Positions 1-64,000 of a DNA stretch of 64,000 bases are shown here, one piece after another (within the stretch, counting starts at the first letter, position 1; every line of letters starts with the position of its first letter). The DNA is taken from contig JACPOZ010000001.1 of the NCBI GenBank assembly GCA_016191235.1, forward strand, positions 6,481 to 70,480. Reading direction: 5' to 3'. Both the position numbers and the translations under genes were made by a program. The notes below the pieces were generated by a model. The model saw nothing but the letters and a program-made list of their open reading frames with translations. It searched no databases and had not been told where the DNA came from. The stretch comes from Gammaproteobacteria bacterium. Its GTDB lineage: Bacteria; Pseudomonadota; Gammaproteobacteria; Ga0077554; Ga007554.

Positions 1-88
1 AACAACCCGCAGACCACCTACCCCGATCCGCAATGACATCGGACGCAACAGCAAGATCTCCAGCCTGTGTACCAGCTTCGCGGCCTTC

Positions 89-814
89 TTGCTAAGCATG
101 GCCCTTGGCTCCACCGCCCTTGCTGATCCCCTGCCCCTTTTCACAGCCCGCTACACCCTGAGCAAAGCAGGCATCCCGCTGGGCGAGAACATCCGCACCC
201 TGACCAAGGCCGGCGACGGAGGGTATCTCTATCAATCGGTAACGCACGCTACCGGACTGCTCGCCAAGTTTGTAAAACAGGAAATCGTGGAACGTAGCGA
301 ATGGGCCTATGAAGGGGAGGGGCAGATCGCGCAACCTCGCCCGCTGGAATACCTCAGCCGCCGTAGCGGGAAAAGCGACAAATGGATAAAACAGATCTTC
401 AACTGGGAAAAAAACACCACCACCAATATCACCAGCAGCAAATCGTGGCATACGCCACTGCGCCCAAAAATCCAGGACAAGCTCAGCTACCAGCTTGCCA
501 TCATGAACGACCTGCAGCATGGCCGGAAAACCCTGGAATACCTGATCGCGGATAGCGACAAAATCAAGAATTACCGGTTCGTCATCCTGGGCGAAGAACG
601 GGTCAAAACAGCCATGGGAACACTGCGCACGCTAAAGATCCGGCGCACGGGCGACAGCAGAAACACTACGGTGTGGTGCGCGGTCGATTTTCATTACCTG
701 CCCGTAGTGCTGGAACAGCACGATGACGAAGATGGCTGGCTTAAAATGCAGATCGAATCAATGCAGTTCGAAGATCAGGCGCCTGAAGGGAAAAAACAAA
801 CCCCTCCAGCCTGA
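89..814 (+). CDS. DUF3108-like exported protein (N-terminus uncertain; frame is open back to nt 2, so the gene may begin outside the window)
   Basis: Signal-peptide-like start (..LLSMALGSTALA/DP). Pattern recalled for DUF3108 proteins (F.ARY.L...G...GE, later YLPVV). In-frame codons 2-88 have no stop and extend the hydrophobic leader. Confidence 0.6.
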   Translation: MLSMALGSTALADPLPLFTARYTLSKAGIPLGENIRTLTKAGDGGYLYQSVTHATGLLAKFVKQEIVERSEWAYEGEGQIAQPRPLEYLSRRSGKSDKWIKQIFNWEKNTTTNITSSKSWHTPLRPKIQDKLSYQLAIMNDLQHGRKTLEYLIADSDKIKNYRFVILGEERVKTAMGTLRTLKIRRTGDSRNTTVWCAVDFHYLPVVLEQHDDEDGWLKMQIESMQFEDQAPEGKKQTPPA

Positions 815-827
815 CCCTCCAAAAAAA

Positions 828-1394
828 TCACGCCTTCGGCAGCGTCACCCCGGTCTGCCCCTGGTATTTGCCACCACGATCCTTGTACGACGTCTCGCAC
901 ACCTCATCGGATTCCAGAAACAACATCTGGGCGACGCCTTCATTGGCATAAATCTTGGCCGGCAGGGTCGTGGTGTTGGAAAACTCCAGGGTCACATGCC
1001 CTTCCCATTCCGGCTCCAGCGGGGTCACGTTGACGATGATGCCGCAGCGCGCATAGGTGGATTTACCCAGACAGATGGTCAGCACACTGCGCGGAATACG
1101 GAAATACTCCACCGTGCGCGCCAGGGCAAAGGAGTTCGGCGGGATGATGCACACATCCGACTGCACATCGACAAAGCTGTTGGCGTCGAAATTTTTGGGA
1201 TCGACTATCGCCGAGTTGATATTGGTGAAAATCTTGAATTCATCCGCGCAACGGACATCGTACCCGTAGCTGGAAGTGCCGTAAGAAATAATCCGGCCCG
1301 CCTCGCGCTCCCGCACCTGACCCGGCTCGAACGGCTCGATCATGCCGTGCTTATCGACCATGCGCCGGATCCATTTATCAGACTTGATACTCAT
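828..1394 (-). CDS. dcd: dCTP deaminase
   Basis: 188 aa, [12 protein letters not shown]...GYDVR...[35 protein letters not shown]; full-length match to my memory of Dcd. Confidence 0.95.
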
Positions 1395-1464
1395 TCAACA
1401 ACCTCTCGAACTAGGGGCAAGCCTCCTCGCCCACCCCCAAAATTATCCTAAAAAAACCCAGCCA

Positions 1465-1593
1465 TCCACGAAAGTCACGAAAAAACACGAAAACATTCAA
1501 ATATATATCGTTACTTCACTTGCCACCCATCCGGTGAATTGCTGAACCACTCCATGTTTTTGTTTTATTTCGTGACAACGTGTTTTTCGTGGA
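1465..1593. repeat. REP-like imperfect inverted repeat built from CACGAAA/TTTCGTG units
   Basis: Left arm tccacgaaagtcacgaaaaaacacgaaaacat (1465-1496) faces right arm atgtttttgttttatttcgtgacaacgtgtttttcgtgga (1554-1593), between dcd and apbC. Confidence 0.6.
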
Positions 1594-1619
1594 CAAAAAG
1601 CGGTTTTAAGGATTAAGGA

Positions 1620-2714
1620 TTATGTATTCTGAACCACGATATTGGGAAATTTGGCGGCATAATCCTTCCCACGCAACGACAGCTTGGCGGCGACGCGCCG
1701 GGCAATGTCGCGATAGATCTGCGCAATCCGCCCATCTGGATCGGCCACCACGGTGGGACGGCCACCATCGGCATCTTCACGGATGCGGATATCGAGCGGC
1801 AATGACCCCAGGAAATCCACCCCATATTGCTCGGCCATGCGCTGGCCACCACCTGAACCGAATATATGCTCTTCATGCCCGCACTGGCTGCAAATATGCG
1901 TACTCATGTTCTCGACCACGCCAAACACCGGCACCTCCACCTTTTCAAACATCTTCAGCCCGCGCCGCGCGTCCAGCAGAGCGATGTCCTGCGGCGTGGT
2001 CACGATCACCGCGCCGCTTACCGGAATCTTCTGCGTGAGGGTCAACTGCGTATCGCCCGTACCCGGAGGGAGGTCGACGATCAGGTAGTCCAGATCCCGC
2101 CAATTAGTGTCCCTCAGCAGTTGCTCCAGCGCCTGCGTAACCATCGGACCACGCCAGATCATCGGCGCCTCGTCGTCGACCAGATAGCCGATGGACATGG
2201 ACTGGATACCATAACTCATCAACGGCTCCATGGACTTGCCGTCACGCGACTCCGGGCGGGCATGAACCCCCAGCATGAGCGGCTGGCTGGGACCATATAT
2301 ATCCGCATCCAGAATCCCCACCGCCGCGCCCTCCGCCGCCAGCGCCAGCGCAAGATTCACCGCCGTGGTCGACTTGCCGACCCCACCCTTCCCGGACGCC
2401 ACAGCAATAATATTCTTCACGTTCTTCAATGGCTTAACGCCATGCTGCACAGCATGGGTGACGATCTTGGAGGACACACGCACCTCAGCGCCTTGCACAC
2501 CGCCGACCTCCTCAACCTGCTTTTTCAGCGCGGCTGTAAGCTCCTGCTGATAACCATTAGCTGGATAACCCAGCACAACATCCACGGTCACCTTGCCGCC
2601 ATCAATCGCAATCTGCTTCACGGCGTTGGCGGACACCAGATCCTGCCGCAGATAGGGATCAACAAACCCCTTGAGTGCCGCTTCTATCTGTGATTTGGAT
2701 AAATCTACTAACAC
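1620..2714 (-). CDS. apbC: Fe-S cluster carrier ATPase ApbC/Mrp
   Basis: 364 aa. N-terminal MIP18-like domain, deviant Walker A VASGKGGVGKSTTAVNLALALA, C-terminal CSQCGHEE motif. Confidence 0.9.
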   Translation of the reverse strand: MLVDLSKSQIEAALKGFVDPYLRQDLVSANAVKQIAIDGGKVTVDVVLGYPANGYQQELTAALKKQVEEVGGVQGAEVRVSSKIVTHAVQHGVKPLKNVKNIIAVASGKGGVGKSTTAVNLALALAAEGAAVGILDADIYGPSQPLMLGVHARPESRDGKSMEPLMSYGIQSMSIGYLVDDEAPMIWRGPMVTQALEQLLRDTNWRDLDYLIVDLPPGTGDTQLTLTQKIPVSGAVIVTTPQDIALLDARRGLKMFEKVEVPVFGVVENMSTHICSQCGHEEHIFGSGGGQRMAEQYGVDFLGSLPLDIRIREDADGGRPTVVADPDGRIAQIYRDIARRVAAKLSLRGKDYAAKFPNIVVQNT

Positions 2715-3019
2715 AATACCCCCTCCCGCACCCTAAACACGAGCGACTCACGAACCTTTACACAACAAGATGCTTGATAACACCTTTATACCATAGCCAA
2801 CCCATGCCGCGAAATGAAAAAACCCCCTCCGCGCGCGCTGATTGAATCTCCGCCAAAAAGTCGTCAGACCCAAAAACAGCCCGCTGAACGCTTGTATTTT
2901 CAGGAGTTCTATGTTAGAAATAATCATGTGGGCTAAGCTGCCAGCATCACACATTATTAGTAATAATAGAACAAGTAGAACGCTTAACTTTCACTCCATC
3001 AGCCAATGAGCGATGCGCC

Positions 3020-3973
3020 ATGGACAGACCACCTGCATCTGTTACGTCTGCTACAAAATCTGCCATATCGTTGGCCATGGGTCTCTTCGCGCTGATATCC
3101 GCCACGGAAGGGTACGCTGAATTTACCCTTAATTTTGCACCAAACCTGGCAGGCAGGGTAAGTCCTGGAAATCCGGACCTGGTTAGCTCCAACTTCTATG
3201 CGGTGCTGGACTGCAATCGAGGAGGAGTCAGCAGCGGCTGCACCAACAACAATGCAGGGTCCTCCACGGAAAAAACACCCTTCCTGCAGGAGGTCGTTAG
3301 CGACGGGCTTAACGGCTACTACCACCTGATTGTAGGCGACCCCACGCAGGGTTTTGCGCAGGAAACGTATATACGCCTTGGTTCGACTGTATGGCCAAAC
3401 TCACAACCCAGCAGCTCTTCCTCTGGCAGCGCGGGCCAGAGTAACGGCGGGGGGTTTTCAGCCGCAACCTCGGGGGGCAATCCTCTGGCAAGCGGCGCCA
3501 TATCCGGTTCAGGCGGCGGAAACCCGGAAAGGACTCAAATCCGGCAATTGGTAAACTCTGCGGATATGTCGCAGGAATTCCTCAAAAGCACCTTCCTCAA
3601 TAAACCGAAAATAACCCAGACGGTTACCACGAGCGATATGGTCAGCTCCTTTGAGGTTGACATGAGCGCCATCCGATACCGCGGAGCCGGCGCCACAACC
3701 ACAGACGCAGTAATCACCAATAAAGTGACGATGATTGATTCAGCGGCTTCTGGAAACTTCGATTTGGCCGTAAACAAGCAGAACTCGACCGTTACAGCCG
3801 GAAAATTTTCGTGGGCCCCGGGAACGGGCGATGGCCTCAGCAATGGAACCTATTCCTATACAAACGGTGCTTTCAATGTGAATGCCATCGATTGGAAGGT
3901 TTACTACAACCCTGCGGACAACACCTGCTGGTCGTACAGACAAAATCCAGGCAGCACCCCATGCACACCTTAG
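3020..3973 (+). CDS. hypothetical secreted protein with Ser/Gly-rich linker (no family recognised)
   Basis: 317-aa ORF. Sec-type leader ..AISLAMGLFALISATEGYA/EF, low-complexity SSSSSGSAGQSNGGGFSAATSGGNPLASGAISGSGGGN segment, two Cys near the C-terminus. Only long ORF in an otherwise empty 1.5 kb gap. Confidence 0.55.
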   Translation: MDRPPASVTSATKSAISLAMGLFALISATEGYAEFTLNFAPNLAGRVSPGNPDLVSSNFYAVLDCNRGGVSSGCTNNNAGSSTEKTPFLQEVVSDGLNGYYHLIVGDPTQGFAQETYIRLGSTVWPNSQPSSSSSGSAGQSNGGGFSAATSGGNPLASGAISGSGGGNPERTQIRQLVNSADMSQEFLKSTFLNKPKITQTVTTSDMVSSFEVDMSAIRYRGAGATTTDAVITNKVTMIDSAASGNFDLAVNKQNSTVTAGKFSWAPGTGDGLSNGTYSYTNGAFNVNAIDWKVYYNPADNTCWSYRQNPGSTPCTP

Positions 3974-4227
3974 GGTTTGTCGGCACTTAACCAAACCCAC
4001 GCCTGATCCGCAACGCGAAGCGTTGCGCGCATGTATGCGAGGTGCGACGCAGCAAGACACGCACAGGAGCCATTACCTGCCCCTCCCAGGGCTGCGCCAC
4101 ATTGTAACCCGCGCCGTTTACCTCATCTGGCGCATGCCGGACTTAACTCACACACGCCCAGGCATTCCTTGCCAATACCACACCAAACAGCGATGGAACA
4201 CGTCCCCGCACGCGCGCTTCGTCAGCC

Positions 4228-4608
4228 CTATGCCACTTGGGCCGGAATATGATTGCGGCAATGGGTGATGCGGTTGGTTTCGTTGAGGTATACCATGACG
4301 GGCTTGAAGGAAGCCACCTCATGCTGGTTTAACACCGCATAGGTGCAGATGATGACACGATCCCCCGGTTTGGCCTTGTGCGCGGCGGCGCCGTTGACGG
4401 AGATGATGCCGGTGCCTGCTTCGGCGCGGATCGCGTAGGTGGTGAAACGCTCGCCATTGGTGATGTTGTAGATCTGGATCTGCTCGTATTCGTGAATACC
4501 CGCCGCTTCCAGCAGCGTGGCGTCAATCGCGCACGATCCTTCGTACTCCAGCTCGGCGTGGGTCACGCAAGCGCGGTGCAGCTTGGACTTCAGTAAGGTG
4601 TACTGCAT
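4228..4608 (-). CDS. panD: aspartate 1-decarboxylase
   Basis: [38 protein letters not shown].. (pyruvoyl-forming G/S site present). Start moved to ATG 4608, preceded by AGGAG. The ORF-track N-terminal extension has no homology. Confidence 0.93.
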
Positions 4609-4661
4609 TTGGCAGCTCCTATGGCTATGCAGGATGCGCCAGTAGAGCCTGACGCACCCCA

Positions 4662-5543
4662 TTAGACTGATATTATGGGGTTTTGTTGCCGGTTTTTCAA
4701 TTCTATCGGCAGGTTGTCGATCAGGCGCGTCTTTCCCAGCCTGGCTGCGGCAAGGATTATCAAGGCGTGGTCCGCTACGGATGCAGGCATCAGGTCCTCC
4801 GCGCGGCGCACACTGACGTAGTCGGGACGGAAACCTGCGACGATCAACGCTTGCCCAGCCTCTGACTCAATCGCCGCGTAACCGGCCTCGCCACTCTGAA
4901 TCCGGTCTCTCGCCTGGCATAGCGCCTGATAGAGCTGAGGCGCTCGCACCCTTTCCTCTACGGTGAGATAGCTGTTGCGCGAACTCATGGCTAGCCCATC
5001 GGACTCGCGCACTGTCGGCACGCCCACAACGGTAACGGGCAGACACAGATCCGCCACCATGCGCCGGATCACCAGCAGTTGTTGATAATCCTTTTCTCCA
5101 AACAGCGCCATATCGGGCTGGACGATATTAAAAAACGTGTTGACCGCGGTGGCGACGCCAGTAAAGTGGCCGGGGCGGGACGCGCCGCACAGGATATCCG
5201 AGATCCCCGGCACCTCCACCCGTGTGGCAGCGGCAATCCCCCTGGGATAGATCTCGCCAGCCTCGGGTGCAAACAAAAGGTGCGCACCATTTTCGGCCAG
5301 TTTGATGCTATCTTCGGATAATGTGCGAGGATAGGAGGCGAAATCCTCATTTGCACCAAACTGCATGGGATTCACGAAGATACTCACCACTACGCGGTCG
5401 GCGCGGTGCCTGGCCTGATTAATCAGATGTATATGCCCAGCGTGGAGATTCCCCATGGTAGGCACAAAGGCAATGCGCTCGCCCTGGCCGCGCCACAGAC
5501 GAACCATGCTGCGCACGTCCGCGATAGTGCGAGCCGTGTGCAT
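4662..5543 (-). CDS. panC: pantoate--beta-alanine ligase
   Basis: 293 aa, ..[27 protein letters not shown].. signature. Confidence 0.95.
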
Positions 5544-6355
5544 CAGTTAAAGGTGTGCTCTGGCGCCGGGAAGGCGCCGTGCTTGACGGCCTGCACGTAA
5601 GCTGCGATGGCGGCCTGCGGGGTAAAGTTGTCCTGCATGAAGTTTTTGGAAAATTTGGGCCGTTTACCCAGCGTAATGCCCAGCATGTCATACAGCACCA
5701 GCACCTGGGCGTCGCAGCCCGGCCCGGCACCGATGCCGATCACGGGAATTTCGCTTGCGAGGGTGATTTCCGCCGCCAGGGCGGCGGGTACGCATTCCAG
5801 CAGCAGCATATCGGCGCCCGCCGCCTGTAATGCACGGGCGTCATCACGCATTACTTGCGCGGCGGAGGCTTCGCGCCCCTGCACCCGGTAGCCGCCCAGC
5901 TTATGCACCGACTGCGGCTGGAGTCCCAGGTGGGCGCACACCGGGATGCCGCGCTCGGTAAGCTGGCGCACGATATCCGCCTGTACGGCGCCCCCCTCCA
6001 GCTTGACTATATGCGCCCCACCTTCCTGCATCAAACGTGCGGCGTTGCGCAATGCCTGCTCCGGCGTGGCATAGCTCATGAATGGCATGTCCACCATCAG
6101 CAATGCGCGGCTGCGACCACGCGCCACGCAACTACTGTGATAAATAATGTCCTCAACCGTCACCGGCAAGGTGGTCTCGCGCCCCTGTACCACCATGCCC
6201 AGCGAGTCTCCCACCAGAATCACTTCAACACCCGCATCATCGATCAAACGTGCAAAGCTGGCGTCATAGGCGGTCAGGCAGGCGAATTTTTCACCCGTGC
6301 GCTTCATATCACGCAGGGTGATAAGGGTGACGGGGGGTAGAGATTGGGCATTCAT
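5543..6355 (-). CDS. panB: 3-methyl-2-oxobutanoate hydroxymethyltransferase
   Basis: [47 protein letters not shown].. Start trimmed to ATG 6355. Stop overlaps the panC start (ATGA). Confidence 0.93.
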
Positions 6356-6386
6356 GACGTCATCTCCAAAAATATTCAGACAGGCT

Positions 6387-7049
6387 CTAAACAGTAAAAG
6401 GCAGGGGATTGAGGTAATGGCGCCCACCCCGAGGGGTGCGCACATGCTCTACCAGCGCATTGTAATCCTTGTCGTTTTCTGCAAAATTGGCGGTAGCGGC
6501 GTTGACGATCAGGAGCGGAGCGGCGGCATAATTGTGAAAAAATCGCGCATAGGTCTCCGCCAGGCGTTGCAGATAGGCGGACTCAATCAGCCTTTCATAA
6601 GCCAGGCCACGCTTGGCGACACGCGCCAGCAGCACTTCCACGGGTGCCTGGAGATAGATCACCAGGTCCGGTGGGGGGATGTCCAGCGTCAATTGCCGGT
6701 ATACCTGCTCATAGAGCCGCAATTCATCGTCGTCCAGGGTGAGTTGGGCAAACAGGTAATCCTTCTCCATCAAGAAATCCGCTACCCGCCCCGGCTGGGA
6801 GGTTTCCGGCAGTAATAGCGATTGGCGCAGCTCCTGCATCTGGCGTGTGCGCTGCAGCAGGAAGAACAACTGGGTTTGCAGGGCGACCTGACGTGGGTTC
6901 TGGTAAAAACGCTCAAGAAAGGGGTTGGATGAGGCATCCTCCAGCAGCAGCTCACTGCCGAAGGTCGCCGCCAGGCGCTTCACCAGACTGGTCTTGCCCA
7001 CCCCTATCGGACCCTCGACGACGATATAACCGGGCTGACCGCGCGTCAC
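6387..7049 (-). CDS. deoxynucleoside kinase family protein
   Basis: P-loop [17 protein letters not shown] and the dNK-like ..[15 protein letters not shown].. pattern. GTG 7049 overlaps the folK stop (GTGA), suggesting coupling. Confidence 0.85.
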
Positions 7050-7537
7050 ACCAGCACCCCGCAAGATAGCGTATCACGCGCCCGGCACGCGGCCATCAAT
7101 TGTTGTACGCCGCCCAGCCCGTAAATCTCCAGATCGGGGGCGATTTCGCACAGGGGATACAGCACAAAGCTGCGCTCTGCCAGCCGTGGGTGGGGTACGG
7201 TCAATTCTTCACTCTCCAACCGCATATCTCCGTACAATAATAAATCCAGATCAAGGGTGCGTGGCCCCCACCGCTCGGCACCGCGCACACGGCCGTGGAT
7301 GCGTTCAATCCCTTGCAGTTCCGACAACAACTGCTGTGCCGGCAGATGAGTTTCGAGCATGGCTACGGCGTTGATGTAATCCGGCTGATCGGCCTGCCCC
7401 AGCGGCGCACTGCGGTACAACGACGAATAGCGCAGGCAGCGGGTCTCGGGGATGCCGTTCAATGCAGCAAGCGCGGATTTCACCTGCCGCGCCGGATCAT
7501 TGAGGTTGCTACCCAGCCCTACATAAGCCCGAATCAC
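7046..7537 (-). CDS. folK: 2-amino-4-hydroxy-6-hydroxymethyldihydropteridine diphosphokinase
   Basis: 163 aa, MIRAYVGLGSNL..YRSAPLG..QPDYINAV..WGPRTLDLDLLLYG. Confidence 0.93.
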   Translation of the reverse strand: MIRAYVGLGSNLNDPARQVKSALAALNGIPETRCLRYSSLYRSAPLGQADQPDYINAVAMLETHLPAQQLLSELQGIERIHGRVRGAERWGPRTLDLDLLLYGDMRLESEELTVPHPRLAERSFVLYPLCEIAPDLEIYGLGGVQQLMAACRARDTLSCGVLV

Positions 7538-7544
7538 AAGCCCG

Positions 7545-9011
7545 TCACTCCGTCACTGCGCCCGTTGCAGCTGCGCCAGCCGGTTTGCGGCGCTTGCGTG
7601 GGCGGCGGCGTTTTTTGGCGGTCGCGTGGGTTTCTGAACCTGCCGCCGCCACCGGCGCGTGCAGCAGGGTCTGCCGCTCGTCGGTCGCTCCCGGCATCCT
7701 GCCTCCCGCGACACTAGCACGTCCGTGTGCGTCGGCATTCACTTCCTGAAACTTCGTCCACCACTCGCACAAGTCCAGGACATCCTCGCCCGACTCGCCT
7801 CTCAGGAGAAGGAAGTCATAGGCTGCGCGAAAACGCGGGTGCGTAAGCAGGCTCATGGGACGTTTGCCGTTGGTCTGAGTGAAGCGGGGTTGCATGGTCC
7901 AGATTTCACGCATCGGCATACTGAAACGTTTAGGCAAGGCTATGCGCTGAATCTGGCGCATGACAACTATATCGCCCGCTTCCTGAATGGCCTGGATTTC
8001 ACTTTCCCCTCCCGCCTGCAATGGCTCGGCCTGGCGGCGCATTGGACCCCACAGCAGGGCCGCGAATAAAAATGCCGGGGTCACGGGTTTTCCGGCGGCG
8101 ACACGCGCATCGGTATTGGCCAGGGCGCGCGCCACCAGTTCCGAGGGGAAGCCTTCCCGCTCCTGCGCAAGGTCATCCTCGGTCTGCGGGAACAAATGTT
8201 CGAACAGGCGATAATGGCGCAGCAGCTCGAAGGTTTCCAGGGCACAGCCGCCCATGAACAGTTTGAGCACCTCTTCATAGAGGCGAGCGGAGGGGATATC
8301 CTCCAGCAGATAGCCCAGATCAAACAGGGGATCCTCGGTGTCGGGGTGGATGCGGAAACCCAACTTGGCGGCAAAGCGCACCGCACGCAGCATGCGCACC
8401 GGGTCTTCGCGGTAACGCTGCACGGGATCGCCGATCAAGCGTATCCAGCCTGCCTTGAGGTCTTCCAGGCCGCCGGTATAGTCCACCACGGAAAAGTCGG
8501 CGATGTTGTAATACAGGGCATTGATGGTGAAATCACGCCGCCAGGCATCTTCTTCGAGCGTGCCGTAGACGTTGTCGCGCATGATGCGCCCGCTTTCGGT
8601 ATGCAGGTCTTCGCCCTTTTTCACGCTGCGAATCTCGCCTTCTTCTGCGCTGGGCACATTGGCGCGGAACGTGGCAACCTCGACAACATCACGCCCGACA
8701 CGCACATGGGCCAGCCGGAAGCGGCGCCCGATGAGATGGCAGCTACGGAACTGCTCTTGCACTTCCTCGGGATGCGCATCGGTGGCGATATCGAAATCCT
8801 TGGGTTCGCGCCCCAGCAGCATGTCGCGTACGCCGCCGCCGACCAGGTAGGCCTTATAGCCGGCATCCTTCAGACGGTAAAGCACCTTGACTGCGCTGTC
8901 GCTGATGTTGGTGCGCGAGATGGAATGGTCGGTGCGAGGTATGACTCTGGGCGTGCTTATGGTTTTCCCTGCCTTTTTCAACCTGTCATTAAAAGAATCT
9001 TGAGCATTCAT
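7545..9011 (-). CDS. pcnB: poly(A) polymerase I
   Basis: ..LKDAGYKAYLVGGGVRDMLLGREPKDFDIATDA..RRDFTINALYY.. Start set to ATG 9011 (MNAQDSF..), because the ORF-track extension to 9086 runs into the tRNA gene. Confidence 0.9.
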   Translation of the reverse strand: MNAQDSFNDRLKKAGKTISTPRVIPRTDHSISRTNISDSAVKVLYRLKDAGYKAYLVGGGVRDMLLGREPKDFDIATDAHPEEVQEQFRSCHLIGRRFRLAHVRVGRDVVEVATFRANVPSAEEGEIRSVKKGEDLHTESGRIMRDNVYGTLEEDAWRRDFTINALYYNIADFSVVDYTGGLEDLKAGWIRLIGDPVQRYREDPVRMLRAVRFAAKLGFRIHPDTEDPLFDLGYLLEDIPSARLYEEVLKLFMGGCALETFELLRHYRLFEHLFPQTEDDLAQEREGFPSELVARALANTDARVAAGKPVTPAFLFAALLWGPMRRQAEPLQAGGESEIQAIQEAGDIVVMRQIQRIALPKRFSMPMREIWTMQPRFTQTNGKRPMSLLTHPRFRAAYDFLLLRGESGEDVLDLCEWWTKFQEVNADAHGRASVAGGRMPGATDERQTLLHAPVAAAGSETHATAKKRRRPRKRRKPAGAAATGAVTE

Positions 9012-9047
9012 AATTAGCGCGTATAATACCACTTCTTTTTGCGCACC

Positions 9048-9123
9048 GCTCCCTTCGTCTAGAGGCCTAGGACGCCGCCCTCTCACGGCAGCAACAGGGG
9101 TTCGAATCCCCTAGGGAGCGCCA
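9048..9123 (+). tRNA. tRNA-Glu (anticodon CUC)
   Basis: GCTCCCTTCGTCTAGAGGCCTAGGACGCCGCCCTCTCACGGCAGCAACAGGGGTTCGAATCCCCTAGGGAGCGCCA. Perfect 7-bp acceptor stem, D and T arms fold, loop C-T-CTC-A-C, encoded CCA. One C-A mismatch in the anticodon stem. TATAAT at 9022-9027 upstream. Confidence 0.85.
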
Positions 9124-9160
9124 CACTATGCATCCGCCGTTGGCGGGTGTACTGGCATAG

Positions 9161-11187
<2,027 letters not shown>

Positions 11188-11188
<1 letters not shown>

Positions 11189-12480
11189 TGGCAGCGCGTT
11201 CCTCCCTGGCCACTGGCGTGTCACGCCGCGAAGTGTGGGCGTGGGCGATGTACGACTTCGCCAATTCGGGCTACACCACGGTCGTCATCACCGCCATCTT
11301 CAACGCCTATTTCGTCTCGGTGGTGGCGGGCAACCAAGACTGGGCGACGTTTGCCTGGACAGCGGCGCTGGCGGTCTCGTACTTCCTGGTCATGCTGACA
11401 GCGCCGGTGCTGGGCGCCTATGCCGATGCCTACGCCGCCAAGAAAAAACTGCTGCTTTTTACCACCGCAGGTTGCGTACTGGGCACCGCCGGACTTGCAT
11501 TCGCCGGTCCCGGCAATCTGGCGCTCGCCATCGTATTCATCGTGCTTTCCAATTTCTTTTTCGGCAGCGGCGAGAATCTCATCGCCGCCTTTCTCCCCGA
11601 ACTAGCGCGCAGCCGCAGCCTGGGCAAGGTATCCGGCTGGGGCTGGAGCCTGGGCTATATGGGCGGCCTGATCAGCCTGGGGTTATCGCTTGCTTATGTG
11701 AGCTGGGCGCAAGCGCGCGGCGACCAGGCGTCTTCGTTTGTGCCCGTGACCATGCTGATCACCGCCGGGCTGTTTGCCCTGGCCAGCCTGCCAACGTTCC
11801 TGTTCCTGCGCGAGCGCGCCATCCCCCAGCCGCACCCGCCGGGCCGCAGCCTGATTGGCGAGGCATTCGCACGCTTCGGCGCAACCATCAAACACGCACG
11901 CCGCTACCGTGACCTGCGACGCTTTTTGATATGCACGGTATTTTACGCGGCGGGCATCAATACGGTTATTACCCTCGCCGCGATATACGCCCAGCAGGTA
12001 ATGCGCTTTGATACCCAACAGACCTTGTTGCTGGTCATGGTGGTCAACATCACCGCCGCTGGCGGGGCCTTTCTGTTTGGCTACATCCAGGACCGCCTCG
12101 GCCATGTCCCCACGCTTGCCCTGACCCTGCTGGGCTGGCTCGTCATGATTGCGCTGGCGTGGGCAGCACAGGGGCCAGGTTTATTCTGGGCCGCCGCCAA
12201 CGTGGCCGGACTGTGCATGGGCGCCAGCCAATCGGCGGGCCGCGCCCTGGTGGGCCTACTCGCCCCCGCCGCGCGCCACGCCGAATTTTTCGGCCTGTGG
12301 GGTTTGGCGGTCAAACTCTCCGCCATCTTTGGCCCGATCACCTATGGCCTAGTAAGCTGGCTATCCGGTGGAGACCACCGCCTCGCCATGCTCATCACCG
12401 GCGGCTATTTCGTGCTGGGATTGTTGATCCTCGCGGGAGTAGATGTAAAACGCGGGCGGCGCGCGGCATTGCGCAAGTAA
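11188..12480 (+). CDS. MFS transporter, UMF1/Atg22-like family
   Basis: ..VWAWAMYDFANSGYTTVVITAIFNAYFV.. N-terminal signature and about 12 hydrophobic segments. ATG 11188 overlaps the ligA stop (TGATG). Confidence 0.85.
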
Positions 12481-12523
12481 AAGCACCCAGCGCCTACAAG
12501 AGTTGATCAGGCCGCCAAGCAGG

Positions 12524-14047
12524 TCAATGTAAACAACACTTCTTGTATTTCTTGCCACTTCCACAGGGACAGGGGTCATTTCGTCCGACTTTAGGCTGTT
12601 CCCGCACGTAGGTTTCAACCGGCATAAACTCATCATCGTCGAACAAAAAACTGTCCTCGCCGGCGATATCTTCTTCCGCCCAACGGCGCTGACGCTGCGC
12701 GATGGCCTCGGGGTCATAAAAGGACCAGGGATCGGGAAAGCGCTCCCATTCAGGGGCGTCGCCGGTTTGGAAAGCGTGGGCTATCTCACCCATATCAAAC
12801 ATCATATACAGTAATCCGGCCTGCTGTTGCTGGAGGTCCACCAGCGACTCCAGCAACAGCCTGTGCCGTTCTCGCGGAAAATTCAAGAGCGCCATTCCCA
12901 TCCAGCAGCGAGCATCATCATCTTCGGTTTCGTCAGCGGCGATGACAGCAACCCAGTCCAGCGCCGCCTCCAGAGCCTCACTGCCTGATGCTGCGGCGGC
13001 TTCCAGGACACACCCCGTAGCTCTGCTGCGGGGATCCCAGCCCAAGGTGCGATCTTCGGCGATGCGGCGCAAGGCGGGGGCAGCAGCTTTGCGCTTGTTC
13101 CTGAACAGGGCCGGCCAGTAAGCAGCCACCCAGTCCCACAGGTCATCGTTCGGCAGATCTCGCATGCGTTTGAAAATTTCCAGCAGCGGGGCAGCGGCGC
13201 GGGGGTCGTCGATGGCGCCCAGAATGAAGATGCAGTGCAGCAAGGCCCACCACTGATCTCCTGCGACATCCGGCCCCCAGTTCTGCTCATCTTCAAGATA
13301 AGCCGACAGGGGCGGCAGCATGTCCGCGCCACGCCGCACGCATTCATCCACCACCACGCGCGGCAGGCGATCGCCCATGGTGAGGATGAATAACATCAAG
13401 CCCTGTTCCGGAATTTCTCGCAGCTCGTCCCCGGTAAAATCAAATTCCATATCCTGCCCTGGGAAAGCATCCTCTTCGTCAAACAAACCCTCAATTTCAA
13501 ATACCCGGCTTGCCATCTTGCTGATGACAGCACCTGTAAGGCCTCGTATTTCGGCAAGAAAGCCGGCGTCGGTGAAGGACACGTCATTGCTGAACAAGAG
13601 CGGCCCATAACGCTCCGGGTCGGCGATGATATTGATGATCAATAACAATTTGCCAAGATCAAGATCGTCATTGGTCATATCCTCCCAGCCCTCGTTTGCC
13701 AATGCACAGGCTTGAACAAAGCCCTGGCACCAAAGATCCATCCTGGGCAAGGTATCACCACCGCGCTGCTCTGTTGCCGCCTGGGGCTCGAATGCCCCCT
13801 CGATCAAATCCTCGACAACTTCTTCGAACACCTGCATAACAAGGCCAATAATTTCATCAGGAGCAACCGCATCATCGGGCAACCCCAAGGCTAACGGCAG
13901 CCAAGGTTGCTCATGCACCTCATCCGGCCCCATGGCTACCCCTGTCAGGAAACCATGCATCGTGGAAAAATCCATGGCGTTCGGATAGATCCCGGCAGCG
14001 GCGCGCAATTGTTGGAAGGACGTGGGGTGTGCAGGCGATGAAATCAT
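12524..14047 (-). CDS. SEC-C metal-binding domain protein with UPF0149/YecA-like N-terminus
   Basis: 507 aa. N-terminal ..[16 protein letters not shown].. (YecA-like), very acidic middle region, C-terminal [19 protein letters not shown] (SEC-C motif). Confidence 0.8.
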
Positions 14048-14092
14048 GAGTTGGTTCCTCTTGGCGGTTTTGACAGCCCTGCGGAGTTCGGG

Positions 14093-14129
14093 GGAGCTGA
14101 CATCATTTTGTCACGTAAATACCCAGATC
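14093..14129 (+). repeat. direct repeat copy 1 (ggagctgacatcattttgtcacgtaaatacccagatc), left boundary of the TA islet
   Basis: Near-identical copy at 16851-16889 in the same orientation. Confidence 0.8.
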
Positions 14130-14147
14130 GTCCCACGCCCCAAAACC

Positions 14148-14229
14148 GTTCGCCCTGAGACTGTCGAAGGGCCGTTCATGGTTCGACAAACTCACCACGA
14201 ACGGCGGTGTATCCCCTATTTCGCCGTGG
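14148..14229 (+). repeat. REP-like element, family B (..ccgttcatggttcgacaaactcaccacgaacgg..)
   Basis: Internal hairpin ccgttc.tgg/cca.gaacgg. Second copy in inverted orientation at 32260-32332. Confidence 0.75.
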
Positions 14230-14246
14230 GACAATTTGGGATCACC

Positions 14247-14522
14247 CTAACGATCCTCGCGCGTATGCCACAGCCGCAGCACATAGATGGTGGATTCCTG
14301 AATTTCGTAGCGCATCTCGTAGTGCCCGACGAGAATTCGACGTACCTCGCGCGCCTCGAATTCTTCGAGTTTTTCGCCGATGCGCGGGTTCGCCAACAGG
14401 CTTGCCGGTGCGGCGGTAAGCGACTGCACAGTGTGAGCAGCAGCTCCCCTGTTCACCAGAGCCAGAAATTCATATAGCCGCGCCAGATCGGATAACGCTT
14501 TGCTCGTCCACTTCAATTCCAT
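14247..14522 (-). CDS. type II toxin, RelE/ParE family
   Basis: 91 aa, MELKWTSKALSDLARLYEFL...RRILVGHYEMRYEIQESTIYVLRLWHTRE. Overlaps the upstream antitoxin gene by 1 nt. Confidence 0.85.
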   Translation of the reverse strand: MELKWTSKALSDLARLYEFLALVNRGAAAHTVQSLTAAPASLLANPRIGEKLEEFEAREVRRILVGHYEMRYEIQESTIYVLRLWHTREDR

Positions 14523-14794
14523 TAGCGTGGTATCGGCAACGGGGCGGCGTCAGCGCTGAGGCTATCGGCCCACGCCTGCACGGCCTGATGGTCGATGACG
14601 CGCCCAGCATCCACATCGGCCAATGCTTCTCGCGTCAGACGGCTACGTTCCTCTTCCTGCTCGATCCAGGCCGACAGCGCCTGCTTCATGATCCAGCCGC
14701 GCGATCGCTCAAGGCGAGCGGCCATCTGATCGACTTTCTCGGCCAGCGGCAATGGAACATGGGCGGTAAGCACTTTGGTTTCTGTCTGCGCCAT
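14522..14794 (-). CDS. type II antitoxin, CopG/ribbon-helix-helix (ParD-like)
   Basis: MAQTETKVLTAHVPLPLAEKVDQMAARLERSRGWIMKQALSAWIEQEEE.. Start set to ATG 14794, preceded by AGGAGA. Confidence 0.8.
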   Translation of the reverse strand: MAQTETKVLTAHVPLPLAEKVDQMAARLERSRGWIMKQALSAWIEQEEERSRLTREALADVDAGRVIDHQAVQAWADSLSADAAPLPIPR

Positions 14795-14964
14795 GACTGA
14801 TCTCCTAATAGCTGTCGATTCATTTTGAATCATAAAGATTAATAATGATTTAATCAAGCGGGTGCGTCATTTTGGGTAAGTTTGACGGAAGGGAAATTAA
14901 CCTAGAAACGCAGTTGGACAGGGGATGGGCAGGCCGCATCGACCTATCACCTCTTTCGACACAA

Positions 14965-15339
14965 TCATTCTTGCTGCCGTTCGGCCAACGAGCTCACCAC
15001 CTGATCTGCGCCAATCAACGGAATTATCCTGAGCAGCACTTCCTCATATACGCCGGCCTCTGCCGTCGCGACTTTCTTCACCTTTTGTGCTCTCCAATCC
15101 AGTGTCGTCACCAAATTGGACGCCACCACACTGGGACTATCCAGGTTATTTACAGGCACCTCCGTGGGTGCGTGGCGAATACTGGTGCTAATCGGGCAAC
15201 AGATCAAAAGCCCCGTCGCCTTGTTGTAAGCTTTGCCAGATAACACCAATGCCGGGCGGTACTTCCCAATTTCCTTGCCCTTGGTCGGCTCGAAATCGAG
15301 CCAGACAATCTCATTACGTTCGGGGACATATCCAGCCAC
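14965..15339 (-). CDS. type II toxin, MazF/PemK family endoribonuclease
   Basis: ..YVPERNEIVWLDFEPTKGKEIGKYRPALVLS..LLICCPISTS.. GTG 15339 lies 1 nt after the MazE-like stop. The ORF-track start further upstream would overlap the antitoxin. Confidence 0.82.
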   Translation of the reverse strand: MAGYVPERNEIVWLDFEPTKGKEIGKYRPALVLSGKAYNKATGLLICCPISTSIRHAPTEVPVNNLDSPSVVASNLVTTLDWRAQKVKKVATAEAGVYEEVLLRIIPLIGADQVVSSLAERQQE

Positions 15340-15340
15340 G

Positions 15341-15625
15341 CTATTCCCCCGCTTCGCTTGCCAGCGGGGCGGGCAATTCATCCGCATGCGCTTTTACAGG
15401 CGTCAATCCTCGCACCAATTCCGCCTCGGAATACGGGAGTTTGAGTCGGGCTGGCTTTTTCACGGCGGGCTTGACGAGCAGCCCTTGTTCGGTGATCTCG
15501 ATCTCCACCTTTGATCCTTTGGACAAATGCGCCAGATCGCCCATGGGGCGGGTAATTCTGAGCCCTAGACTATTTCCCCAAGGTTGAATAGTGCCTTCAA
15601 ACTTTGCCTTTTTCGCTGAAATCAT
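15341..15625 (-). CDS. type II antitoxin, AbrB/MazE/SpoVT family
   Basis: MISAKKAKFEGTIQPWGNSLGLRITRPMGDLAHLSKGSKVEIEI.. (swapped-hairpin motif). Start at ATG 15625. Confidence 0.8.
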   Translation of the reverse strand: MISAKKAKFEGTIQPWGNSLGLRITRPMGDLAHLSKGSKVEIEITEQGLLVKPAVKKPARLKLPYSEAELVRGLTPVKAHADELPAPLASEAGE

Positions 15626-15839
15626 CGCCACTCCGTACTTCAAAACAGATATCACCGCACATACAAAAAAGTATGTACGGAGTAGTTACGTTGTCAAGGG
15701 CTAGATAACCTGTGTTCACGCCGAAACGGCGTGCCCTTTTGCCCCCCCGTTAACATGCCAATGATCTATCTTCTTCCGGCCCGTCTCTCGCACCAGATCG
15801 CCCTTTGTGAAAATCAATATGCTGCATGGCTGGCTCCAG

Positions 15840-15922
15840 TGGCTGACTCCAGGACACCCATAATTTATTGCGGCCTGTATCTCCCCACCTCCCCTTATCG
15901 CGCCGCCCGCACACCGCGCAAT
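15840..15922 (+). repeat. 83-bp perfect direct repeat, copy 1
   Basis: tggctgactccaggacacccataatttattgcggcctgtatctccccacctccccttatcgcgccgcccgcacaccgcgcaat, identical to 16381-16463. Confidence 0.9.
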
Positions 15923-16162
15923 GGCCCTGAATCACCTCCCGAATATCGATATCCGTCGCTCATCGGCCCCCGCAACACCCCCGGCGATACTTTTCGCTTG
16001 ACACCCTTGGCCCTGCCAACCCTACAATCCCCTTTATATTATAGTTAGTCATCACTCCGGCGGTTCAGTCCAACAAGGTTTATCCGCCGCGAAACAGGTC
16101 TGCGCTCCGTTTCAAGTTATCGACGCGGCGGATAAACGCTATTCGTTAGGTTTGGAGGCCAC

Positions 16163-16357
16163 ATGAAGAACATAAATATTTTTTCGCAATTCAATATAAA
16201 TTTTATCGTACTAGTTACCCCATTTTTACTAACTGCTTGTGGTGGCCCTGATGAGTGGGTATGTAAAAGTAGCACGAATGCAAACGGTGACGCGGTTCAA
16301 TACGCTGAAAATATTAATACAGGTGAAATTGGTGCTTATAGCAACTGCAAGGAATAA
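16163..16357 (+). CDS. small putative lipoprotein (64 aa) in an AT-rich insert
   Basis: Lipobox LLTAC after a hydrophobic leader, GGAGG just upstream, markedly AT-richer than the surroundings. No homology recognised. Confidence 0.35.
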   Translation: MKNINIFSQFNINFIVLVTPFLLTACGGPDEWVCKSSTNANGDAVQYAENINTGEIGAYSNCKE

Positions 16358-16380
16358 TTTTTACCATACAATTAACGTCA

Positions 16381-16463
16381 TGGCTGACTCCAGGACACCC
16401 ATAATTTATTGCGGCCTGTATCTCCCCACCTCCCCTTATCGCGCCGCCCGCACACCGCGCAAT
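16381..16463 (+). repeat. 83-bp perfect direct repeat, copy 2
   Basis: Identical to 15840-15922. Confidence 0.9.
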
Positions 16464-16504
16464 TGCCGTCTGTGTCACCGGAGACCACTAGCACTCAACC
16501 GCCC

Positions 16505-16834
16505 TTGATGCCATTGATTAAAGCCAATCAAGACGAGCACGTGCATCGCCTAGGCTACACCGAACGCGACTACTTAGAATTGGTCGACTGGGCAGGTCGG
16601 GCTGTCCGACCTGACAAGCGTGGCGCAATTCCTGGCCATATTCCGCCAATCTTAGACCGACTCGGGCTTGACCCGGGACGTTATCTCCACTACATGAGAG
16701 GGAAGTCCAAGCTCACCCACTACCTAACGGCAATTGGTCCGCTTGATCAACTGCAAGCCCTGGTAAAGAAAATGAGTCAATCCTTCTTGAAGGGAAATGT
16801 ACTCGCCCGACAGCTATATTGCTCCAGCGTGTAA
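16505..16834 (+). pseudogene. C-terminal remnant of an IS200-like/Y1 (REP-associated type) transposase
   Basis: ..LMPLIKANQDEHVHRLGYTERDYLELVDWAGRAVRPDKRGAIPGHIPPILDRLGLDPGRYL.. resembles the C-terminal ~110 aa of ~320-aa Y1 transposase-like proteins as I recall them. The catalytic N-terminal two-thirds is absent. Confidence 0.6.
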
Positions 16835-16850
16835 CGAGCGTGGGGCAAAT

Positions 16851-16889
16851 GGAGCTTTGACATCATTTTGTCACGTAAATACCCATATC
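16851..16889 (+). repeat. direct repeat copy 2 (ggagctttgacatcattttgtcacgtaaatacccatatc), right boundary of the TA islet
   Basis: Matches 14093-14129 apart from a 2-nt indel and one substitution. Confidence 0.8.
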
Positions 16890-16928
16890 ATAGCGCTCGT
16901 CACAATAAGAGCGAAGGGATCAGAGACA

Positions 16929-17204
16929 ATGACACAAGGCAATATATACCACCCCGGCAGTGATGAAAATAATGCGGAATTTTACATGCATGCCGCATTG
17001 CGCGGGGATCCGGTGGCGCAGTGTTACCTGGGCATTATGTACGAGAAAGGGATGGGCGTGCCGATGGACAGACACGAGGCGGCAAAGTGGTATCGCCACG
17101 CTGCTGAGCAAGGCTACCCCGATGCACAAGCAAGCCTGGAGATCCTTTATAGCGGGGCGCTGCTACACCACCAATTGACGCATAGCAAACCCGTGACGAA
17201 CTAA
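16929..17204 (+). CDS. Sel1-repeat (TPR-like) protein
   Basis: 91 aa from ATG 16929. GDPVAQCYLGIMYEKGMGVPMDRHEAAKWYRHAAEQGYPDAQASL is a canonical Sel1 repeat pair. Confidence 0.7.
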   Translation: MTQGNIYHPGSDENNAEFYMHAALRGDPVAQCYLGIMYEKGMGVPMDRHEAAKWYRHAAEQGYPDAQASLEILYSGALLHHQLTHSKPVTN

Positions 17205-17215
17205 AATAGAGAGGA

Positions 17216-17701
17216 TTAATACCGCCCGTGCTGTTTGCTGATGTAGTTGGTCAGCTCCACATACTGGTTGTTCATGCGCCGCACAATGGCATGCACCGAG
17301 CGGACGATGGAGCGCATCACGCGGTACACGATCAGGGGATCAGTGTTGAGCAGCGCTTCGAAAGACTCGCGGCGCAGGGTAAACACTTCGGTATCGCCAA
17401 TCGAAGTTAGCGTTGCGCTGTGTTCCAGTCCATCGATAAAGCCTAAAGCACCCGCCAAATCCCCTGTCTTGAGAATATGCAGGGTGGCCGACTCGCCTCC
17501 CCCGCTCTCTTTGACTACGGCAAGCATGCCGCTCATGACCACATGCAGACTGTTGTCGCTATGCCCCTCCTGAATCAAAACCTCCCCATCTTTCAAGCGG
17601 CGGGTTTCGATAACCTTGGCTAATACCCTGCATTGATCGTCGGTCAACTCCACCGCAAAGGGCGAGGAACGGAGAATGTCATACTTGATCTGGTCACTCA
17701 T
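17216..17701 (-). CDS. stand-alone cyclic-nucleotide-binding domain protein
   Basis: 161 aa from ATG 17701. ..RRLKDGEVLIQEGHSDNSLHVVMSGMLAVVKE....LKTGDLAGALGFIDGLEHSATLTS.. (cNMP-binding beta-roll). No output domain. Confidence 0.8.
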   Translation of the reverse strand: MSDQIKYDILRSSPFAVELTDDQCRVLAKVIETRRLKDGEVLIQEGHSDNSLHVVMSGMLAVVKESGGGESATLHILKTGDLAGALGFIDGLEHSATLTSIGDTEVFTLRRESFEALLNTDPLIVYRVMRSIVRSVHAIVRRMNNQYVELTNYISKQHGRY

Positions 17702-17761
17702 GGAGAACCCACCCGGTGATGAATTTAGCACCTGATTATAACCATGCCGCAACGCCTGTCA

Positions 17762-18841
17762 TCAGGCCATATTTTCCAATATGGCGCGCTTGACGGACTC
17801 CAGGGTTGCCTCGACGGTATGCACCGGGGAGGTGCTCTGACTGATGGCAATATCCGGATCCTTGAGTCCATGGCCCGTGAGGGTGCACACCACCTTGCTG
17901 CCCTCGGGAATCTTGCCCGATTTGATATCGCGCATCGCGCCTGCCAGCGAGGTCGCCGAGGCGGGTTCGCAGAATACGCCCTCTTTTAGAGCAAGCAGCT
18001 TCTGCGCGGCAAGAATTTCCTGGTCGGTACATTCGTCAAACCAGCCGCTGGACTCCTCTCTTACCTTCCACGCCTTGTCCCAGCTTTGCGGATGGCCGAT
18101 GCGTATCGCCGTGGCCACGGTTTCGGGATTATCGACGGGCCGGCCACGCATGAACGGGGCAGAACCAGCCGCTTGATAACCCACCATGCGCGGACGATTA
18201 TTGGCGATGCCGTGCTCCTGGTATTCCTTGTAACCCATCCAGTGGGCGGTAATGTTGCCCGCGTTGCCGACCGGCAGGCAATGGAAATCCGGCGCGCACT
18301 CCAACTCTTCAACAATCTCGAAGGCGGCAGTCTTCTGGCCTTGCAGGCGGAAGGGGTTAATGGAGTTGACGATAGTAACCGGCGCCTCCAGCGCGACATC
18401 CTTGACCAGTTGCATACCGGCATCGAAGTTGCCCTTGATCTGGATCACCACCGCACCGTGGATCATCGCCTGGGCGAGTTTGCCGAGCGCGATTTTCCCA
18501 TCGGGGATCAGCACGAACGAGGCGATCCCCGCGCGCGACGCATAGGCGGCAGCGGCAGCGGAGGTATTGCCGGTGGAGGCGCAGATGATGGCGCGGCTTC
18601 CCTCCTCCACCGCCTTGGTCACCGCCATGGTCATGCCACGGTCCTTGAACGAGCCGGTGGGATTAAGGCCTTCGTATTTGACGTAGATATCCACTTCCTT
18701 GCCCAACAGGCGCGGGATATTGTTTAGCCGGATCAGCGGGGTATTACCCTCGCCAAGACTGATGATACGCGTGTCGTCGTGGACAGGCAGGCGATCGCGG
18801 TATTTGTCGATCAGGCCGGTGTAGCGGGGGCGGAATGGCAT
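17762..18841 (-). CDS. thrC: threonine synthase (short form)
   Basis: 359 aa, ..LGEGNTPLIRL..VKYEGLNPTGSFKDRGMTMAV.. PLP-lysine motif. Confidence 0.93.
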   Translation of the reverse strand: MPFRPRYTGLIDKYRDRLPVHDDTRIISLGEGNTPLIRLNNIPRLLGKEVDIYVKYEGLNPTGSFKDRGMTMAVTKAVEEGSRAIICASTGNTSAAAAAYASRAGIASFVLIPDGKIALGKLAQAMIHGAVVIQIKGNFDAGMQLVKDVALEAPVTIVNSINPFRLQGQKTAAFEIVEELECAPDFHCLPVGNAGNITAHWMGYKEYQEHGIANNRPRMVGYQAAGSAPFMRGRPVDNPETVATAIRIGHPQSWDKAWKVREESSGWFDECTDQEILAAQKLLALKEGVFCEPASATSLAGAMRDIKSGKIPEGSKVVCTLTGHGLKDPDIAISQSTSPVHTVEATLESVKRAILENMA

Positions 18842-18900
18842 AAATAAACCTCAAAATTCTCGATGTATCTCAGCAAGCGCAACAATACGTGACATGTAAT

Positions 18901-19009
18901 GTAGGGCGGGTTAGCGTTTTTTGCGTAACCCGCCAAAGCGTGCGAAGCACACAAACCGTTTCTAAATGAGTGCCTGACGGCACGGCTGGCGGGTTACAAC
19001 CCGCCCTAC
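18901..19009. repeat. REP-like palindromic element, family A (GTAGGGCGGGTTAGCG...CCCGCCCTAC)
   Basis: Terminal inverted GTAGG../..CCTAC arms with internal cgggttac/gtaacccg pairing. Related copies at 25779-25868, 32338-32425 and 39986-40049. Confidence 0.75.
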
Positions 19010-19037
19010 TTTGAATCTACACCCTCACATCGAAAGA

Positions 19038-20354
19038 TCATCTGGTCAAATGCTCCAATCGCATCCTCATCACTGGCCCCGCCATCGTCCCCAGCGCCTC
19101 GATACGCCGGATGGCTTCGTTCATCTGTCTCTCGCGGATGCGGTGGGTGAGGATCACCACGGGCACCGTGTCGTCGCCGCCATTGGCCGGTGCTTTTTGC
19201 AGCATGGCCTCGATGCTGATGCCCTGATCGGCGAGGATGCGCGTTACGTCGGCCAATACGCCGGGGCGGTCTTGGGCCTGCATGCGCAGGTAATAGGCGG
19301 TTTCCACTTTTTCCATGGGTAGGATCGGCAGATCGGACAAGGCATCGGGCTGGAACGCCAGATGCGGCACGCGGTTTTCCGGGTCGGCGGTGAGGGTACG
19401 CACCACGTCGACCAGGTCGGCCACCACTGCCGAAGCGGTGGGTTCGGCGCCCGCGCCCGCGCCGTAAAACAGCGTGGGACCGACGGCGTCGCCCTTCACC
19501 AGCACGGCGTTCATCACCCCATCCACGTTGGCGATCAGGCGGCGATGCGGGATCAGCGTGGGATGGACGCGCAGCTCGATGCCTTCTTCGGTACGGCGCG
19601 CAATACCCAGATGCTTGATGCGGTAGCCCAGTTCTTCGGCGTAGCCGACATCCTGGCGAGTGATGCGGCTGATGCCCTCGGTATAGGCCTTATCGAACTG
19701 CAAGGGGATGCCAAAGGCGATGGAGGCAAGGATAGTGAGTTTGTGCGCCGCATCGATGCCCTCCACGTCGAAGGTGGGATCGGCCTCGGCGTAGCCCAGA
19801 CGTTGCGCCTCGGCCAGCACATCGGCGAAATCACGCCCTTTATCACGCATCTCGGTGAGAATGAAATTTCCGGTGCCATTAATAATGCCCGCCAGCCATT
19901 CGATGCGGTTACCGGCCAGGCCTTCGCGTATCGCCTTGATGATCGGAATGCCGCCCGCCACTGCGGCCTCGAAGGCCACCATCACGCCCTTGTCGCGCGC
20001 TGCGGCGAAGATTTCGTTGCCATAACGGGCGATCAGCGCCTTGTTGGCAGTCACCACATGCTTGCCGTTGGCGATGGCGCGCAGCACCAGCTCACGCGCC
20101 TGGTCCGTGCCGCCGATCAGTTCGACGATGACCTGCAACTCGGGATTATTGACCACCTCGAAAGGATCCTGAGTGAGTGTGATTCCGCTAGTGTCGCAGA
20201 TGCGCGGCTTGCTCAAGTCCCGCGCGCTGGCGTGGACAACCTCAATACCGCGCCCGGCGCGCCGCATGATCTCCTGGGCGTTGCGCGACAACACCTTGAC
20301 CGTGCCGCCGCCAACCGTACCCAAGCCCAGCAGACCTACTTTTACTGGATTCAT
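19038..20354 (-). CDS. hom: homoserine dehydrogenase
   Basis: 438 aa. N-terminal [11 protein letters not shown] Rossmann motif, C-terminal ACT domain. ATGA overlap with the upstream aminotransferase stop. Confidence 0.95.
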
Positions 20355-21553
20355 GTTCCCGTCCCCAACAATATTCCGTCTTTCTTGAACATATCGCGTA
20401 TACCGCGTATCGCCTGACGGGTGCGGTGTTCATTCTCGATCAACCCGAAGCGCACATGGTCATCGCCATACTCGCCAAAACCAATGCCCGGCGCCACTGC
20501 GACCTTGGCATCTTCCAGCAGTCTCTTGGAGAATTCCAGCGATCCGAGATGACGATACTGTTCGGGAATCGGCGCCCAGACAAACATCGTCGCCTTGGGC
20601 GGCTCGACCGGCCAGCCCAGCGCATTGAGGCCGCTGCACAGCACGTCGCGGCGGCGTTTGTACATGTCAGAAATCTCCTTCACGCACTCCTGCGGCCCTT
20701 CCAGGGCGGTAATCGCCGCCACCTGGATGGGTGTGAACATGCCATAATCAAGATAGGATTTCATGCGCGCCAGCGCCGCCACCAGCGTGGGATTGCCGAC
20801 CATGAAACCGACGCGCCATCCAGGCATGTTATAGCTCTTGGAAAGCGTGAAAAACTCCACCGCCACTTCTTTTGCGCCCGGCACCTGCATGATGGACGGC
20901 GCCTCATAGCCATCGAACACGATATCGACATAGGCAAGGTCATGCACCACCCAGATCTTGTGCTCACGCGCGATGGCGATCACTTTCTCGAAAAAGGCCA
21001 AGTCAACGCACTGAGTGGTGGGGTTGCCTGGGAAGTTGAGCACCAGCATCTTGGGGCGCGGCCAGCAGTCCTTGATCGCCTTTTCCAGCTCGGCAAAAAA
21101 ATCCCCGCCCGGCACCAGCGGCACATGACGGATATCCGCCCCGGCGATGACAAAACCATAGGGATGGATGGGATAGGCCGGATTGGGCACCATCACCACG
21201 TCGCCCGGCCCCATGGTGGCGAAGGCCAAATGCGCCAAGCCCTCCTTGGAACCGATGGTGACGATAGCTTCGCTGTCCGGGTTAAGATCCACGCCGAAGC
21301 GACGCTGATACCAGGTGCAAATCGCCTTGCGCAGGCGTGGGATTCCTTTCGATACTGAATAGCGGTGCGTGTCGCCACGCTGGGCGGCCTCGACCATCTT
21401 GTCCACGATATGCTTGGGCGTGGGCTGATCGGGATTACCCATGCCGAAGTCGATGATGTCCTCCCCGCGCGCGCGCGCCTTGGCCTTCAATTCACCAACA
21501 ATATTGAAGACATAAGGGGGAAGGCGCTTAATTCTGGCAAATTCGTTGTTCAA
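20351..21553 (-). CDS. class I/II PLP-dependent aminotransferase (AlaC-type alanine/glutamate-pyruvate transaminase)
   Basis: 400 aa, [42 protein letters not shown]...[14 protein letters not shown] (PLP lysine). The aminotransferase-hom-thrC order is common in betaproteobacteria. Confidence 0.88.
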
Positions 21554-21874
21554 GCTGGTTTGTCCAAATAACTTCCGAGAGAAAACAGGGTGCGCGGCGC
21601 AAACGGCAGCCGGCGCGTCAAAACTTTAAACATTACCGATGCCGGGCGAAACTGTCAATGATCGAAACGGGAAATGGCTTGAAAATCAGGCGTAGGGCAC
21701 ATAAAACAACTCTAGAAACAGACGTGAAATGTTGCCGTGGCAGCCATTGACAAAAAAACCTAAAGGAAGATGATAGGCATTCGATAACGTGTGTTGGCGA
21801 TCAGGCGAAACAACTACGGGTGCCCTGCAACCACCGCCTGACTGCATTCTCCCCCCCTCAAAATGGAGCTTGAT

Positions 21875-23311
21875 ATGGCAAAGAACAAGACACTGACCAC
21901 GGCCAACGGCATCCCCGTCGCAGATAATCAGAATACCCTGACTGCCGGCGCGCACGGACCGGCGCTGTTACAGGATTATCATCTCGTCGAAAAAAACGCG
22001 CACTTCAATCGCGAGCGCATTCCGGAGCGGGTGGTCCACGCCAAAGGTGCGGGCGCCTACGGCTATTTTGAGGTCACCCATGATGTGACGCCGTGGACCA
22101 AGGCCAGATTCCTGGAAAAAACCGGCAAGAAAACCGAGGTCTTCCTGCGTTTTTCAACGGTAGGCGGGGAAAAGGGTTCAGCAGACACCGATCGTGACCC
22201 GCGCGGATTTGCCCTGAAGTTCTACACCGAAGATGGCAACTACGACATCACGGGCAATAACACGCCGGTATTTTTCTTGCGTGACCCACTCAAATTTCCC
22301 GACTTCATCCACACCCAGAAACGCAACCCGCAGACCAACCTGAAAGATCCTGATGCCTTTTGGGATTTTCTGTCGCTCACGCCGGAAGCGCTGCATCAGG
22401 TGACGATCCTCTTCTCCAGCCGCGGCACCCTCAAGTCCTACCGCCATATGGACGGCTTCGGCTCGCATACCTTCATGTGGGTCAACGCAGAAGGCAAAGG
22501 TGTGTGGATCAAGTACCACTTCAAGACCGAGACCGGTATCCAGAACCTGACTCGTCAGGAGGCGGGGCGCCTGGCAGGCGAAGACCCCGATGATGCCACG
22601 CGCGACCTGTTCAACCACATCAAAAGCGGCGGCGAGGCGGCGTGGAAACTCCACGTGCAAATCATGCCCTTTGAAGACGCGCCGAACTACCGCTTCAACC
22701 CCTTTGACGTGACCAAGGTTTGGCCGCACAAGGATTATCCGCTGATCCCGGTGGGACGTCTGGTACTCAACCGCAACCCGGAGAATTATTTCGCCGAGGT
22801 CGAACAGGCGGCATTTTCACCGGGCAACATCGTGCCGGGCATCGGCTTCTCGCCGGACAAAATGCTGCAAGGGCGCATCTTCGCCTATGGCGACGCACAC
22901 CGCTACCGCCTGGGCGCGAACTACCAGCTTCTGCCCGTCAACCGCCCGCACGCCGCCGAAGCACTCAACCACCAGCGTGATGGCGCCATGCGTTTCGACG
23001 GCAATGGCGGCGCAAGCCCGAACTACGAGCCCAACAGCTTTGACGGCATCAAGGAAGCGCCCCAGCACGCGCCCTTCCCCCTGCCGGTCGAAGGCGTGGC
23101 TGGCCATCATGCGCCGTCACACGACGATGACTATGTGCAAGCAGGCAACCTGTACCGCCTGATGCCGGAGACAGAAAAGGCCATGCTCGTCGACAACATC
23201 GTCACCCACCTCAAAAATGCCCGCAAGGACATCCAAATCCGCCAGGTCGCGCACTTCCGTGGCGCGGACGAGGATTATGGAATGCGCATCGCCAAGGGGT
23301 TAGGTTTATAG
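21875..23311 (+). CDS. katA: monofunctional haem catalase (small-subunit type)
   Basis: ..[64 protein letters not shown].. ATG 21875 has GGAG 6 nt upstream. Confidence 0.95.
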
Positions 23312-23420
23312 AAAAGGGGGGTATTTAGCGTTAACCAATACCCCGGAGGAATCTCAAGCGTGAGGTTTTTCCGGGGTTTCTGTAAGATAGGGGCGTTACT
23401 ATCACTGGACGCCCGCCGCC

Positions 23421-23864
23421 ATGCAATTCAACCTGGAACGCGATCCCCGCACCCATACCTTCATCTCCTACGCCCCCGGACAGGTGGTTGTCACCATTCC
23501 GTGGCGGGAGGGTGATGACACCCCCCTCCTCGTCGACCGCGACGGCGAAGTGCGCGGGCGCATCCGCCACGAAACCCTGACCACCAGCATCATTGTCATG
23601 CCCGACCAATTAATCAGAAACTGGCCGCCGCAAACCCCCACTGAAATAACCGCCGCCCATTTTGAAGCCGTCGCTGCCTTGCAGCCCGAGGTCGTGCTGT
23701 TCGGCTCCGGCGCGCGCCTGTGGTGGCCACCCAGCTCCCTTCTTGAACCATTTATCAAGCGCGGAATAGGCATAGAGGTAATGGACACCGCAGCGGCGTG
23801 CCGCACGTACAATATCCTGGTATATGAAGCGCGCAATGTCGCAGCGGCATTGCTTATGATTTGA
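23421..23864 (+). CDS. Mth938/DUF498 domain protein (NDUFAF3-like)
   Basis: 147 aa. ..PEVVLFGSGARLWWPPSSLLEPFIKRGIGIEVMDTAAACRTYNILVYEARNVAAALL is the typical Mth938-domain C-terminus. Confidence 0.78.
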   Translation: MQFNLERDPRTHTFISYAPGQVVVTIPWREGDDTPLLVDRDGEVRGRIRHETLTTSIIVMPDQLIRNWPPQTPTEITAAHFEAVAALQPEVVLFGSGARLWWPPSSLLEPFIKRGIGIEVMDTAAACRTYNILVYEARNVAAALLMI

Positions 23865-23950
23865 CCTGCAAGTAGCCACAGGGGCACAGGAAAATACGGG
23901 TTCTCGTGCTTGTTCCTGGCCACCGAGCGGGCGAAAGCAATTTTATTTTT

Positions 23951-23978
23951 CTCTGTGAACTCTGTGCCTCTGCGGCGA
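23951..23978. repeat. short REP-like unit, family C (ctctgtgaactctgtgcctctgcggcga)
   Basis: Related copy ctctgtgaaccctgcgttctctgtggc at 41556-41582. Confidence 0.55.
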
Positions 23979-23991
23979 ATGGCTTTGTTCT

Positions 23992-25194
23992 TTACAACCG
24001 CCCGCGCTGATCCTGAAACGAAAAACCGGCAAGTGGCATGTCGATGCCGCGCGTCAGCGCAATCACTTTGAATAGCTCACCCATCTCGCTGGACAGGGTC
24101 AGCTTCTTTACCTGCTGCGTCAACGCAAGGTGCTGGCGCGTGTCATCGGGGTTGGATGCCGATGCCATCTCCATCAAACCGCTTCCCAGCAAAAAATAGG
24201 CCTGGGCAGTATACCCCGCGACGGCAAGACCAGCCTCCACGGCGGCCTCGGCCACCGCCGTGAAATCGACGTGCGCGGTGATATCCTGCAAGCCTGTATG
24301 TATCAACGGATCAGGGTGGGCATGGTGGCGGTAATGGCACATCAGCGTGCCACCAGCGCGCTCCGGGTGATAATATTCCCGGCGCGGAAAACCGTAGTCG
24401 ATGATCAGCACCAGCCCCCGCTCCAGCATGGCGGCGATACTGCGCACCCAATCCTCGGCGGCGAGGTTGACTTCCGAGGTGTAGCCGGGAGACAAATCGC
24501 CCAGCTCATCCACGATGGCCGCAATCCGCCCCTCCAGACGCGGATCACTCAACGGCCCACTGCGCCAGGCGAAGCGATCATCCTCCCAGGCCACATAGAG
24601 CTCTTGCGGCCCCTCCTCTTCGATGCGGAACAGATGCACCGGCATGGCGTCCAGCAGTTCGTTGGCCAGCACCACGCCTGTGAACCCGCTTTCAGGCAAA
24701 CGATCCAGCCAGCGGACACGCTCCACAAGGTGAGGTATGCGCCTCTCAAGGGTTTCCCGCTGGCGCTGCCGCAGATCCGCACTCACATCAAGGATAAAAT
24801 AATGATCTGGCAGGCAACCGAGAGCCCCCATCTCAGCCAGCACATCCGCCGCCATCACCCCTGAACCCGCGCCGACCTCCAGGATATCACCACCCCCCAA
24901 GCCAGCCAGCACCTGACAGCACTGCCGCGCCACACAGCGCGAAAACAGCGGGGAAATCTCCGGCGCAGTGACAAAATCCCCCGCCTCACCGAACTTGCGC
25001 GCCCCGGCGCTGTAATAGCCTAAACCGGGGGCATACAGCGCTAGCGCCATGTAGTGGGCGAAGGTGATCTGCCCATCATTGGACTTGATCTCATCGTGGA
25101 TCAGGGCACACAACTGATCACTATGGGCCTGCGCGGCGGCATCCGGCGGGGGTAAGTTATTAAAATTCGGAAGGGTCACAGCATGTCCTGGCAA
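23992..25194 (-). CDS. class I SAM-dependent methyltransferase, MidA/NDUFAF7 (DUF185) family
   Basis: 400 aa. ..ITFAHYMALALYAPGLGYYSAG..FGEAGDFVTAPEISPLF.. and the ILEVGAGSGVMA SAM motif. Apparent TTG start at 25194 with AAGGA 7 nt upstream. Confidence 0.88.
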   Translation of the reverse strand: MPGHAVTLPNFNNLPPPDAAAQAHSDQLCALIHDEIKSNDGQITFAHYMALALYAPGLGYYSAGARKFGEAGDFVTAPEISPLFSRCVARQCCQVLAGLGGGDILEVGAGSGVMAADVLAEMGALGCLPDHYFILDVSADLRQRQRETLERRIPHLVERVRWLDRLPESGFTGVVLANELLDAMPVHLFRIEEEGPQELYVAWEDDRFAWRSGPLSDPRLEGRIAAIVDELGDLSPGYTSEVNLAAEDWVRSIAAMLERGLVLIIDYGFPRREYYHPERAGGTLMCHYRHHAHPDPLIHTGLQDITAHVDFTAVAEAAVEAGLAVAGYTAQAYFLLGSGLMEMASASNPDDTRQHLALTQQVKKLTLSSEMGELFKVIALTRGIDMPLAGFSFQDQRGRL

Positions 25195-25232
25195 TAATGA
25201 ATCCTTGTCATAGTCAGGCAGATACCATCATC

Positions 25233-25460
25233 TTACGATTCAAATTCGCTCCGGGGTACGCCAGACTGCCGAATAATGGACTGAAGCGCGCCGATGCGTA
25301 GCTCTGGATGATTTGGCACCGGCACTGTTATCGTGGAGTCTGGGAATTTTTTCTGCATGACTATGTGGCTACCGCGTTGCCGTACCTCAACGAATCCATG
25401 CGCTGCAAGGATAACGCAGACTTCTTTGCCGGGAAGAATACGTAACTTACCCAACGGCAA
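25233..25460 (-). CDS. hicA: type II toxin HicA (mRNA interferase)
   Basis: 75 aa, ..GKEVCVILAAHGFVEVRQRGSHIVMQK......ITVPVPNHPELRIGALQSIIRQSG. Confidence 0.85.
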   Translation of the reverse strand: MPLGKLRILPGKEVCVILAAHGFVEVRQRGSHIVMQKKFPDSTITVPVPNHPELRIGALQSIIRQSGVPRSEFES

Positions 25461-25668
25461 CCTCTACCCGCGTTACGTACACCTCTTCGTGGAAGCGCTG
25501 TTTGATTTCCTCGGCGGAGGCTGATTCGAAGAAGAGCTCAATAGCCTCTCGCAGGTTATTACGCGCTTCTTCGATGGTATTGCCCTGGCTTGCAATGTCC
25601 AACTCAGGGCAAAGCGAAACATAGCCATCCGCCTCCCGTTCGATGATTGCTGTAAGCTGTTTTTGCAT
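25447..25668 (-). CDS. hicB: type II antitoxin HicB
   Basis: MQKQLTAIIEREADGYVSLCPELDIASQGNTIEEARNNLREAIELFFES.. Start at ATG 25668. Overlaps hicA by 14 nt. Confidence 0.85.
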   Translation of the reverse strand: MQKQLTAIIEREADGYVSLCPELDIASQGNTIEEARNNLREAIELFFESASAEEIKQRFHEEVYVTRVEVAVG

Positions 25669-25778
25669 GATATTTACTCTTGAGCTACGATTTTGGCACC
25701 TGACCACAAGGATTCCAATACGACGTGCAGCATGAATATACGCCTGATAGCCCCCGCCTGTACACTCGCCAAAGCAAG

Positions 25779-25868
25779 GTAGGTCGAGTTAGCGCAGCGT
25801 AACCCGACATCGACGCATGCTGCATCCAGAGCACGTCGGGTTACGCCCTTTGGGCTAACCCGACCTAC
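25779..25868. repeat. REP-like palindromic element, family A
   Basis: gtaggtcgagttagcgcagcgtaacccgac....gtcgggttacgccctttgggctaacccgacctac. Confidence 0.75.
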
Positions 25869-25884
25869 ACGTTTTGTATTATGC

Positions 25885-26316
25885 ATTTGGCGCCTTATAT
25901 CTGGGCCAGAGTTAACTCGCAGATTTTGCCGAAGAGCTTGAAATATTAGGGTGTCGGATTTTTTTACAAGCACCGAACCCAAGAAAAAATTTTAAATAAT
26001 CATTTAAAATCAATGTTATATACAAATTATGCATTATCAAAACCTTATATGCCCCTTTAATTTGGAGGCCATTTTGTCGAATTTTTTTACAGTCTTGCAC
26101 AAAAATCTACCAGAGGAATTGCTTTCAATGGCGGTAAAATAATTTAATACCTTGTAATTAAAGGTAATTAAATTTTTATATTCTCTACTGGTATGAATAA
26201 TGCGTTTTGAATAATGCTTTTAATGATTGGTAAGGACGATGCGATACAGGAAAGTATAGAAATCGTGTCTCCCCATTTATTTGACCCGGTATAATAAATC
26301 TTTAGAGGTTAGCGAC
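25885..26316 (+). repeat. conserved AT-rich PEP-CTERM leader, copy A
   Basis: Aligns by eye almost base-for-base with 29299-29754 (copy C). From about 25960 onward it also aligns with 27623-28010 (copy B). Confidence 0.9.
26189..26203 (+). promoter_or_regulatory. candidate sigma-54 (-24/-12) promoter, leader A
   Basis: TGGTATGAATAATGC has GG and GC at the canonical 12-nt register (consensus TGGCAC-N5-TTGC). It lies ~110 nt upstream of ATG 26317. Confidence 0.6.
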
Positions 26317-27153
26317 ATGAATAACTCACTGAAAAAAATAGCAGTTTGTTCTGCAATTGTGGCGGCTTTGGGTAATACCTCGGTCTTGGCGGCACCTCTT
26401 ACCCTGAATGTAGTTGACTCTGTTAATGTCGCGAGCGCTTTCGGCTTGGCTTTCGACGGCACCAACATCTGGTACACAACTGGCTTCCAGACAACGGGAC
26501 GTATCAACCAAAATGTGGCTGGCATGGCGGCATTCGGTGCGACGTTTAGCGCACCGGTATGGTCTGCAATGGCATGGGCAGGCTCCAATCTTGCGTTTGC
26601 GCAAGGCAATCAAGTTTATTACCGTTCGACGACCGGCGCTGACATGGGGAGCCTGACCATTGGCCGATCTGATGGCCTCATTGACGGGTTCGACATTGAA
26701 GGTGGGAAAATGTACTGGTCGCCAGACGTTAGTTATGCGGCGCAATTGAACGCCACCACGGGTGCCGATGAAGGGATTATCCTCAATCCTCCAGGTGGCT
26801 TGTCTGGCATTGAGCGTGTGATTTCAGGCGCCAATGATTGGCTTTTTGTGGTCAACGACGCCTCTAGCCCACGCACCATCTGTCGCACACTGACCAGCGC
26901 ACCAAACCATAATTTCCCCGCTGGTGAGTGCGTCGCACTGCCTAATTCGCGCTATGAGGACCTCGCTTTTGATGGCCGTTACCTCTATGCTGCCGACTAT
27001 TATGGCGGTCGGATTGACAAAATCGACCTGTTGCTTGATGGTGGCTCTATTTTCGTTCCGCCATCTGGAAATGTGCCTGAGCCTGCTTCCCTTGCCCTGC
27101 TGGGTCTAGGCTTGGTCGGGATGGTTGCGGCACGCCGTCGCAAGACAGCCTAA
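26317..27153 (+). CDS. PEP-CTERM sorting-domain protein 1 (beta-propeller-like passenger)
   Basis: Signal peptide MNNSLKKIAVCSAIVAALGNTSVLA/AP. C-terminal VPEPASLALLGLGLVGMVAARRRKTA (PEP motif, TM, basic tail). Start trimmed to ATG 26317 (GAGG upstream). Confidence 0.85.
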   Translation: MNNSLKKIAVCSAIVAALGNTSVLAAPLTLNVVDSVNVASAFGLAFDGTNIWYTTGFQTTGRINQNVAGMAAFGATFSAPVWSAMAWAGSNLAFAQGNQVYYRSTTGADMGSLTIGRSDGLIDGFDIEGGKMYWSPDVSYAAQLNATTGADEGIILNPPGGLSGIERVISGANDWLFVVNDASSPRTICRTLTSAPNHNFPAGECVALPNSRYEDLAFDGRYLYAADYYGGRIDKIDLLLDGGSIFVPPSGNVPEPASLALLGLGLVGMVAARRRKTA

Positions 27154-27199
27154 GCATTTCGCTTTACTCACAATTTAGTTTCACAAGTAACACATGATT

Positions 27200-27226
27200 G
27201 CCCACCCTTTGCGGTGGGCTTTTTTG
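27200..27226 (+). terminator. rho-independent terminator
   Basis: gcccacc-ctttgc-ggtgggc followed by tttttt. Confidence 0.8.
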
Positions 27227-27260
27227 TTCTGCCGCCACACTTTTTCACCCCCCTCGCCCC

Positions 27261-27591
27261 CGAACCCACGCCCACCTCCAGAATATCGCCGCCCCCCCCA
27301 AGCCCGCCAGCACCTGCCGGCACTGCCGCGCCACGCAGCGCGAAAACAGCGGGGAGATCTCCGGCGCGGCGACAAAATCCCTCGCCTCACCAAATTTGCA
27401 CGCCCCGGCGCTGTAGTATCCGAGTCCCGGCGCATACAGCGCTAGCGCCATGTAGCGGGCGAAGGTGATCTGACCATCGTCGAACTTGATTTCGGCGCGG
27501 ATCAGGGCGTGCAGCCGATCACTGTGGGCCTGCGTGGCGGCATCCGGCCGGGGTAAGTTATCAAGATTCGGCAGAGTCACGGCATGTCCTG
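27261..27591 (-). pseudogene. duplicated, diverged 5' fragment of the MidA-type methyltransferase gene
   Basis: DNA aligns with 24862-25200. Translation ..GHAVTLPNLDNLPRPDAATQAHSDRLHALIRAEIKFDDGQITFARYMALALYAPGLGYYSAGACKFGEARDFVAAPEISPLFSRCVARQC.. parallels the first ~105 aa of the intact gene, then loses frame at a C-run. Confidence 0.85.
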
Positions 27592-27622
27592 AAAATATAG
27601 CGCCAAAACTCACATAAGTCAT

Positions 27623-28010
27623 TGAAATATCAGGGGGTCAGATTTTTTTACAAGGATCGAACCCAAGTAAAAACTTAAAATAATCATTTAAAATCAATGT
27701 TATATACAAATTATGCATCATCAAAACCTTATATGCCCCTTTAATTTGGGGGCCATTTTGTCGAATTTTTTTACAGTCTTGCACAAAGATCTACCAGAGG
27801 AATTGCTTTCAATGGCGGTGAAATAATTTAATACCTTGTAATTAAAGGCAATTAAATTTTTATATTCTCTACTGGCATGAATAATGCTTTTAATGATTGG
27901 TAAGGGCGATGCGATATGGGAAGTATAGAAATCGTATCTCCCCATTTATTTACCTTATGACCCCATTTACCTTACCCCTAGCACAAAACCTAACAAAGGA
28001 AGGACTTCCC
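27623..28010 (+). repeat. conserved AT-rich PEP-CTERM leader, copy B
   Basis: See copy A. Lacks the first ~80 bp and the 14-nt tandem duplication present in A and C. Confidence 0.9.
27873..27887 (+). promoter_or_regulatory. candidate sigma-54 (-24/-12) promoter, leader B
   Basis: TGGCATGAATAATGC, the closest of the three copies to the consensus. Confidence 0.65.
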
Positions 28011-29078
28011 ATGAACAATAAACTTACTGCAGCCGCTGGCGGATTGGCGCTGTTATGGGCCGGCGGCGCTCTTGCGGCACCGATCGCGTTTAATCCCTTT
28101 GTCACCAGCACCAACCTTAGCACCGCCATGGGCAGCACCTCCACGATAGGATTCGCCTATGCCGGGAATAAATTCGTCGGCTCTCTTTATTTCAACAACC
28201 AACTCTATAAAACCGACTTGAATGGGGGAAATGTCCAGGCGTTCGGACCGGCATTACCCATCTCCAGCGGCTCGGCCGGAGAGATCTACGTCTCCAGTTC
28301 ATTGGGGCTGGGCGGGTTCGCATCGCGTGACGTCTTCGCCGGCTCGCAGTCTTTCGGCACGGTTTACCAAATTTCCAATGACGGCACGTCAAGCTCGACA
28401 TTCGCCACCGGCTTGAGCGGCGGGGTGCGCGGTATCGCCTTCGACCCTTACGGTTTGTACGGCAACGATATGTTCGTCACCACCAGCACCGGCAATGTGT
28501 ACCGCATCAACAGCGCGGGCTCGCCCACGTTGCTTGCCAATGTCGGCGGCGACGCGGAAGGCTTGGATTTCACTCCTCAGGCATTCGGTCCCATTCCCGC
28601 CGGCACCCTGGTAGTGGTCTCCGAAGGAACGGGGCGCCTCAACGCCATTACGCCAACGGGTACGAAAACCGATATAGGGCTGCAGTTCAGCGCCCCTGAA
28701 ATGCTCAGCTTCGTCCCCCTCAATCTGGGCATCAGCGGCAATCCGCTCGAGGGATTTTATGCCGCCAACTATCCGGTCAATGTCATCAAGGCGGCGGCCA
28801 GCGATTTTGTTTCCTATTTGGGCGACGCCATCATCACCGAAGAGATCAGCCACAATGTCTATCAGATAGAGTGGAACGGCACGGCATTCACCAAAACCCT
28901 CGTCGGCACCTACCCGAACCAGCCGGAAGACGGCATTTTCGTCACCGCCGCCATCTTGAATCCCGGATGCACCCTCACCAACACCTGCGGTGGCACGGTA
29001 CCTGAGCCTGCCTCGCTGGCCCTGATGGGGCTGGGTCTTGCGGGATTGGGCTTTAGCCGCAAGAAGAAAAAGATATAA
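28011..29078 (+). CDS. PEP-CTERM sorting-domain protein 2 (beta-propeller-like passenger)
   Basis: MNNKLTAAAGGLALLWAGGALA/AP signal. C-terminal VPEPASLALMGLGLAGLGFSRKKKKI. Start at ATG 28011 after AAGGAAGGA. Confidence 0.85.
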   Translation: MNNKLTAAAGGLALLWAGGALAAPIAFNPFVTSTNLSTAMGSTSTIGFAYAGNKFVGSLYFNNQLYKTDLNGGNVQAFGPALPISSGSAGEIYVSSSLGLGGFASRDVFAGSQSFGTVYQISNDGTSSSTFATGLSGGVRGIAFDPYGLYGNDMFVTTSTGNVYRINSAGSPTLLANVGGDAEGLDFTPQAFGPIPAGTLVVVSEGTGRLNAITPTGTKTDIGLQFSAPEMLSFVPLNLGISGNPLEGFYAANYPVNVIKAAASDFVSYLGDAIITEEISHNVYQIEWNGTAFTKTLVGTYPNQPEDGIFVTAAILNPGCTLTNTCGGTVPEPASLALMGLGLAGLGFSRKKKKI

Positions 29079-29101
29079 CTCGAAAGTCGCAGCGTCATGA
29101 A

Positions 29102-29129
29102 CCCCGTCCCCGAGACGGGGTTTTATTTT
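29102..29129 (+). terminator. rho-independent terminator
   Basis: ccccgtc-cccga-gacgggg followed by ttttatttt. Confidence 0.8.
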
Positions 29130-29298
29130 GGGAACGGCACTAATATGCCCTGTCTCCCAAAGTAAATCCGGCAAGCACACAGCGGGTTTACCGTATCCGC
29201 GGCTTTACCCGGCAAGCAGGGCACTTCCCATGGATAACGCACCGCTCGCCGCAACACAGCGCCACCGTCATGGCCTCGGCGGGCACCGGCACGTCCTG

Positions 29299-29754
29299 GC
29301 AACTTTGTATTATGCATTTGGCGCCTTATCTGGGCCAAAGTTTACTCGCAGATTTTGCCGAAGAGCTTGAAATATTAAGGGTGTCGGATTTCTTTACAAG
29401 CACCGAACCCAAGTAAAAACTAAAAATAATCATATAAAATCAATGTTATATACAATTTATGCATTATCAAAACCTTATATACCCCTTGAATTTGGAGGCC
29501 ATTTTGTCGAATTTTTTTACAGTCTTGCACAAAGATCTACCAGAGAAACTGCTTTCAATGGCGGTGAAATAATTTAATGCCTTGTAATTAAAGGTAATTA
29601 AATTTTTATATTCTCTACTGGTATGAATAATGCGTTTTGAATAATGCTTTCAATGATTGGTAAGGGCGATGCGATATAGGGAAGTATAGAAATCGTGCCT
29701 GACCCCATTTATTAATTTGACCCAATTTATTAAATTTTTACCTTGGAGAACAAC
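29299..29754 (+). repeat. conserved AT-rich PEP-CTERM leader, copy C
   Basis: See copy A. Confidence 0.9.
29619..29633 (+). promoter_or_regulatory. candidate sigma-54 (-24/-12) promoter, leader C
   Basis: TGGTATGAATAATGC, identical to copy A. Confidence 0.6.
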
Positions 29755-30483
29755 ATGAAACTCAACAAACTCGCTATCACCACCGCGTTGGCCGCCACGC
29801 TGATCGCCAGCAGCAGCGCTTTCGCCGTTCCCATTACACCTACCGTTTCCTTCGCTCCTGGTACTTCGCTGAATACCACTGCCATAAGCACCTTCACGAC
29901 AAATGGAGCGCAAATGGCGGGTACGTCGGTGACTGCCTATTTCAGCGGAGGCTCAAGTGAAACCGTTTCCTGGGCTGCCGGTATCGTCCCCGCTGGGGCC
30001 GCAACTGGCACTAATTGGTCTCTGAGTTTTGCGGGTACCACAACCTTTAGCCCCTTCTGGGAATTGCTGACTACCGGCAACTTGACTACTGCCATCACAC
30101 GACTGGTCATCGATGGTCAACCTGGCGATACGATTTTTGACACCATTCTGGATCCGGAAACTACGCCCGGTTCTGCGCGGGGCACGGCTTTCTCGGCTGT
30201 CGATGGCCCCACCGGCCTGAGCGTGGCCGCCACCTATAGAAACCAAGTGGCGCTTAACGGTACGGTTTATGGCGATCTATTTACCGTGCTGGATATCGGC
30301 TTTTCCACGGCAACCGGCGCTGCTGGCGGATTGGGAGCAGACAGCCGACTGATTTTTACCGCTGACACGGACAATACTGCTATCCAGGGTGACCTCAACC
30401 CCATCCCAGAGCCCGCCTCCCTGGCACTGATGGGCCTTGGCTTGGCTGGTTTGGGTTTTGCTCGCCGTCGCAAGACAGCTTAA
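29755..30483 (+). CDS. PEP-CTERM sorting-domain protein 3 (Thr/Ala/Gly-rich passenger)
   Basis: MKLNKLAITTALAATLIASSSAFA/VP signal. C-terminal IPEPASLALMGLGLAGLGFARRRKTA. GGAGA upstream of ATG 29755. Confidence 0.85.
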   Translation: MKLNKLAITTALAATLIASSSAFAVPITPTVSFAPGTSLNTTAISTFTTNGAQMAGTSVTAYFSGGSSETVSWAAGIVPAGAATGTNWSLSFAGTTTFSPFWELLTTGNLTTAITRLVIDGQPGDTIFDTILDPETTPGSARGTAFSAVDGPTGLSVAATYRNQVALNGTVYGDLFTVLDIGFSTATGAAGGLGADSRLIFTADTDNTAIQGDLNPIPEPASLALMGLGLAGLGFARRRKTA

Positions 30484-30530
30484 TCAATTTCCCTTTACTC
30501 ACAATAAGTTCCACAAATAGCGCATGATTG

Positions 30531-30556
30531 CCCACCCCTTGCGGGTGGGTTTTTTT
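30531..30556 (+). terminator. rho-independent terminator (paralogous to 27200-27226)
   Basis: cccaccc-cttgc-gggtggg followed by ttttttt. The flanking sequence is also shared with the 3' flank of PEP-CTERM gene 1. Confidence 0.8.
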
Positions 30557-30709
30557 GTTATGCCGCCGCACTTTTTATCTCCCCCACCCCCCCGCCGTTT
30601 TTTCACCCTTGATGAAGCGTGCGCTGTGCGCACGAAACCGCTGGACGGATCATTCTCTAGTCTCTACGCTTGCATCATGCGGACTTCCCCAACATTGAGG
30701 TACTCTCCC

Positions 30710-31216
30710 ATGAAACTACTCATCCTCCGCCACGCCCCCGCCGAAGACCGGGAAATATTCGCCACCACCGGCGAGCCAGATGAATCGCGGCCATTGACAG
30801 ACATTGGCCGAAAAAAAATGCGTAAAGCGACGCGTGGGCTTCATGGCGTGGTCCCTCAGATTGATCTTCTGGCCACCAGCCCGCTGATACGCGCTGCGGA
30901 AACGGCGCGGATCATTGGCGACGCCTACGGCGGGCTGACGGTCGCTGAAGCGCAGGAACTCGCGCCTGGACACGCCCCGGAATCGGTATTGTCCTGGCTC
31001 AAGACTCAAAAGGGGCATGACACCGTCGCCGTGGTGGGCCATGAGCCGGATTTGGGCCATCTGGTGAGCTGGCTGCTATCAGGTAAAAAACAGCCCTTTA
31101 TCGAACTCAAAAAAGGAGCGGCTTGCTTGATCGAGTTCCCGAACGGCATCGTGCAAGGCAAGGCGATACTGATCTGGGCGCTTGCCCCGTCCCAGCTCCG
31201 CGCACTCGGAGGATAG
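30710..31216 (+). CDS. sixA: phosphohistidine phosphatase SixA
   Basis: MKLLILRHAPAE... (RHG-type motif RHA), ..LLATSPLIRAAETARII..VAVVGHEPDLGHLVSWLL. Start trimmed to ATG 30710. Confidence 0.85.
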   Translation: MKLLILRHAPAEDREIFATTGEPDESRPLTDIGRKKMRKATRGLHGVVPQIDLLATSPLIRAAETARIIGDAYGGLTVAEAQELAPGHAPESVLSWLKTQKGHDTVAVVGHEPDLGHLVSWLLSGKKQPFIELKKGAACLIEFPNGIVQGKAILIWALAPSQLRALGG

Positions 31217-32232
31217 TGGTGGATCCCACCGGACTACTGACGCTTTGCGCCGCGCGTGCGGTGCGCGTGATCGCCCTGGCGCAGCTGGACGCCGCTGTTG
31301 CTGCGTATGGGCGGTTTGATAATCCAGACGATCCGGAGGCGCTGCATGATTTCCGTGTGGCGTTGCGCCGGTTGCGTAGCTGCATGCAGGCCTATCAGGA
31401 TGTGCTGTTGGACACTGTTTCAAAAAAGGGCCGGAAGCAACTGCGGCGGTTGGCGCGGGCCACGAATGAGGCGCGTGACGTTGAAGTGCGGATCGAATGG
31501 CTGCGGTCTCACGAACTCCACCTGCCGGCACGCCAGAGGATCGGCTGGCTGTGGCTACTGGAGGGGCTGGAGGCGCGCAAGGCCAAGGCTTACGAGGAAA
31601 TACGCACGCGGGTGATTAAAGATTTTTTACGCCTCGAACCAAAACTCCGCAAGCAACTGCAACGCTATACCGTTGCGTATGATCTGGATGGCCAGGCACG
31701 CGAAATCCCATTTGCCGAAATCATCGGCAAGCACATCAAACAGCACGGCAAAGAGATGGAGCGGGCGCTATGGCGCGCAGCTTCTTCTGCCGATGTGCAA
31801 ACCCTGCACAACACCCGGATTCAGGTAAAACGCCTGCGCTATCTGCTGGAACCAATACAGGAAGAGATCAAGGATGGCAAGCAGATCATCAAGCAGCTCA
31901 AGGAGCTTCAGGATCTGCTCGGCGACCTGCACGACGCACACCTGCACGCACAGGAAATCGCGCTCGCGGTGGAAACCGCCGCCGCCGGGCGCGCACGCCG
32001 CTTGTTGGAAATTGAACTTGGGAACGAGGCTGACCCGGCTCACCTTCGTGCGGAACAGCGGCGCAATGAACATGCCGGACTAGTCACGCTCGCCCGGCTT
32101 GCAAAGGCACGCACGGAGACATTATTCACCGAGATTACGGCCCGTTACCTTGACGACGGCGCACAGACGCTTGTCCGACGCATCGCTCGGCTAGGGCAGA
32201 GTCTGATTGAAAAGGCACGCAACAATAAATAG
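31216..32232 (+). CDS. CHAD domain protein
   Basis: ..EALHDFRVALRRLRSCMQAY.. and ..LHNTRIQVKRLRYLLEP....LKELQDLLGDLHDAHL.. are the repeated CHAD helices. GTG 31216 overlaps the sixA stop by 1 nt (start position approximate). Confidence 0.85.
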   Translation: MVDPTGLLTLCAARAVRVIALAQLDAAVAAYGRFDNPDDPEALHDFRVALRRLRSCMQAYQDVLLDTVSKKGRKQLRRLARATNEARDVEVRIEWLRSHELHLPARQRIGWLWLLEGLEARKAKAYEEIRTRVIKDFLRLEPKLRKQLQRYTVAYDLDGQAREIPFAEIIGKHIKQHGKEMERALWRAASSADVQTLHNTRIQVKRLRYLLEPIQEEIKDGKQIIKQLKELQDLLGDLHDAHLHAQEIALAVETAAAGRARRLLEIELGNEADPAHLRAEQRRNEHAGLVTLARLAKARTETLFTEITARYLDDGAQTLVRRIARLGQSLIEKARNNK

Positions 32233-32259
32233 GCATGGTAAAATCAAACCCAGATTGTT

Positions 32260-32332
32260 CCACGGCGAAATAGGGTTCACGCTGCCGTTCGTGGTGAGCT
32301 TGTCGAACCATGAACGGCTCCTCGACAAGCTC
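32260..32332 (-). repeat. REP-like element, family B (inverted copy)
   Basis: The reverse complement matches 14148-14229 (gagcttgtcgaggagccgttcatggttcgacaagctcaccacgaacggc...ctatttcgccgtgg). Confidence 0.75.
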
Positions 32333-32337
32333 CATGT

Positions 32338-32425
32338 GTAGGTTGGGTCAAGGAGCGCAAGCTCCGGACCCAACAAAATCATTGCTTCAGGCAATGTTGG
32401 GTCCGCTTCGCTTGACCCAACCTAC
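32338..32425. repeat. REP-like palindromic element, family A
   Basis: gtaggttgggtcaagg.....gacccaac...gttgggtccgcttcgcttgacccaacctac. Confidence 0.75.
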
Positions 32426-32472
32426 TTTAAGTGAACAATTTTGGGGCTAATGTACAATCCGGCTTAAACACA

Positions 32473-34011
32473 ATGTCTACCCCTCCAGAAGAGATAAAAA
32501 CCATCGCTGACGTGCCGAATAACGCGCCACCACAAATCGTCGCCGCCATTGATCTCGGCTCCACCAGCTTTCACCTGGTGGTGGCACGCATCATGAACGG
32601 CCAGATCCATGTCGTCGACCGTTTACGCGAAATGGTGGTGCTGGCCTCGGGACTCGATCAGAAAAACCAGCTGGGAGAGCCAGCCCAGAAACGCGCCCTG
32701 GAATGCCTGGCGCGCTTCGGTCAACGTCTGCGCGACATGCCGCCGGGCAGTGTGCGCGCGGTAGGTACCAATACCCTGCGTGCCGCCTGCAATGTCGGCG
32801 ACTTTCTGGAGCGCGCGCAAAACGCACTGGGGCATCCTATCGAGATCGTCGCCGGCCGCGAAGAGGCGCGGCTTATCTACCTGGGGGTAGCGCACAGCCT
32901 GCCGTTGCAGAAGGGACGGCGCCTGGTGGCGGATATCGGCGGCGGCAGCACCGAGCTGATCATTGGCGAGGGTTTTGAGCCACTGCAAATGGAAAGCCTG
33001 CACATGGGCTGCGTGAACATGAGCCGCGCCCATTTCCCCGATGGCGCGATCCGCGCCCGCGACATGCGCCGCGCGGAAATCGCCGCGCAGCTTGAGCTTC
33101 AGCCGATTCAGGCGCAATACCGCCGGCTCGGCTGGCAAAGCGCCGTCGGCGCATCGGGCACCATCCGCGCCGTGGACAGGATCGTACGCGACAAGGGATG
33201 GAGCGACAAAGGCATCACGCGGCCGGCATTGCGCAAACTCCGCGACGCGCTGATCGACGCGGGACATATACAACGCCTGCGCCTGGATGGACTGAGCAGC
33301 GAGCGCATCGCGGTGCTGCCCGGCGGCGTGGCGATCCTGCTTGCGGCAATGGAGACGCTGGACATCAAGTGCGTACACGTTGCCGACGGCGCACTGCGCG
33401 AGGGGCTGTTATATGACCTGATGGGCAGGATACAGCATGAAGACGTGCGTGAAACCAGCATCCAGGCGATGATGACGCGTTACCATGTGGACACTGTCCA
33501 GGCCACCCGCGTCGAACGCGCCGCACTCGCCTGCCTCTCCCAGGTGGCGGGTGACTGGGGCATCGCCAGCGAGGAACATGCCCACTTATTGAGCTGGGCC
33601 GCCCGCTTGCATGAGATTGGCCTGGCGGTCGCCCACAACCAGTACCACAAACATGGCGCCTATCTGGTGGAAAATTCCGATCTGCCGGGATTCTCACGCC
33701 AGGAGCAGGCACGGCTGGCGGGGTTGATCCGTGGTCACCGGCGCAAGTTTCCCATGGCGATATTCATGCAACTGCCCGCCTCTCAAATAGATCAGGAGTG
33801 GCGTTTGTGCATCCTGCTGCGTCTTGCGGTGTTGCTGCACCGCAGCCGCGCCGACGCCGCATTGCCGGATTTCAGGCTGACGGTGGGGCGGCGCTCCGTG
33901 CGCATTCAGTTCCCTGCCGCATGGCTGACCCACCACCCCCTCACCGAGACCGAGCTGGCCGGAGAAGCCGCCTATCTGGCGGCGGCCAACATCAAACTGG
34001 AATTTGCTTAA
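32473..34011 (+). CDS. ppx: exopolyphosphatase / Ppx-GppA family phosphatase
   Basis: ..VAAIDLGSTSFHLVVARI...RAVGTNTLR...DIGGGSTELI.. (ASKHA motifs) and a C-terminal HD-like region. Alternative GTG start at 32431. Confidence 0.9.
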   Translation: MSTPPEEIKTIADVPNNAPPQIVAAIDLGSTSFHLVVARIMNGQIHVVDRLREMVVLASGLDQKNQLGEPAQKRALECLARFGQRLRDMPPGSVRAVGTNTLRAACNVGDFLERAQNALGHPIEIVAGREEARLIYLGVAHSLPLQKGRRLVADIGGGSTELIIGEGFEPLQMESLHMGCVNMSRAHFPDGAIRARDMRRAEIAAQLELQPIQAQYRRLGWQSAVGASGTIRAVDRIVRDKGWSDKGITRPALRKLRDALIDAGHIQRLRLDGLSSERIAVLPGGVAILLAAMETLDIKCVHVADGALREGLLYDLMGRIQHEDVRETSIQAMMTRYHVDTVQATRVERAALACLSQVAGDWGIASEEHAHLLSWAARLHEIGLAVAHNQYHKHGAYLVENSDLPGFSRQEQARLAGLIRGHRRKFPMAIFMQLPASQIDQEWRLCILLRLAVLLHRSRADAALPDFRLTVGRRSVRIQFPAAWLTHHPLTETELAGEAAYLAAANIKLEFA

Positions 34012-35341
34012 AACGGACACCATCGTGCCATCATCCACCCCGACGCTGCGGCGCGAGCCCTCTCTAGGCTCCACGGAAGACGATATTTTCGACGCCCCGC
34101 CATTGCACGAGCAACACCTGCACATGCTGCGCTATCTTGCGCCGTACAGCGCATTGCTGCTGGTGATCGGCGGCAAAGAGAGCGGCAAAACCGCCCTGCT
34201 GGAGCAACTCATCGCCTCGGCCTCCGCATCATGGCGCGTGTGCCGCATCGACGCCACGCCCATGCTGGACGAGGATGACATCCTCGCCACACTCAGCTCG
34301 GAATTCGGCCTGCGCGTTAGCAAGACACAAGACCGCGAGGCACGCCTGCGACTGTTGGGCGAACGCCTGCGCGAGATGAGGTTGGACGCGCATCGCCCGA
34401 TACTGGCGATAGACAACGCCGATCAACTGCGTGAAGCTGCGCTCCTGTTGCTGGCGCGCATTCTTGAAGCGGGCGACGACAGCCAGGGATTACTGACCAT
34501 CATCCTGTTTTGCCAGCCGCAGATCGAACCCATGCTCGCCACCCCCGCACTTGCACCCTTGCGGCAACACATGGCGCATGCTTTCTACCTTCCTGCTGCG
34601 TCCAGCAATCAGAAATCCTCGGGCCAGCCATCAAAAACGGGAAGGAAGGCGCTATGGCTAATGGGCATCGCAATTACCCTGGCGGTAGCTGTATTGCTAT
34701 TGCAGAACCAGATCAACACCCCGCCCGACAAAAGCCCCTCCTCGCCCACATCGACGGCAACCATCGCGCAAGGCAAGGCCATGCCGCTGGAGATCCCGCC
34801 ATTACACCCCACTCCCTCCACGCAACAGAGAGAGGCGGCACTGGCGCAGCTTGCGGATGTGGGTGTGCAGGCCAAGGAGGCTGGGCTCAGCGTCAACAAC
34901 GCGCTGCCCCTGCCCACGCCTGAACCCATGCCGGCACTGCCCGGCGAGGAAGCGCCCGCCAATATTATCCCTTCAGCGCAGCCAGATCACCCCACCGTTG
35001 CAGCGCCTACAAAAAAAGAAACCACCGAACCGGCAGCCGTACTCAAAAGCGAATCCTGGCTGCTCGCGCAGAACCCCGCCCACTACACCCTCCAACTTAT
35101 GTCCATGAAAACAGAAGCGCCATTAAAGGAATTTACCGCAAGCCATCCGCTCACTGCGGAGACCATTTACTTCCGCGCAAACCGCCTCGGCGAGGCACGG
35201 CACGTCTTGCTCTCCGGCATTTATCCTACCCGCGCCCAAGCCGAACAGGCGGCAAAGGACGTTGAAAAACTGACCGGCATCACCCCCTGGATACGCAGCA
35301 TCGGCAGTATCCAGGACGACCTGAAAAATCCCAGGCAGTAG
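34004..35341 (+). CDS. ExeA-like AAA ATPase / single-TM / SPOR-domain protein (DamX-like architecture)
   Basis: Walker A VIGGKESGKTALLEQL, Walker B ILAIDNADQL, TM ALWLMGIAITLAVAVLLL, Pro-rich linker, C-terminal SPOR-like ..HYTLQLMSMKTEAPLKEF....YFRANRLGEARHVLLSGIYPTRAQAEQAAKDV. Start uncertain (TTG 34004 or GTG 34025). Confidence 0.78.
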   Translation: MLKTDTIVPSSTPTLRREPSLGSTEDDIFDAPPLHEQHLHMLRYLAPYSALLLVIGGKESGKTALLEQLIASASASWRVCRIDATPMLDEDDILATLSSEFGLRVSKTQDREARLRLLGERLREMRLDAHRPILAIDNADQLREAALLLLARILEAGDDSQGLLTIILFCQPQIEPMLATPALAPLRQHMAHAFYLPAASSNQKSSGQPSKTGRKALWLMGIAITLAVAVLLLQNQINTPPDKSPSSPTSTATIAQGKAMPLEIPPLHPTPSTQQREAALAQLADVGVQAKEAGLSVNNALPLPTPEPMPALPGEEAPANIIPSAQPDHPTVAAPTKKETTEPAAVLKSESWLLAQNPAHYTLQLMSMKTEAPLKEFTASHPLTAETIYFRANRLGEARHVLLSGIYPTRAQAEQAAKDVEKLTGITPWIRSIGSIQDDLKNPRQ

Positions 35342-35482
35342 ACCTCACACCCAAAAGCCCGTCAAAAGCACGCGGGATTTGGCCAGCACGCCCGCATTGA
35401 ACCAAGCGCCGTGCGCTAGTATACTCAGACTCATTTCCCCTGCGATTTTGCAAGGGGCGGCTAACTCACGATCCAGAATTGA

Positions 35483-39964
<4,482 letters not shown>

Positions 39965-39985
39965 CAAGGCACTGAAAAAACAGAC

Positions 39986-40049
39986 GTAGGGTGCGTCCCA
40001 CGCACCACCCTGCCTGCATCACAACGATGGTGCGCGCGGTGCATCCTAC
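39986..40049. repeat. REP-like palindromic element, family A variant
   Basis: gtagggtgcgtcccacgcacc....ggtgcgcgcggtgcatcctac, between gltB and gltD. Confidence 0.7.
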
Positions 40050-40067
40050 GAAATTTTGATTGCATGA

Positions 40068-41498
<1,431 letters not shown>

Positions 41499-41555
41499 AT
41501 TTGGACACAGAGGAGCTAATGGACAATCTGGGTTTATGGCAACCTTTTGTTTCTC

Positions 41556-41582
41556 CTCTGTGAACCCTGCGTTCTCTGTGGC
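41556..41582. repeat. short REP-like unit, family C
   Basis: ctctgtgaaccctgcgttctctgtggc. Its first bases also pair with cacagaggag at 41506-41516. Confidence 0.5.
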
Positions 41583-41647
41583 TAACTGCTTTTTCCAGGG
41601 TTAAATATTTCTTTGCGCCTTGGCGCCTTTGCGTGAGTAGCCTTTAC

Positions 41648-42712
41648 ATGTCTGAATTGAAAAATGACCGTTTCCTGCGCGCCCTGTTGCGCGAACCTGT
41701 AGATGTCACCCCGGTATGGATGATGCGCCAAGCAGGGCGCTATCTGCCTGAATACCGCGCCACCCGTGCGCGCGCCGGTTCTTTTATGGACCTGTGCACC
41801 AACCCGGAGCTGGCCTGCGAGGTCACATTGCAACCGCTCGAACGCTTCCCGCTCGATGCCGCGATCCTGTTTTCAGACATCCTTACCATCCCCGATGCAA
41901 TGGGCCTGGGGCTGTACTTCTCCGAAGGCGAAGGGCCACGCTTTGAGCGTCCGGTGCGCACCGCCGCCGATGTCGCCGCATTGGGTGTGCCCGACCCGGA
42001 GACCAATCTGCGTTATGTCATGGACGCGGTACGCCTGATACGCCGCGAACTGCATGGCCGGGTGCCGCTGATCGGCTTCTCCGGCAGCCCATGGACGCTG
42101 GCCACCTACATGGTGGAAGGCAGCTCCAGCAAGGAATATTCAAAAATCAAAGGCATGATGTTCGACCAGCCCGCGCTGCTGCACAAGCTGCTTGATACCA
42201 CGGCGCAGTCTGTCATCACTTACCTGAACGCGCAGATCGCTGCCGGGGCACAGGCGGTGATGGTGTTCGATACCTGGGGCGGCGTACTGACTCCACGTGA
42301 TTACCGCGAGTTTTCGCTGCGCTACATGGAACAAATCGTCCACGGCCTGCAACGCGAAAGCGAAGGCCGCCGCGTGCCGGTGGTCCTGTTCACCAAGGGC
42401 GGCGGGGCCTGGCTGGAGGCAATGGCGGATACAGGTTGTGACGCACTGGGCGTGGATTGGACAACTGACCTCGGCGATGCGCGCGCGCGCGTAGGGGGTC
42501 GCGTCGCCCTGCAAGGCAACATGGACCCCTGCGTACTGTACGCCTCCCCTGAGCGCATCCGCGCCGAGGTGGCAACTATCCTCGCCAGCTACGGGCGCGG
42601 CTCCGGCCATGTGTTCAATTTAGGCCATGGCATCCACCAGCATGTCGACCCCGAACACGCACGGGTCTTCGTCGAGGCCGTGCATGAACTGAGCCCTCAA
42701 TATCACAGGTAA
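41648..42712 (+). CDS. hemE: uroporphyrinogen decarboxylase
   Basis: [37 protein letters not shown].. canonical HemE N-terminus. Start at ATG 41648. Confidence 0.95.
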
Positions 42713-42788
42713 TTTTTTGCTCCAGAGGGCGCGGAAAACCGAGACCTTCTTCCTCGGCGACCCCCAAGTCCTCTGGGGCTAATTCTCA

Positions 42789-43658
42789 ATGGGAACAACC
42801 ATGAATTTTGAACCGCTCCGTGAGATGGAATCCTTTAGCAACGAGATGTTTACCCGCATCGTTGCCGTACAGCAAAAAGAACATGCCTGCTGGAATCCCA
42901 CCCTGCCCTTCGCCGATCGCATTAAAGGCCTGCCCTTATACTCCTTAATCTTCAGCAACCCGGATCGAAATGCGGCGACGACCGGCCCGACTATTGCGCA
43001 CTACTACCCGCTGCGTAGCGAAATGCGGAAAATCGCCCATTATGCACGTCAGGTAGCCGCCCAGCCCGTTGTCTGCGACCTGAACTGTGGGAATGGCTTC
43101 ATCGGCAGCCTGCTGGCGCGCGAGGGCGTTAGCGTGATTGGCGTCCGCGATCCCGCCGCCAAGCCTCACCAGATTCCTGACTTCTATGACACCAACGGCT
43201 ATGAGATGCGTAACCAGTCCATCAGCCACGTCGACTTTTCCTTCGACGTCGCCTTCTGCTCCTGGATGCCATCAGAAATTAACCTGACCCCCGGGATTCT
43301 GCAACATTCGCCAAAACTGATTGTCTACGTGTACACGGATCATATCGACGCATCCACAGGCAGGCGGCAGACCGGCACCGCCGAGGCATTCACCCAACTG
43401 CCGCCGCGCTACAAGCTCATCGACGAATGGTCTGTGACACGACAGCGCGACATGATGCACGAAATATGGCCAGAGCTGTCGGCAAGCATTGAGGAAATCC
43501 GCCACGTCAGGATCTACGCCGATGAGCCCTACCATGGCATCAGCCTGCGTGGATACACAGAAGCTGCCAAGGGGTATGATTGGGAGCGCGACATGGAGAT
43601 GACTTTACTGGCGCTGGCCGCGAAAGAACACCTGCGCGCCAGGGGCATTGCCGTTTAA
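42789..43658 (+). CDS. hypothetical protein with a class-I SAM-methyltransferase-like core
   Basis: 289 aa. Motif-I-like VVCDLNCGNGFIGSLLAREGVSVIGV and a later FDVAFCSWMP strand. N- and C-terminal regions not recognised. Confidence 0.55.
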   Translation: MGTTMNFEPLREMESFSNEMFTRIVAVQQKEHACWNPTLPFADRIKGLPLYSLIFSNPDRNAATTGPTIAHYYPLRSEMRKIAHYARQVAAQPVVCDLNCGNGFIGSLLAREGVSVIGVRDPAAKPHQIPDFYDTNGYEMRNQSISHVDFSFDVAFCSWMPSEINLTPGILQHSPKLIVYVYTDHIDASTGRRQTGTAEAFTQLPPRYKLIDEWSVTRQRDMMHEIWPELSASIEEIRHVRIYADEPYHGISLRGYTEAAKGYDWERDMEMTLLALAAKEHLRARGIAV

Positions 43659-43732
43659 CTATTTCCGCAATTAAAACGGTTTTAAGGGCGCAGGCACTAC
43701 TTTAACAATGGATTTCAGGAGGTCCGGTGACA

Positions 43733-44146
43733 ATGGAGAAAAAAACACTCTCCGCCGGGGTGATTGTTATCCGGCGCGAAGAAAACAAAAAGTGGTATCT
43801 GTTGCTGCGCGCCTACCGCAACTGGGACTTTCCCAAAGGAATGGTCGAGGCGGGTGAGGAGCCACTACAGGGCGCCATCCGCGAGGTGGAGGAAGAAACC
43901 TCATTAAATAACTTGACATTTACCTGGGGGAACAGCTATCAAGAGACACCGCCCTACGGTCGCGGCAAGGTGGCGCGATACTACGTCGCCGAAACCCGGC
44001 AGACTGATATCACCTTGCCGATAAATCCCGAACTGGGACACCCGGAGCATGAGGAATATCGCTGGGTGCCTTACCAGGAGGCGCGTGGCATGGTAGCGCC
44101 ACGCGTACAGTCTATTCTTGACTGGGCCCACACCCTGACCTCGTAA
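43733..44146 (+). CDS. NUDIX hydrolase (Ap4A-hydrolase/NUDT2-like)
   Basis: Nudix box GMVEAGEEPLQGAIREVEEETS. AGGAGG 10 nt upstream of ATG 43733. Confidence 0.85.
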   Translation: MEKKTLSAGVIVIRREENKKWYLLLRAYRNWDFPKGMVEAGEEPLQGAIREVEEETSLNNLTFTWGNSYQETPPYGRGKVARYYVAETRQTDITLPINPELGHPEHEEYRWVPYQEARGMVAPRVQSILDWAHTLTS

Positions 44147-44251
44147 AAGCGCCGTAAGAGCGGATGGATACGTGCCTGGACGCTGCCAGATTGATCCTGG
44201 CCAACAGTCATAAATGGTTTCCAATCCTTCAGCAGAAAGGTAAAAAATAGT

Positions 44252-45292
44252 ATGAGCAACAAGGTATACCGCACCTTGCTGTTTTGGCTGGTCTGGGCCT
44301 CTTTCGCGCTCATCGTCACGCTGGGACTGTATGTCGATACCGGCATCTGGGAGTTTATAAAAAACGACACCACCAAGCTCACCTGGGTCATCCTTGCGCT
44401 GTTTGTCGTGAGCATGTTTGTCAGCTTCATACTCACCATGACGCTGACGCGCGAATCCGTTGAAGTGATACACATAGAAAGTATCGCACGGGAAAAAGGG
44501 TTAATGGGCATCGCCACCCCGCTGCAACGCCACGCCTCCCACCGATTCTTCGCCTCGCTTAAAGAGGTGGTGATGGCCAACGGCCCCATCAATCTGGAAG
44601 CGCTGCTCCAAACCGAAATCTCTTTCTATCAACGTGTCAGCCATGGCCTATCGGTGATGGGCAACCTGCTCATCACCCAGGGATTAATCGGGACGGTAAT
44701 GGGTCTGAGCATCACGCTGGCGGGTTTAAGCAGTTCGCTGGAGGCATTAGGACATGACGAAGCACTGCTGCTAGAGGGGCTGCGCAAGGCAATGGGCGGC
44801 ATGGGTACGGCCTTCTACGCCACGCTGATGGGCGCCGTGTTTGGCGGATTGCTGCTGCGCGTCTTCGCCCTGATTACCGAAAATGGGGTTGAGGATCTCT
44901 ATGACCGCATCATGAAAATCTGCCTGGTATATTGCGCGGCCGATTGCAAACAAACGGAAGAAAAGGATGTGCGCATACTCAACGGCGAGGTTGCCGCTCT
45001 GGGCGCGAACGTCAAACTGTTGCAGGAGGCGTTTGCAGGCTCCAAACAAGCGATGGCGGAATTCCGTGAAGAGGCTAAGCGCCTGAGCGATTTTGGGGAC
45101 GGGTTGGAAAAAGGCGATGACCTTGCCGCACTCAGGGAAGCCATCAAGATGCAAAAGCATTACCGTATTCTGCTGCGGCAGGAAATCAAGCTGGTGGATC
45201 AGGTCAACCGCGCCTGGTGGCCACCGCTGAAGAGGCTTTTCCTGTCCAGTCGCAAGCGACGATCACCGCCGCCTGGGTCATCCCATGAATAG
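44252..45292 (+). CDS. MotA/TolQ/ExbB-like proton-channel protein with C-terminal coiled-coil tail
   Basis: 346 aa, four hydrophobic segments. TM3/TM4 carry ..LITQGLIGTVMGLSITLAGL.. and ..GMGTAFYATLMGAVFGGLLLRVFALI.., followed by a ~135-aa charged helical tail. Confidence 0.72.
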   Translation: MSNKVYRTLLFWLVWASFALIVTLGLYVDTGIWEFIKNDTTKLTWVILALFVVSMFVSFILTMTLTRESVEVIHIESIAREKGLMGIATPLQRHASHRFFASLKEVVMANGPINLEALLQTEISFYQRVSHGLSVMGNLLITQGLIGTVMGLSITLAGLSSSLEALGHDEALLLEGLRKAMGGMGTAFYATLMGAVFGGLLLRVFALITENGVEDLYDRIMKICLVYCAADCKQTEEKDVRILNGEVAALGANVKLLQEAFAGSKQAMAEFREEAKRLSDFGDGLEKGDDLAALREAIKMQKHYRILLRQEIKLVDQVNRAWWPPLKRLFLSSRKRRSPPPGSSHE

Positions 45293-46064
45293 ACGCCGCC
45301 GTTTTATGGATGAGAGCGTCTATATCACCTATTCGGACATGGCGCTGTTGATGCTGGTCATCTTTATCTTCCTGTTCACCATCATGGTAATCACCGCCCG
45401 CATGTCGGGCGGCAGCCAGCCCGACAAACTAGACAAACTAAAAGGGCAGATGCAGGATCTCCAGCAGCGATTATCCGCAGCGGAAGCCGATAAAAAAAGC
45501 CTGGCCAAAAACCTCGAGCAGATCGTCGTCAACAGCGAGGAAAATTATCTCGAAAAGGTTCTCGAAACCTCCACCTTTGGCCGCAAGGACTTCGATCTTT
45601 TTATCGAAGGGCTGCAAAACATTCCCGGCGATGATATTCATCTGGTAGTCGACGCCTCGGGCTCCATGCACGGCCTGGCATCCTTCCTCGTACCAGTATT
45701 GCGGCTGGTCATCACAAAATCAGGCAAACGGCTATCCGCCATCACCTGGTTCTCCGATAACAAAGCGGAGACCTACACCGGCACGATGGGCGAAATGTTC
45801 GACCGGCTGATGCGCGGCGCGCCTTTCATCGGCAGCATGGAAACCATAGGCCACGCCTTCCGCGTCGCAGCCAGAAATTCCCCGCCGCCAGGGGCCTATT
45901 TGCTGGTTGGCGATGAACCATCCAACGACCAGATCTACTACGACAAAATCCCCAGCCCAGTGTTCACCCTGCCGCTGGGCCGTTCGAATGAATCAACCAA
46001 TCACGCATACGGCACCCTCGCGCAAAAAACCGGTGGCAGGATGCTGCACCTTGATTTCAAGTAG
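45285..46064 (+). CDS. MotB/ExbD-like TM anchor, coiled coil and vWA domain protein
   Basis: 259 aa. RRRR then TM with Asp (YITYSDMALLMLVIFIFLFTIMVI), a coiled coil, and a vWA domain with MIDAS HLVVDASGSMHG ... LLVGDEPS. Overlaps the upstream gene by 8 nt. Confidence 0.72.
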   Translation: MNRRRRFMDESVYITYSDMALLMLVIFIFLFTIMVITARMSGGSQPDKLDKLKGQMQDLQQRLSAAEADKKSLAKNLEQIVVNSEENYLEKVLETSTFGRKDFDLFIEGLQNIPGDDIHLVVDASGSMHGLASFLVPVLRLVITKSGKRLSAITWFSDNKAETYTGTMGEMFDRLMRGAPFIGSMETIGHAFRVAARNSPPPGAYLLVGDEPSNDQIYYDKIPSPVFTLPLGRSNESTNHAYGTLAQKTGGRMLHLDFK

Positions 46065-46101
46065 AAGCGACAAGAAGATGGCGCATCCCTGCGCCACCAC
46101 C

Positions 46102-47379
46102 TCAAAACTGCACATCCGCCATCAACCAGAACTTGTCGATGTCTTTAGCCAGGGTTGACGTGTTGCGCGCCACATTGGTTGCGTTGCTGTCAGCGCTATA
46201 GGCGGCATATTTGGCGGTAAGCACTAATGACTTGTTGATCTTCTTCGCCGCCTGCAGATTCCATTCGGAGCCATAGTCGTAGCCAAGATTATCGGAGGCA
46301 TACTTATGATAAACAGCCGTCAGGTTGACACCACCGAGAATCGTGCCGGCGCTCAGAAAGGTATCTTTGATCCCATCGTTTGGCGTGGCCAGAAACTTGT
46401 CCGCCCAACCGTTAAAGGCATGCAGCGTGGCCAGGGGAGTAGCAAACCCGTAGGTGCCGTCACCGCTCAACACTTCGTGACCAAGTTTGACCTGCACATC
46501 GCTGACATCGACACCCGCCATCAGGTTGGTGTAATCACCGTCCACCTTGCTCTCGCCACCCGCGTAATTGCTTTGTTTGGCATATTCCGCAGTGTATAAA
46601 AATTTCACTGCCATTGATTCAGGTTTGTAGCCACCGTCAAATCGCAATCCGAGGGTTTTGTTGGATAGCGTGCTGGAAATGGGCTGTGCCTTGTCGTAAT
46701 CCAGGAAATAACCGTAGCCCACGATTGAGGCCGGTGCAAATCCCTTATAGGCAATGTTCAGCAGTTCACTGGACATATTAAGATCGCCCTGGGTACTGTT
46801 TGCCCCAAAGATACGCCGGACATTCATGACATGCCCATAAAATATCGTGGTATCCGGCAGCGAATTATTGGTTACCGTAAAGGCGTCAAAGGCTTGGGCA
46901 TTTTGGCGCCACTCCACCGTACCGATGAAACGCTGGTTATCGAGATTGATGCCTTGGCGGCCATACTTGAAAACGGTGTCAGGCAATCCTTTATAGCTTA
47001 AAAAGGCTTGCTGCACCTGGGCACCCTTGGGATCAACAACGGTCGGGTATTGTGTCCGGCCGTTCACCGTGCTGTTATAGTGTTCACTGCCCACCACACG
47101 CACATCCTGAAGTTGAATGAAGCCTGACAAATTCAGGTAATCGCCCGTCATATAGCCTAGCCGTGTGCGCAGTGTCGACGCCCCCGCCTGTTCGGTCTTC
47201 GTCGCATCATCCACCCATTCATAACGATAACGGAGTTGCCCGGAAACCTTGCCGCTGCTTAACGCCTCGACCAGCGTGTCTGCGGCATAAGATACCGGCA
47301 TGGATGCGGCCATACCTCCAACTGTCAGAGCGACGAAAAGAGAAGGATTAAACAGCGTGTTGGAAATACCTTTTTTCAT
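46102..47379 (-). CDS. outer-membrane beta-barrel porin (alginate-export/AlgE-like family), last gene of the nitrate-uptake operon
   Basis: 425 aa. Signal peptide ..MAASMPVSYA/AD, LRYRYEWVDD start typical of this porin family, alternating beta-strand pattern, terminal Phe. Confidence 0.75.
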   Translation of the reverse strand: MKKGISNTLFNPSLFVALTVGGMAASMPVSYAADTLVEALSSGKVSGQLRYRYEWVDDATKTEQAGASTLRTRLGYMTGDYLNLSGFIQLQDVRVVGSEHYNSTVNGRTQYPTVVDPKGAQVQQAFLSYKGLPDTVFKYGRQGINLDNQRFIGTVEWRQNAQAFDAFTVTNNSLPDTTIFYGHVMNVRRIFGANSTQGDLNMSSELLNIAYKGFAPASIVGYGYFLDYDKAQPISSTLSNKTLGLRFDGGYKPESMAVKFLYTAEYAKQSNYAGGESKVDGDYTNLMAGVDVSDVQVKLGHEVLSGDGTYGFATPLATLHAFNGWADKFLATPNDGIKDTFLSAGTILGGVNLTAVYHKYASDNLGYDYGSEWNLQAAKKINKSLVLTAKYAAYSADSNATNVARNTSTLAKDIDKFWLMADVQF

Positions 47380-47419
47380 GATTTATACCCCAGGTTATAA
47401 CTAATAATTTAAAAAATAA

Positions 47420-48211
47420 TCAAGCCGCTTCTTTCTTGTGCCGCGCATACAAGAACTGCAACACTTCACCGCGCAAATGGACATAACGCGCGTCCTCGGC
47501 CAACGCCAGGCGATCACGCGGTCGCGGAAGATTGACCTCCAGCACCTCACCTATCGTTGCCGCAGGCCCGTTAGTCATCATGACGATGCGGTCGGACAAC
47601 AGCACTGCCTCATCCACGTCATGCGTCACCATGATCGCAGTGCTGCCTAATGCCGCGACAATACGCATCAACTCATCCTGGAGATGGGCACGCGTAAGCG
47701 CATCCAGCGCACCAAAAGGCTCATCAAGCAGCAACACCTTGGGCTGCATGGAGAGCGCCCGCGCAATGCCGACACGCTGCTTCATGCCACCCGAGATCTC
47801 ATGCGGCAGCTTGTACATGGCGTGCCCCAGTCCAACCAATTCCAACGCCTCCTTTGTGCGTTTTTTCAGGTTCGCCTTATCCTCCTTGCGGCCAAACACG
47901 CGCTCCACTGCAAGATAAACATTGTCAAAGCAGGTCAACCAGGGCAGCAGCGAATGATTTTGAAATACCACAGCACGATCCGGGCCGGGACCTGCAATCT
48001 CACGGCCTGCGCAAAACAAGGCCCCGCCGGTGGCATCTATCAACCCCGCCACCAGATTAAGCAATGTTGATTTTCCGCAACCTGAATGCCCAATGATGGA
48101 AATGAACTCACCCTGATCAATGCCCAAATCGACATCCTTTAGCGCAACAAATTTTCCTTTTTTTGTTTCAAAAGCCATTTGAACTTTTTCTACCTGAACA
48201 TATTTATTCAT
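47420..48211 (-). CDS. nrtC: nitrate/sulfonate/bicarbonate-type ABC transporter ATP-binding protein
   Basis: Walker A GHSGCGKSTLLNL, signature ISGGMKQRVGIARAL, Walker B LLLDEPFGALD. Confidence 0.88.
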   Translation of the reverse strand: MNKYVQVEKVQMAFETKKGKFVALKDVDLGIDQGEFISIIGHSGCGKSTLLNLVAGLIDATGGALFCAGREIAGPGPDRAVVFQNHSLLPWLTCFDNVYLAVERVFGRKEDKANLKKRTKEALELVGLGHAMYKLPHEISGGMKQRVGIARALSMQPKVLLLDEPFGALDALTRAHLQDELMRIVAALGSTAIMVTHDVDEAVLLSDRIVMMTNGPAATIGEVLEVNLPRPRDRLALAEDARYVHLRGEVLQFLYARHKKEAA

Positions 48212-48238
48212 GACTAGGTCACCTAATATTACAAATGA

Positions 48239-49144
48239 TCAATATTCAAACCGTTTTGCCACAAGCAAAAGCGCCTGTTCAAGAAGCAAACCTATGATGC
48301 CAACCACGAAAATGGCGATGATGATGTGCTCGACATTGAGGTTGTTCCATTCATCCCACACCCAGAAGCCAATCCCCACACCGCCGGTCAGCATCTCCGC
48401 CGCGACAATCACCAGCCAGGCCACACCTATCGCCAGACGCACACCGGTCATCATGTACGGCAATACCGCCGGGAATAGTATCTTGGTGAAGATCTTCCAC
48501 TCTGACAGATTAAGAACACGCGCCACGTTCATGTAATCCTGTGGAACCTTGCTCACGCCCACAGCGGTATTGATGATCATCGGCCAGATGCTGGAGATGA
48601 AAATCACCCAAATGGCAGCGGGCTGCGCTTCTTTAAACACCAGCAGACCGATAGGTAACCACGCCAACGGAGATACTGGACGCAGCAAGCTGATAATGGG
48701 AGACGCCATGCCGCTGAAGAAGGCGAAACGCCCGATCATGAAACCCAGCGGAATACCGATCAATGCCGCCAAGCCAAAGCCCATGCCGACACGCTCCAGA
48801 GAATTTAGAATATTCCAGCCGATACCCTTGTCATTCGGACCATTGTCATAGAATGGATCGCTGAACAACTCAACTGCTGAGGCCCAGGTCTTGATAGGGC
48901 CAGGAAGGTTTTCGCTGCGCTGCGCGATTAACTCCCAGAGCATCACGAACAGCATCAGTCCGAGTATCGGCGGCAGGATACGCTTTACAAAAAACTCTAA
49001 ACCCGCCTTAACATTTATCAGCTTAGACTTGACCTCCGAGACAACGGGTTTTTCCGCAGCCACAGGCTCATGTATTGTCTTCTGCACGACAATCTCCGAC
49101 AAATCCTCACCTGTTCGAACCTGCTTGATGCTTACTACAGTCAT
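48239..49144 (-). CDS. nrtB: nitrate ABC transporter permease
   Basis: 301 aa, multi-TM, BPD-transporter EAA-like loop ..VSKVPQDYMNVARVLNLSEWKIFTKILFPA.. Confidence 0.88.
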   Translation of the reverse strand: MTVVSIKQVRTGEDLSEIVVQKTIHEPVAAEKPVVSEVKSKLINVKAGLEFFVKRILPPILGLMLFVMLWELIAQRSENLPGPIKTWASAVELFSDPFYDNGPNDKGIGWNILNSLERVGMGFGLAALIGIPLGFMIGRFAFFSGMASPIISLLRPVSPLAWLPIGLLVFKEAQPAAIWVIFISSIWPMIINTAVGVSKVPQDYMNVARVLNLSEWKIFTKILFPAVLPYMMTGVRLAIGVAWLVIVAAEMLTGGVGIGFWVWDEWNNLNVEHIIIAIFVVGIIGLLLEQALLLVAKRFEY

Positions 49145-49155
49145 GGCGGTCTACC

Positions 49156-50454
49156 TCATACCTTGATCTTGAAACTGTTGGCATATTTCTTCGGATCCTT
49201 GCCATCCCATACGACGCCATCAATCAATTTGCTGACGCGCATCACATCTTTTGGCACCGGCACCTTTACTTGGGCTGCGGCCTCTTTGTAGAGGTCGATC
49301 TGGTTTACCTTTTTTGCGACAGCCAGATAATCAGGATCGTCTTTGAGCAATTTCCAGCGTTTATGTTGCGTCATAAACCACATGCCATCCGACAGATAGG
49401 GGAAATTGACAGCACCATCGTTGTAGAACTTCATGTAGTCGGGATCCTTCCACTTCCTGCCCATACCATTGTCGTAATCGCCGAGAAAGCGGCCCTCGAT
49501 AACCTCTTCCGGCGCATTAACATACGACTTGCTGGAAATGGTCTTGGCTACACCGGGCCGGTTGGCAAGGGTGTCGATATACTTCGACGCCTCCAGCACC
49601 GCCATGAGCATGGCGCGTGTGGTGTTGGGATATTTCTGTGTAAATTCTAGGGTAGTACCCAGCACTTTTTCCGGATGATCTTTCCAGATATCCTGCGTGG
49701 TCGCTGCAGTAAAGCCTATCTTGTCGTAAATAGCCCGGGCGTTCCACGGTTCGCCCACGCAATAGCCATCCATATTTCCGATGCGCATATTGGCAACCAT
49801 TTGCGGCGGTGGCACGGTGATGGTTTTTACATCGGTCAGCGGGTGTATACCGTAGGATGCCAGCCAGTAATAAAGCCACATCGCGTGGGTGCCCGTCGGG
49901 AAAGTCTGGGCAAAGGTATATTCGCGTTTTTCACCCTCGATCTTATCAATCAGTTTCTTCAGCGATGCGCCATCGACAACGCCCTTGGCCTTCGACTGAT
50001 TCGACAAAGTAATGGCCTGCCCATTGTTATTCAGGCACATCAACACAGCCATATCCTTTTGCTGACCGCCGATACCCATTTGCACGCCATACATCAAGCC
50101 ATATAACACATGTGCCGCGTCAAGCTCTCCATTCACTATCTTGTCACGCACTCCAGCCCAGCTTGCTTCTTTTGAAACTGTCACATCCAAACCGTATTTC
50201 TTGTACAACCCCAGCTCATCGGCCATCACCACGCTGGCGCAATCTGTGAGTGGAATAAAGCCAATCTTGAGTGTCTTTTTTTCCGGCGCATCGGAGCCTG
50301 CAGCCCACGCACCAGTACGAATTCCTGGGGAAATCATGCTCATCAGGGCAAAACCACCCAATACCGCACCTCCAGTTTTTAGAAAATTGCGGCGCGATAT
50401 TCCATCTGTTTTAATAACACCGCTTTTTTTCTTGAATTCATTATCATCACTCAT
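49156..50454 (-). CDS. nrtA: nitrate ABC transporter substrate-binding protein (Tat signal)
   Basis: Twin-arginine leader ..GISRRNFLKTGGAVLGGFALMS.., NrtA/NMT1-like body. Start trimmed to ATG 50454 (GGAGA upstream), because the ORF-track extension covers the leader/terminator. Confidence 0.86.
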   Translation of the reverse strand: MSDDNEFKKKSGVIKTDGISRRNFLKTGGAVLGGFALMSMISPGIRTGAWAAGSDAPEKKTLKIGFIPLTDCASVVMADELGLYKKYGLDVTVSKEASWAGVRDKIVNGELDAAHVLYGLMYGVQMGIGGQQKDMAVLMCLNNNGQAITLSNQSKAKGVVDGASLKKLIDKIEGEKREYTFAQTFPTGTHAMWLYYWLASYGIHPLTDVKTITVPPPQMVANMRIGNMDGYCVGEPWNARAIYDKIGFTAATTQDIWKDHPEKVLGTTLEFTQKYPNTTRAMLMAVLEASKYIDTLANRPGVAKTISSKSYVNAPEEVIEGRFLGDYDNGMGRKWKDPDYMKFYNDGAVNFPYLSDGMWFMTQHKRWKLLKDDPDYLAVAKKVNQIDLYKEAAAQVKVPVPKDVMRVSKLIDGVVWDGKDPKKYANSFKIKV

Positions 50455-50482
50455 CTTCACTTTCTCCCATTTTCGAATGTAC

Positions 50483-50564
50483 AAAAAAAAGGCGCCCATC
50501 TTCACAAGAAGATTTCCTGTGAAAATGGACGCCGTTGTCCGCATGGCAAACCGCCGTTGGCTTG
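50483..50564 (-). promoter_or_regulatory. ANTAR-type antitermination leader: two AACGGC hexaloop hairpins overlapping an intrinsic terminator
   Basis: RNA (minus strand): CAAGCC-AACGGC-GGTTTG ccatgc GGAC-AACGGC-GTCC. The second hairpin shares GGCGTCC with a 16-bp terminator stem GGCGTCCATTTTCACA/TGTGAAGATGGGCGCC, followed by U8, ~28 nt upstream of the nrtA ATG. Confidence 0.8.
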
Positions 50565-50608
50565 CCCGTGTTTGTGATGTCAACCCGCCATTGGGTCGAC
50601 TCACTTTA

Positions 50609-50765
50609 ATCCTACTGTGTCACAAAGCGCTGAAGGGCGCATTGCGGCGTTAAAGTCTGGTTCAAAATGCGGGGCCGTGAAGGGGCAAACTACATGTAAA
50701 CTCCGCTTTTTCGCCCGACTTTGCCTTGCACTGCATCCCTTGATCGCTTTGTGACACAGTAGGAT
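50609..50765. repeat. 157-bp element closed by perfect 21-bp inverted repeats (MITE-like or large RNA stem)
   Basis: atcctactgtgtcacaaagcg (50609-50629) is the exact reverse complement of cgctttgtgacacagtaggat (50745-50765). The element begins 9 nt after the nasT stop. Confidence 0.7.
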
Positions 50766-50774
50766 AAAAAACTG

Positions 50775-51347
50775 TTATGCCAGAATATCCGCAGCCGTAT
50801 TTATGCTGTTGGCCACGTCAATCATGCGCATGTTACGATCCATCGCCATCTTGCGCAGCAAGCGAAAAGCCTCATCTTCCGTGCACTTGCGTTGCTTCAT
50901 CACCACCCCCTTGGCACGCTCTATGTGCTTGCGCTCCGCCAGGGTTTCAGTCGTTTTTTCCAGATCGCGCTTGAGCGCTTGATGCTCGTCAAACCTGACC
51001 ATCGCAACATCAATAATGGGTTTGATGCGTTCGATGCTTAGCCCGCCTACCACATAGGCGCTTACGCCCGCCTTCACTGCGGCACGGATTTTTTCACTAT
51101 CGCCATCATGCGTAAACATCACTATAGGCCGTGGCTGATCACGGCTGATCACACATATATGTTCTAAGGTATCTCGATCCGGTGATTCCGTATCGATAAT
51201 AACCACATCGGGCTGTAATTCGCGGACACGCACATACAGGTTATCACCGGGATCAACTTGCGCGACAACGCTATGCCCGGCATCCTTGAATGCCTGAAGA
51301 AGCAAGGCGTTTCGCTGCGGGTCTTCATCTACTAGCATGATGCGCAT
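50775..51347 (-). CDS. nasT: ANTAR-domain response regulator (NasT/AmiR type)
   Basis: 190 aa. Receiver domain MRIMLVDED..VIIDTESPDRD.., C-terminal ANTAR ..LAERKHIERAKGVVMKQRKCTEDEAFRLLRKMAMDRNMRMIDVA. Confidence 0.88.
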   Translation of the reverse strand: MRIMLVDEDPQRNALLLQAFKDAGHSVVAQVDPGDNLYVRVRELQPDVVIIDTESPDRDTLEHICVISRDQPRPIVMFTHDGDSEKIRAAVKAGVSAYVVGGLSIERIKPIIDVAMVRFDEHQALKRDLEKTTETLAERKHIERAKGVVMKQRKCTEDEAFRLLRKMAMDRNMRMIDVANSINTAADILA

Positions 51348-51404
51348 TTTGATGCATGTCCCGCATTAATCCGTGAAATCCAATCGAACCTAATCAGAGC
51401 ATGA

Positions 51405-51419
51405 GCAATCAACATGCCA
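51405..51419 (-). promoter_or_regulatory. sigma-54 promoter for nasT-nrtABC-porin
   Basis: Minus strand reads TGGCATGTTGATTGC(T), matching TGGCAC-N5-TTGCW at all key positions. It lies ~55 nt upstream of the nasT ATG. Confidence 0.75.
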
Positions 51420-51504
51420 AGATCAGCCATCCCTAAGAATAAAATATTAAATCAATATGTTACAAACAATATTCCATCCCATCCTTTACCTTAACAGTTT
51501 GGCA

Positions 51505-51520
51505 TGCACTTTTTTGGTGA
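51505..51520 (-). promoter_or_regulatory. possible NtrC-type enhancer site
   Basis: TGCACT-TTTTT-GGTGA resembles TGCACC-N5-GGTGCA, ~100 bp upstream of the sigma-54 promoter. A GGTGCA half-site follows at 51546-51551. Confidence 0.35.
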
Positions 51521-51575
51521 GAACTCCATGCCTGGCGAGCGCTCATGGTGCAGGGCCATCGCCGGCGCCAGGAGC

Positions 51576-52548
51576 TCACTTGCGCAATTGCAACAACACC
51601 GCCTCCGCCTTGGCACCGAGAAAAACATACAACCCCAAGCCCACCAGCAAACCCACCGCCGCCAGCATCATCCATACTGCCTGCACCAGGTCATAACCAT
51701 CACCCAGCGCGGATTTGAACATCAGCAACAGCGACTCTATAGAAACCGCGATCAAAATCGCCGCCATGAAACGGCGTAATGGTGCGGCGCGTTGAACTGT
51801 GGCGGAAGATGTCTTTGTGCATCAGCACTTCTTCTTCCAGCGTCGTCTTTCCAAGATCAAACACCGCTAATGCGAGGGTAATAAAAACAATCACACTGAA
51901 GGGTTTTAATTGCAGCTCATGCGTGTTGTGTTCGGTATAAAGAAGCGACACCACTTCACTGAAAGCGGAATGAAGCAGCGCTGCAACCACGGAAAACAAT
52001 CCGGTCACAATCAGAATATAAACCAGTTTGAAATACGGTTGAAAACGCCGCCGGCCAGTATCTCCCATAAGAAACTCGACAGTCTCGCCCAGGTCGATAT
52101 CAAGCACAATATAGCCCTTGACCTGTTGCTTTTCGTCTACCAGCTTCATTGCAGTGGAAATGCACAGTTTTCTGCTTGCGCTGGACAGATAAGGTTCTGT
52201 CACCACCACCGACTCACTATCACGCGCCAGCATATAATAGGGCCGTTGACCGCGATCCTTGCCTTTACCGTCGCTGGCCGCCATAATTTTTCCATGAGCA
52301 TTAACATTATCGCTGGTTTGAATGCCGCTGGCGTCCAATGTATATAGAAGATCAACGAAGGGATAGTGCTGAACCAGGCACTGTATCGACTTGTGCTGAG
52401 CCTCCACGTCATCCAGCAGCCGTTCATCGGCAATGCCGGTGATGATCGAGGCCAGCAATTCCTGTATTGCGGCACGGTATTCGTGATAACGTTCGATAAT
52501 GCTGATATAACTCATGGCGCTCATGGACTTCCTCTTCATCAAGGACAT
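51576..52548 (-). pseudogene. Cache/PDC-like sensor domain fused to a PsiE-like 4-TM domain, interrupted by an apparent 1-nt frameshift near 51765
   Basis: ORF 51700-52548 has ..DRGQRPYYMLARDSESVVVTEPYLSSASRKLCISTAMKLV.. (Cache-like) plus 2 TMs and ends in out-of-character sequence. ORF 51576-51767, in another frame, supplies 2 more TMs (FMAAILIAVSIESLLLMFK.., ..VWMMLAAVGLLVGLGLYVFLG). Confidence 0.55.
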
Positions 52549-52763
52549 ACGACAATCCTGTCACCTTGCAGAAAGCATTTATCACGCCAACAATAATTTT
52601 ATTGCCATACAATACGTTGCATAAAAAATACGCCGCCATCGTATAAATCCGCACTTTTTTGGAACGAGCCATCCACGCCAGCGTGACAAGATCGGGCAAA
52701 GGCGGGAGAATATAATAGCGTGGCCCAATCCATGTGCCAGGGTAAAACACCAGAGAAAACCGC

Positions 52764-53294
52764 ATGAAAATCGACCAGAAGCAAGACAATTTCATCCCCA
52801 TCAATATCGCTGTGCTAACGGTCTCCGATACCCGCACTGAAGAGACGGACACCTCCGGCAGGCTTTTGGTTGAAAGCCTAACCACGGCAGGACACGCTCT
52901 TGCCGGGAAGGTGATCGTGTTAGATGACATCTATAAGATCCGCGCCATCCTGTCGGGCTGGATTGCGCAGACCAGTGTCGACGCGGTGCTGATCACTGGC
53001 GGTACCGGTGTCACTTGGCGCGATATCACGCCGGAGGCAATACGCCCGTTGCTGGACAAAGAGATTGATGGGTTCGGCGAACTGTTCCGCTCCATCTCTT
53101 ACCAAGACATCAAGACCTCAACACTGCAGTCACGGGCGTTCGCCGGCATCGCCAATGGCACATTGATCTTCGCCATGCCCGGCTCGACCAACGCCTGCCG
53201 CACCGCATGGGATCATATCCTCCAGTACCAATTGGACAGCCGTCATCGTCCATGCAATTTTATTGAACTCATTCCACGCCTGAAAAAAGGTTGA
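52764..53294 (+). CDS. moaB: molybdenum cofactor biosynthesis protein B
   Basis: 176 aa, ..IAVLTVSDTR..DAVLITGGTGVTWRDITPEA..GFGELFR.. Confidence 0.9.
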   Translation: MKIDQKQDNFIPINIAVLTVSDTRTEETDTSGRLLVESLTTAGHALAGKVIVLDDIYKIRAILSGWIAQTSVDAVLITGGTGVTWRDITPEAIRPLLDKEIDGFGELFRSISYQDIKTSTLQSRAFAGIANGTLIFAMPGSTNACRTAWDHILQYQLDSRHRPCNFIELIPRLKKG

Positions 53295-53305
53295 TCGCCA
53301 CGCCC

Positions 53306-54544
53306 ATGACTGACCCCTGTTTCACAGAAAAAGAATTGATGAGTGTCGATAACGCCTTGGCGTTGCTACTGGCCAAGGCGCAGCCGGTCGATGAGATTGA
53401 ATACGCCGATATATCAAATACTCTCGGACGGATTCTGGCGCAATCCCAAACATCGACCCTCAATATACCCACCGCCGACAACAGTGCTATGGACGGTTAT
53501 GCCTTCGCCTATCGTGATATCCACGCACAAGGCGAGACTCGGCTATCCGTCTCGCAACGCATCCCTGCGGGACAAGCCGGCCACCCCTTGTTGCCTGGAA
53601 CCGCGGCGCGGATTTTCACCGGCGCACCCATGCCGCCCGGCGCGGATACGGTGGTAATGCAGGAGCACTGCCGCGTCGAAGAAGATAGGGTTATCATCCA
53701 GCACCCGATAAAAAGCGGCCAGAACGTGCGGCGCACAGGAGAGGATATTGCCGCTGGCACTATAATACTTACGGCCGGGACAAAGCTGCGTCCGCAGGAC
53801 ATGGGACTCGCTGCATCGGTGGGCTTGGCGCAACTGCCCGTTTATCGTACCCTGCGTGTGGCGATATTCTGCACTGGCGATGAGCTTGTCGCACCCGGCA
53901 ACCCGCTTGCACCGGGCAAGATCTACAACGCCAATCGCTATACCCTCACTGGACTGTTGCGGGCACTTGGTTGCGAAATCATCGACCTGGGGATCGTGCC
54001 GGATAACCTGGCGGCAACCCGCACTATCCTTGCTGCGGCGGCGCGGCAAGCGGATATCGTTATTACCAGTGGCGGCGTATCGGTAGGTGAAGAAGATCAT
54101 GTCAAGGCCGCCGTCGACGGCTTGGGACACATTGACTTGTGGCGCATCGCCATGAAGCCTGGCAAGCCGCTCGCCTTCGGCACCATCGGATCGACACCAT
54201 TTTTCGGCCTGCCCGGCAACCCGGTCTCGGTGTTTGCTACCTTCTGCCTGTTCGCGCGTCCCTTTATTCTGCGCCGTCAGGGCATGATTAACGTGCTTCC
54301 ACAAACCGTATATGTGGAAGCAGATTTCGACTGGCCCAAAGCAGGCCACCGCCGCGAATACCTGCGCGCCCGATTGGCCACGGCGGAAGACGGCAAAACC
54401 CGCGCCGTCATTTTTGCGAATCAAAGCTCCGCCGCGCTGTCTTCGGTTAGTTGGGCACAGGGCATGGTTACCATCCCCGAAGGGCATACTGTACAACGCG
54501 GCCAAATGGTCAGATTTATTCCCTTCACGGAATTGCTTGCATAA
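53306..54544 (+). CDS. moeA: molybdopterin molybdotransferase
   Basis: ..PTADNSAMDGYAFAY..ARIFTGAPMPPGADTVVMQE..ITSGGVSVGEEDHVK..MKPGKPLAFG.. Alternative TTG start at 53291 overlapping the moaB stop. Confidence 0.92.
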   Translation: MTDPCFTEKELMSVDNALALLLAKAQPVDEIEYADISNTLGRILAQSQTSTLNIPTADNSAMDGYAFAYRDIHAQGETRLSVSQRIPAGQAGHPLLPGTAARIFTGAPMPPGADTVVMQEHCRVEEDRVIIQHPIKSGQNVRRTGEDIAAGTIILTAGTKLRPQDMGLAASVGLAQLPVYRTLRVAIFCTGDELVAPGNPLAPGKIYNANRYTLTGLLRALGCEIIDLGIVPDNLAATRTILAAAARQADIVITSGGVSVGEEDHVKAAVDGLGHIDLWRIAMKPGKPLAFGTIGSTPFFGLPGNPVSVFATFCLFARPFILRRQGMINVLPQTVYVEADFDWPKAGHRREYLRARLATAEDGKTRAVIFANQSSAALSSVSWAQGMVTIPEGHTVQRGQMVRFIPFTELLA

Positions 54545-54586
54545 TTCCATTTCGCAAAAACATCCCCTCAGTGGGGAAGGGCTAAT

Positions 54587-55219
54587 GTGAGAAGGATAAT
54601 GACCTCACTACCACGCAGCAACATCACCGGCGTCATCCTCGCAGGAGGACAAGCCCGCCGCATGGGTGGCGTTGATAAAGGGTTGATTGATTTGCGTGGC
54701 AAACCGCTAGTCGCCCACGTCATTGCCGCCCTTGAACCTCAAGCAGACAATATCATTATCAGCGCCAACCGCGACCTTGACCACTACGCTGGATTTGGTT
54801 ATCCGGTGGTTGCGGATACCCTGCCCGATCACCCCGGCCCGCTCGCAGGCATTCTCAGCGGGATGCTTGCAGCAACCACCGAGTACGTGCTCACTGTTCC
54901 TTGTGATACTCCCCTTCTGCCGCCAGACCTGATGCTGCATCTGTCATCCACACTCACACGAGAACACGCCGAGGTATGCACTGTGCATGATGGCACGCGC
55001 ACCCAACCCCTCTTCACCCTGCTGCGCCGGGATCTTGCCGCAAGCATTTTGGACTATCTGAATAAAGGCGATAATAAAGTCGAACTCTGGCTGCAACGCC
55101 AGAAGCTCGCGCTTGCCGATTTTTCTGATCAACCCACCGCGTTTTACAATATCAACACCCGCGAGGAACTGATGGCAATTGAGAATATAGGCACGACAAG
55201 ACAAAAGGAAACAACATGA
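54587..55219 (+). CDS. mobA: molybdenum cofactor guanylyltransferase
   Basis: ..ITGVILAGGQARRMGGVDKGL..GPLAGILSGM..VPCDTPLLP.. GTG 54587 follows a GGGGAAGGG tract; ATG 54599 is the alternative. Confidence 0.86.
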   Translation: MRRIMTSLPRSNITGVILAGGQARRMGGVDKGLIDLRGKPLVAHVIAALEPQADNIIISANRDLDHYAGFGYPVVADTLPDHPGPLAGILSGMLAATTEYVLTVPCDTPLLPPDLMLHLSSTLTREHAEVCTVHDGTRTQPLFTLLRRDLAASILDYLNKGDNKVELWLQRQKLALADFSDQPTAFYNINTREELMAIENIGTTRQKETT

Positions 55220-55281
55220 AACTCTACGACATGCCGCTCTCCGGCAATTGCTACAAGATCCGCCTGATGTTATCTCTGTAA
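55216..55281 (+). pseudogene. 21-codon N-terminal stub of a glutathione S-transferase gene
   Basis: MKLYDMPLSGNCYKIRLMLSL* resembles the GST N-terminal beta1-alpha1 but stops after 21 codons. The ATG overlaps the mobA stop (ATGA). Confidence 0.45.
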
Positions 55282-55366
55282 GGAGTCATCAATGAATGGC
55301 AAATATCAAAAGCTTGCCGGGATATGTTGGCATGGCGGGCATTGCTTGATAAACCAATGACTCACA

Positions 55367-55915
55367 TCAATCGTCCGCCAATATATTGGTCGGCAGTCCA
55401 TCAATGCTTGTTTGATTTTTCTCCCACCAGTAATCTCGTATGCCTTGCTCACCCTTTTTTTCTGCCCAGCGCGATAGCGTCTCACGCTCACCCTGGTATT
55501 CGAAAAATGGCACGGCATAACCGCACGATGTCTGAACAGAGCTTATTTCTAAGACTATCAATTGCCGTTCACCGGGCAGCAATCCAAACAGCGGATGCAG
55601 GGTTTCCCATTCTTTATCTTGATGCCTGACTACACGACCATGGCCGTACAGCCTGAGTATCTGGGGGGATTCGGAAAAACTGCAAAACATGATCGTCATC
55701 CGGCCATTTTCCAGCAGATGCGCGGCAGTTTCATTGCCGCTGCCGGTGAGATCAAGATAAGCCACTGTGTAATCATCAAGACAGCGGAAGCTATCCATGC
55801 CTTTTGGGGAAACATTTACCCTGCCATTACTTGGGGCAGTGCCTGTAAAAAATATGTGTTGCTTACTTATAAAATCCCGAAGGCCGTCGTTTAACGCATC
55901 ATAGAATTTCGCCAT
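55367..55915 (-). CDS. pyridoxamine 5'-phosphate oxidase family (FMN-binding split-barrel) protein
   Basis: 182 aa, ..HIFFTGTAPSNGRVNVSPKG....LDLTGSGNETAAHLLENGRMTIMFCSF.. Confidence 0.78.
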   Translation of the reverse strand: MAKFYDALNDGLRDFISKQHIFFTGTAPSNGRVNVSPKGMDSFRCLDDYTVAYLDLTGSGNETAAHLLENGRMTIMFCSFSESPQILRLYGHGRVVRHQDKEWETLHPLFGLLPGERQLIVLEISSVQTSCGYAVPFFEYQGERETLSRWAEKKGEQGIRDYWWEKNQTSIDGLPTNILADD

Positions 55916-55957
55916 TTCAAGCTCCGTTGCAGATCACGAACATGAGGATATTCACGA

Positions 55958-58375
55958 TTACGCCCGCACCATTTTCGACTCGGCGGCGGCGATAACCAGC
56001 GCGGTTTTAATCGCCGTATCGGGGTTGAGTGAAATCGAGTCGATTCCCGCTTCGACGAGCCAGGCGGCAAACTCAGGATAATCGGAAGGCGCCTGCCCGC
56101 AAATGCCAATTGGCTTACCGGCGCGTTTGGCGGCGTCAATTGCCATGGCTATCATTTTGCGCACCGCATCATTGCGCTCGTTAAAAAGATGCGCAATCGT
56201 GCCCGAATCGCGGTCAATTCCGAGCACCAGTTGCGTCAGATCATTCGAACCGATGGAATAGCCGTCAAAAATGTGCAGAAACTCATCGGCCAACATGACA
56301 TTCGCCGGCAGCTCACACATGCCATACACTTCCAAACCCTGCTCGCCTTGGCGCAGGCCGTTGGCTGCCATGACCTCAATTACACGCGCCGCTTCCTGAA
56401 GCGTGCGGCAGAATGGGATCATCACCTTGACATTGGTCAGCCCCATGTCGCGCCGCACGCGTAGCAGGGCGGCACATTCGAGGGCAAAACCGTCGGCGTA
56501 ACGCGGATCGTAGTAACGCGATGCGCCACGAAAGCCGAGCATCGGATTTTCCTCATCCGGCTCGAACTCGCGCCCGCCCAAGAGCTGCGCATACTCGTTG
56601 GTCTTGAAATCGCTGGTACGGACGATCACCGGCTTCGGATAAAAGGCGGCGGCGATGCGCCCCACGCCCTCGCTGAAACGCCGTATAAAAAATTCGCGCG
56701 GACCTTCATCTCCGATGCGCATGCCGATTTCCGTGACAGCTTGGGGATCGGTGATATTGGGATAGCGCGCCAACGCCATCGGATGGATACCGATATGGTT
56801 AGTGATGATGAATTCAGTGCGCGCCAGTCCCACGCCTGCGTTGGGAATGGCGCTCAGTGCCAGTGCCTGGCCAGGATCGCCGACAGTGAGCATGATCGCA
56901 GTGCGTGTCTTGGGCACGGTTACTGCATCGATGTGTTCTATCTCAAACGGGATGCGCCCGGCGTAGACGTGCCCCTCCGCCCCCTCGGCGCAGCAAACGG
57001 TGACATCAGCACCGTCCTGCAAGGTTCGTGTCGCGTTGCCGGTACCCACGATGCACGGCAGGCCAAATTCACGCGACACGATGGCGGCATGGGCGGTGCG
57101 CCCCCCCTGATCGGTGACGATGGCCGCCACTTTGCGCATCACCGGCTCCCAGTCCGGATCCGTGTTTTCGGCGACGAGCACTTCGCCGGGCTGCACGCTC
57201 GAAAGACCGGCGATCTCCCGCACCACGCGCACACGGCCAACACCGACTTTTTCACCGACGGCCTGGCCTGTCACCAGCGGCGCGCCTGGCGCGCCCTTCA
57301 AGCAATAGCGCTCAGCGGCGGCGGTGCGCGGCTTCGCGGAATGGACCGTCTCCGGGCGCGCCTGCAGGATAAACAACTCGCCCGTCAGGCCGTCTTTGGC
57401 CCATTCGAGATCCATCGGCTGCGGATGATTGACCAAGGCCGAATAGTGCTCTTCGATCACACAGGCCCAACGCGCCAGCGTAAGCACTTCATCATCACTG
57501 AGAGAGAAGTGGCGGCGCTCAGCAACAGGCACCTGCTCACTACGGGTGGCGCGGCCGCTATCGGCGTAAACCAGCCGCATTTCCTTTGAGCCCAGCCGCC
57601 GCCCGATGATGGGGCGTAGTCCCAGCGCCAGCGTCGGTTTAAATACCATCCATTCGTCGGGCGTGACGATGCCCTGCACTACAAACTCACCCAGACCATA
57701 GGAGCTCGTCACCACCACGGCATCACGAAACCCCGTTTCGGTATCGAGCGTGAAGATCACGCCGGAGCTGGCCTTGTCGGACCGCACCATCGGCATCACG
57801 CCAACCGAGAGCGCCACCCTGAGCTGGTCATAACCCATCCGGGCGCGGTAGCTTATGGCGCGATCCGTAAACAGCGAAGCAAAGCATGAATGCACCGCAT
57901 GCAGCAGCCCCTCGCGCCCGCGCACATTGAGAAAGGTTTCTGCCGCGCCGGCGAACGAGGCCTCGGGCAAATCCTCCGCCGTTGCCGATGAGCGTACCGC
58001 CAGTTCCGGCTCCCGTCCCAGACGCTGACTAAGCTGCTCGTAAGCCGCGATGACCGCGCTGCACAGCGCTTCGGGCAATGGCGTTTCCATTACCGCCGCA
58101 CGCGCCTGGCTACCGCGCACCGCCAGCTCGCCTACATCTTCGGGGTCAAAGCTGGAAAAAATCTCACCCAGCCGGTTTTTTAGATTTCTTTCTGAAAGCA
58201 ACAACCAGTAGGCATCGGCCGTCGTCGCAAACCCATCCAGCACACCCACGCCCTGCGGCTTGAGTTCGTTGAACATCTGCCCCAGCGATGCGTTTTTGCC
58301 GCCAACACGCGCGACATCGTCCATATTGATCTGATAAAAATCGAGCGTGTAAGGCGGTGCAGCGTTCATGGCCAT
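55958..58375 (-). CDS. ppsA: phosphoenolpyruvate synthase
   Basis: 805 aa. ..VGGKNASLGQM.., phosphohistidine swivel ..IVTDQGGRTAHAAIVSREFGLPCIVG.., C-terminal PEP-utilising TIM barrel ..GSNDLTQL.. Confidence 0.96.
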   Translation of the reverse strand: MAMNAAPPYTLDFYQINMDDVARVGGKNASLGQMFNELKPQGVGVLDGFATTADAYWLLLSERNLKNRLGEIFSSFDPEDVGELAVRGSQARAAVMETPLPEALCSAVIAAYEQLSQRLGREPELAVRSSATAEDLPEASFAGAAETFLNVRGREGLLHAVHSCFASLFTDRAISYRARMGYDQLRVALSVGVMPMVRSDKASSGVIFTLDTETGFRDAVVVTSSYGLGEFVVQGIVTPDEWMVFKPTLALGLRPIIGRRLGSKEMRLVYADSGRATRSEQVPVAERRHFSLSDDEVLTLARWACVIEEHYSALVNHPQPMDLEWAKDGLTGELFILQARPETVHSAKPRTAAAERYCLKGAPGAPLVTGQAVGEKVGVGRVRVVREIAGLSSVQPGEVLVAENTDPDWEPVMRKVAAIVTDQGGRTAHAAIVSREFGLPCIVGTGNATRTLQDGADVTVCCAEGAEGHVYAGRIPFEIEHIDAVTVPKTRTAIMLTVGDPGQALALSAIPNAGVGLARTEFIITNHIGIHPMALARYPNITDPQAVTEIGMRIGDEGPREFFIRRFSEGVGRIAAAFYPKPVIVRTSDFKTNEYAQLLGGREFEPDEENPMLGFRGASRYYDPRYADGFALECAALLRVRRDMGLTNVKVMIPFCRTLQEAARVIEVMAANGLRQGEQGLEVYGMCELPANVMLADEFLHIFDGYSIGSNDLTQLVLGIDRDSGTIAHLFNERNDAVRKMIAMAIDAAKRAGKPIGICGQAPSDYPEFAAWLVEAGIDSISLNPDTAIKTALVIAAAESKMVRA

Positions 58376-58453
58376 CTCCTCCGGGGTTCTCTCAATAAAC
58401 TCAAGGACACCTCAAAGATATCGCCCGCGTTAATTAAATGGAGAGCGATATGC

Positions 58454-58735
58454 TTATAACACCCCATGCTCCAGCGCCTGCAAGTAAATGAAGCCTGGTG
58501 TTTTTACGCCCGCCTTTTTTCTGATTTCCACTAATTCCGGCGATTCAAAAAATCTTCTGGCTCTTTCCAGCGAGGACCATTGTGAAAAGTGGACGATATT
58601 ATTTGCGTCATTATCGTACCTCAATAATTGATAGCTTATTTCTCCCGCATCTTTTCTCATGGCTGCGGCTTGATCGAAAACCTGTTTCCACGCCTGATAA
58701 TTTTCGACCTCATGAATAATTAGGACGTACTGCAC
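58454..58735 (-). CDS. small alpha+beta (ABM/Dabb-like) protein, function unknown
   Basis: 93 aa, MQYVLIIHEVENYQAWKQVFDQAAAMRKDAG...HFSQWSSLERARRFFESPEL. AT-richer than its neighbours. Confidence 0.55.
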   Translation of the reverse strand: MQYVLIIHEVENYQAWKQVFDQAAAMRKDAGEISYQLLRYDNDANNIVHFSQWSSLERARRFFESPELVEIRKKAGVKTPGFIYLQALEHGVL

Positions 58736-58848
58736 CCAACCTCCTTCTATTGATTAGGCTCTGTTGACATTTGGACAACCGTTGCAACTGGAATCGTGGG
58801 CGTGATCCTGCAAGGAACACGGAGCGCGGAAGGAACCTGATCTTGTAG

Positions 58849-58995
58849 CGTATTCTCGGTCATGGCAGCATAACCATAACAATGCGCTACGCCCATCTGG
58901 CACCCGAACACCTGCAGGAAGCAAAAAATCTCAACCCGCTCGCGCGGTTGACACTGCAAAAACGAAAAAGCTTGCTCAGTATCGCAAGCACTTGA
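58849..58995 (+). pseudogene. C-terminal remnant of a tyrosine recombinase (phage-type integrase)
   Basis: RILGHGSITITMRYAHLAPEHLQEAKNLNPL.. carries the catalytic-Tyr box (LGH.S...T.RYAH). A stop codon lies immediately upstream (58846-58848) and no further integrase frame follows. Confidence 0.7.
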
Positions 58996-59000
58996 TTTTA

Positions 59001-59050
59001 TGGTGGGCCCGCTCGGACTCGAACCGAGGACCAAGGGATTATGAGTCCCC
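59001..59050 (-). pseudogene. 3' half of a tRNA (CAU anticodon, Ile2/Met-like): att-site relic
   Basis: Minus strand GGGGACTCATAATCCCTTGGTCCTCGGTTCGAGTCCGAGCGGGCCCACCA covers anticodon arm, variable loop, T arm, 3' acceptor strand and CCA. No complementary 5' acceptor strand (GGGCCCG) or D arm lies beyond 59050. Confidence 0.7.
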
Positions 59051-59108
59051 CTTCAGGGTAGAAGAGGAGTATACCGCTGAAGCGGGGTATTCGTCATCCT
59101 GGAGGCGC

Positions 59109-59155
59109 AAAAAAACATCTCATCAAGCGGCTATAACAACACCGCCTGATGAGAT
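59109..59155 (-). terminator. rho-independent terminator of rpoD
   Basis: Minus-strand RNA: atctcatcaggcgg-loop-ccgcttgatgagat followed by a U-run (A-run 59109-59115 on the plus strand). Confidence 0.8.
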
Positions 59156-59163
59156 TAGCCCGG

Positions 59164-61017
<1,854 letters not shown>

Positions 61018-61104
61018 ACTTACCCAGTAGTCTTGACGTTTAAGGTTAATTGAACTCAGCAAAAATAACTTTCTATCTTACACTAAGCTGCATGTCATGC
61101 AAAG

Positions 61105-61129
61105 AAACCTCTGAAAAAGTCAGAGGTTT
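61105..61129 (-). terminator. hairpin between dnaG and rpoD (possible internal attenuator)
   Basis: aaacctctga-aaaag-tcagaggttt, a perfect 10-bp stem. The downstream U-tract on the minus strand is only moderate (tttctttg). Confidence 0.45.
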
Positions 61130-61192
61130 CGCGGCACAGGGAAGTGCCACTCAAAAATCGAATGCAAAAGCATTTGATTTTTGCAGAAAAAA

Positions 61193-62971
61193 TCATCCGT
61201 CCGTTTTTTTGCTGGCCGCTGCACGCTCGACCCTCGAAAGCAGCCTGCCCAATTCGCTTTTCTCCTCAGCGCTCAGACCCTCCAGCTTATCCTTGCGCAG
61301 CAGGCTCTCAACAAACTGCTCAATGCGCTGTTCACGCAGACACCGCAATGCACCATGAAACTCCGCCTCCACGCCTTCTGACACTGAAGGCGTCCACTGC
61401 GCCAATGTAGCCAGATAATGGCCTTCCTTGGTATCGCGCCAGCGCTCCAGCAGGGCGCCAACTTTTAAATGAGGCTGCGCATGCAATAATTCAAGCAATT
61501 CCACCAACAAACGCACTCCGGGGACATCGAGTTCCAGCAACCACCTTGCATCGCCCGCTTGAAGCGCCAGATCCGGCTTGTACAACAGTATCTCAATCGC
61601 CATGCGCACTGGCGAACGACTGCCAACCTGTCTGGGCGGCTTGGCTGCGGGCCGTCGCGGCGCCTTGGTCTCGGCCTTGCCGCCGCCCACGATGCCCGCA
61701 AGCACCACGGCATCCATGCGCGCGATTTCAGCCAGCCGCGCCATCATCATGTGCTTGAACGCACCCTCCGGCACATTGGACAACAGGGGGCGCACAAGTT
61801 CCACCAACCGGGCGCGCCCATCCATGCTTGATATATCGGCCTGTTTGGTCAGGCTGGTATAAAAAAATATCGAAAGTGGGACAGAGTTCTCAATGCGCGC
61901 CTCAAAGCCCCCTTGACCTTCCTTGCGGATCAGCGTATCCGGGTCCTCCCCTTCGGGCAGAAACATGAAGCGCGCAGTTCGCCCATCGGACATCAGCGGC
62001 AGGGCGTTTTGCACCGCCCGCCACGCCGCATCGCGCCCGGCGCGGTCGCCGTCAAAACAAAACACCACCTCGGGGACGACACGGAAGATGCGTTCAAGGT
62101 GCTCGCGCGTGATGGCGGTGCCCAGGGTTGCCACCGCATTGCGAATGCCGAACTGCGCCAGCGCCACGACATCCATGTAACCCTCCACCACCAGCAGCCG
62201 GTCAAGCTGGCGCGACGCCTTGCGCGCCTCATACAAACCATAGAGCTCACGACCCTTGTGGAACACCGGCGTCTCGGGCGAATTGAGATACTTGGGCGTA
62301 TCGTCTCCCAGCACCCGCCCGCCGAAGCCGATGACGCGGCCACGCGCATCACGGATAGGGAACATGATGCGGTCGCGGAAACGGTCGTAATAACCGCCAC
62401 CCTCTTTCTCTATCAGCAAGCCCGCCTCCGCCAACCGCGCCTGGGATGCGGGATTACCCCCCTGTGCGCGCAGCAGGTTATCCCAACCCGGCGGGGCAAA
62501 GCCGATGTCGAATTCGGCGGCGATTTCGCCACTCAGCCCCCGCCCCTTCAAGTAATCGGCAGCACGCCGCGCCTGGGGATGTTCACGTAGCTGCCGCCGG
62601 TAAAAAACGGAGGCCTGGACAAGCAGCTCATACAGATCCTTGCCCTTGGCGGCCACAACAGAATCCGTGGCCGTTTGCGGCACTTGCATCCCGGCGCGCG
62701 CCGCAAGATCATGGACGGCTTCGACAAAATCCATGCGCTCGTATTCCATCAAAAAGCCGATGGCGGTGCCGTGAGCGCCGCAACCGAAGCAATGATAGAA
62801 CTGTTTTTCGGGGCTGACGGTAAAGGAAGGGGTCTTTTCGTCGTGAAACGGGCAGCGCGCCGTGTAGTTGCTGCCCGCCTTACGCAAAGGGACGCGTGCG
62901 TCGATCACATCGACGATATCGACGCGCGCCATTAACTCATCGATAAGCTGCTGGGGAATCCTGCCTGCCAT
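61193..62971 (-). CDS. dnaG: DNA primase
   Basis: 592 aa. Zinc ribbon CPFHDEKTPSFTVSPEKQFYHCFGCGAHG, TOPRIM ..LLVVEGYMDVVAL..FDGDRAG.. Confidence 0.96.
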   Translation of the reverse strand: MAGRIPQQLIDELMARVDIVDVIDARVPLRKAGSNYTARCPFHDEKTPSFTVSPEKQFYHCFGCGAHGTAIGFLMEYERMDFVEAVHDLAARAGMQVPQTATDSVVAAKGKDLYELLVQASVFYRRQLREHPQARRAADYLKGRGLSGEIAAEFDIGFAPPGWDNLLRAQGGNPASQARLAEAGLLIEKEGGGYYDRFRDRIMFPIRDARGRVIGFGGRVLGDDTPKYLNSPETPVFHKGRELYGLYEARKASRQLDRLLVVEGYMDVVALAQFGIRNAVATLGTAITREHLERIFRVVPEVVFCFDGDRAGRDAAWRAVQNALPLMSDGRTARFMFLPEGEDPDTLIRKEGQGGFEARIENSVPLSIFFYTSLTKQADISSMDGRARLVELVRPLLSNVPEGAFKHMMMARLAEIARMDAVVLAGIVGGGKAETKAPRRPAAKPPRQVGSRSPVRMAIEILLYKPDLALQAGDARWLLELDVPGVRLLVELLELLHAQPHLKVGALLERWRDTKEGHYLATLAQWTPSVSEGVEAEFHGALRCLREQRIEQFVESLLRKDKLEGLSAEEKSELGRLLSRVERAAASKKTDG

Positions 62972-63069
62972 GCGCTATTGTAAGCCTCCAGCGCCTCGCC
63001 GTCTGCCTGTAAAGTCAGGCCGACAGAAACTTAGAGATTCCACACACTATAGAGGGAGATGGAGATTGA

Positions 63070-63112
63070 AAACAATAATTCAGAACAACCTCGAACGAGG
63101 TTGTTCTGAATT
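63070..63112 (-). terminator. hairpin/terminator immediately after yqeY
   Basis: aattcagaacaacctcg-aa-cgaggttgttctgaatt (17-bp stem), followed on the minus strand by attgttttc. Confidence 0.6.
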
Positions 63113-63113
63113 A

Positions 63114-63590
63114 TCAAACAGATGGAAACAACGCAGCCAATCTGGTTTTGATCTTGGCGCCCACCACGCCCATATCGGCACGACCCTGAACGCGCGGCTT
63201 GAGCGCCGCCATGATCTTGCCCATATCTTTGGCCGAAGCGGCGCCGCTGGTGGCTACCGCCTCGTCAATCAGGGCGTCGATCTCCGCCTCGCTGAGCTGC
63301 GCAGGGAGGTATTCCTGGATCAGACCGATCTCAAAAGCCTCTTGCGCGGCAAGCTCGGCGCGTCCCGCCGCCTCATACTGGCTGAAAGAGTCACGCCGCT
63401 GCTTGATCATCTTGTCAAGTATGGCAAGGACTTGCGCATCATCAAGAGAGATGCGCTCGTCAACTTCGCGCTGCTTGAGCGCCGCCAGGATCAGGCGAAT
63501 CACTCCCAGGCGCTCTTTCTCTTTGGCGCGCATCGCAGACTTCATGTCTTCTTCGATGCGCTGCTTCAGGCTCTGCTCACCGCTCGCCAT
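63114..63590 (-). CDS. yqeY: GatB/YqeY domain protein
   Basis: 158 aa, ..LKQRIEEDMKSAMRAKEKERLGVIRLILAALKQREVDE...KDMGKIMAALKPRVQGRADMG. Confidence 0.9.
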   Translation of the reverse strand: MASGEQSLKQRIEEDMKSAMRAKEKERLGVIRLILAALKQREVDERISLDDAQVLAILDKMIKQRRDSFSQYEAAGRAELAAQEAFEIGLIQEYLPAQLSEAEIDALIDEAVATSGAASAKDMGKIMAALKPRVQGRADMGVVGAKIKTRLAALFPSV

Positions 63591-63650
63591 AATACCCCCA
63601 CGCAGGAGCGGGCATGAAGTCCGTCCCCTGTAGCCTGCCAGAAAAAAGCC

Positions 63651-63866
63651 TTAGTACATGCGAACCCGTTTGGTAATATCGCGCGAGGACTTCTTGAGCT
63701 GCCGCTTCACCGCCGCCGCCGCCTTGCGCTTGCGCACTGAGGTTGGCTTCTCATAGAACTCACGAGCGCGCACGTCAGCCAATGTGCCGGCCTTTTCACA
63801 TGTTCTCTTGAAACGACGCAAAGCGACTTCAAACGGCTCGTTCTCTCTTACGCGAACTAATGGCAT
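63651..63866 (-). CDS. rpsU: 30S ribosomal protein S21
   Basis: [55 protein letters not shown].. Confidence 0.97.
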
Positions 63867-64000
63867 CTATAAACCTCAAAAAATTAAAAATGGATACAAA
63901 TCAATATAAATCTGGAAAGAAACCGTACTCGGGCACCGCACGTGACCGATTAAACCGCCAATTCTAATCCCAAAACATCAGGGATGCAAAGATTTATGCT

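Follow-up and report, generated by a model that had tools for sequence, protein, structure and literature searches.

Probable sigma-54 enhancer-promoter regions in near-identical leaders of three tandem PEP-CTERM genes

In a 64-kb stretch of gammaproteobacterial DNA (the window), three consecutive genes for PEP-CTERM proteins are each preceded by one of three AT-rich leaders of 350–440 bp. We consider it probable (roughly 80%) that these leaders are enhancer-dependent sigma-54 promoter regions of the kind that Haft et al. (2006; PMC1569441) reported, each belonging to a monocistronic gene, and that they were recently duplicated or converted within a chromosomal slot of changing gene content.

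Leaders A (25873–26316), B (27598–28010), and C (29304–29754) lie on the forward strand, as do their genes. By self-BLASTN, A and C are 92.0% identical over 439 alignment columns (25873–26304 and 29304–29740, E 3e-180), A and B 90.4% over 345 columns (25938–26282 and 27622–27951), and B and C 87.7% over 366 columns (27622–27969 and 29367–29729). The same search found no further copy in the 64-kb window. The leaders have a G+C content of 32–34%, compared with 54–58% in the genes and 56.5% across the whole window. The initial annotation had described near-identical leaders before three PEP-CTERM genes, which these alignments (88–92% identity) confirm; the starts that it gave for them were approximate, lying within ~25 nucleotides of the homology boundaries measured here.

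Genes 1 (26317–27153, 278 amino acids), 2 (28011–29078, 355 amino acids), and 3 (29755–30483, 242 amino acids) each stand alone behind one leader, and all three products score above the curated cut-offs of the PEP-CTERM domain models TIGR02595 (29.6 bits for gene 1, cut-off 16) and PF07589. Three terminator-like hairpins follow them, at 27200–27219 (with a T-run), 29099–29123, and 30530–30550. As had been proposed, the passengers show no detectable relationship, with no pair reaching an E value of 1e-3 in composition-corrected BLASTP; when the correction is omitted, significant alignment is confined to the C-terminal tails. We found no Pfam domain in, and no PDB relative of, any of the three passengers. 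Genes 1 and 3 also have a 3' module in common, as previously noted, that comprises the PEP-CTERM coding end, 3' UTR, terminator, and flank (27076–27262 and 30406–30594; 80.5% identity over 190 columns in self-BLASTN, and 86.5% over the 74 nucleotides of 3' UTR and terminator). The limits of homology fall at the edges of the modules: leader homology stops ~13 nucleotides before the ATG, and 3' homology starts at the PEP codons.

A 17-nucleotide box, TGTCGRATTTYTTTACA, occurs twice in each leader, the copies being spaced 123 bp apart. The window contains six such boxes, all within the three leaders, where 0.04 would be expected by chance. In leader A the distal copy (TGTCGGATTTTTTTACA, 25952–25968), a putative PrsR-type activator site, fits the description of Haft motif 1, and the proximal copy (TGTCGAATTTTTTTACA) is at 26075–26091. 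The boxes of leader B are at 27636–27652 (one mismatch) and 27759–27775, and those of leader C at 29382–29398 and 29505–29521. In all three leaders a predicted -24/-12 sigma-54 element (TGGYATGAATAATGC, with GG at -24 and GC at -12) lies 97 nucleotides past the proximal box: TGGTATGAATAATGCG at 26189–26204 in A, TGGCATGAATAATGCT at 27873–27888 in B, and its counterpart at 29619–29634 in C. The predicted transcription start sites (~26215, ~27899, and ~29645) leave 5' UTRs of ~100–112 nucleotides to the ATG. Between the enhancer and the promoter lies an AT-rich tract (TAATACCTTGTAATTAAAG, 26145–26163 in A, with equivalents at 27829–27847 in B and 29575–29593 in C) that is retained as TAAYANNWTGTAWTNAAAG in related leaders; judged by eye it resembles the IHF consensus YAANNNNTTGATW and may bind this protein.

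Haft et al. described the region upstream of proteobacterial PEP-CTERM genes as containing motif 1, a proposed PrsR site of 17 nucleotides that ends in TTTACA and is sometimes repeated, followed by a spacer of 32–92 nucleotides and motif 2, a sigma-54 site, with the start codon 23–221 nucleotides further on; the genes form single-gene operons within large intergenic regions (PMC1569441). From its length, TTTACA end, repetition, position, and association with PEP-CTERM genes, we infer that the box is motif 1. The leaders resemble the published region in having a 17-nucleotide box with this end (twice here), the -24 GG and -12 GC, a long intergenic region before a single-gene operon, and a 5' UTR within the reported range. 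However, the spacer between box and promoter is ~95–97 nucleotides (97, or ~94–95 between the 17-nucleotide motifs) rather than at most 92; whole leaders of 350–440 bp, not motifs alone, are 88–92% identical among three tandem genes; and this lineage has additional conserved islands (CATTGAAAWAT, AAAATCAAT, CTTATATRCC, and the block in the 5' UTR). The occurrence of the published motifs in all three leaders supports the earlier proposal of coordinated regulation, and as regulatory DNA common to PEP-CTERM genes they should provide coordinated control.

A scan for the box followed by TGGYAYR, with spacers of 80–110 nucleotides only, identified at least 119 loci in other genomes, mostly in Beta- and Gammaproteobacteria. 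Among the matches listed, GC is found at -12, a position not set by the scan pattern, in 93 of 119 loci (~7 expected by chance), and a PEP-CTERM tail closes at least 56 of the 102 first downstream ORFs that are complete. The spacings between box and promoter among the matches listed peak near 85, 96, and 105 nucleotides, which suggests helical phasing; the 97 nucleotides of the window fall in the second peak. A second upstream box is present at 17 of 115 loci and in none of 104 control stretches. Counting the window and other genomes, we found nine leaders of the window's type, all in fixed orientation and at fixed distance to the start codon of a PEP-CTERM gene, each with a different passenger; none precedes an unrelated gene, as a generic repeat might.

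Related arrangements have been described. The pepA gene of Aquincola tertiaricarbonis RN12 has an RpoN1-dependent, mapped -24/-12 promoter (TGGCAC...CTGCTT) and adjoins prsT, the intergenic region being given as nearly 85 nucleotides (PMC9850573). Like pepA and the PrsK/PrsR-controlled floc genes of Zoogloea, the genes described here encode PEP-CTERM proteins and have a -24/-12 element, a predicted upstream enhancer, and their own terminator; gene 3 also weakly resembles floc_PepA over its full length (26 bits, where the cut-off is 80). In contrast to pepA, they are situated among housekeeping genes with no prs or xrt gene nearby, have leaders of 410–450 nucleotides, and are known here from sequence alone. 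Classical promoters of the NtrC family, such as glnAp2 and nifH, combine tandem upstream activator sites with an IHF bend. The leaders likewise have two candidate activator sites more than 100 nucleotides upstream, an AT-rich IHF-like tract, a -24/-12 element, and apparent helical phasing in the family. However, the box is asymmetric and T-rich rather than an NtrC dyad, and its two copies are 123 bp apart rather than adjacent.

The near-identity of the leaders had been attributed to selection on a long element, an explanation that the following comparisons do not support. A fragment of ~350 bp from the 5' end of a methyltransferase gene was copied alongside the leader (27248–27597, minus strand, abutting leader B; 84.9% identical to 24849–25196 by self-BLASTN), and its junction with leader B matches that between methyltransferase gene and leader in the relative L121. 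At the same locus in relatives, leaders, including orthologous ones, are only 46–55% identical and retain short motifs alone. Two leaders at one locus (L121/L122) share 54–55% identity, those before orthologues of another PEP-CTERM gene, X, are 46–50% identical for X proteins of 70–72% identity, and the leader of the gene 1 orthologue in L068 (71% identity over 132 amino acids) shares only the proximal box, IHF-like tract, and promoter. Leader function would therefore need only short islands, and we take the identity of ~90% over more than 300 bp to reflect recent local duplication or homogenization rather than selection on 350–440 bp. The three leaders differ from one another in a star-like pattern, with ~2–4% change per lineage. 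Their divergence is about half that of the methyltransferase fragment and the 3' module; thus some purifying selection or later homogenization across the whole leader is likely. Simple recent tandem duplication, which the initial annotation had named as the competing explanation, does not account for unalignable coding cores between flanks of 80–92% identity, so some replacement or conversion step is needed.

The slot is bordered on the left by a gene for a MidA-type SAM-dependent methyltransferase (Methyltransf_28, PF02636, E 1.6e-70; 23992–25194, minus strand), whose orthologues occupy this position in L121 and L128–L131, and on the right by a sixA-like histidine phosphatase gene (30710–31216, forward strand; PF00300; TIGR00249, E 3.6e-20, 72.4 bits, just short of the cut-off of 74.5), which is syntenic in L128–L131. 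The set of PEP-CTERM genes in this slot changes from one related genome to the next: L128, L129, and L130 have a single cassette with gene X, L131 has one encoding a different protein of 285 amino acids (p131), L121/L122 have X and a second gene, Y, and the window has genes 1–3 and no X. A toxin-antitoxin pair on the minus strand (25233–25707), consisting of hicA (25233–25460; HicA_toxin, E 2.9e-18) and a hicB-like gene (25447–25707; weak HicB_lk match), is an insertion that separates the methyltransferase gene from leader A; relatives lack it at this position, and L126, the closest relative, has a ParD/RHH-type ORF in its place. A REP-like nested palindrome (25779–25868, inverted repeats I2 and I4) directly precedes leader A.

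This turnover fits the earlier suggestion of cassette-like exchange. In its strong form, the leader together with the start of the signal peptide, and likewise the PEP-CTERM tail, 3' UTR, and terminator, would act as homology arms, through which dispersed paralogues exchange passengers into and out of the slot by homologous recombination or gene conversion and so diversify the cell surface. Unalignable cores between arms of 80–92% identity, boundaries that match the modules, and the varied occupancy of one slot all agree with such exchange, as do the swapped toxin-antitoxin module and the foreign ORF remnant with which leaders A and C begin. Another mosaic pair, formed by Y (L122) and Z (L123), agrees with it too: the tails are 97–100% identical over 33–37 amino acids, the signal peptides 67% identical, and the cores unrelated. 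We nevertheless regard a dedicated system of this kind as unlikely: we saw neither donor copies nor recombination sites nor a recombinase, all of the variation is between species and on an evolutionary time scale rather than between strains or within a population, and conservation of tail and leader is also expected from function alone. Surface-protein variation by silent cassettes is well known from pilE/pilS of Neisseria and vlsE of Borrelia. Conserved flanks around variable surface-protein cores make these systems an analogy at most; all three copies in the window have a promoter, start codon, and terminator and none is silent, their cores are unrelated folds rather than variants of one protein, and we found no evidence of ongoing exchange.

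It is more doubtful still that the transcribed part of the leader is the target of selection as a structured cis-regulatory RNA, either riboswitch-like or a protein-binding 5' UTR. A block of 60 nucleotides just past the promoter (TAATGATTGGTAAGG...GTATAGAAATCGTGTCT...CCCCATTTATT, 26221–26282 in A) is kept in six leaders (A, B, C, L122 leader 2, L009, and L075), which precede different genes and come from four genomes, one of them represented by a contig binned as Polaromonas; it contains a small hairpin predicted by RNAalifold. However, this hairpin has 10 pairs with one compensatory change and a covariation term of -0.69 kcal/mol, and the minimum free energy z-scores (+0.65, -0.08, +0.87, -0.99, and -1.53) give no support to a structured leader RNA as the regulatory DNA or RNA element that had been proposed. 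Rfam gave no match up to an E value of 1 except two chance-level ones elsewhere in the region, a covariance model of the block found no other instance in ~1 Mb of PEP-CTERM loci, and ~340 of the 440 nucleotides of each leader lie upstream of the predicted start site, as DNA-level enhancer and promoter. The idea that a mobile or selfish repeat, derived from a MITE or an IS element, lies upstream of these genes by chance is largely refuted: the leader is AT-rich and repeated, breaks short-read assemblies, and in A and C begins with a relic of 40–60 nucleotides from the 3' end of an ORF still intact in L126, but terminal inverted repeats and target duplications were not found, it has no copies elsewhere in the window, and it combines a complete enhancer-promoter architecture with a fixed placement before PEP-CTERM genes.

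Returning to the sigma-54 promoter reading, neither exosortase nor PrsK nor PrsR was found among the window ORFs scanned (most of the large ones), in keeping with the earlier view of these genes as satellites of a system encoded elsewhere. An NtrC-family activator from that system (PrsR, phosphorylated by PrsK) would bind both boxes, at ~124–140 and 247–263 nucleotides upstream of the predicted start site, and bending of the IHF-like tract would loop it onto sigma-54 holoenzyme at TGGYATG-N4-ATGC. Transcription would then run from ~100–112 nucleotides before the ATG to the intrinsic terminator, and the signal peptide would direct export of the product, whose PEP-CTERM tail would be the site of processing by an exosortase. 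Recent segmental duplication, gene conversion, or both within the slot probably account for the close match among the leaders and between genes 1 and 3 at their 3' ends. The regulatory design has already been described and the case is mostly an ordinary one, in which genes 1–3 would be co-regulated members of one regulon.

The three PEP-CTERM genes of the window, genes 1 (26317–27153), 2 (28011–29078) and 3 (29755–30483), are each preceded by an AT-rich leader (A, 25873–26316; B, 27598–28010; C, 29304–29754) with a G+C content of 32–34%, versus 56.5% for the window. Self-alignment of the window gives 92.0% identity between A and C over 439 columns (25873–26304 and 29304–29740), 90.4% between A and B over 345 columns (25938–26282 and 27622–27951) and 87.7% between B and C over 366 columns, with E-values of 1e-128 to 3e-180, which confirms the almost base-for-base alignment described in the initial annotation. 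The same self-alignment shows no fourth leader copy elsewhere in the 64 kb. Identical proteins are known only from three short Logan contigs (SRR12113392), each of which ends inside the leaders, and a metagenome scan with a leader-specific pattern returned only three loci.

Each leader carries two copies, 123 bp apart, of a 17-nt box (TGTCGRATTTYTTTACA) that is a putative PrsR-type activator site. The distal and proximal copies are located at 25952–25968 and 26075–26091 in A, at 27636–27652 (with one mismatch) and 27759–27775 in B, and at 29382–29398 and 29505–29521 in C; six matches in the window compare with 0.04 expected by chance. Exactly 97 nt 3' of the proximal box we find TGGTATGAATAATGC (A and C) or TGGCATGAATAATGC (B), whose GG and GC doublets are spaced as in a sigma-54 -24/-12 promoter in all three leaders. 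Between box and promoter lies an AT-rich tract, TAATACCTTGTAATTAAAG, which is conserved in related leaders and by eye resembles the IHF consensus. Transcription is predicted to start ~12 nt past the -12 C, with a predicted 5' UTR of roughly 100–112 nt, and the ATG follows about 112–123 nt downstream of the -12 element. The -12 region is tandemly duplicated over 14 nt in A (26194–26221) and C (29624–29651) (TGAATAATGCGTTT / TGAATAATGCTTTT) and is single in B; in A and C the duplication moves the promoter 14 nt away from a conserved 5' UTR block. A scan for sigma-70 promoters found no enrichment (six sites versus 5.2 expected). One further sigma-54-like site, TGGCATGTTGATTGC, is present at 51405–51419 on the minus strand, 5' of an ORF (50775–51347) and nitrate ABC-transporter genes (47420–50604). 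This fourth site is without a PEP-CTERM-type box, and its regulon is thus probably another one, for instance that of nitrogen control.

The regulatory architecture of the leaders has already been described. PEP-CTERM genes mostly form operons of one gene, preceded by large intergenic regions, and in Proteobacteria a first 17-nt motif, which ends 3' in TTTACA and is sometimes repeated, is followed by a spacer of 32–92 nt (mean 62.8) and a second 17-nt motif with the sigma-54 consensus of -24 GG and -12 GC, the start codon lying 23–221 nt after motif 2 (PMC1569441). Across genomes, the signature follows the phylogenetic profile of PrsR, an NtrC-type activator, and of PrsK and PrsT (PMC1569441). 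Experiments on pepA, a PEP-CTERM gene of Aquincola, have demonstrated that it depends on RpoN and has a -24/-12 promoter (PMC9850573). Compared by description, the box of the window agrees with motif 1 in its 17-nt length, TTTACA end and repetition. The -24 GG and -12 GC of motif 2 occur downstream of the box in all three leaders, the distance to the ATG falls within 23–221 nt, and the genes are single-gene PEP-CTERM units with their own terminators. At the sequence level, the leaders have every published feature save the spacer, which at 97 nt from the box end to TGG (~94–95 nt between the 17-nt motifs) is just above the maximum of 92 nt.

We scanned one genome per species for the pattern box-N80-110-TGGYAYR, leaving free the -12 GC, the downstream gene and any second box, and obtained at least 119 loci. 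Those listed are mostly from Beta- and Gammaproteobacteria, for example Nitrosomonas, Nitrosospira, Thiobacillus, Accumulibacter and Duganella. GC is present at -12 in 93 of the 119 listed loci, where about 7 are expected by chance. Among the matches listed, 102 have a complete first ORF downstream, and at least 56 of these ORFs end in a PEP-CTERM tail, as recognized by a crude regular expression; a second box is found 20–240 nt upstream in 17 of 115 listed loci versus none of 104 control stretches. Within the scanned range of 80–110 nt, the box-to--24 spacing at the listed loci (L002–L120, from the genome scan) peaks near 85, 96 and 105 nt. The spacing in the window falls in the middle peak (~96), and phased spacings of this kind occur upstream of many PEP-CTERM genes. 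This clustering suggests helical phasing of a PEP-CTERM enhancer. Given the -12 GC, the PEP-CTERM tails, the second boxes and the spacing clusters, we regard the leaders as genuine members of the PEP-CTERM sigma-54/PrsR regulatory family.

All three ORFs exceed the curated cut-offs of the PEP-CTERM domain models (TIGR02595, 26.9–29.6 bits with a cut-off of 16; PF07589, 32.7–34.9 with a cut-off of 20.7), and the matches stop one to three residues short of the C-terminus. Judged by eye, each translation begins with a signal peptide, and an intrinsic-terminator-like hairpin is located 3' of each ORF. The passengers, or variable core domains, of genes 1–3 show no pairwise similarity at E 1e-3 in composition-corrected BLASTP, and searches of Pfam and the PDB gave no domain and no sequence relative for any of them; in uncorrected BLASTP the tails alone align. 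BLASTP, domain models and translations thus agree with the earlier description of unrelated passengers joined to a shared tail and signal-peptide style. Genes 1 and 2 both look beta-propeller-like by eye, and a common fold is possible. The reported common 3' end of genes 1 and 3 is likewise present, as a module (27076–27262 and 30406–30594) of 80.5% identity that spans the PEP-CTERM coding end, the 3' UTR, the terminator and about 40 nt further, the 74 nt of UTR and terminator being 86.5% identical. Similarity of the kind seen between leaders was looked for in the coding regions and is absent from their cores.

Among the window ORFs scanned, none was found to encode PrsK, PrsR, PrsT, sigma-54 or an exosortase. 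An AAA ATPase gene (34004–35341, plus strand) has a weak partial match to TIGR03015, the XrtA/PEP-CTERM system-associated ATPase (59 bits, where the cut-off is 324). In relatives, orthologues of this gene (AAA_22 plus SPOR) are syntenic irrespective of which cassettes are present, which makes a link to the PEP-CTERM system improbable.

On three grounds, the near-identity of the leaders points to a recent common origin and not to selection over their whole length: a co-duplicated gene fragment, star-like differences among the copies, and leader divergence in relatives. The fragment is a 350-bp piece from the 5' end of the Methyltransf_28 gene (24849–25196; gene 23992–25194, minus strand), duplicated with 85% identity at 27248–27597, where it adjoins leader B. 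This junction is ancestral, because the same gene-to-leader junction exists in a relative, and a segmental duplication thus extended from within the methyltransferase gene to a point shortly beyond the terminator of a PEP-CTERM gene. The fragment lies in a frame (27245–27622, minus strand) that is open for 125 aa and free of indels over the first ~100 codons. When an outgroup was used to polarize the substitutions, 20 were counted for the branch of the fragment and 12 for that of the gene; about half of each are synonymous, so the fragment may be young or evolving not fully neutrally. The three leaders differ from one another in a star-like pattern, each lineage having changed by roughly 2–4%. 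In relatives, the leaders are far more diverged. Metagenome contigs L121 and L122 encode the orthologous methyltransferase (73% aa) and carry, at the equivalent locus, two cassettes whose leaders are 54–55% identical to each other. An orthologous PEP-CTERM gene, X, in L121, L128, L129 and L130 is 70–72% identical at the amino acid level and has leaders 46–50% identical, which retain both boxes, the promoter and an ATCAAT island. The leader of a gene 1 orthologue (71% aa) at L068 resembles leader A only in the proximal box, the IHF-like tract and the promoter. Leader function thus requires no more than such islands and not 350–440 bp. The 3' module and the co-duplicated piece of the methyltransferase gene have diverged about twice as much as A, B and C, so some constraint or later homogenization of the leaders is likely. 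The initial annotation had argued for selection on a long regulatory DNA or RNA element. The published PEP-CTERM motifs uphold the regulatory part of that proposal, but selection on a long element is not borne out, given the co-duplicated fragment, the 46–55% identity of relatives' leaders and the weak support for an RNA. The leaders are best explained as the known PrsR/sigma-54 region of PEP-CTERM genes, triplicated recently in a variable slot.

Leaders nearest to the A/B/C type are the second leader of L122 (65–67%) and that of a gammaproteobacterial MAG contig, L009 (63–64%), with partial likeness in L012, L123 and L075. The L075 leader (1100–1303, minus strand), on a contig binned as Polaromonas (Betaproteobacteria), is 71% identical to those of the window over 129 nt and also matches in the 5' UTR block; it could reflect horizontal transfer of the cassette or a binning error. 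Islands conserved across related leaders include CATTGAAAWAT immediately 5' of the distal box, AAAATCAAT, CTTATATRCC 21 nt upstream of the proximal box, and, where the 5' UTR starts, a block of 60 nt. This block could conceivably be an RNA element. RNAalifold predicts a hairpin of 10 pairs from six sequences, three of them near-identical; however, just one of the 10 pairs is compensatory. In addition, MFE z-scores range from -1.5 to +0.9, an Rfam search at E up to 1 over 25000–31000 gave two chance-level matches, both outside the leaders, and a covariance model of the block recovered its own training sequences alone in about 1 Mb of loci. All nine A/B/C-type leaders found, in the window and in other genomes, stand before genes that exceed the PEP-CTERM cut-off and encode nine different passengers, so among these nine the leader neither precedes unrelated genes nor behaves as a generic repeat. 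A MITE or IS-derived repeat was rejected because terminal inverted repeats are absent, and context and orientation are fixed in all nine cases.

Bounded by the methyltransferase gene and the sixA-like gene (30710–31216), the slot differs in content among relatives. L128, L129 and L130 have X alone, L131 has a single PEP-CTERM gene of 285 aa that is unrelated, and L121/L122 have X plus a second gene, Y. In the window the slot holds genes 1, 2 and 3 without X, together with the gene fragment and a hicA/hicB pair followed by a REP-like nested palindrome (25779–25868); pair and palindrome (25233–25868) separate the methyltransferase gene from leader A. The closest relative, L126 (95% nucleotide identity over the flank), has a ParD/RHH-type ORF in place of hicAB (region 145–831). 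It adjoins the 3' end of an ORF (L126 85–144, ending in YLNFHRPCHFPTEYTDKKGRITLAQIRRQMHNAKLPGHA and the stop) that is intact in L126 and whose last 40–60 nt correspond, with 93% identity, to 5' extensions of leaders A (25873–25914) and C (29284–29342). These extensions may be the relic of an inserted element; a transposase label for the ORF is not supportable, as a Pfam match is absent. In L123 a hicB-like gene lies beside a leader of the A/B/C type.

Homology among the window cassettes ends about 13 nt 5' of the ATG and restarts at the PEP codons. The proteins Y (L122 1869–2795) and Z (L123 56–910, minus strand), from two different records, have similar signal peptides and unrelated cores, and share a C-terminal stretch of 33–37 aa that is 97–100% identical (CG.AGQPNCPVPEPTVLPLLGIGLLGMVAAMRRKKA). 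The differing slot contents and the mosaic structure of Y, Z and the window cassettes argue that turnover and mosaicism of the slot are real. All slot variation seen is between species, and neither donor copies nor a recombinase nor variants within a population were seen in the window or the relatives' loci. The cassette idea of the initial annotation is thus partly right, and passenger exchange by leader–tail recombination may reasonably be proposed. We consider it unlikely (a probability of about 0.15) that the PEP-CTERM genes of this lineage are exchangeable cassettes recombining at the slot, with a possible further control layer in the 5' UTR block. In such a scheme, two portable units would act as homology arms, one made up of the leader and the beginning of the signal peptide, the other of tail, 3' UTR and terminator; recombination would swap the passenger domain at the fixed methyltransferase–sixA slot, and the lineage-specific 5' UTR block could provide additional control after transcription, as a second layer.

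The leaders do not open a new class of system. They provide a well-resolved case of PEP-CTERM gene multiplication by segmental duplication in a conserved slot whose content differs among close relatives, and the PEP-CTERM regulon signature proves to be rediscoverable from raw sequence alone. The practical gain is modest: precise coordinates of boxes, promoters and predicted starts for tests of PrsR and sigma-54 in an uncultured gammaproteobacterium. The extra conserved islands may bind further regulators. If the cassette scheme were true, the organism would possess a co-regulated yet rapidly changing set of exosortase-sorted surface proteins.
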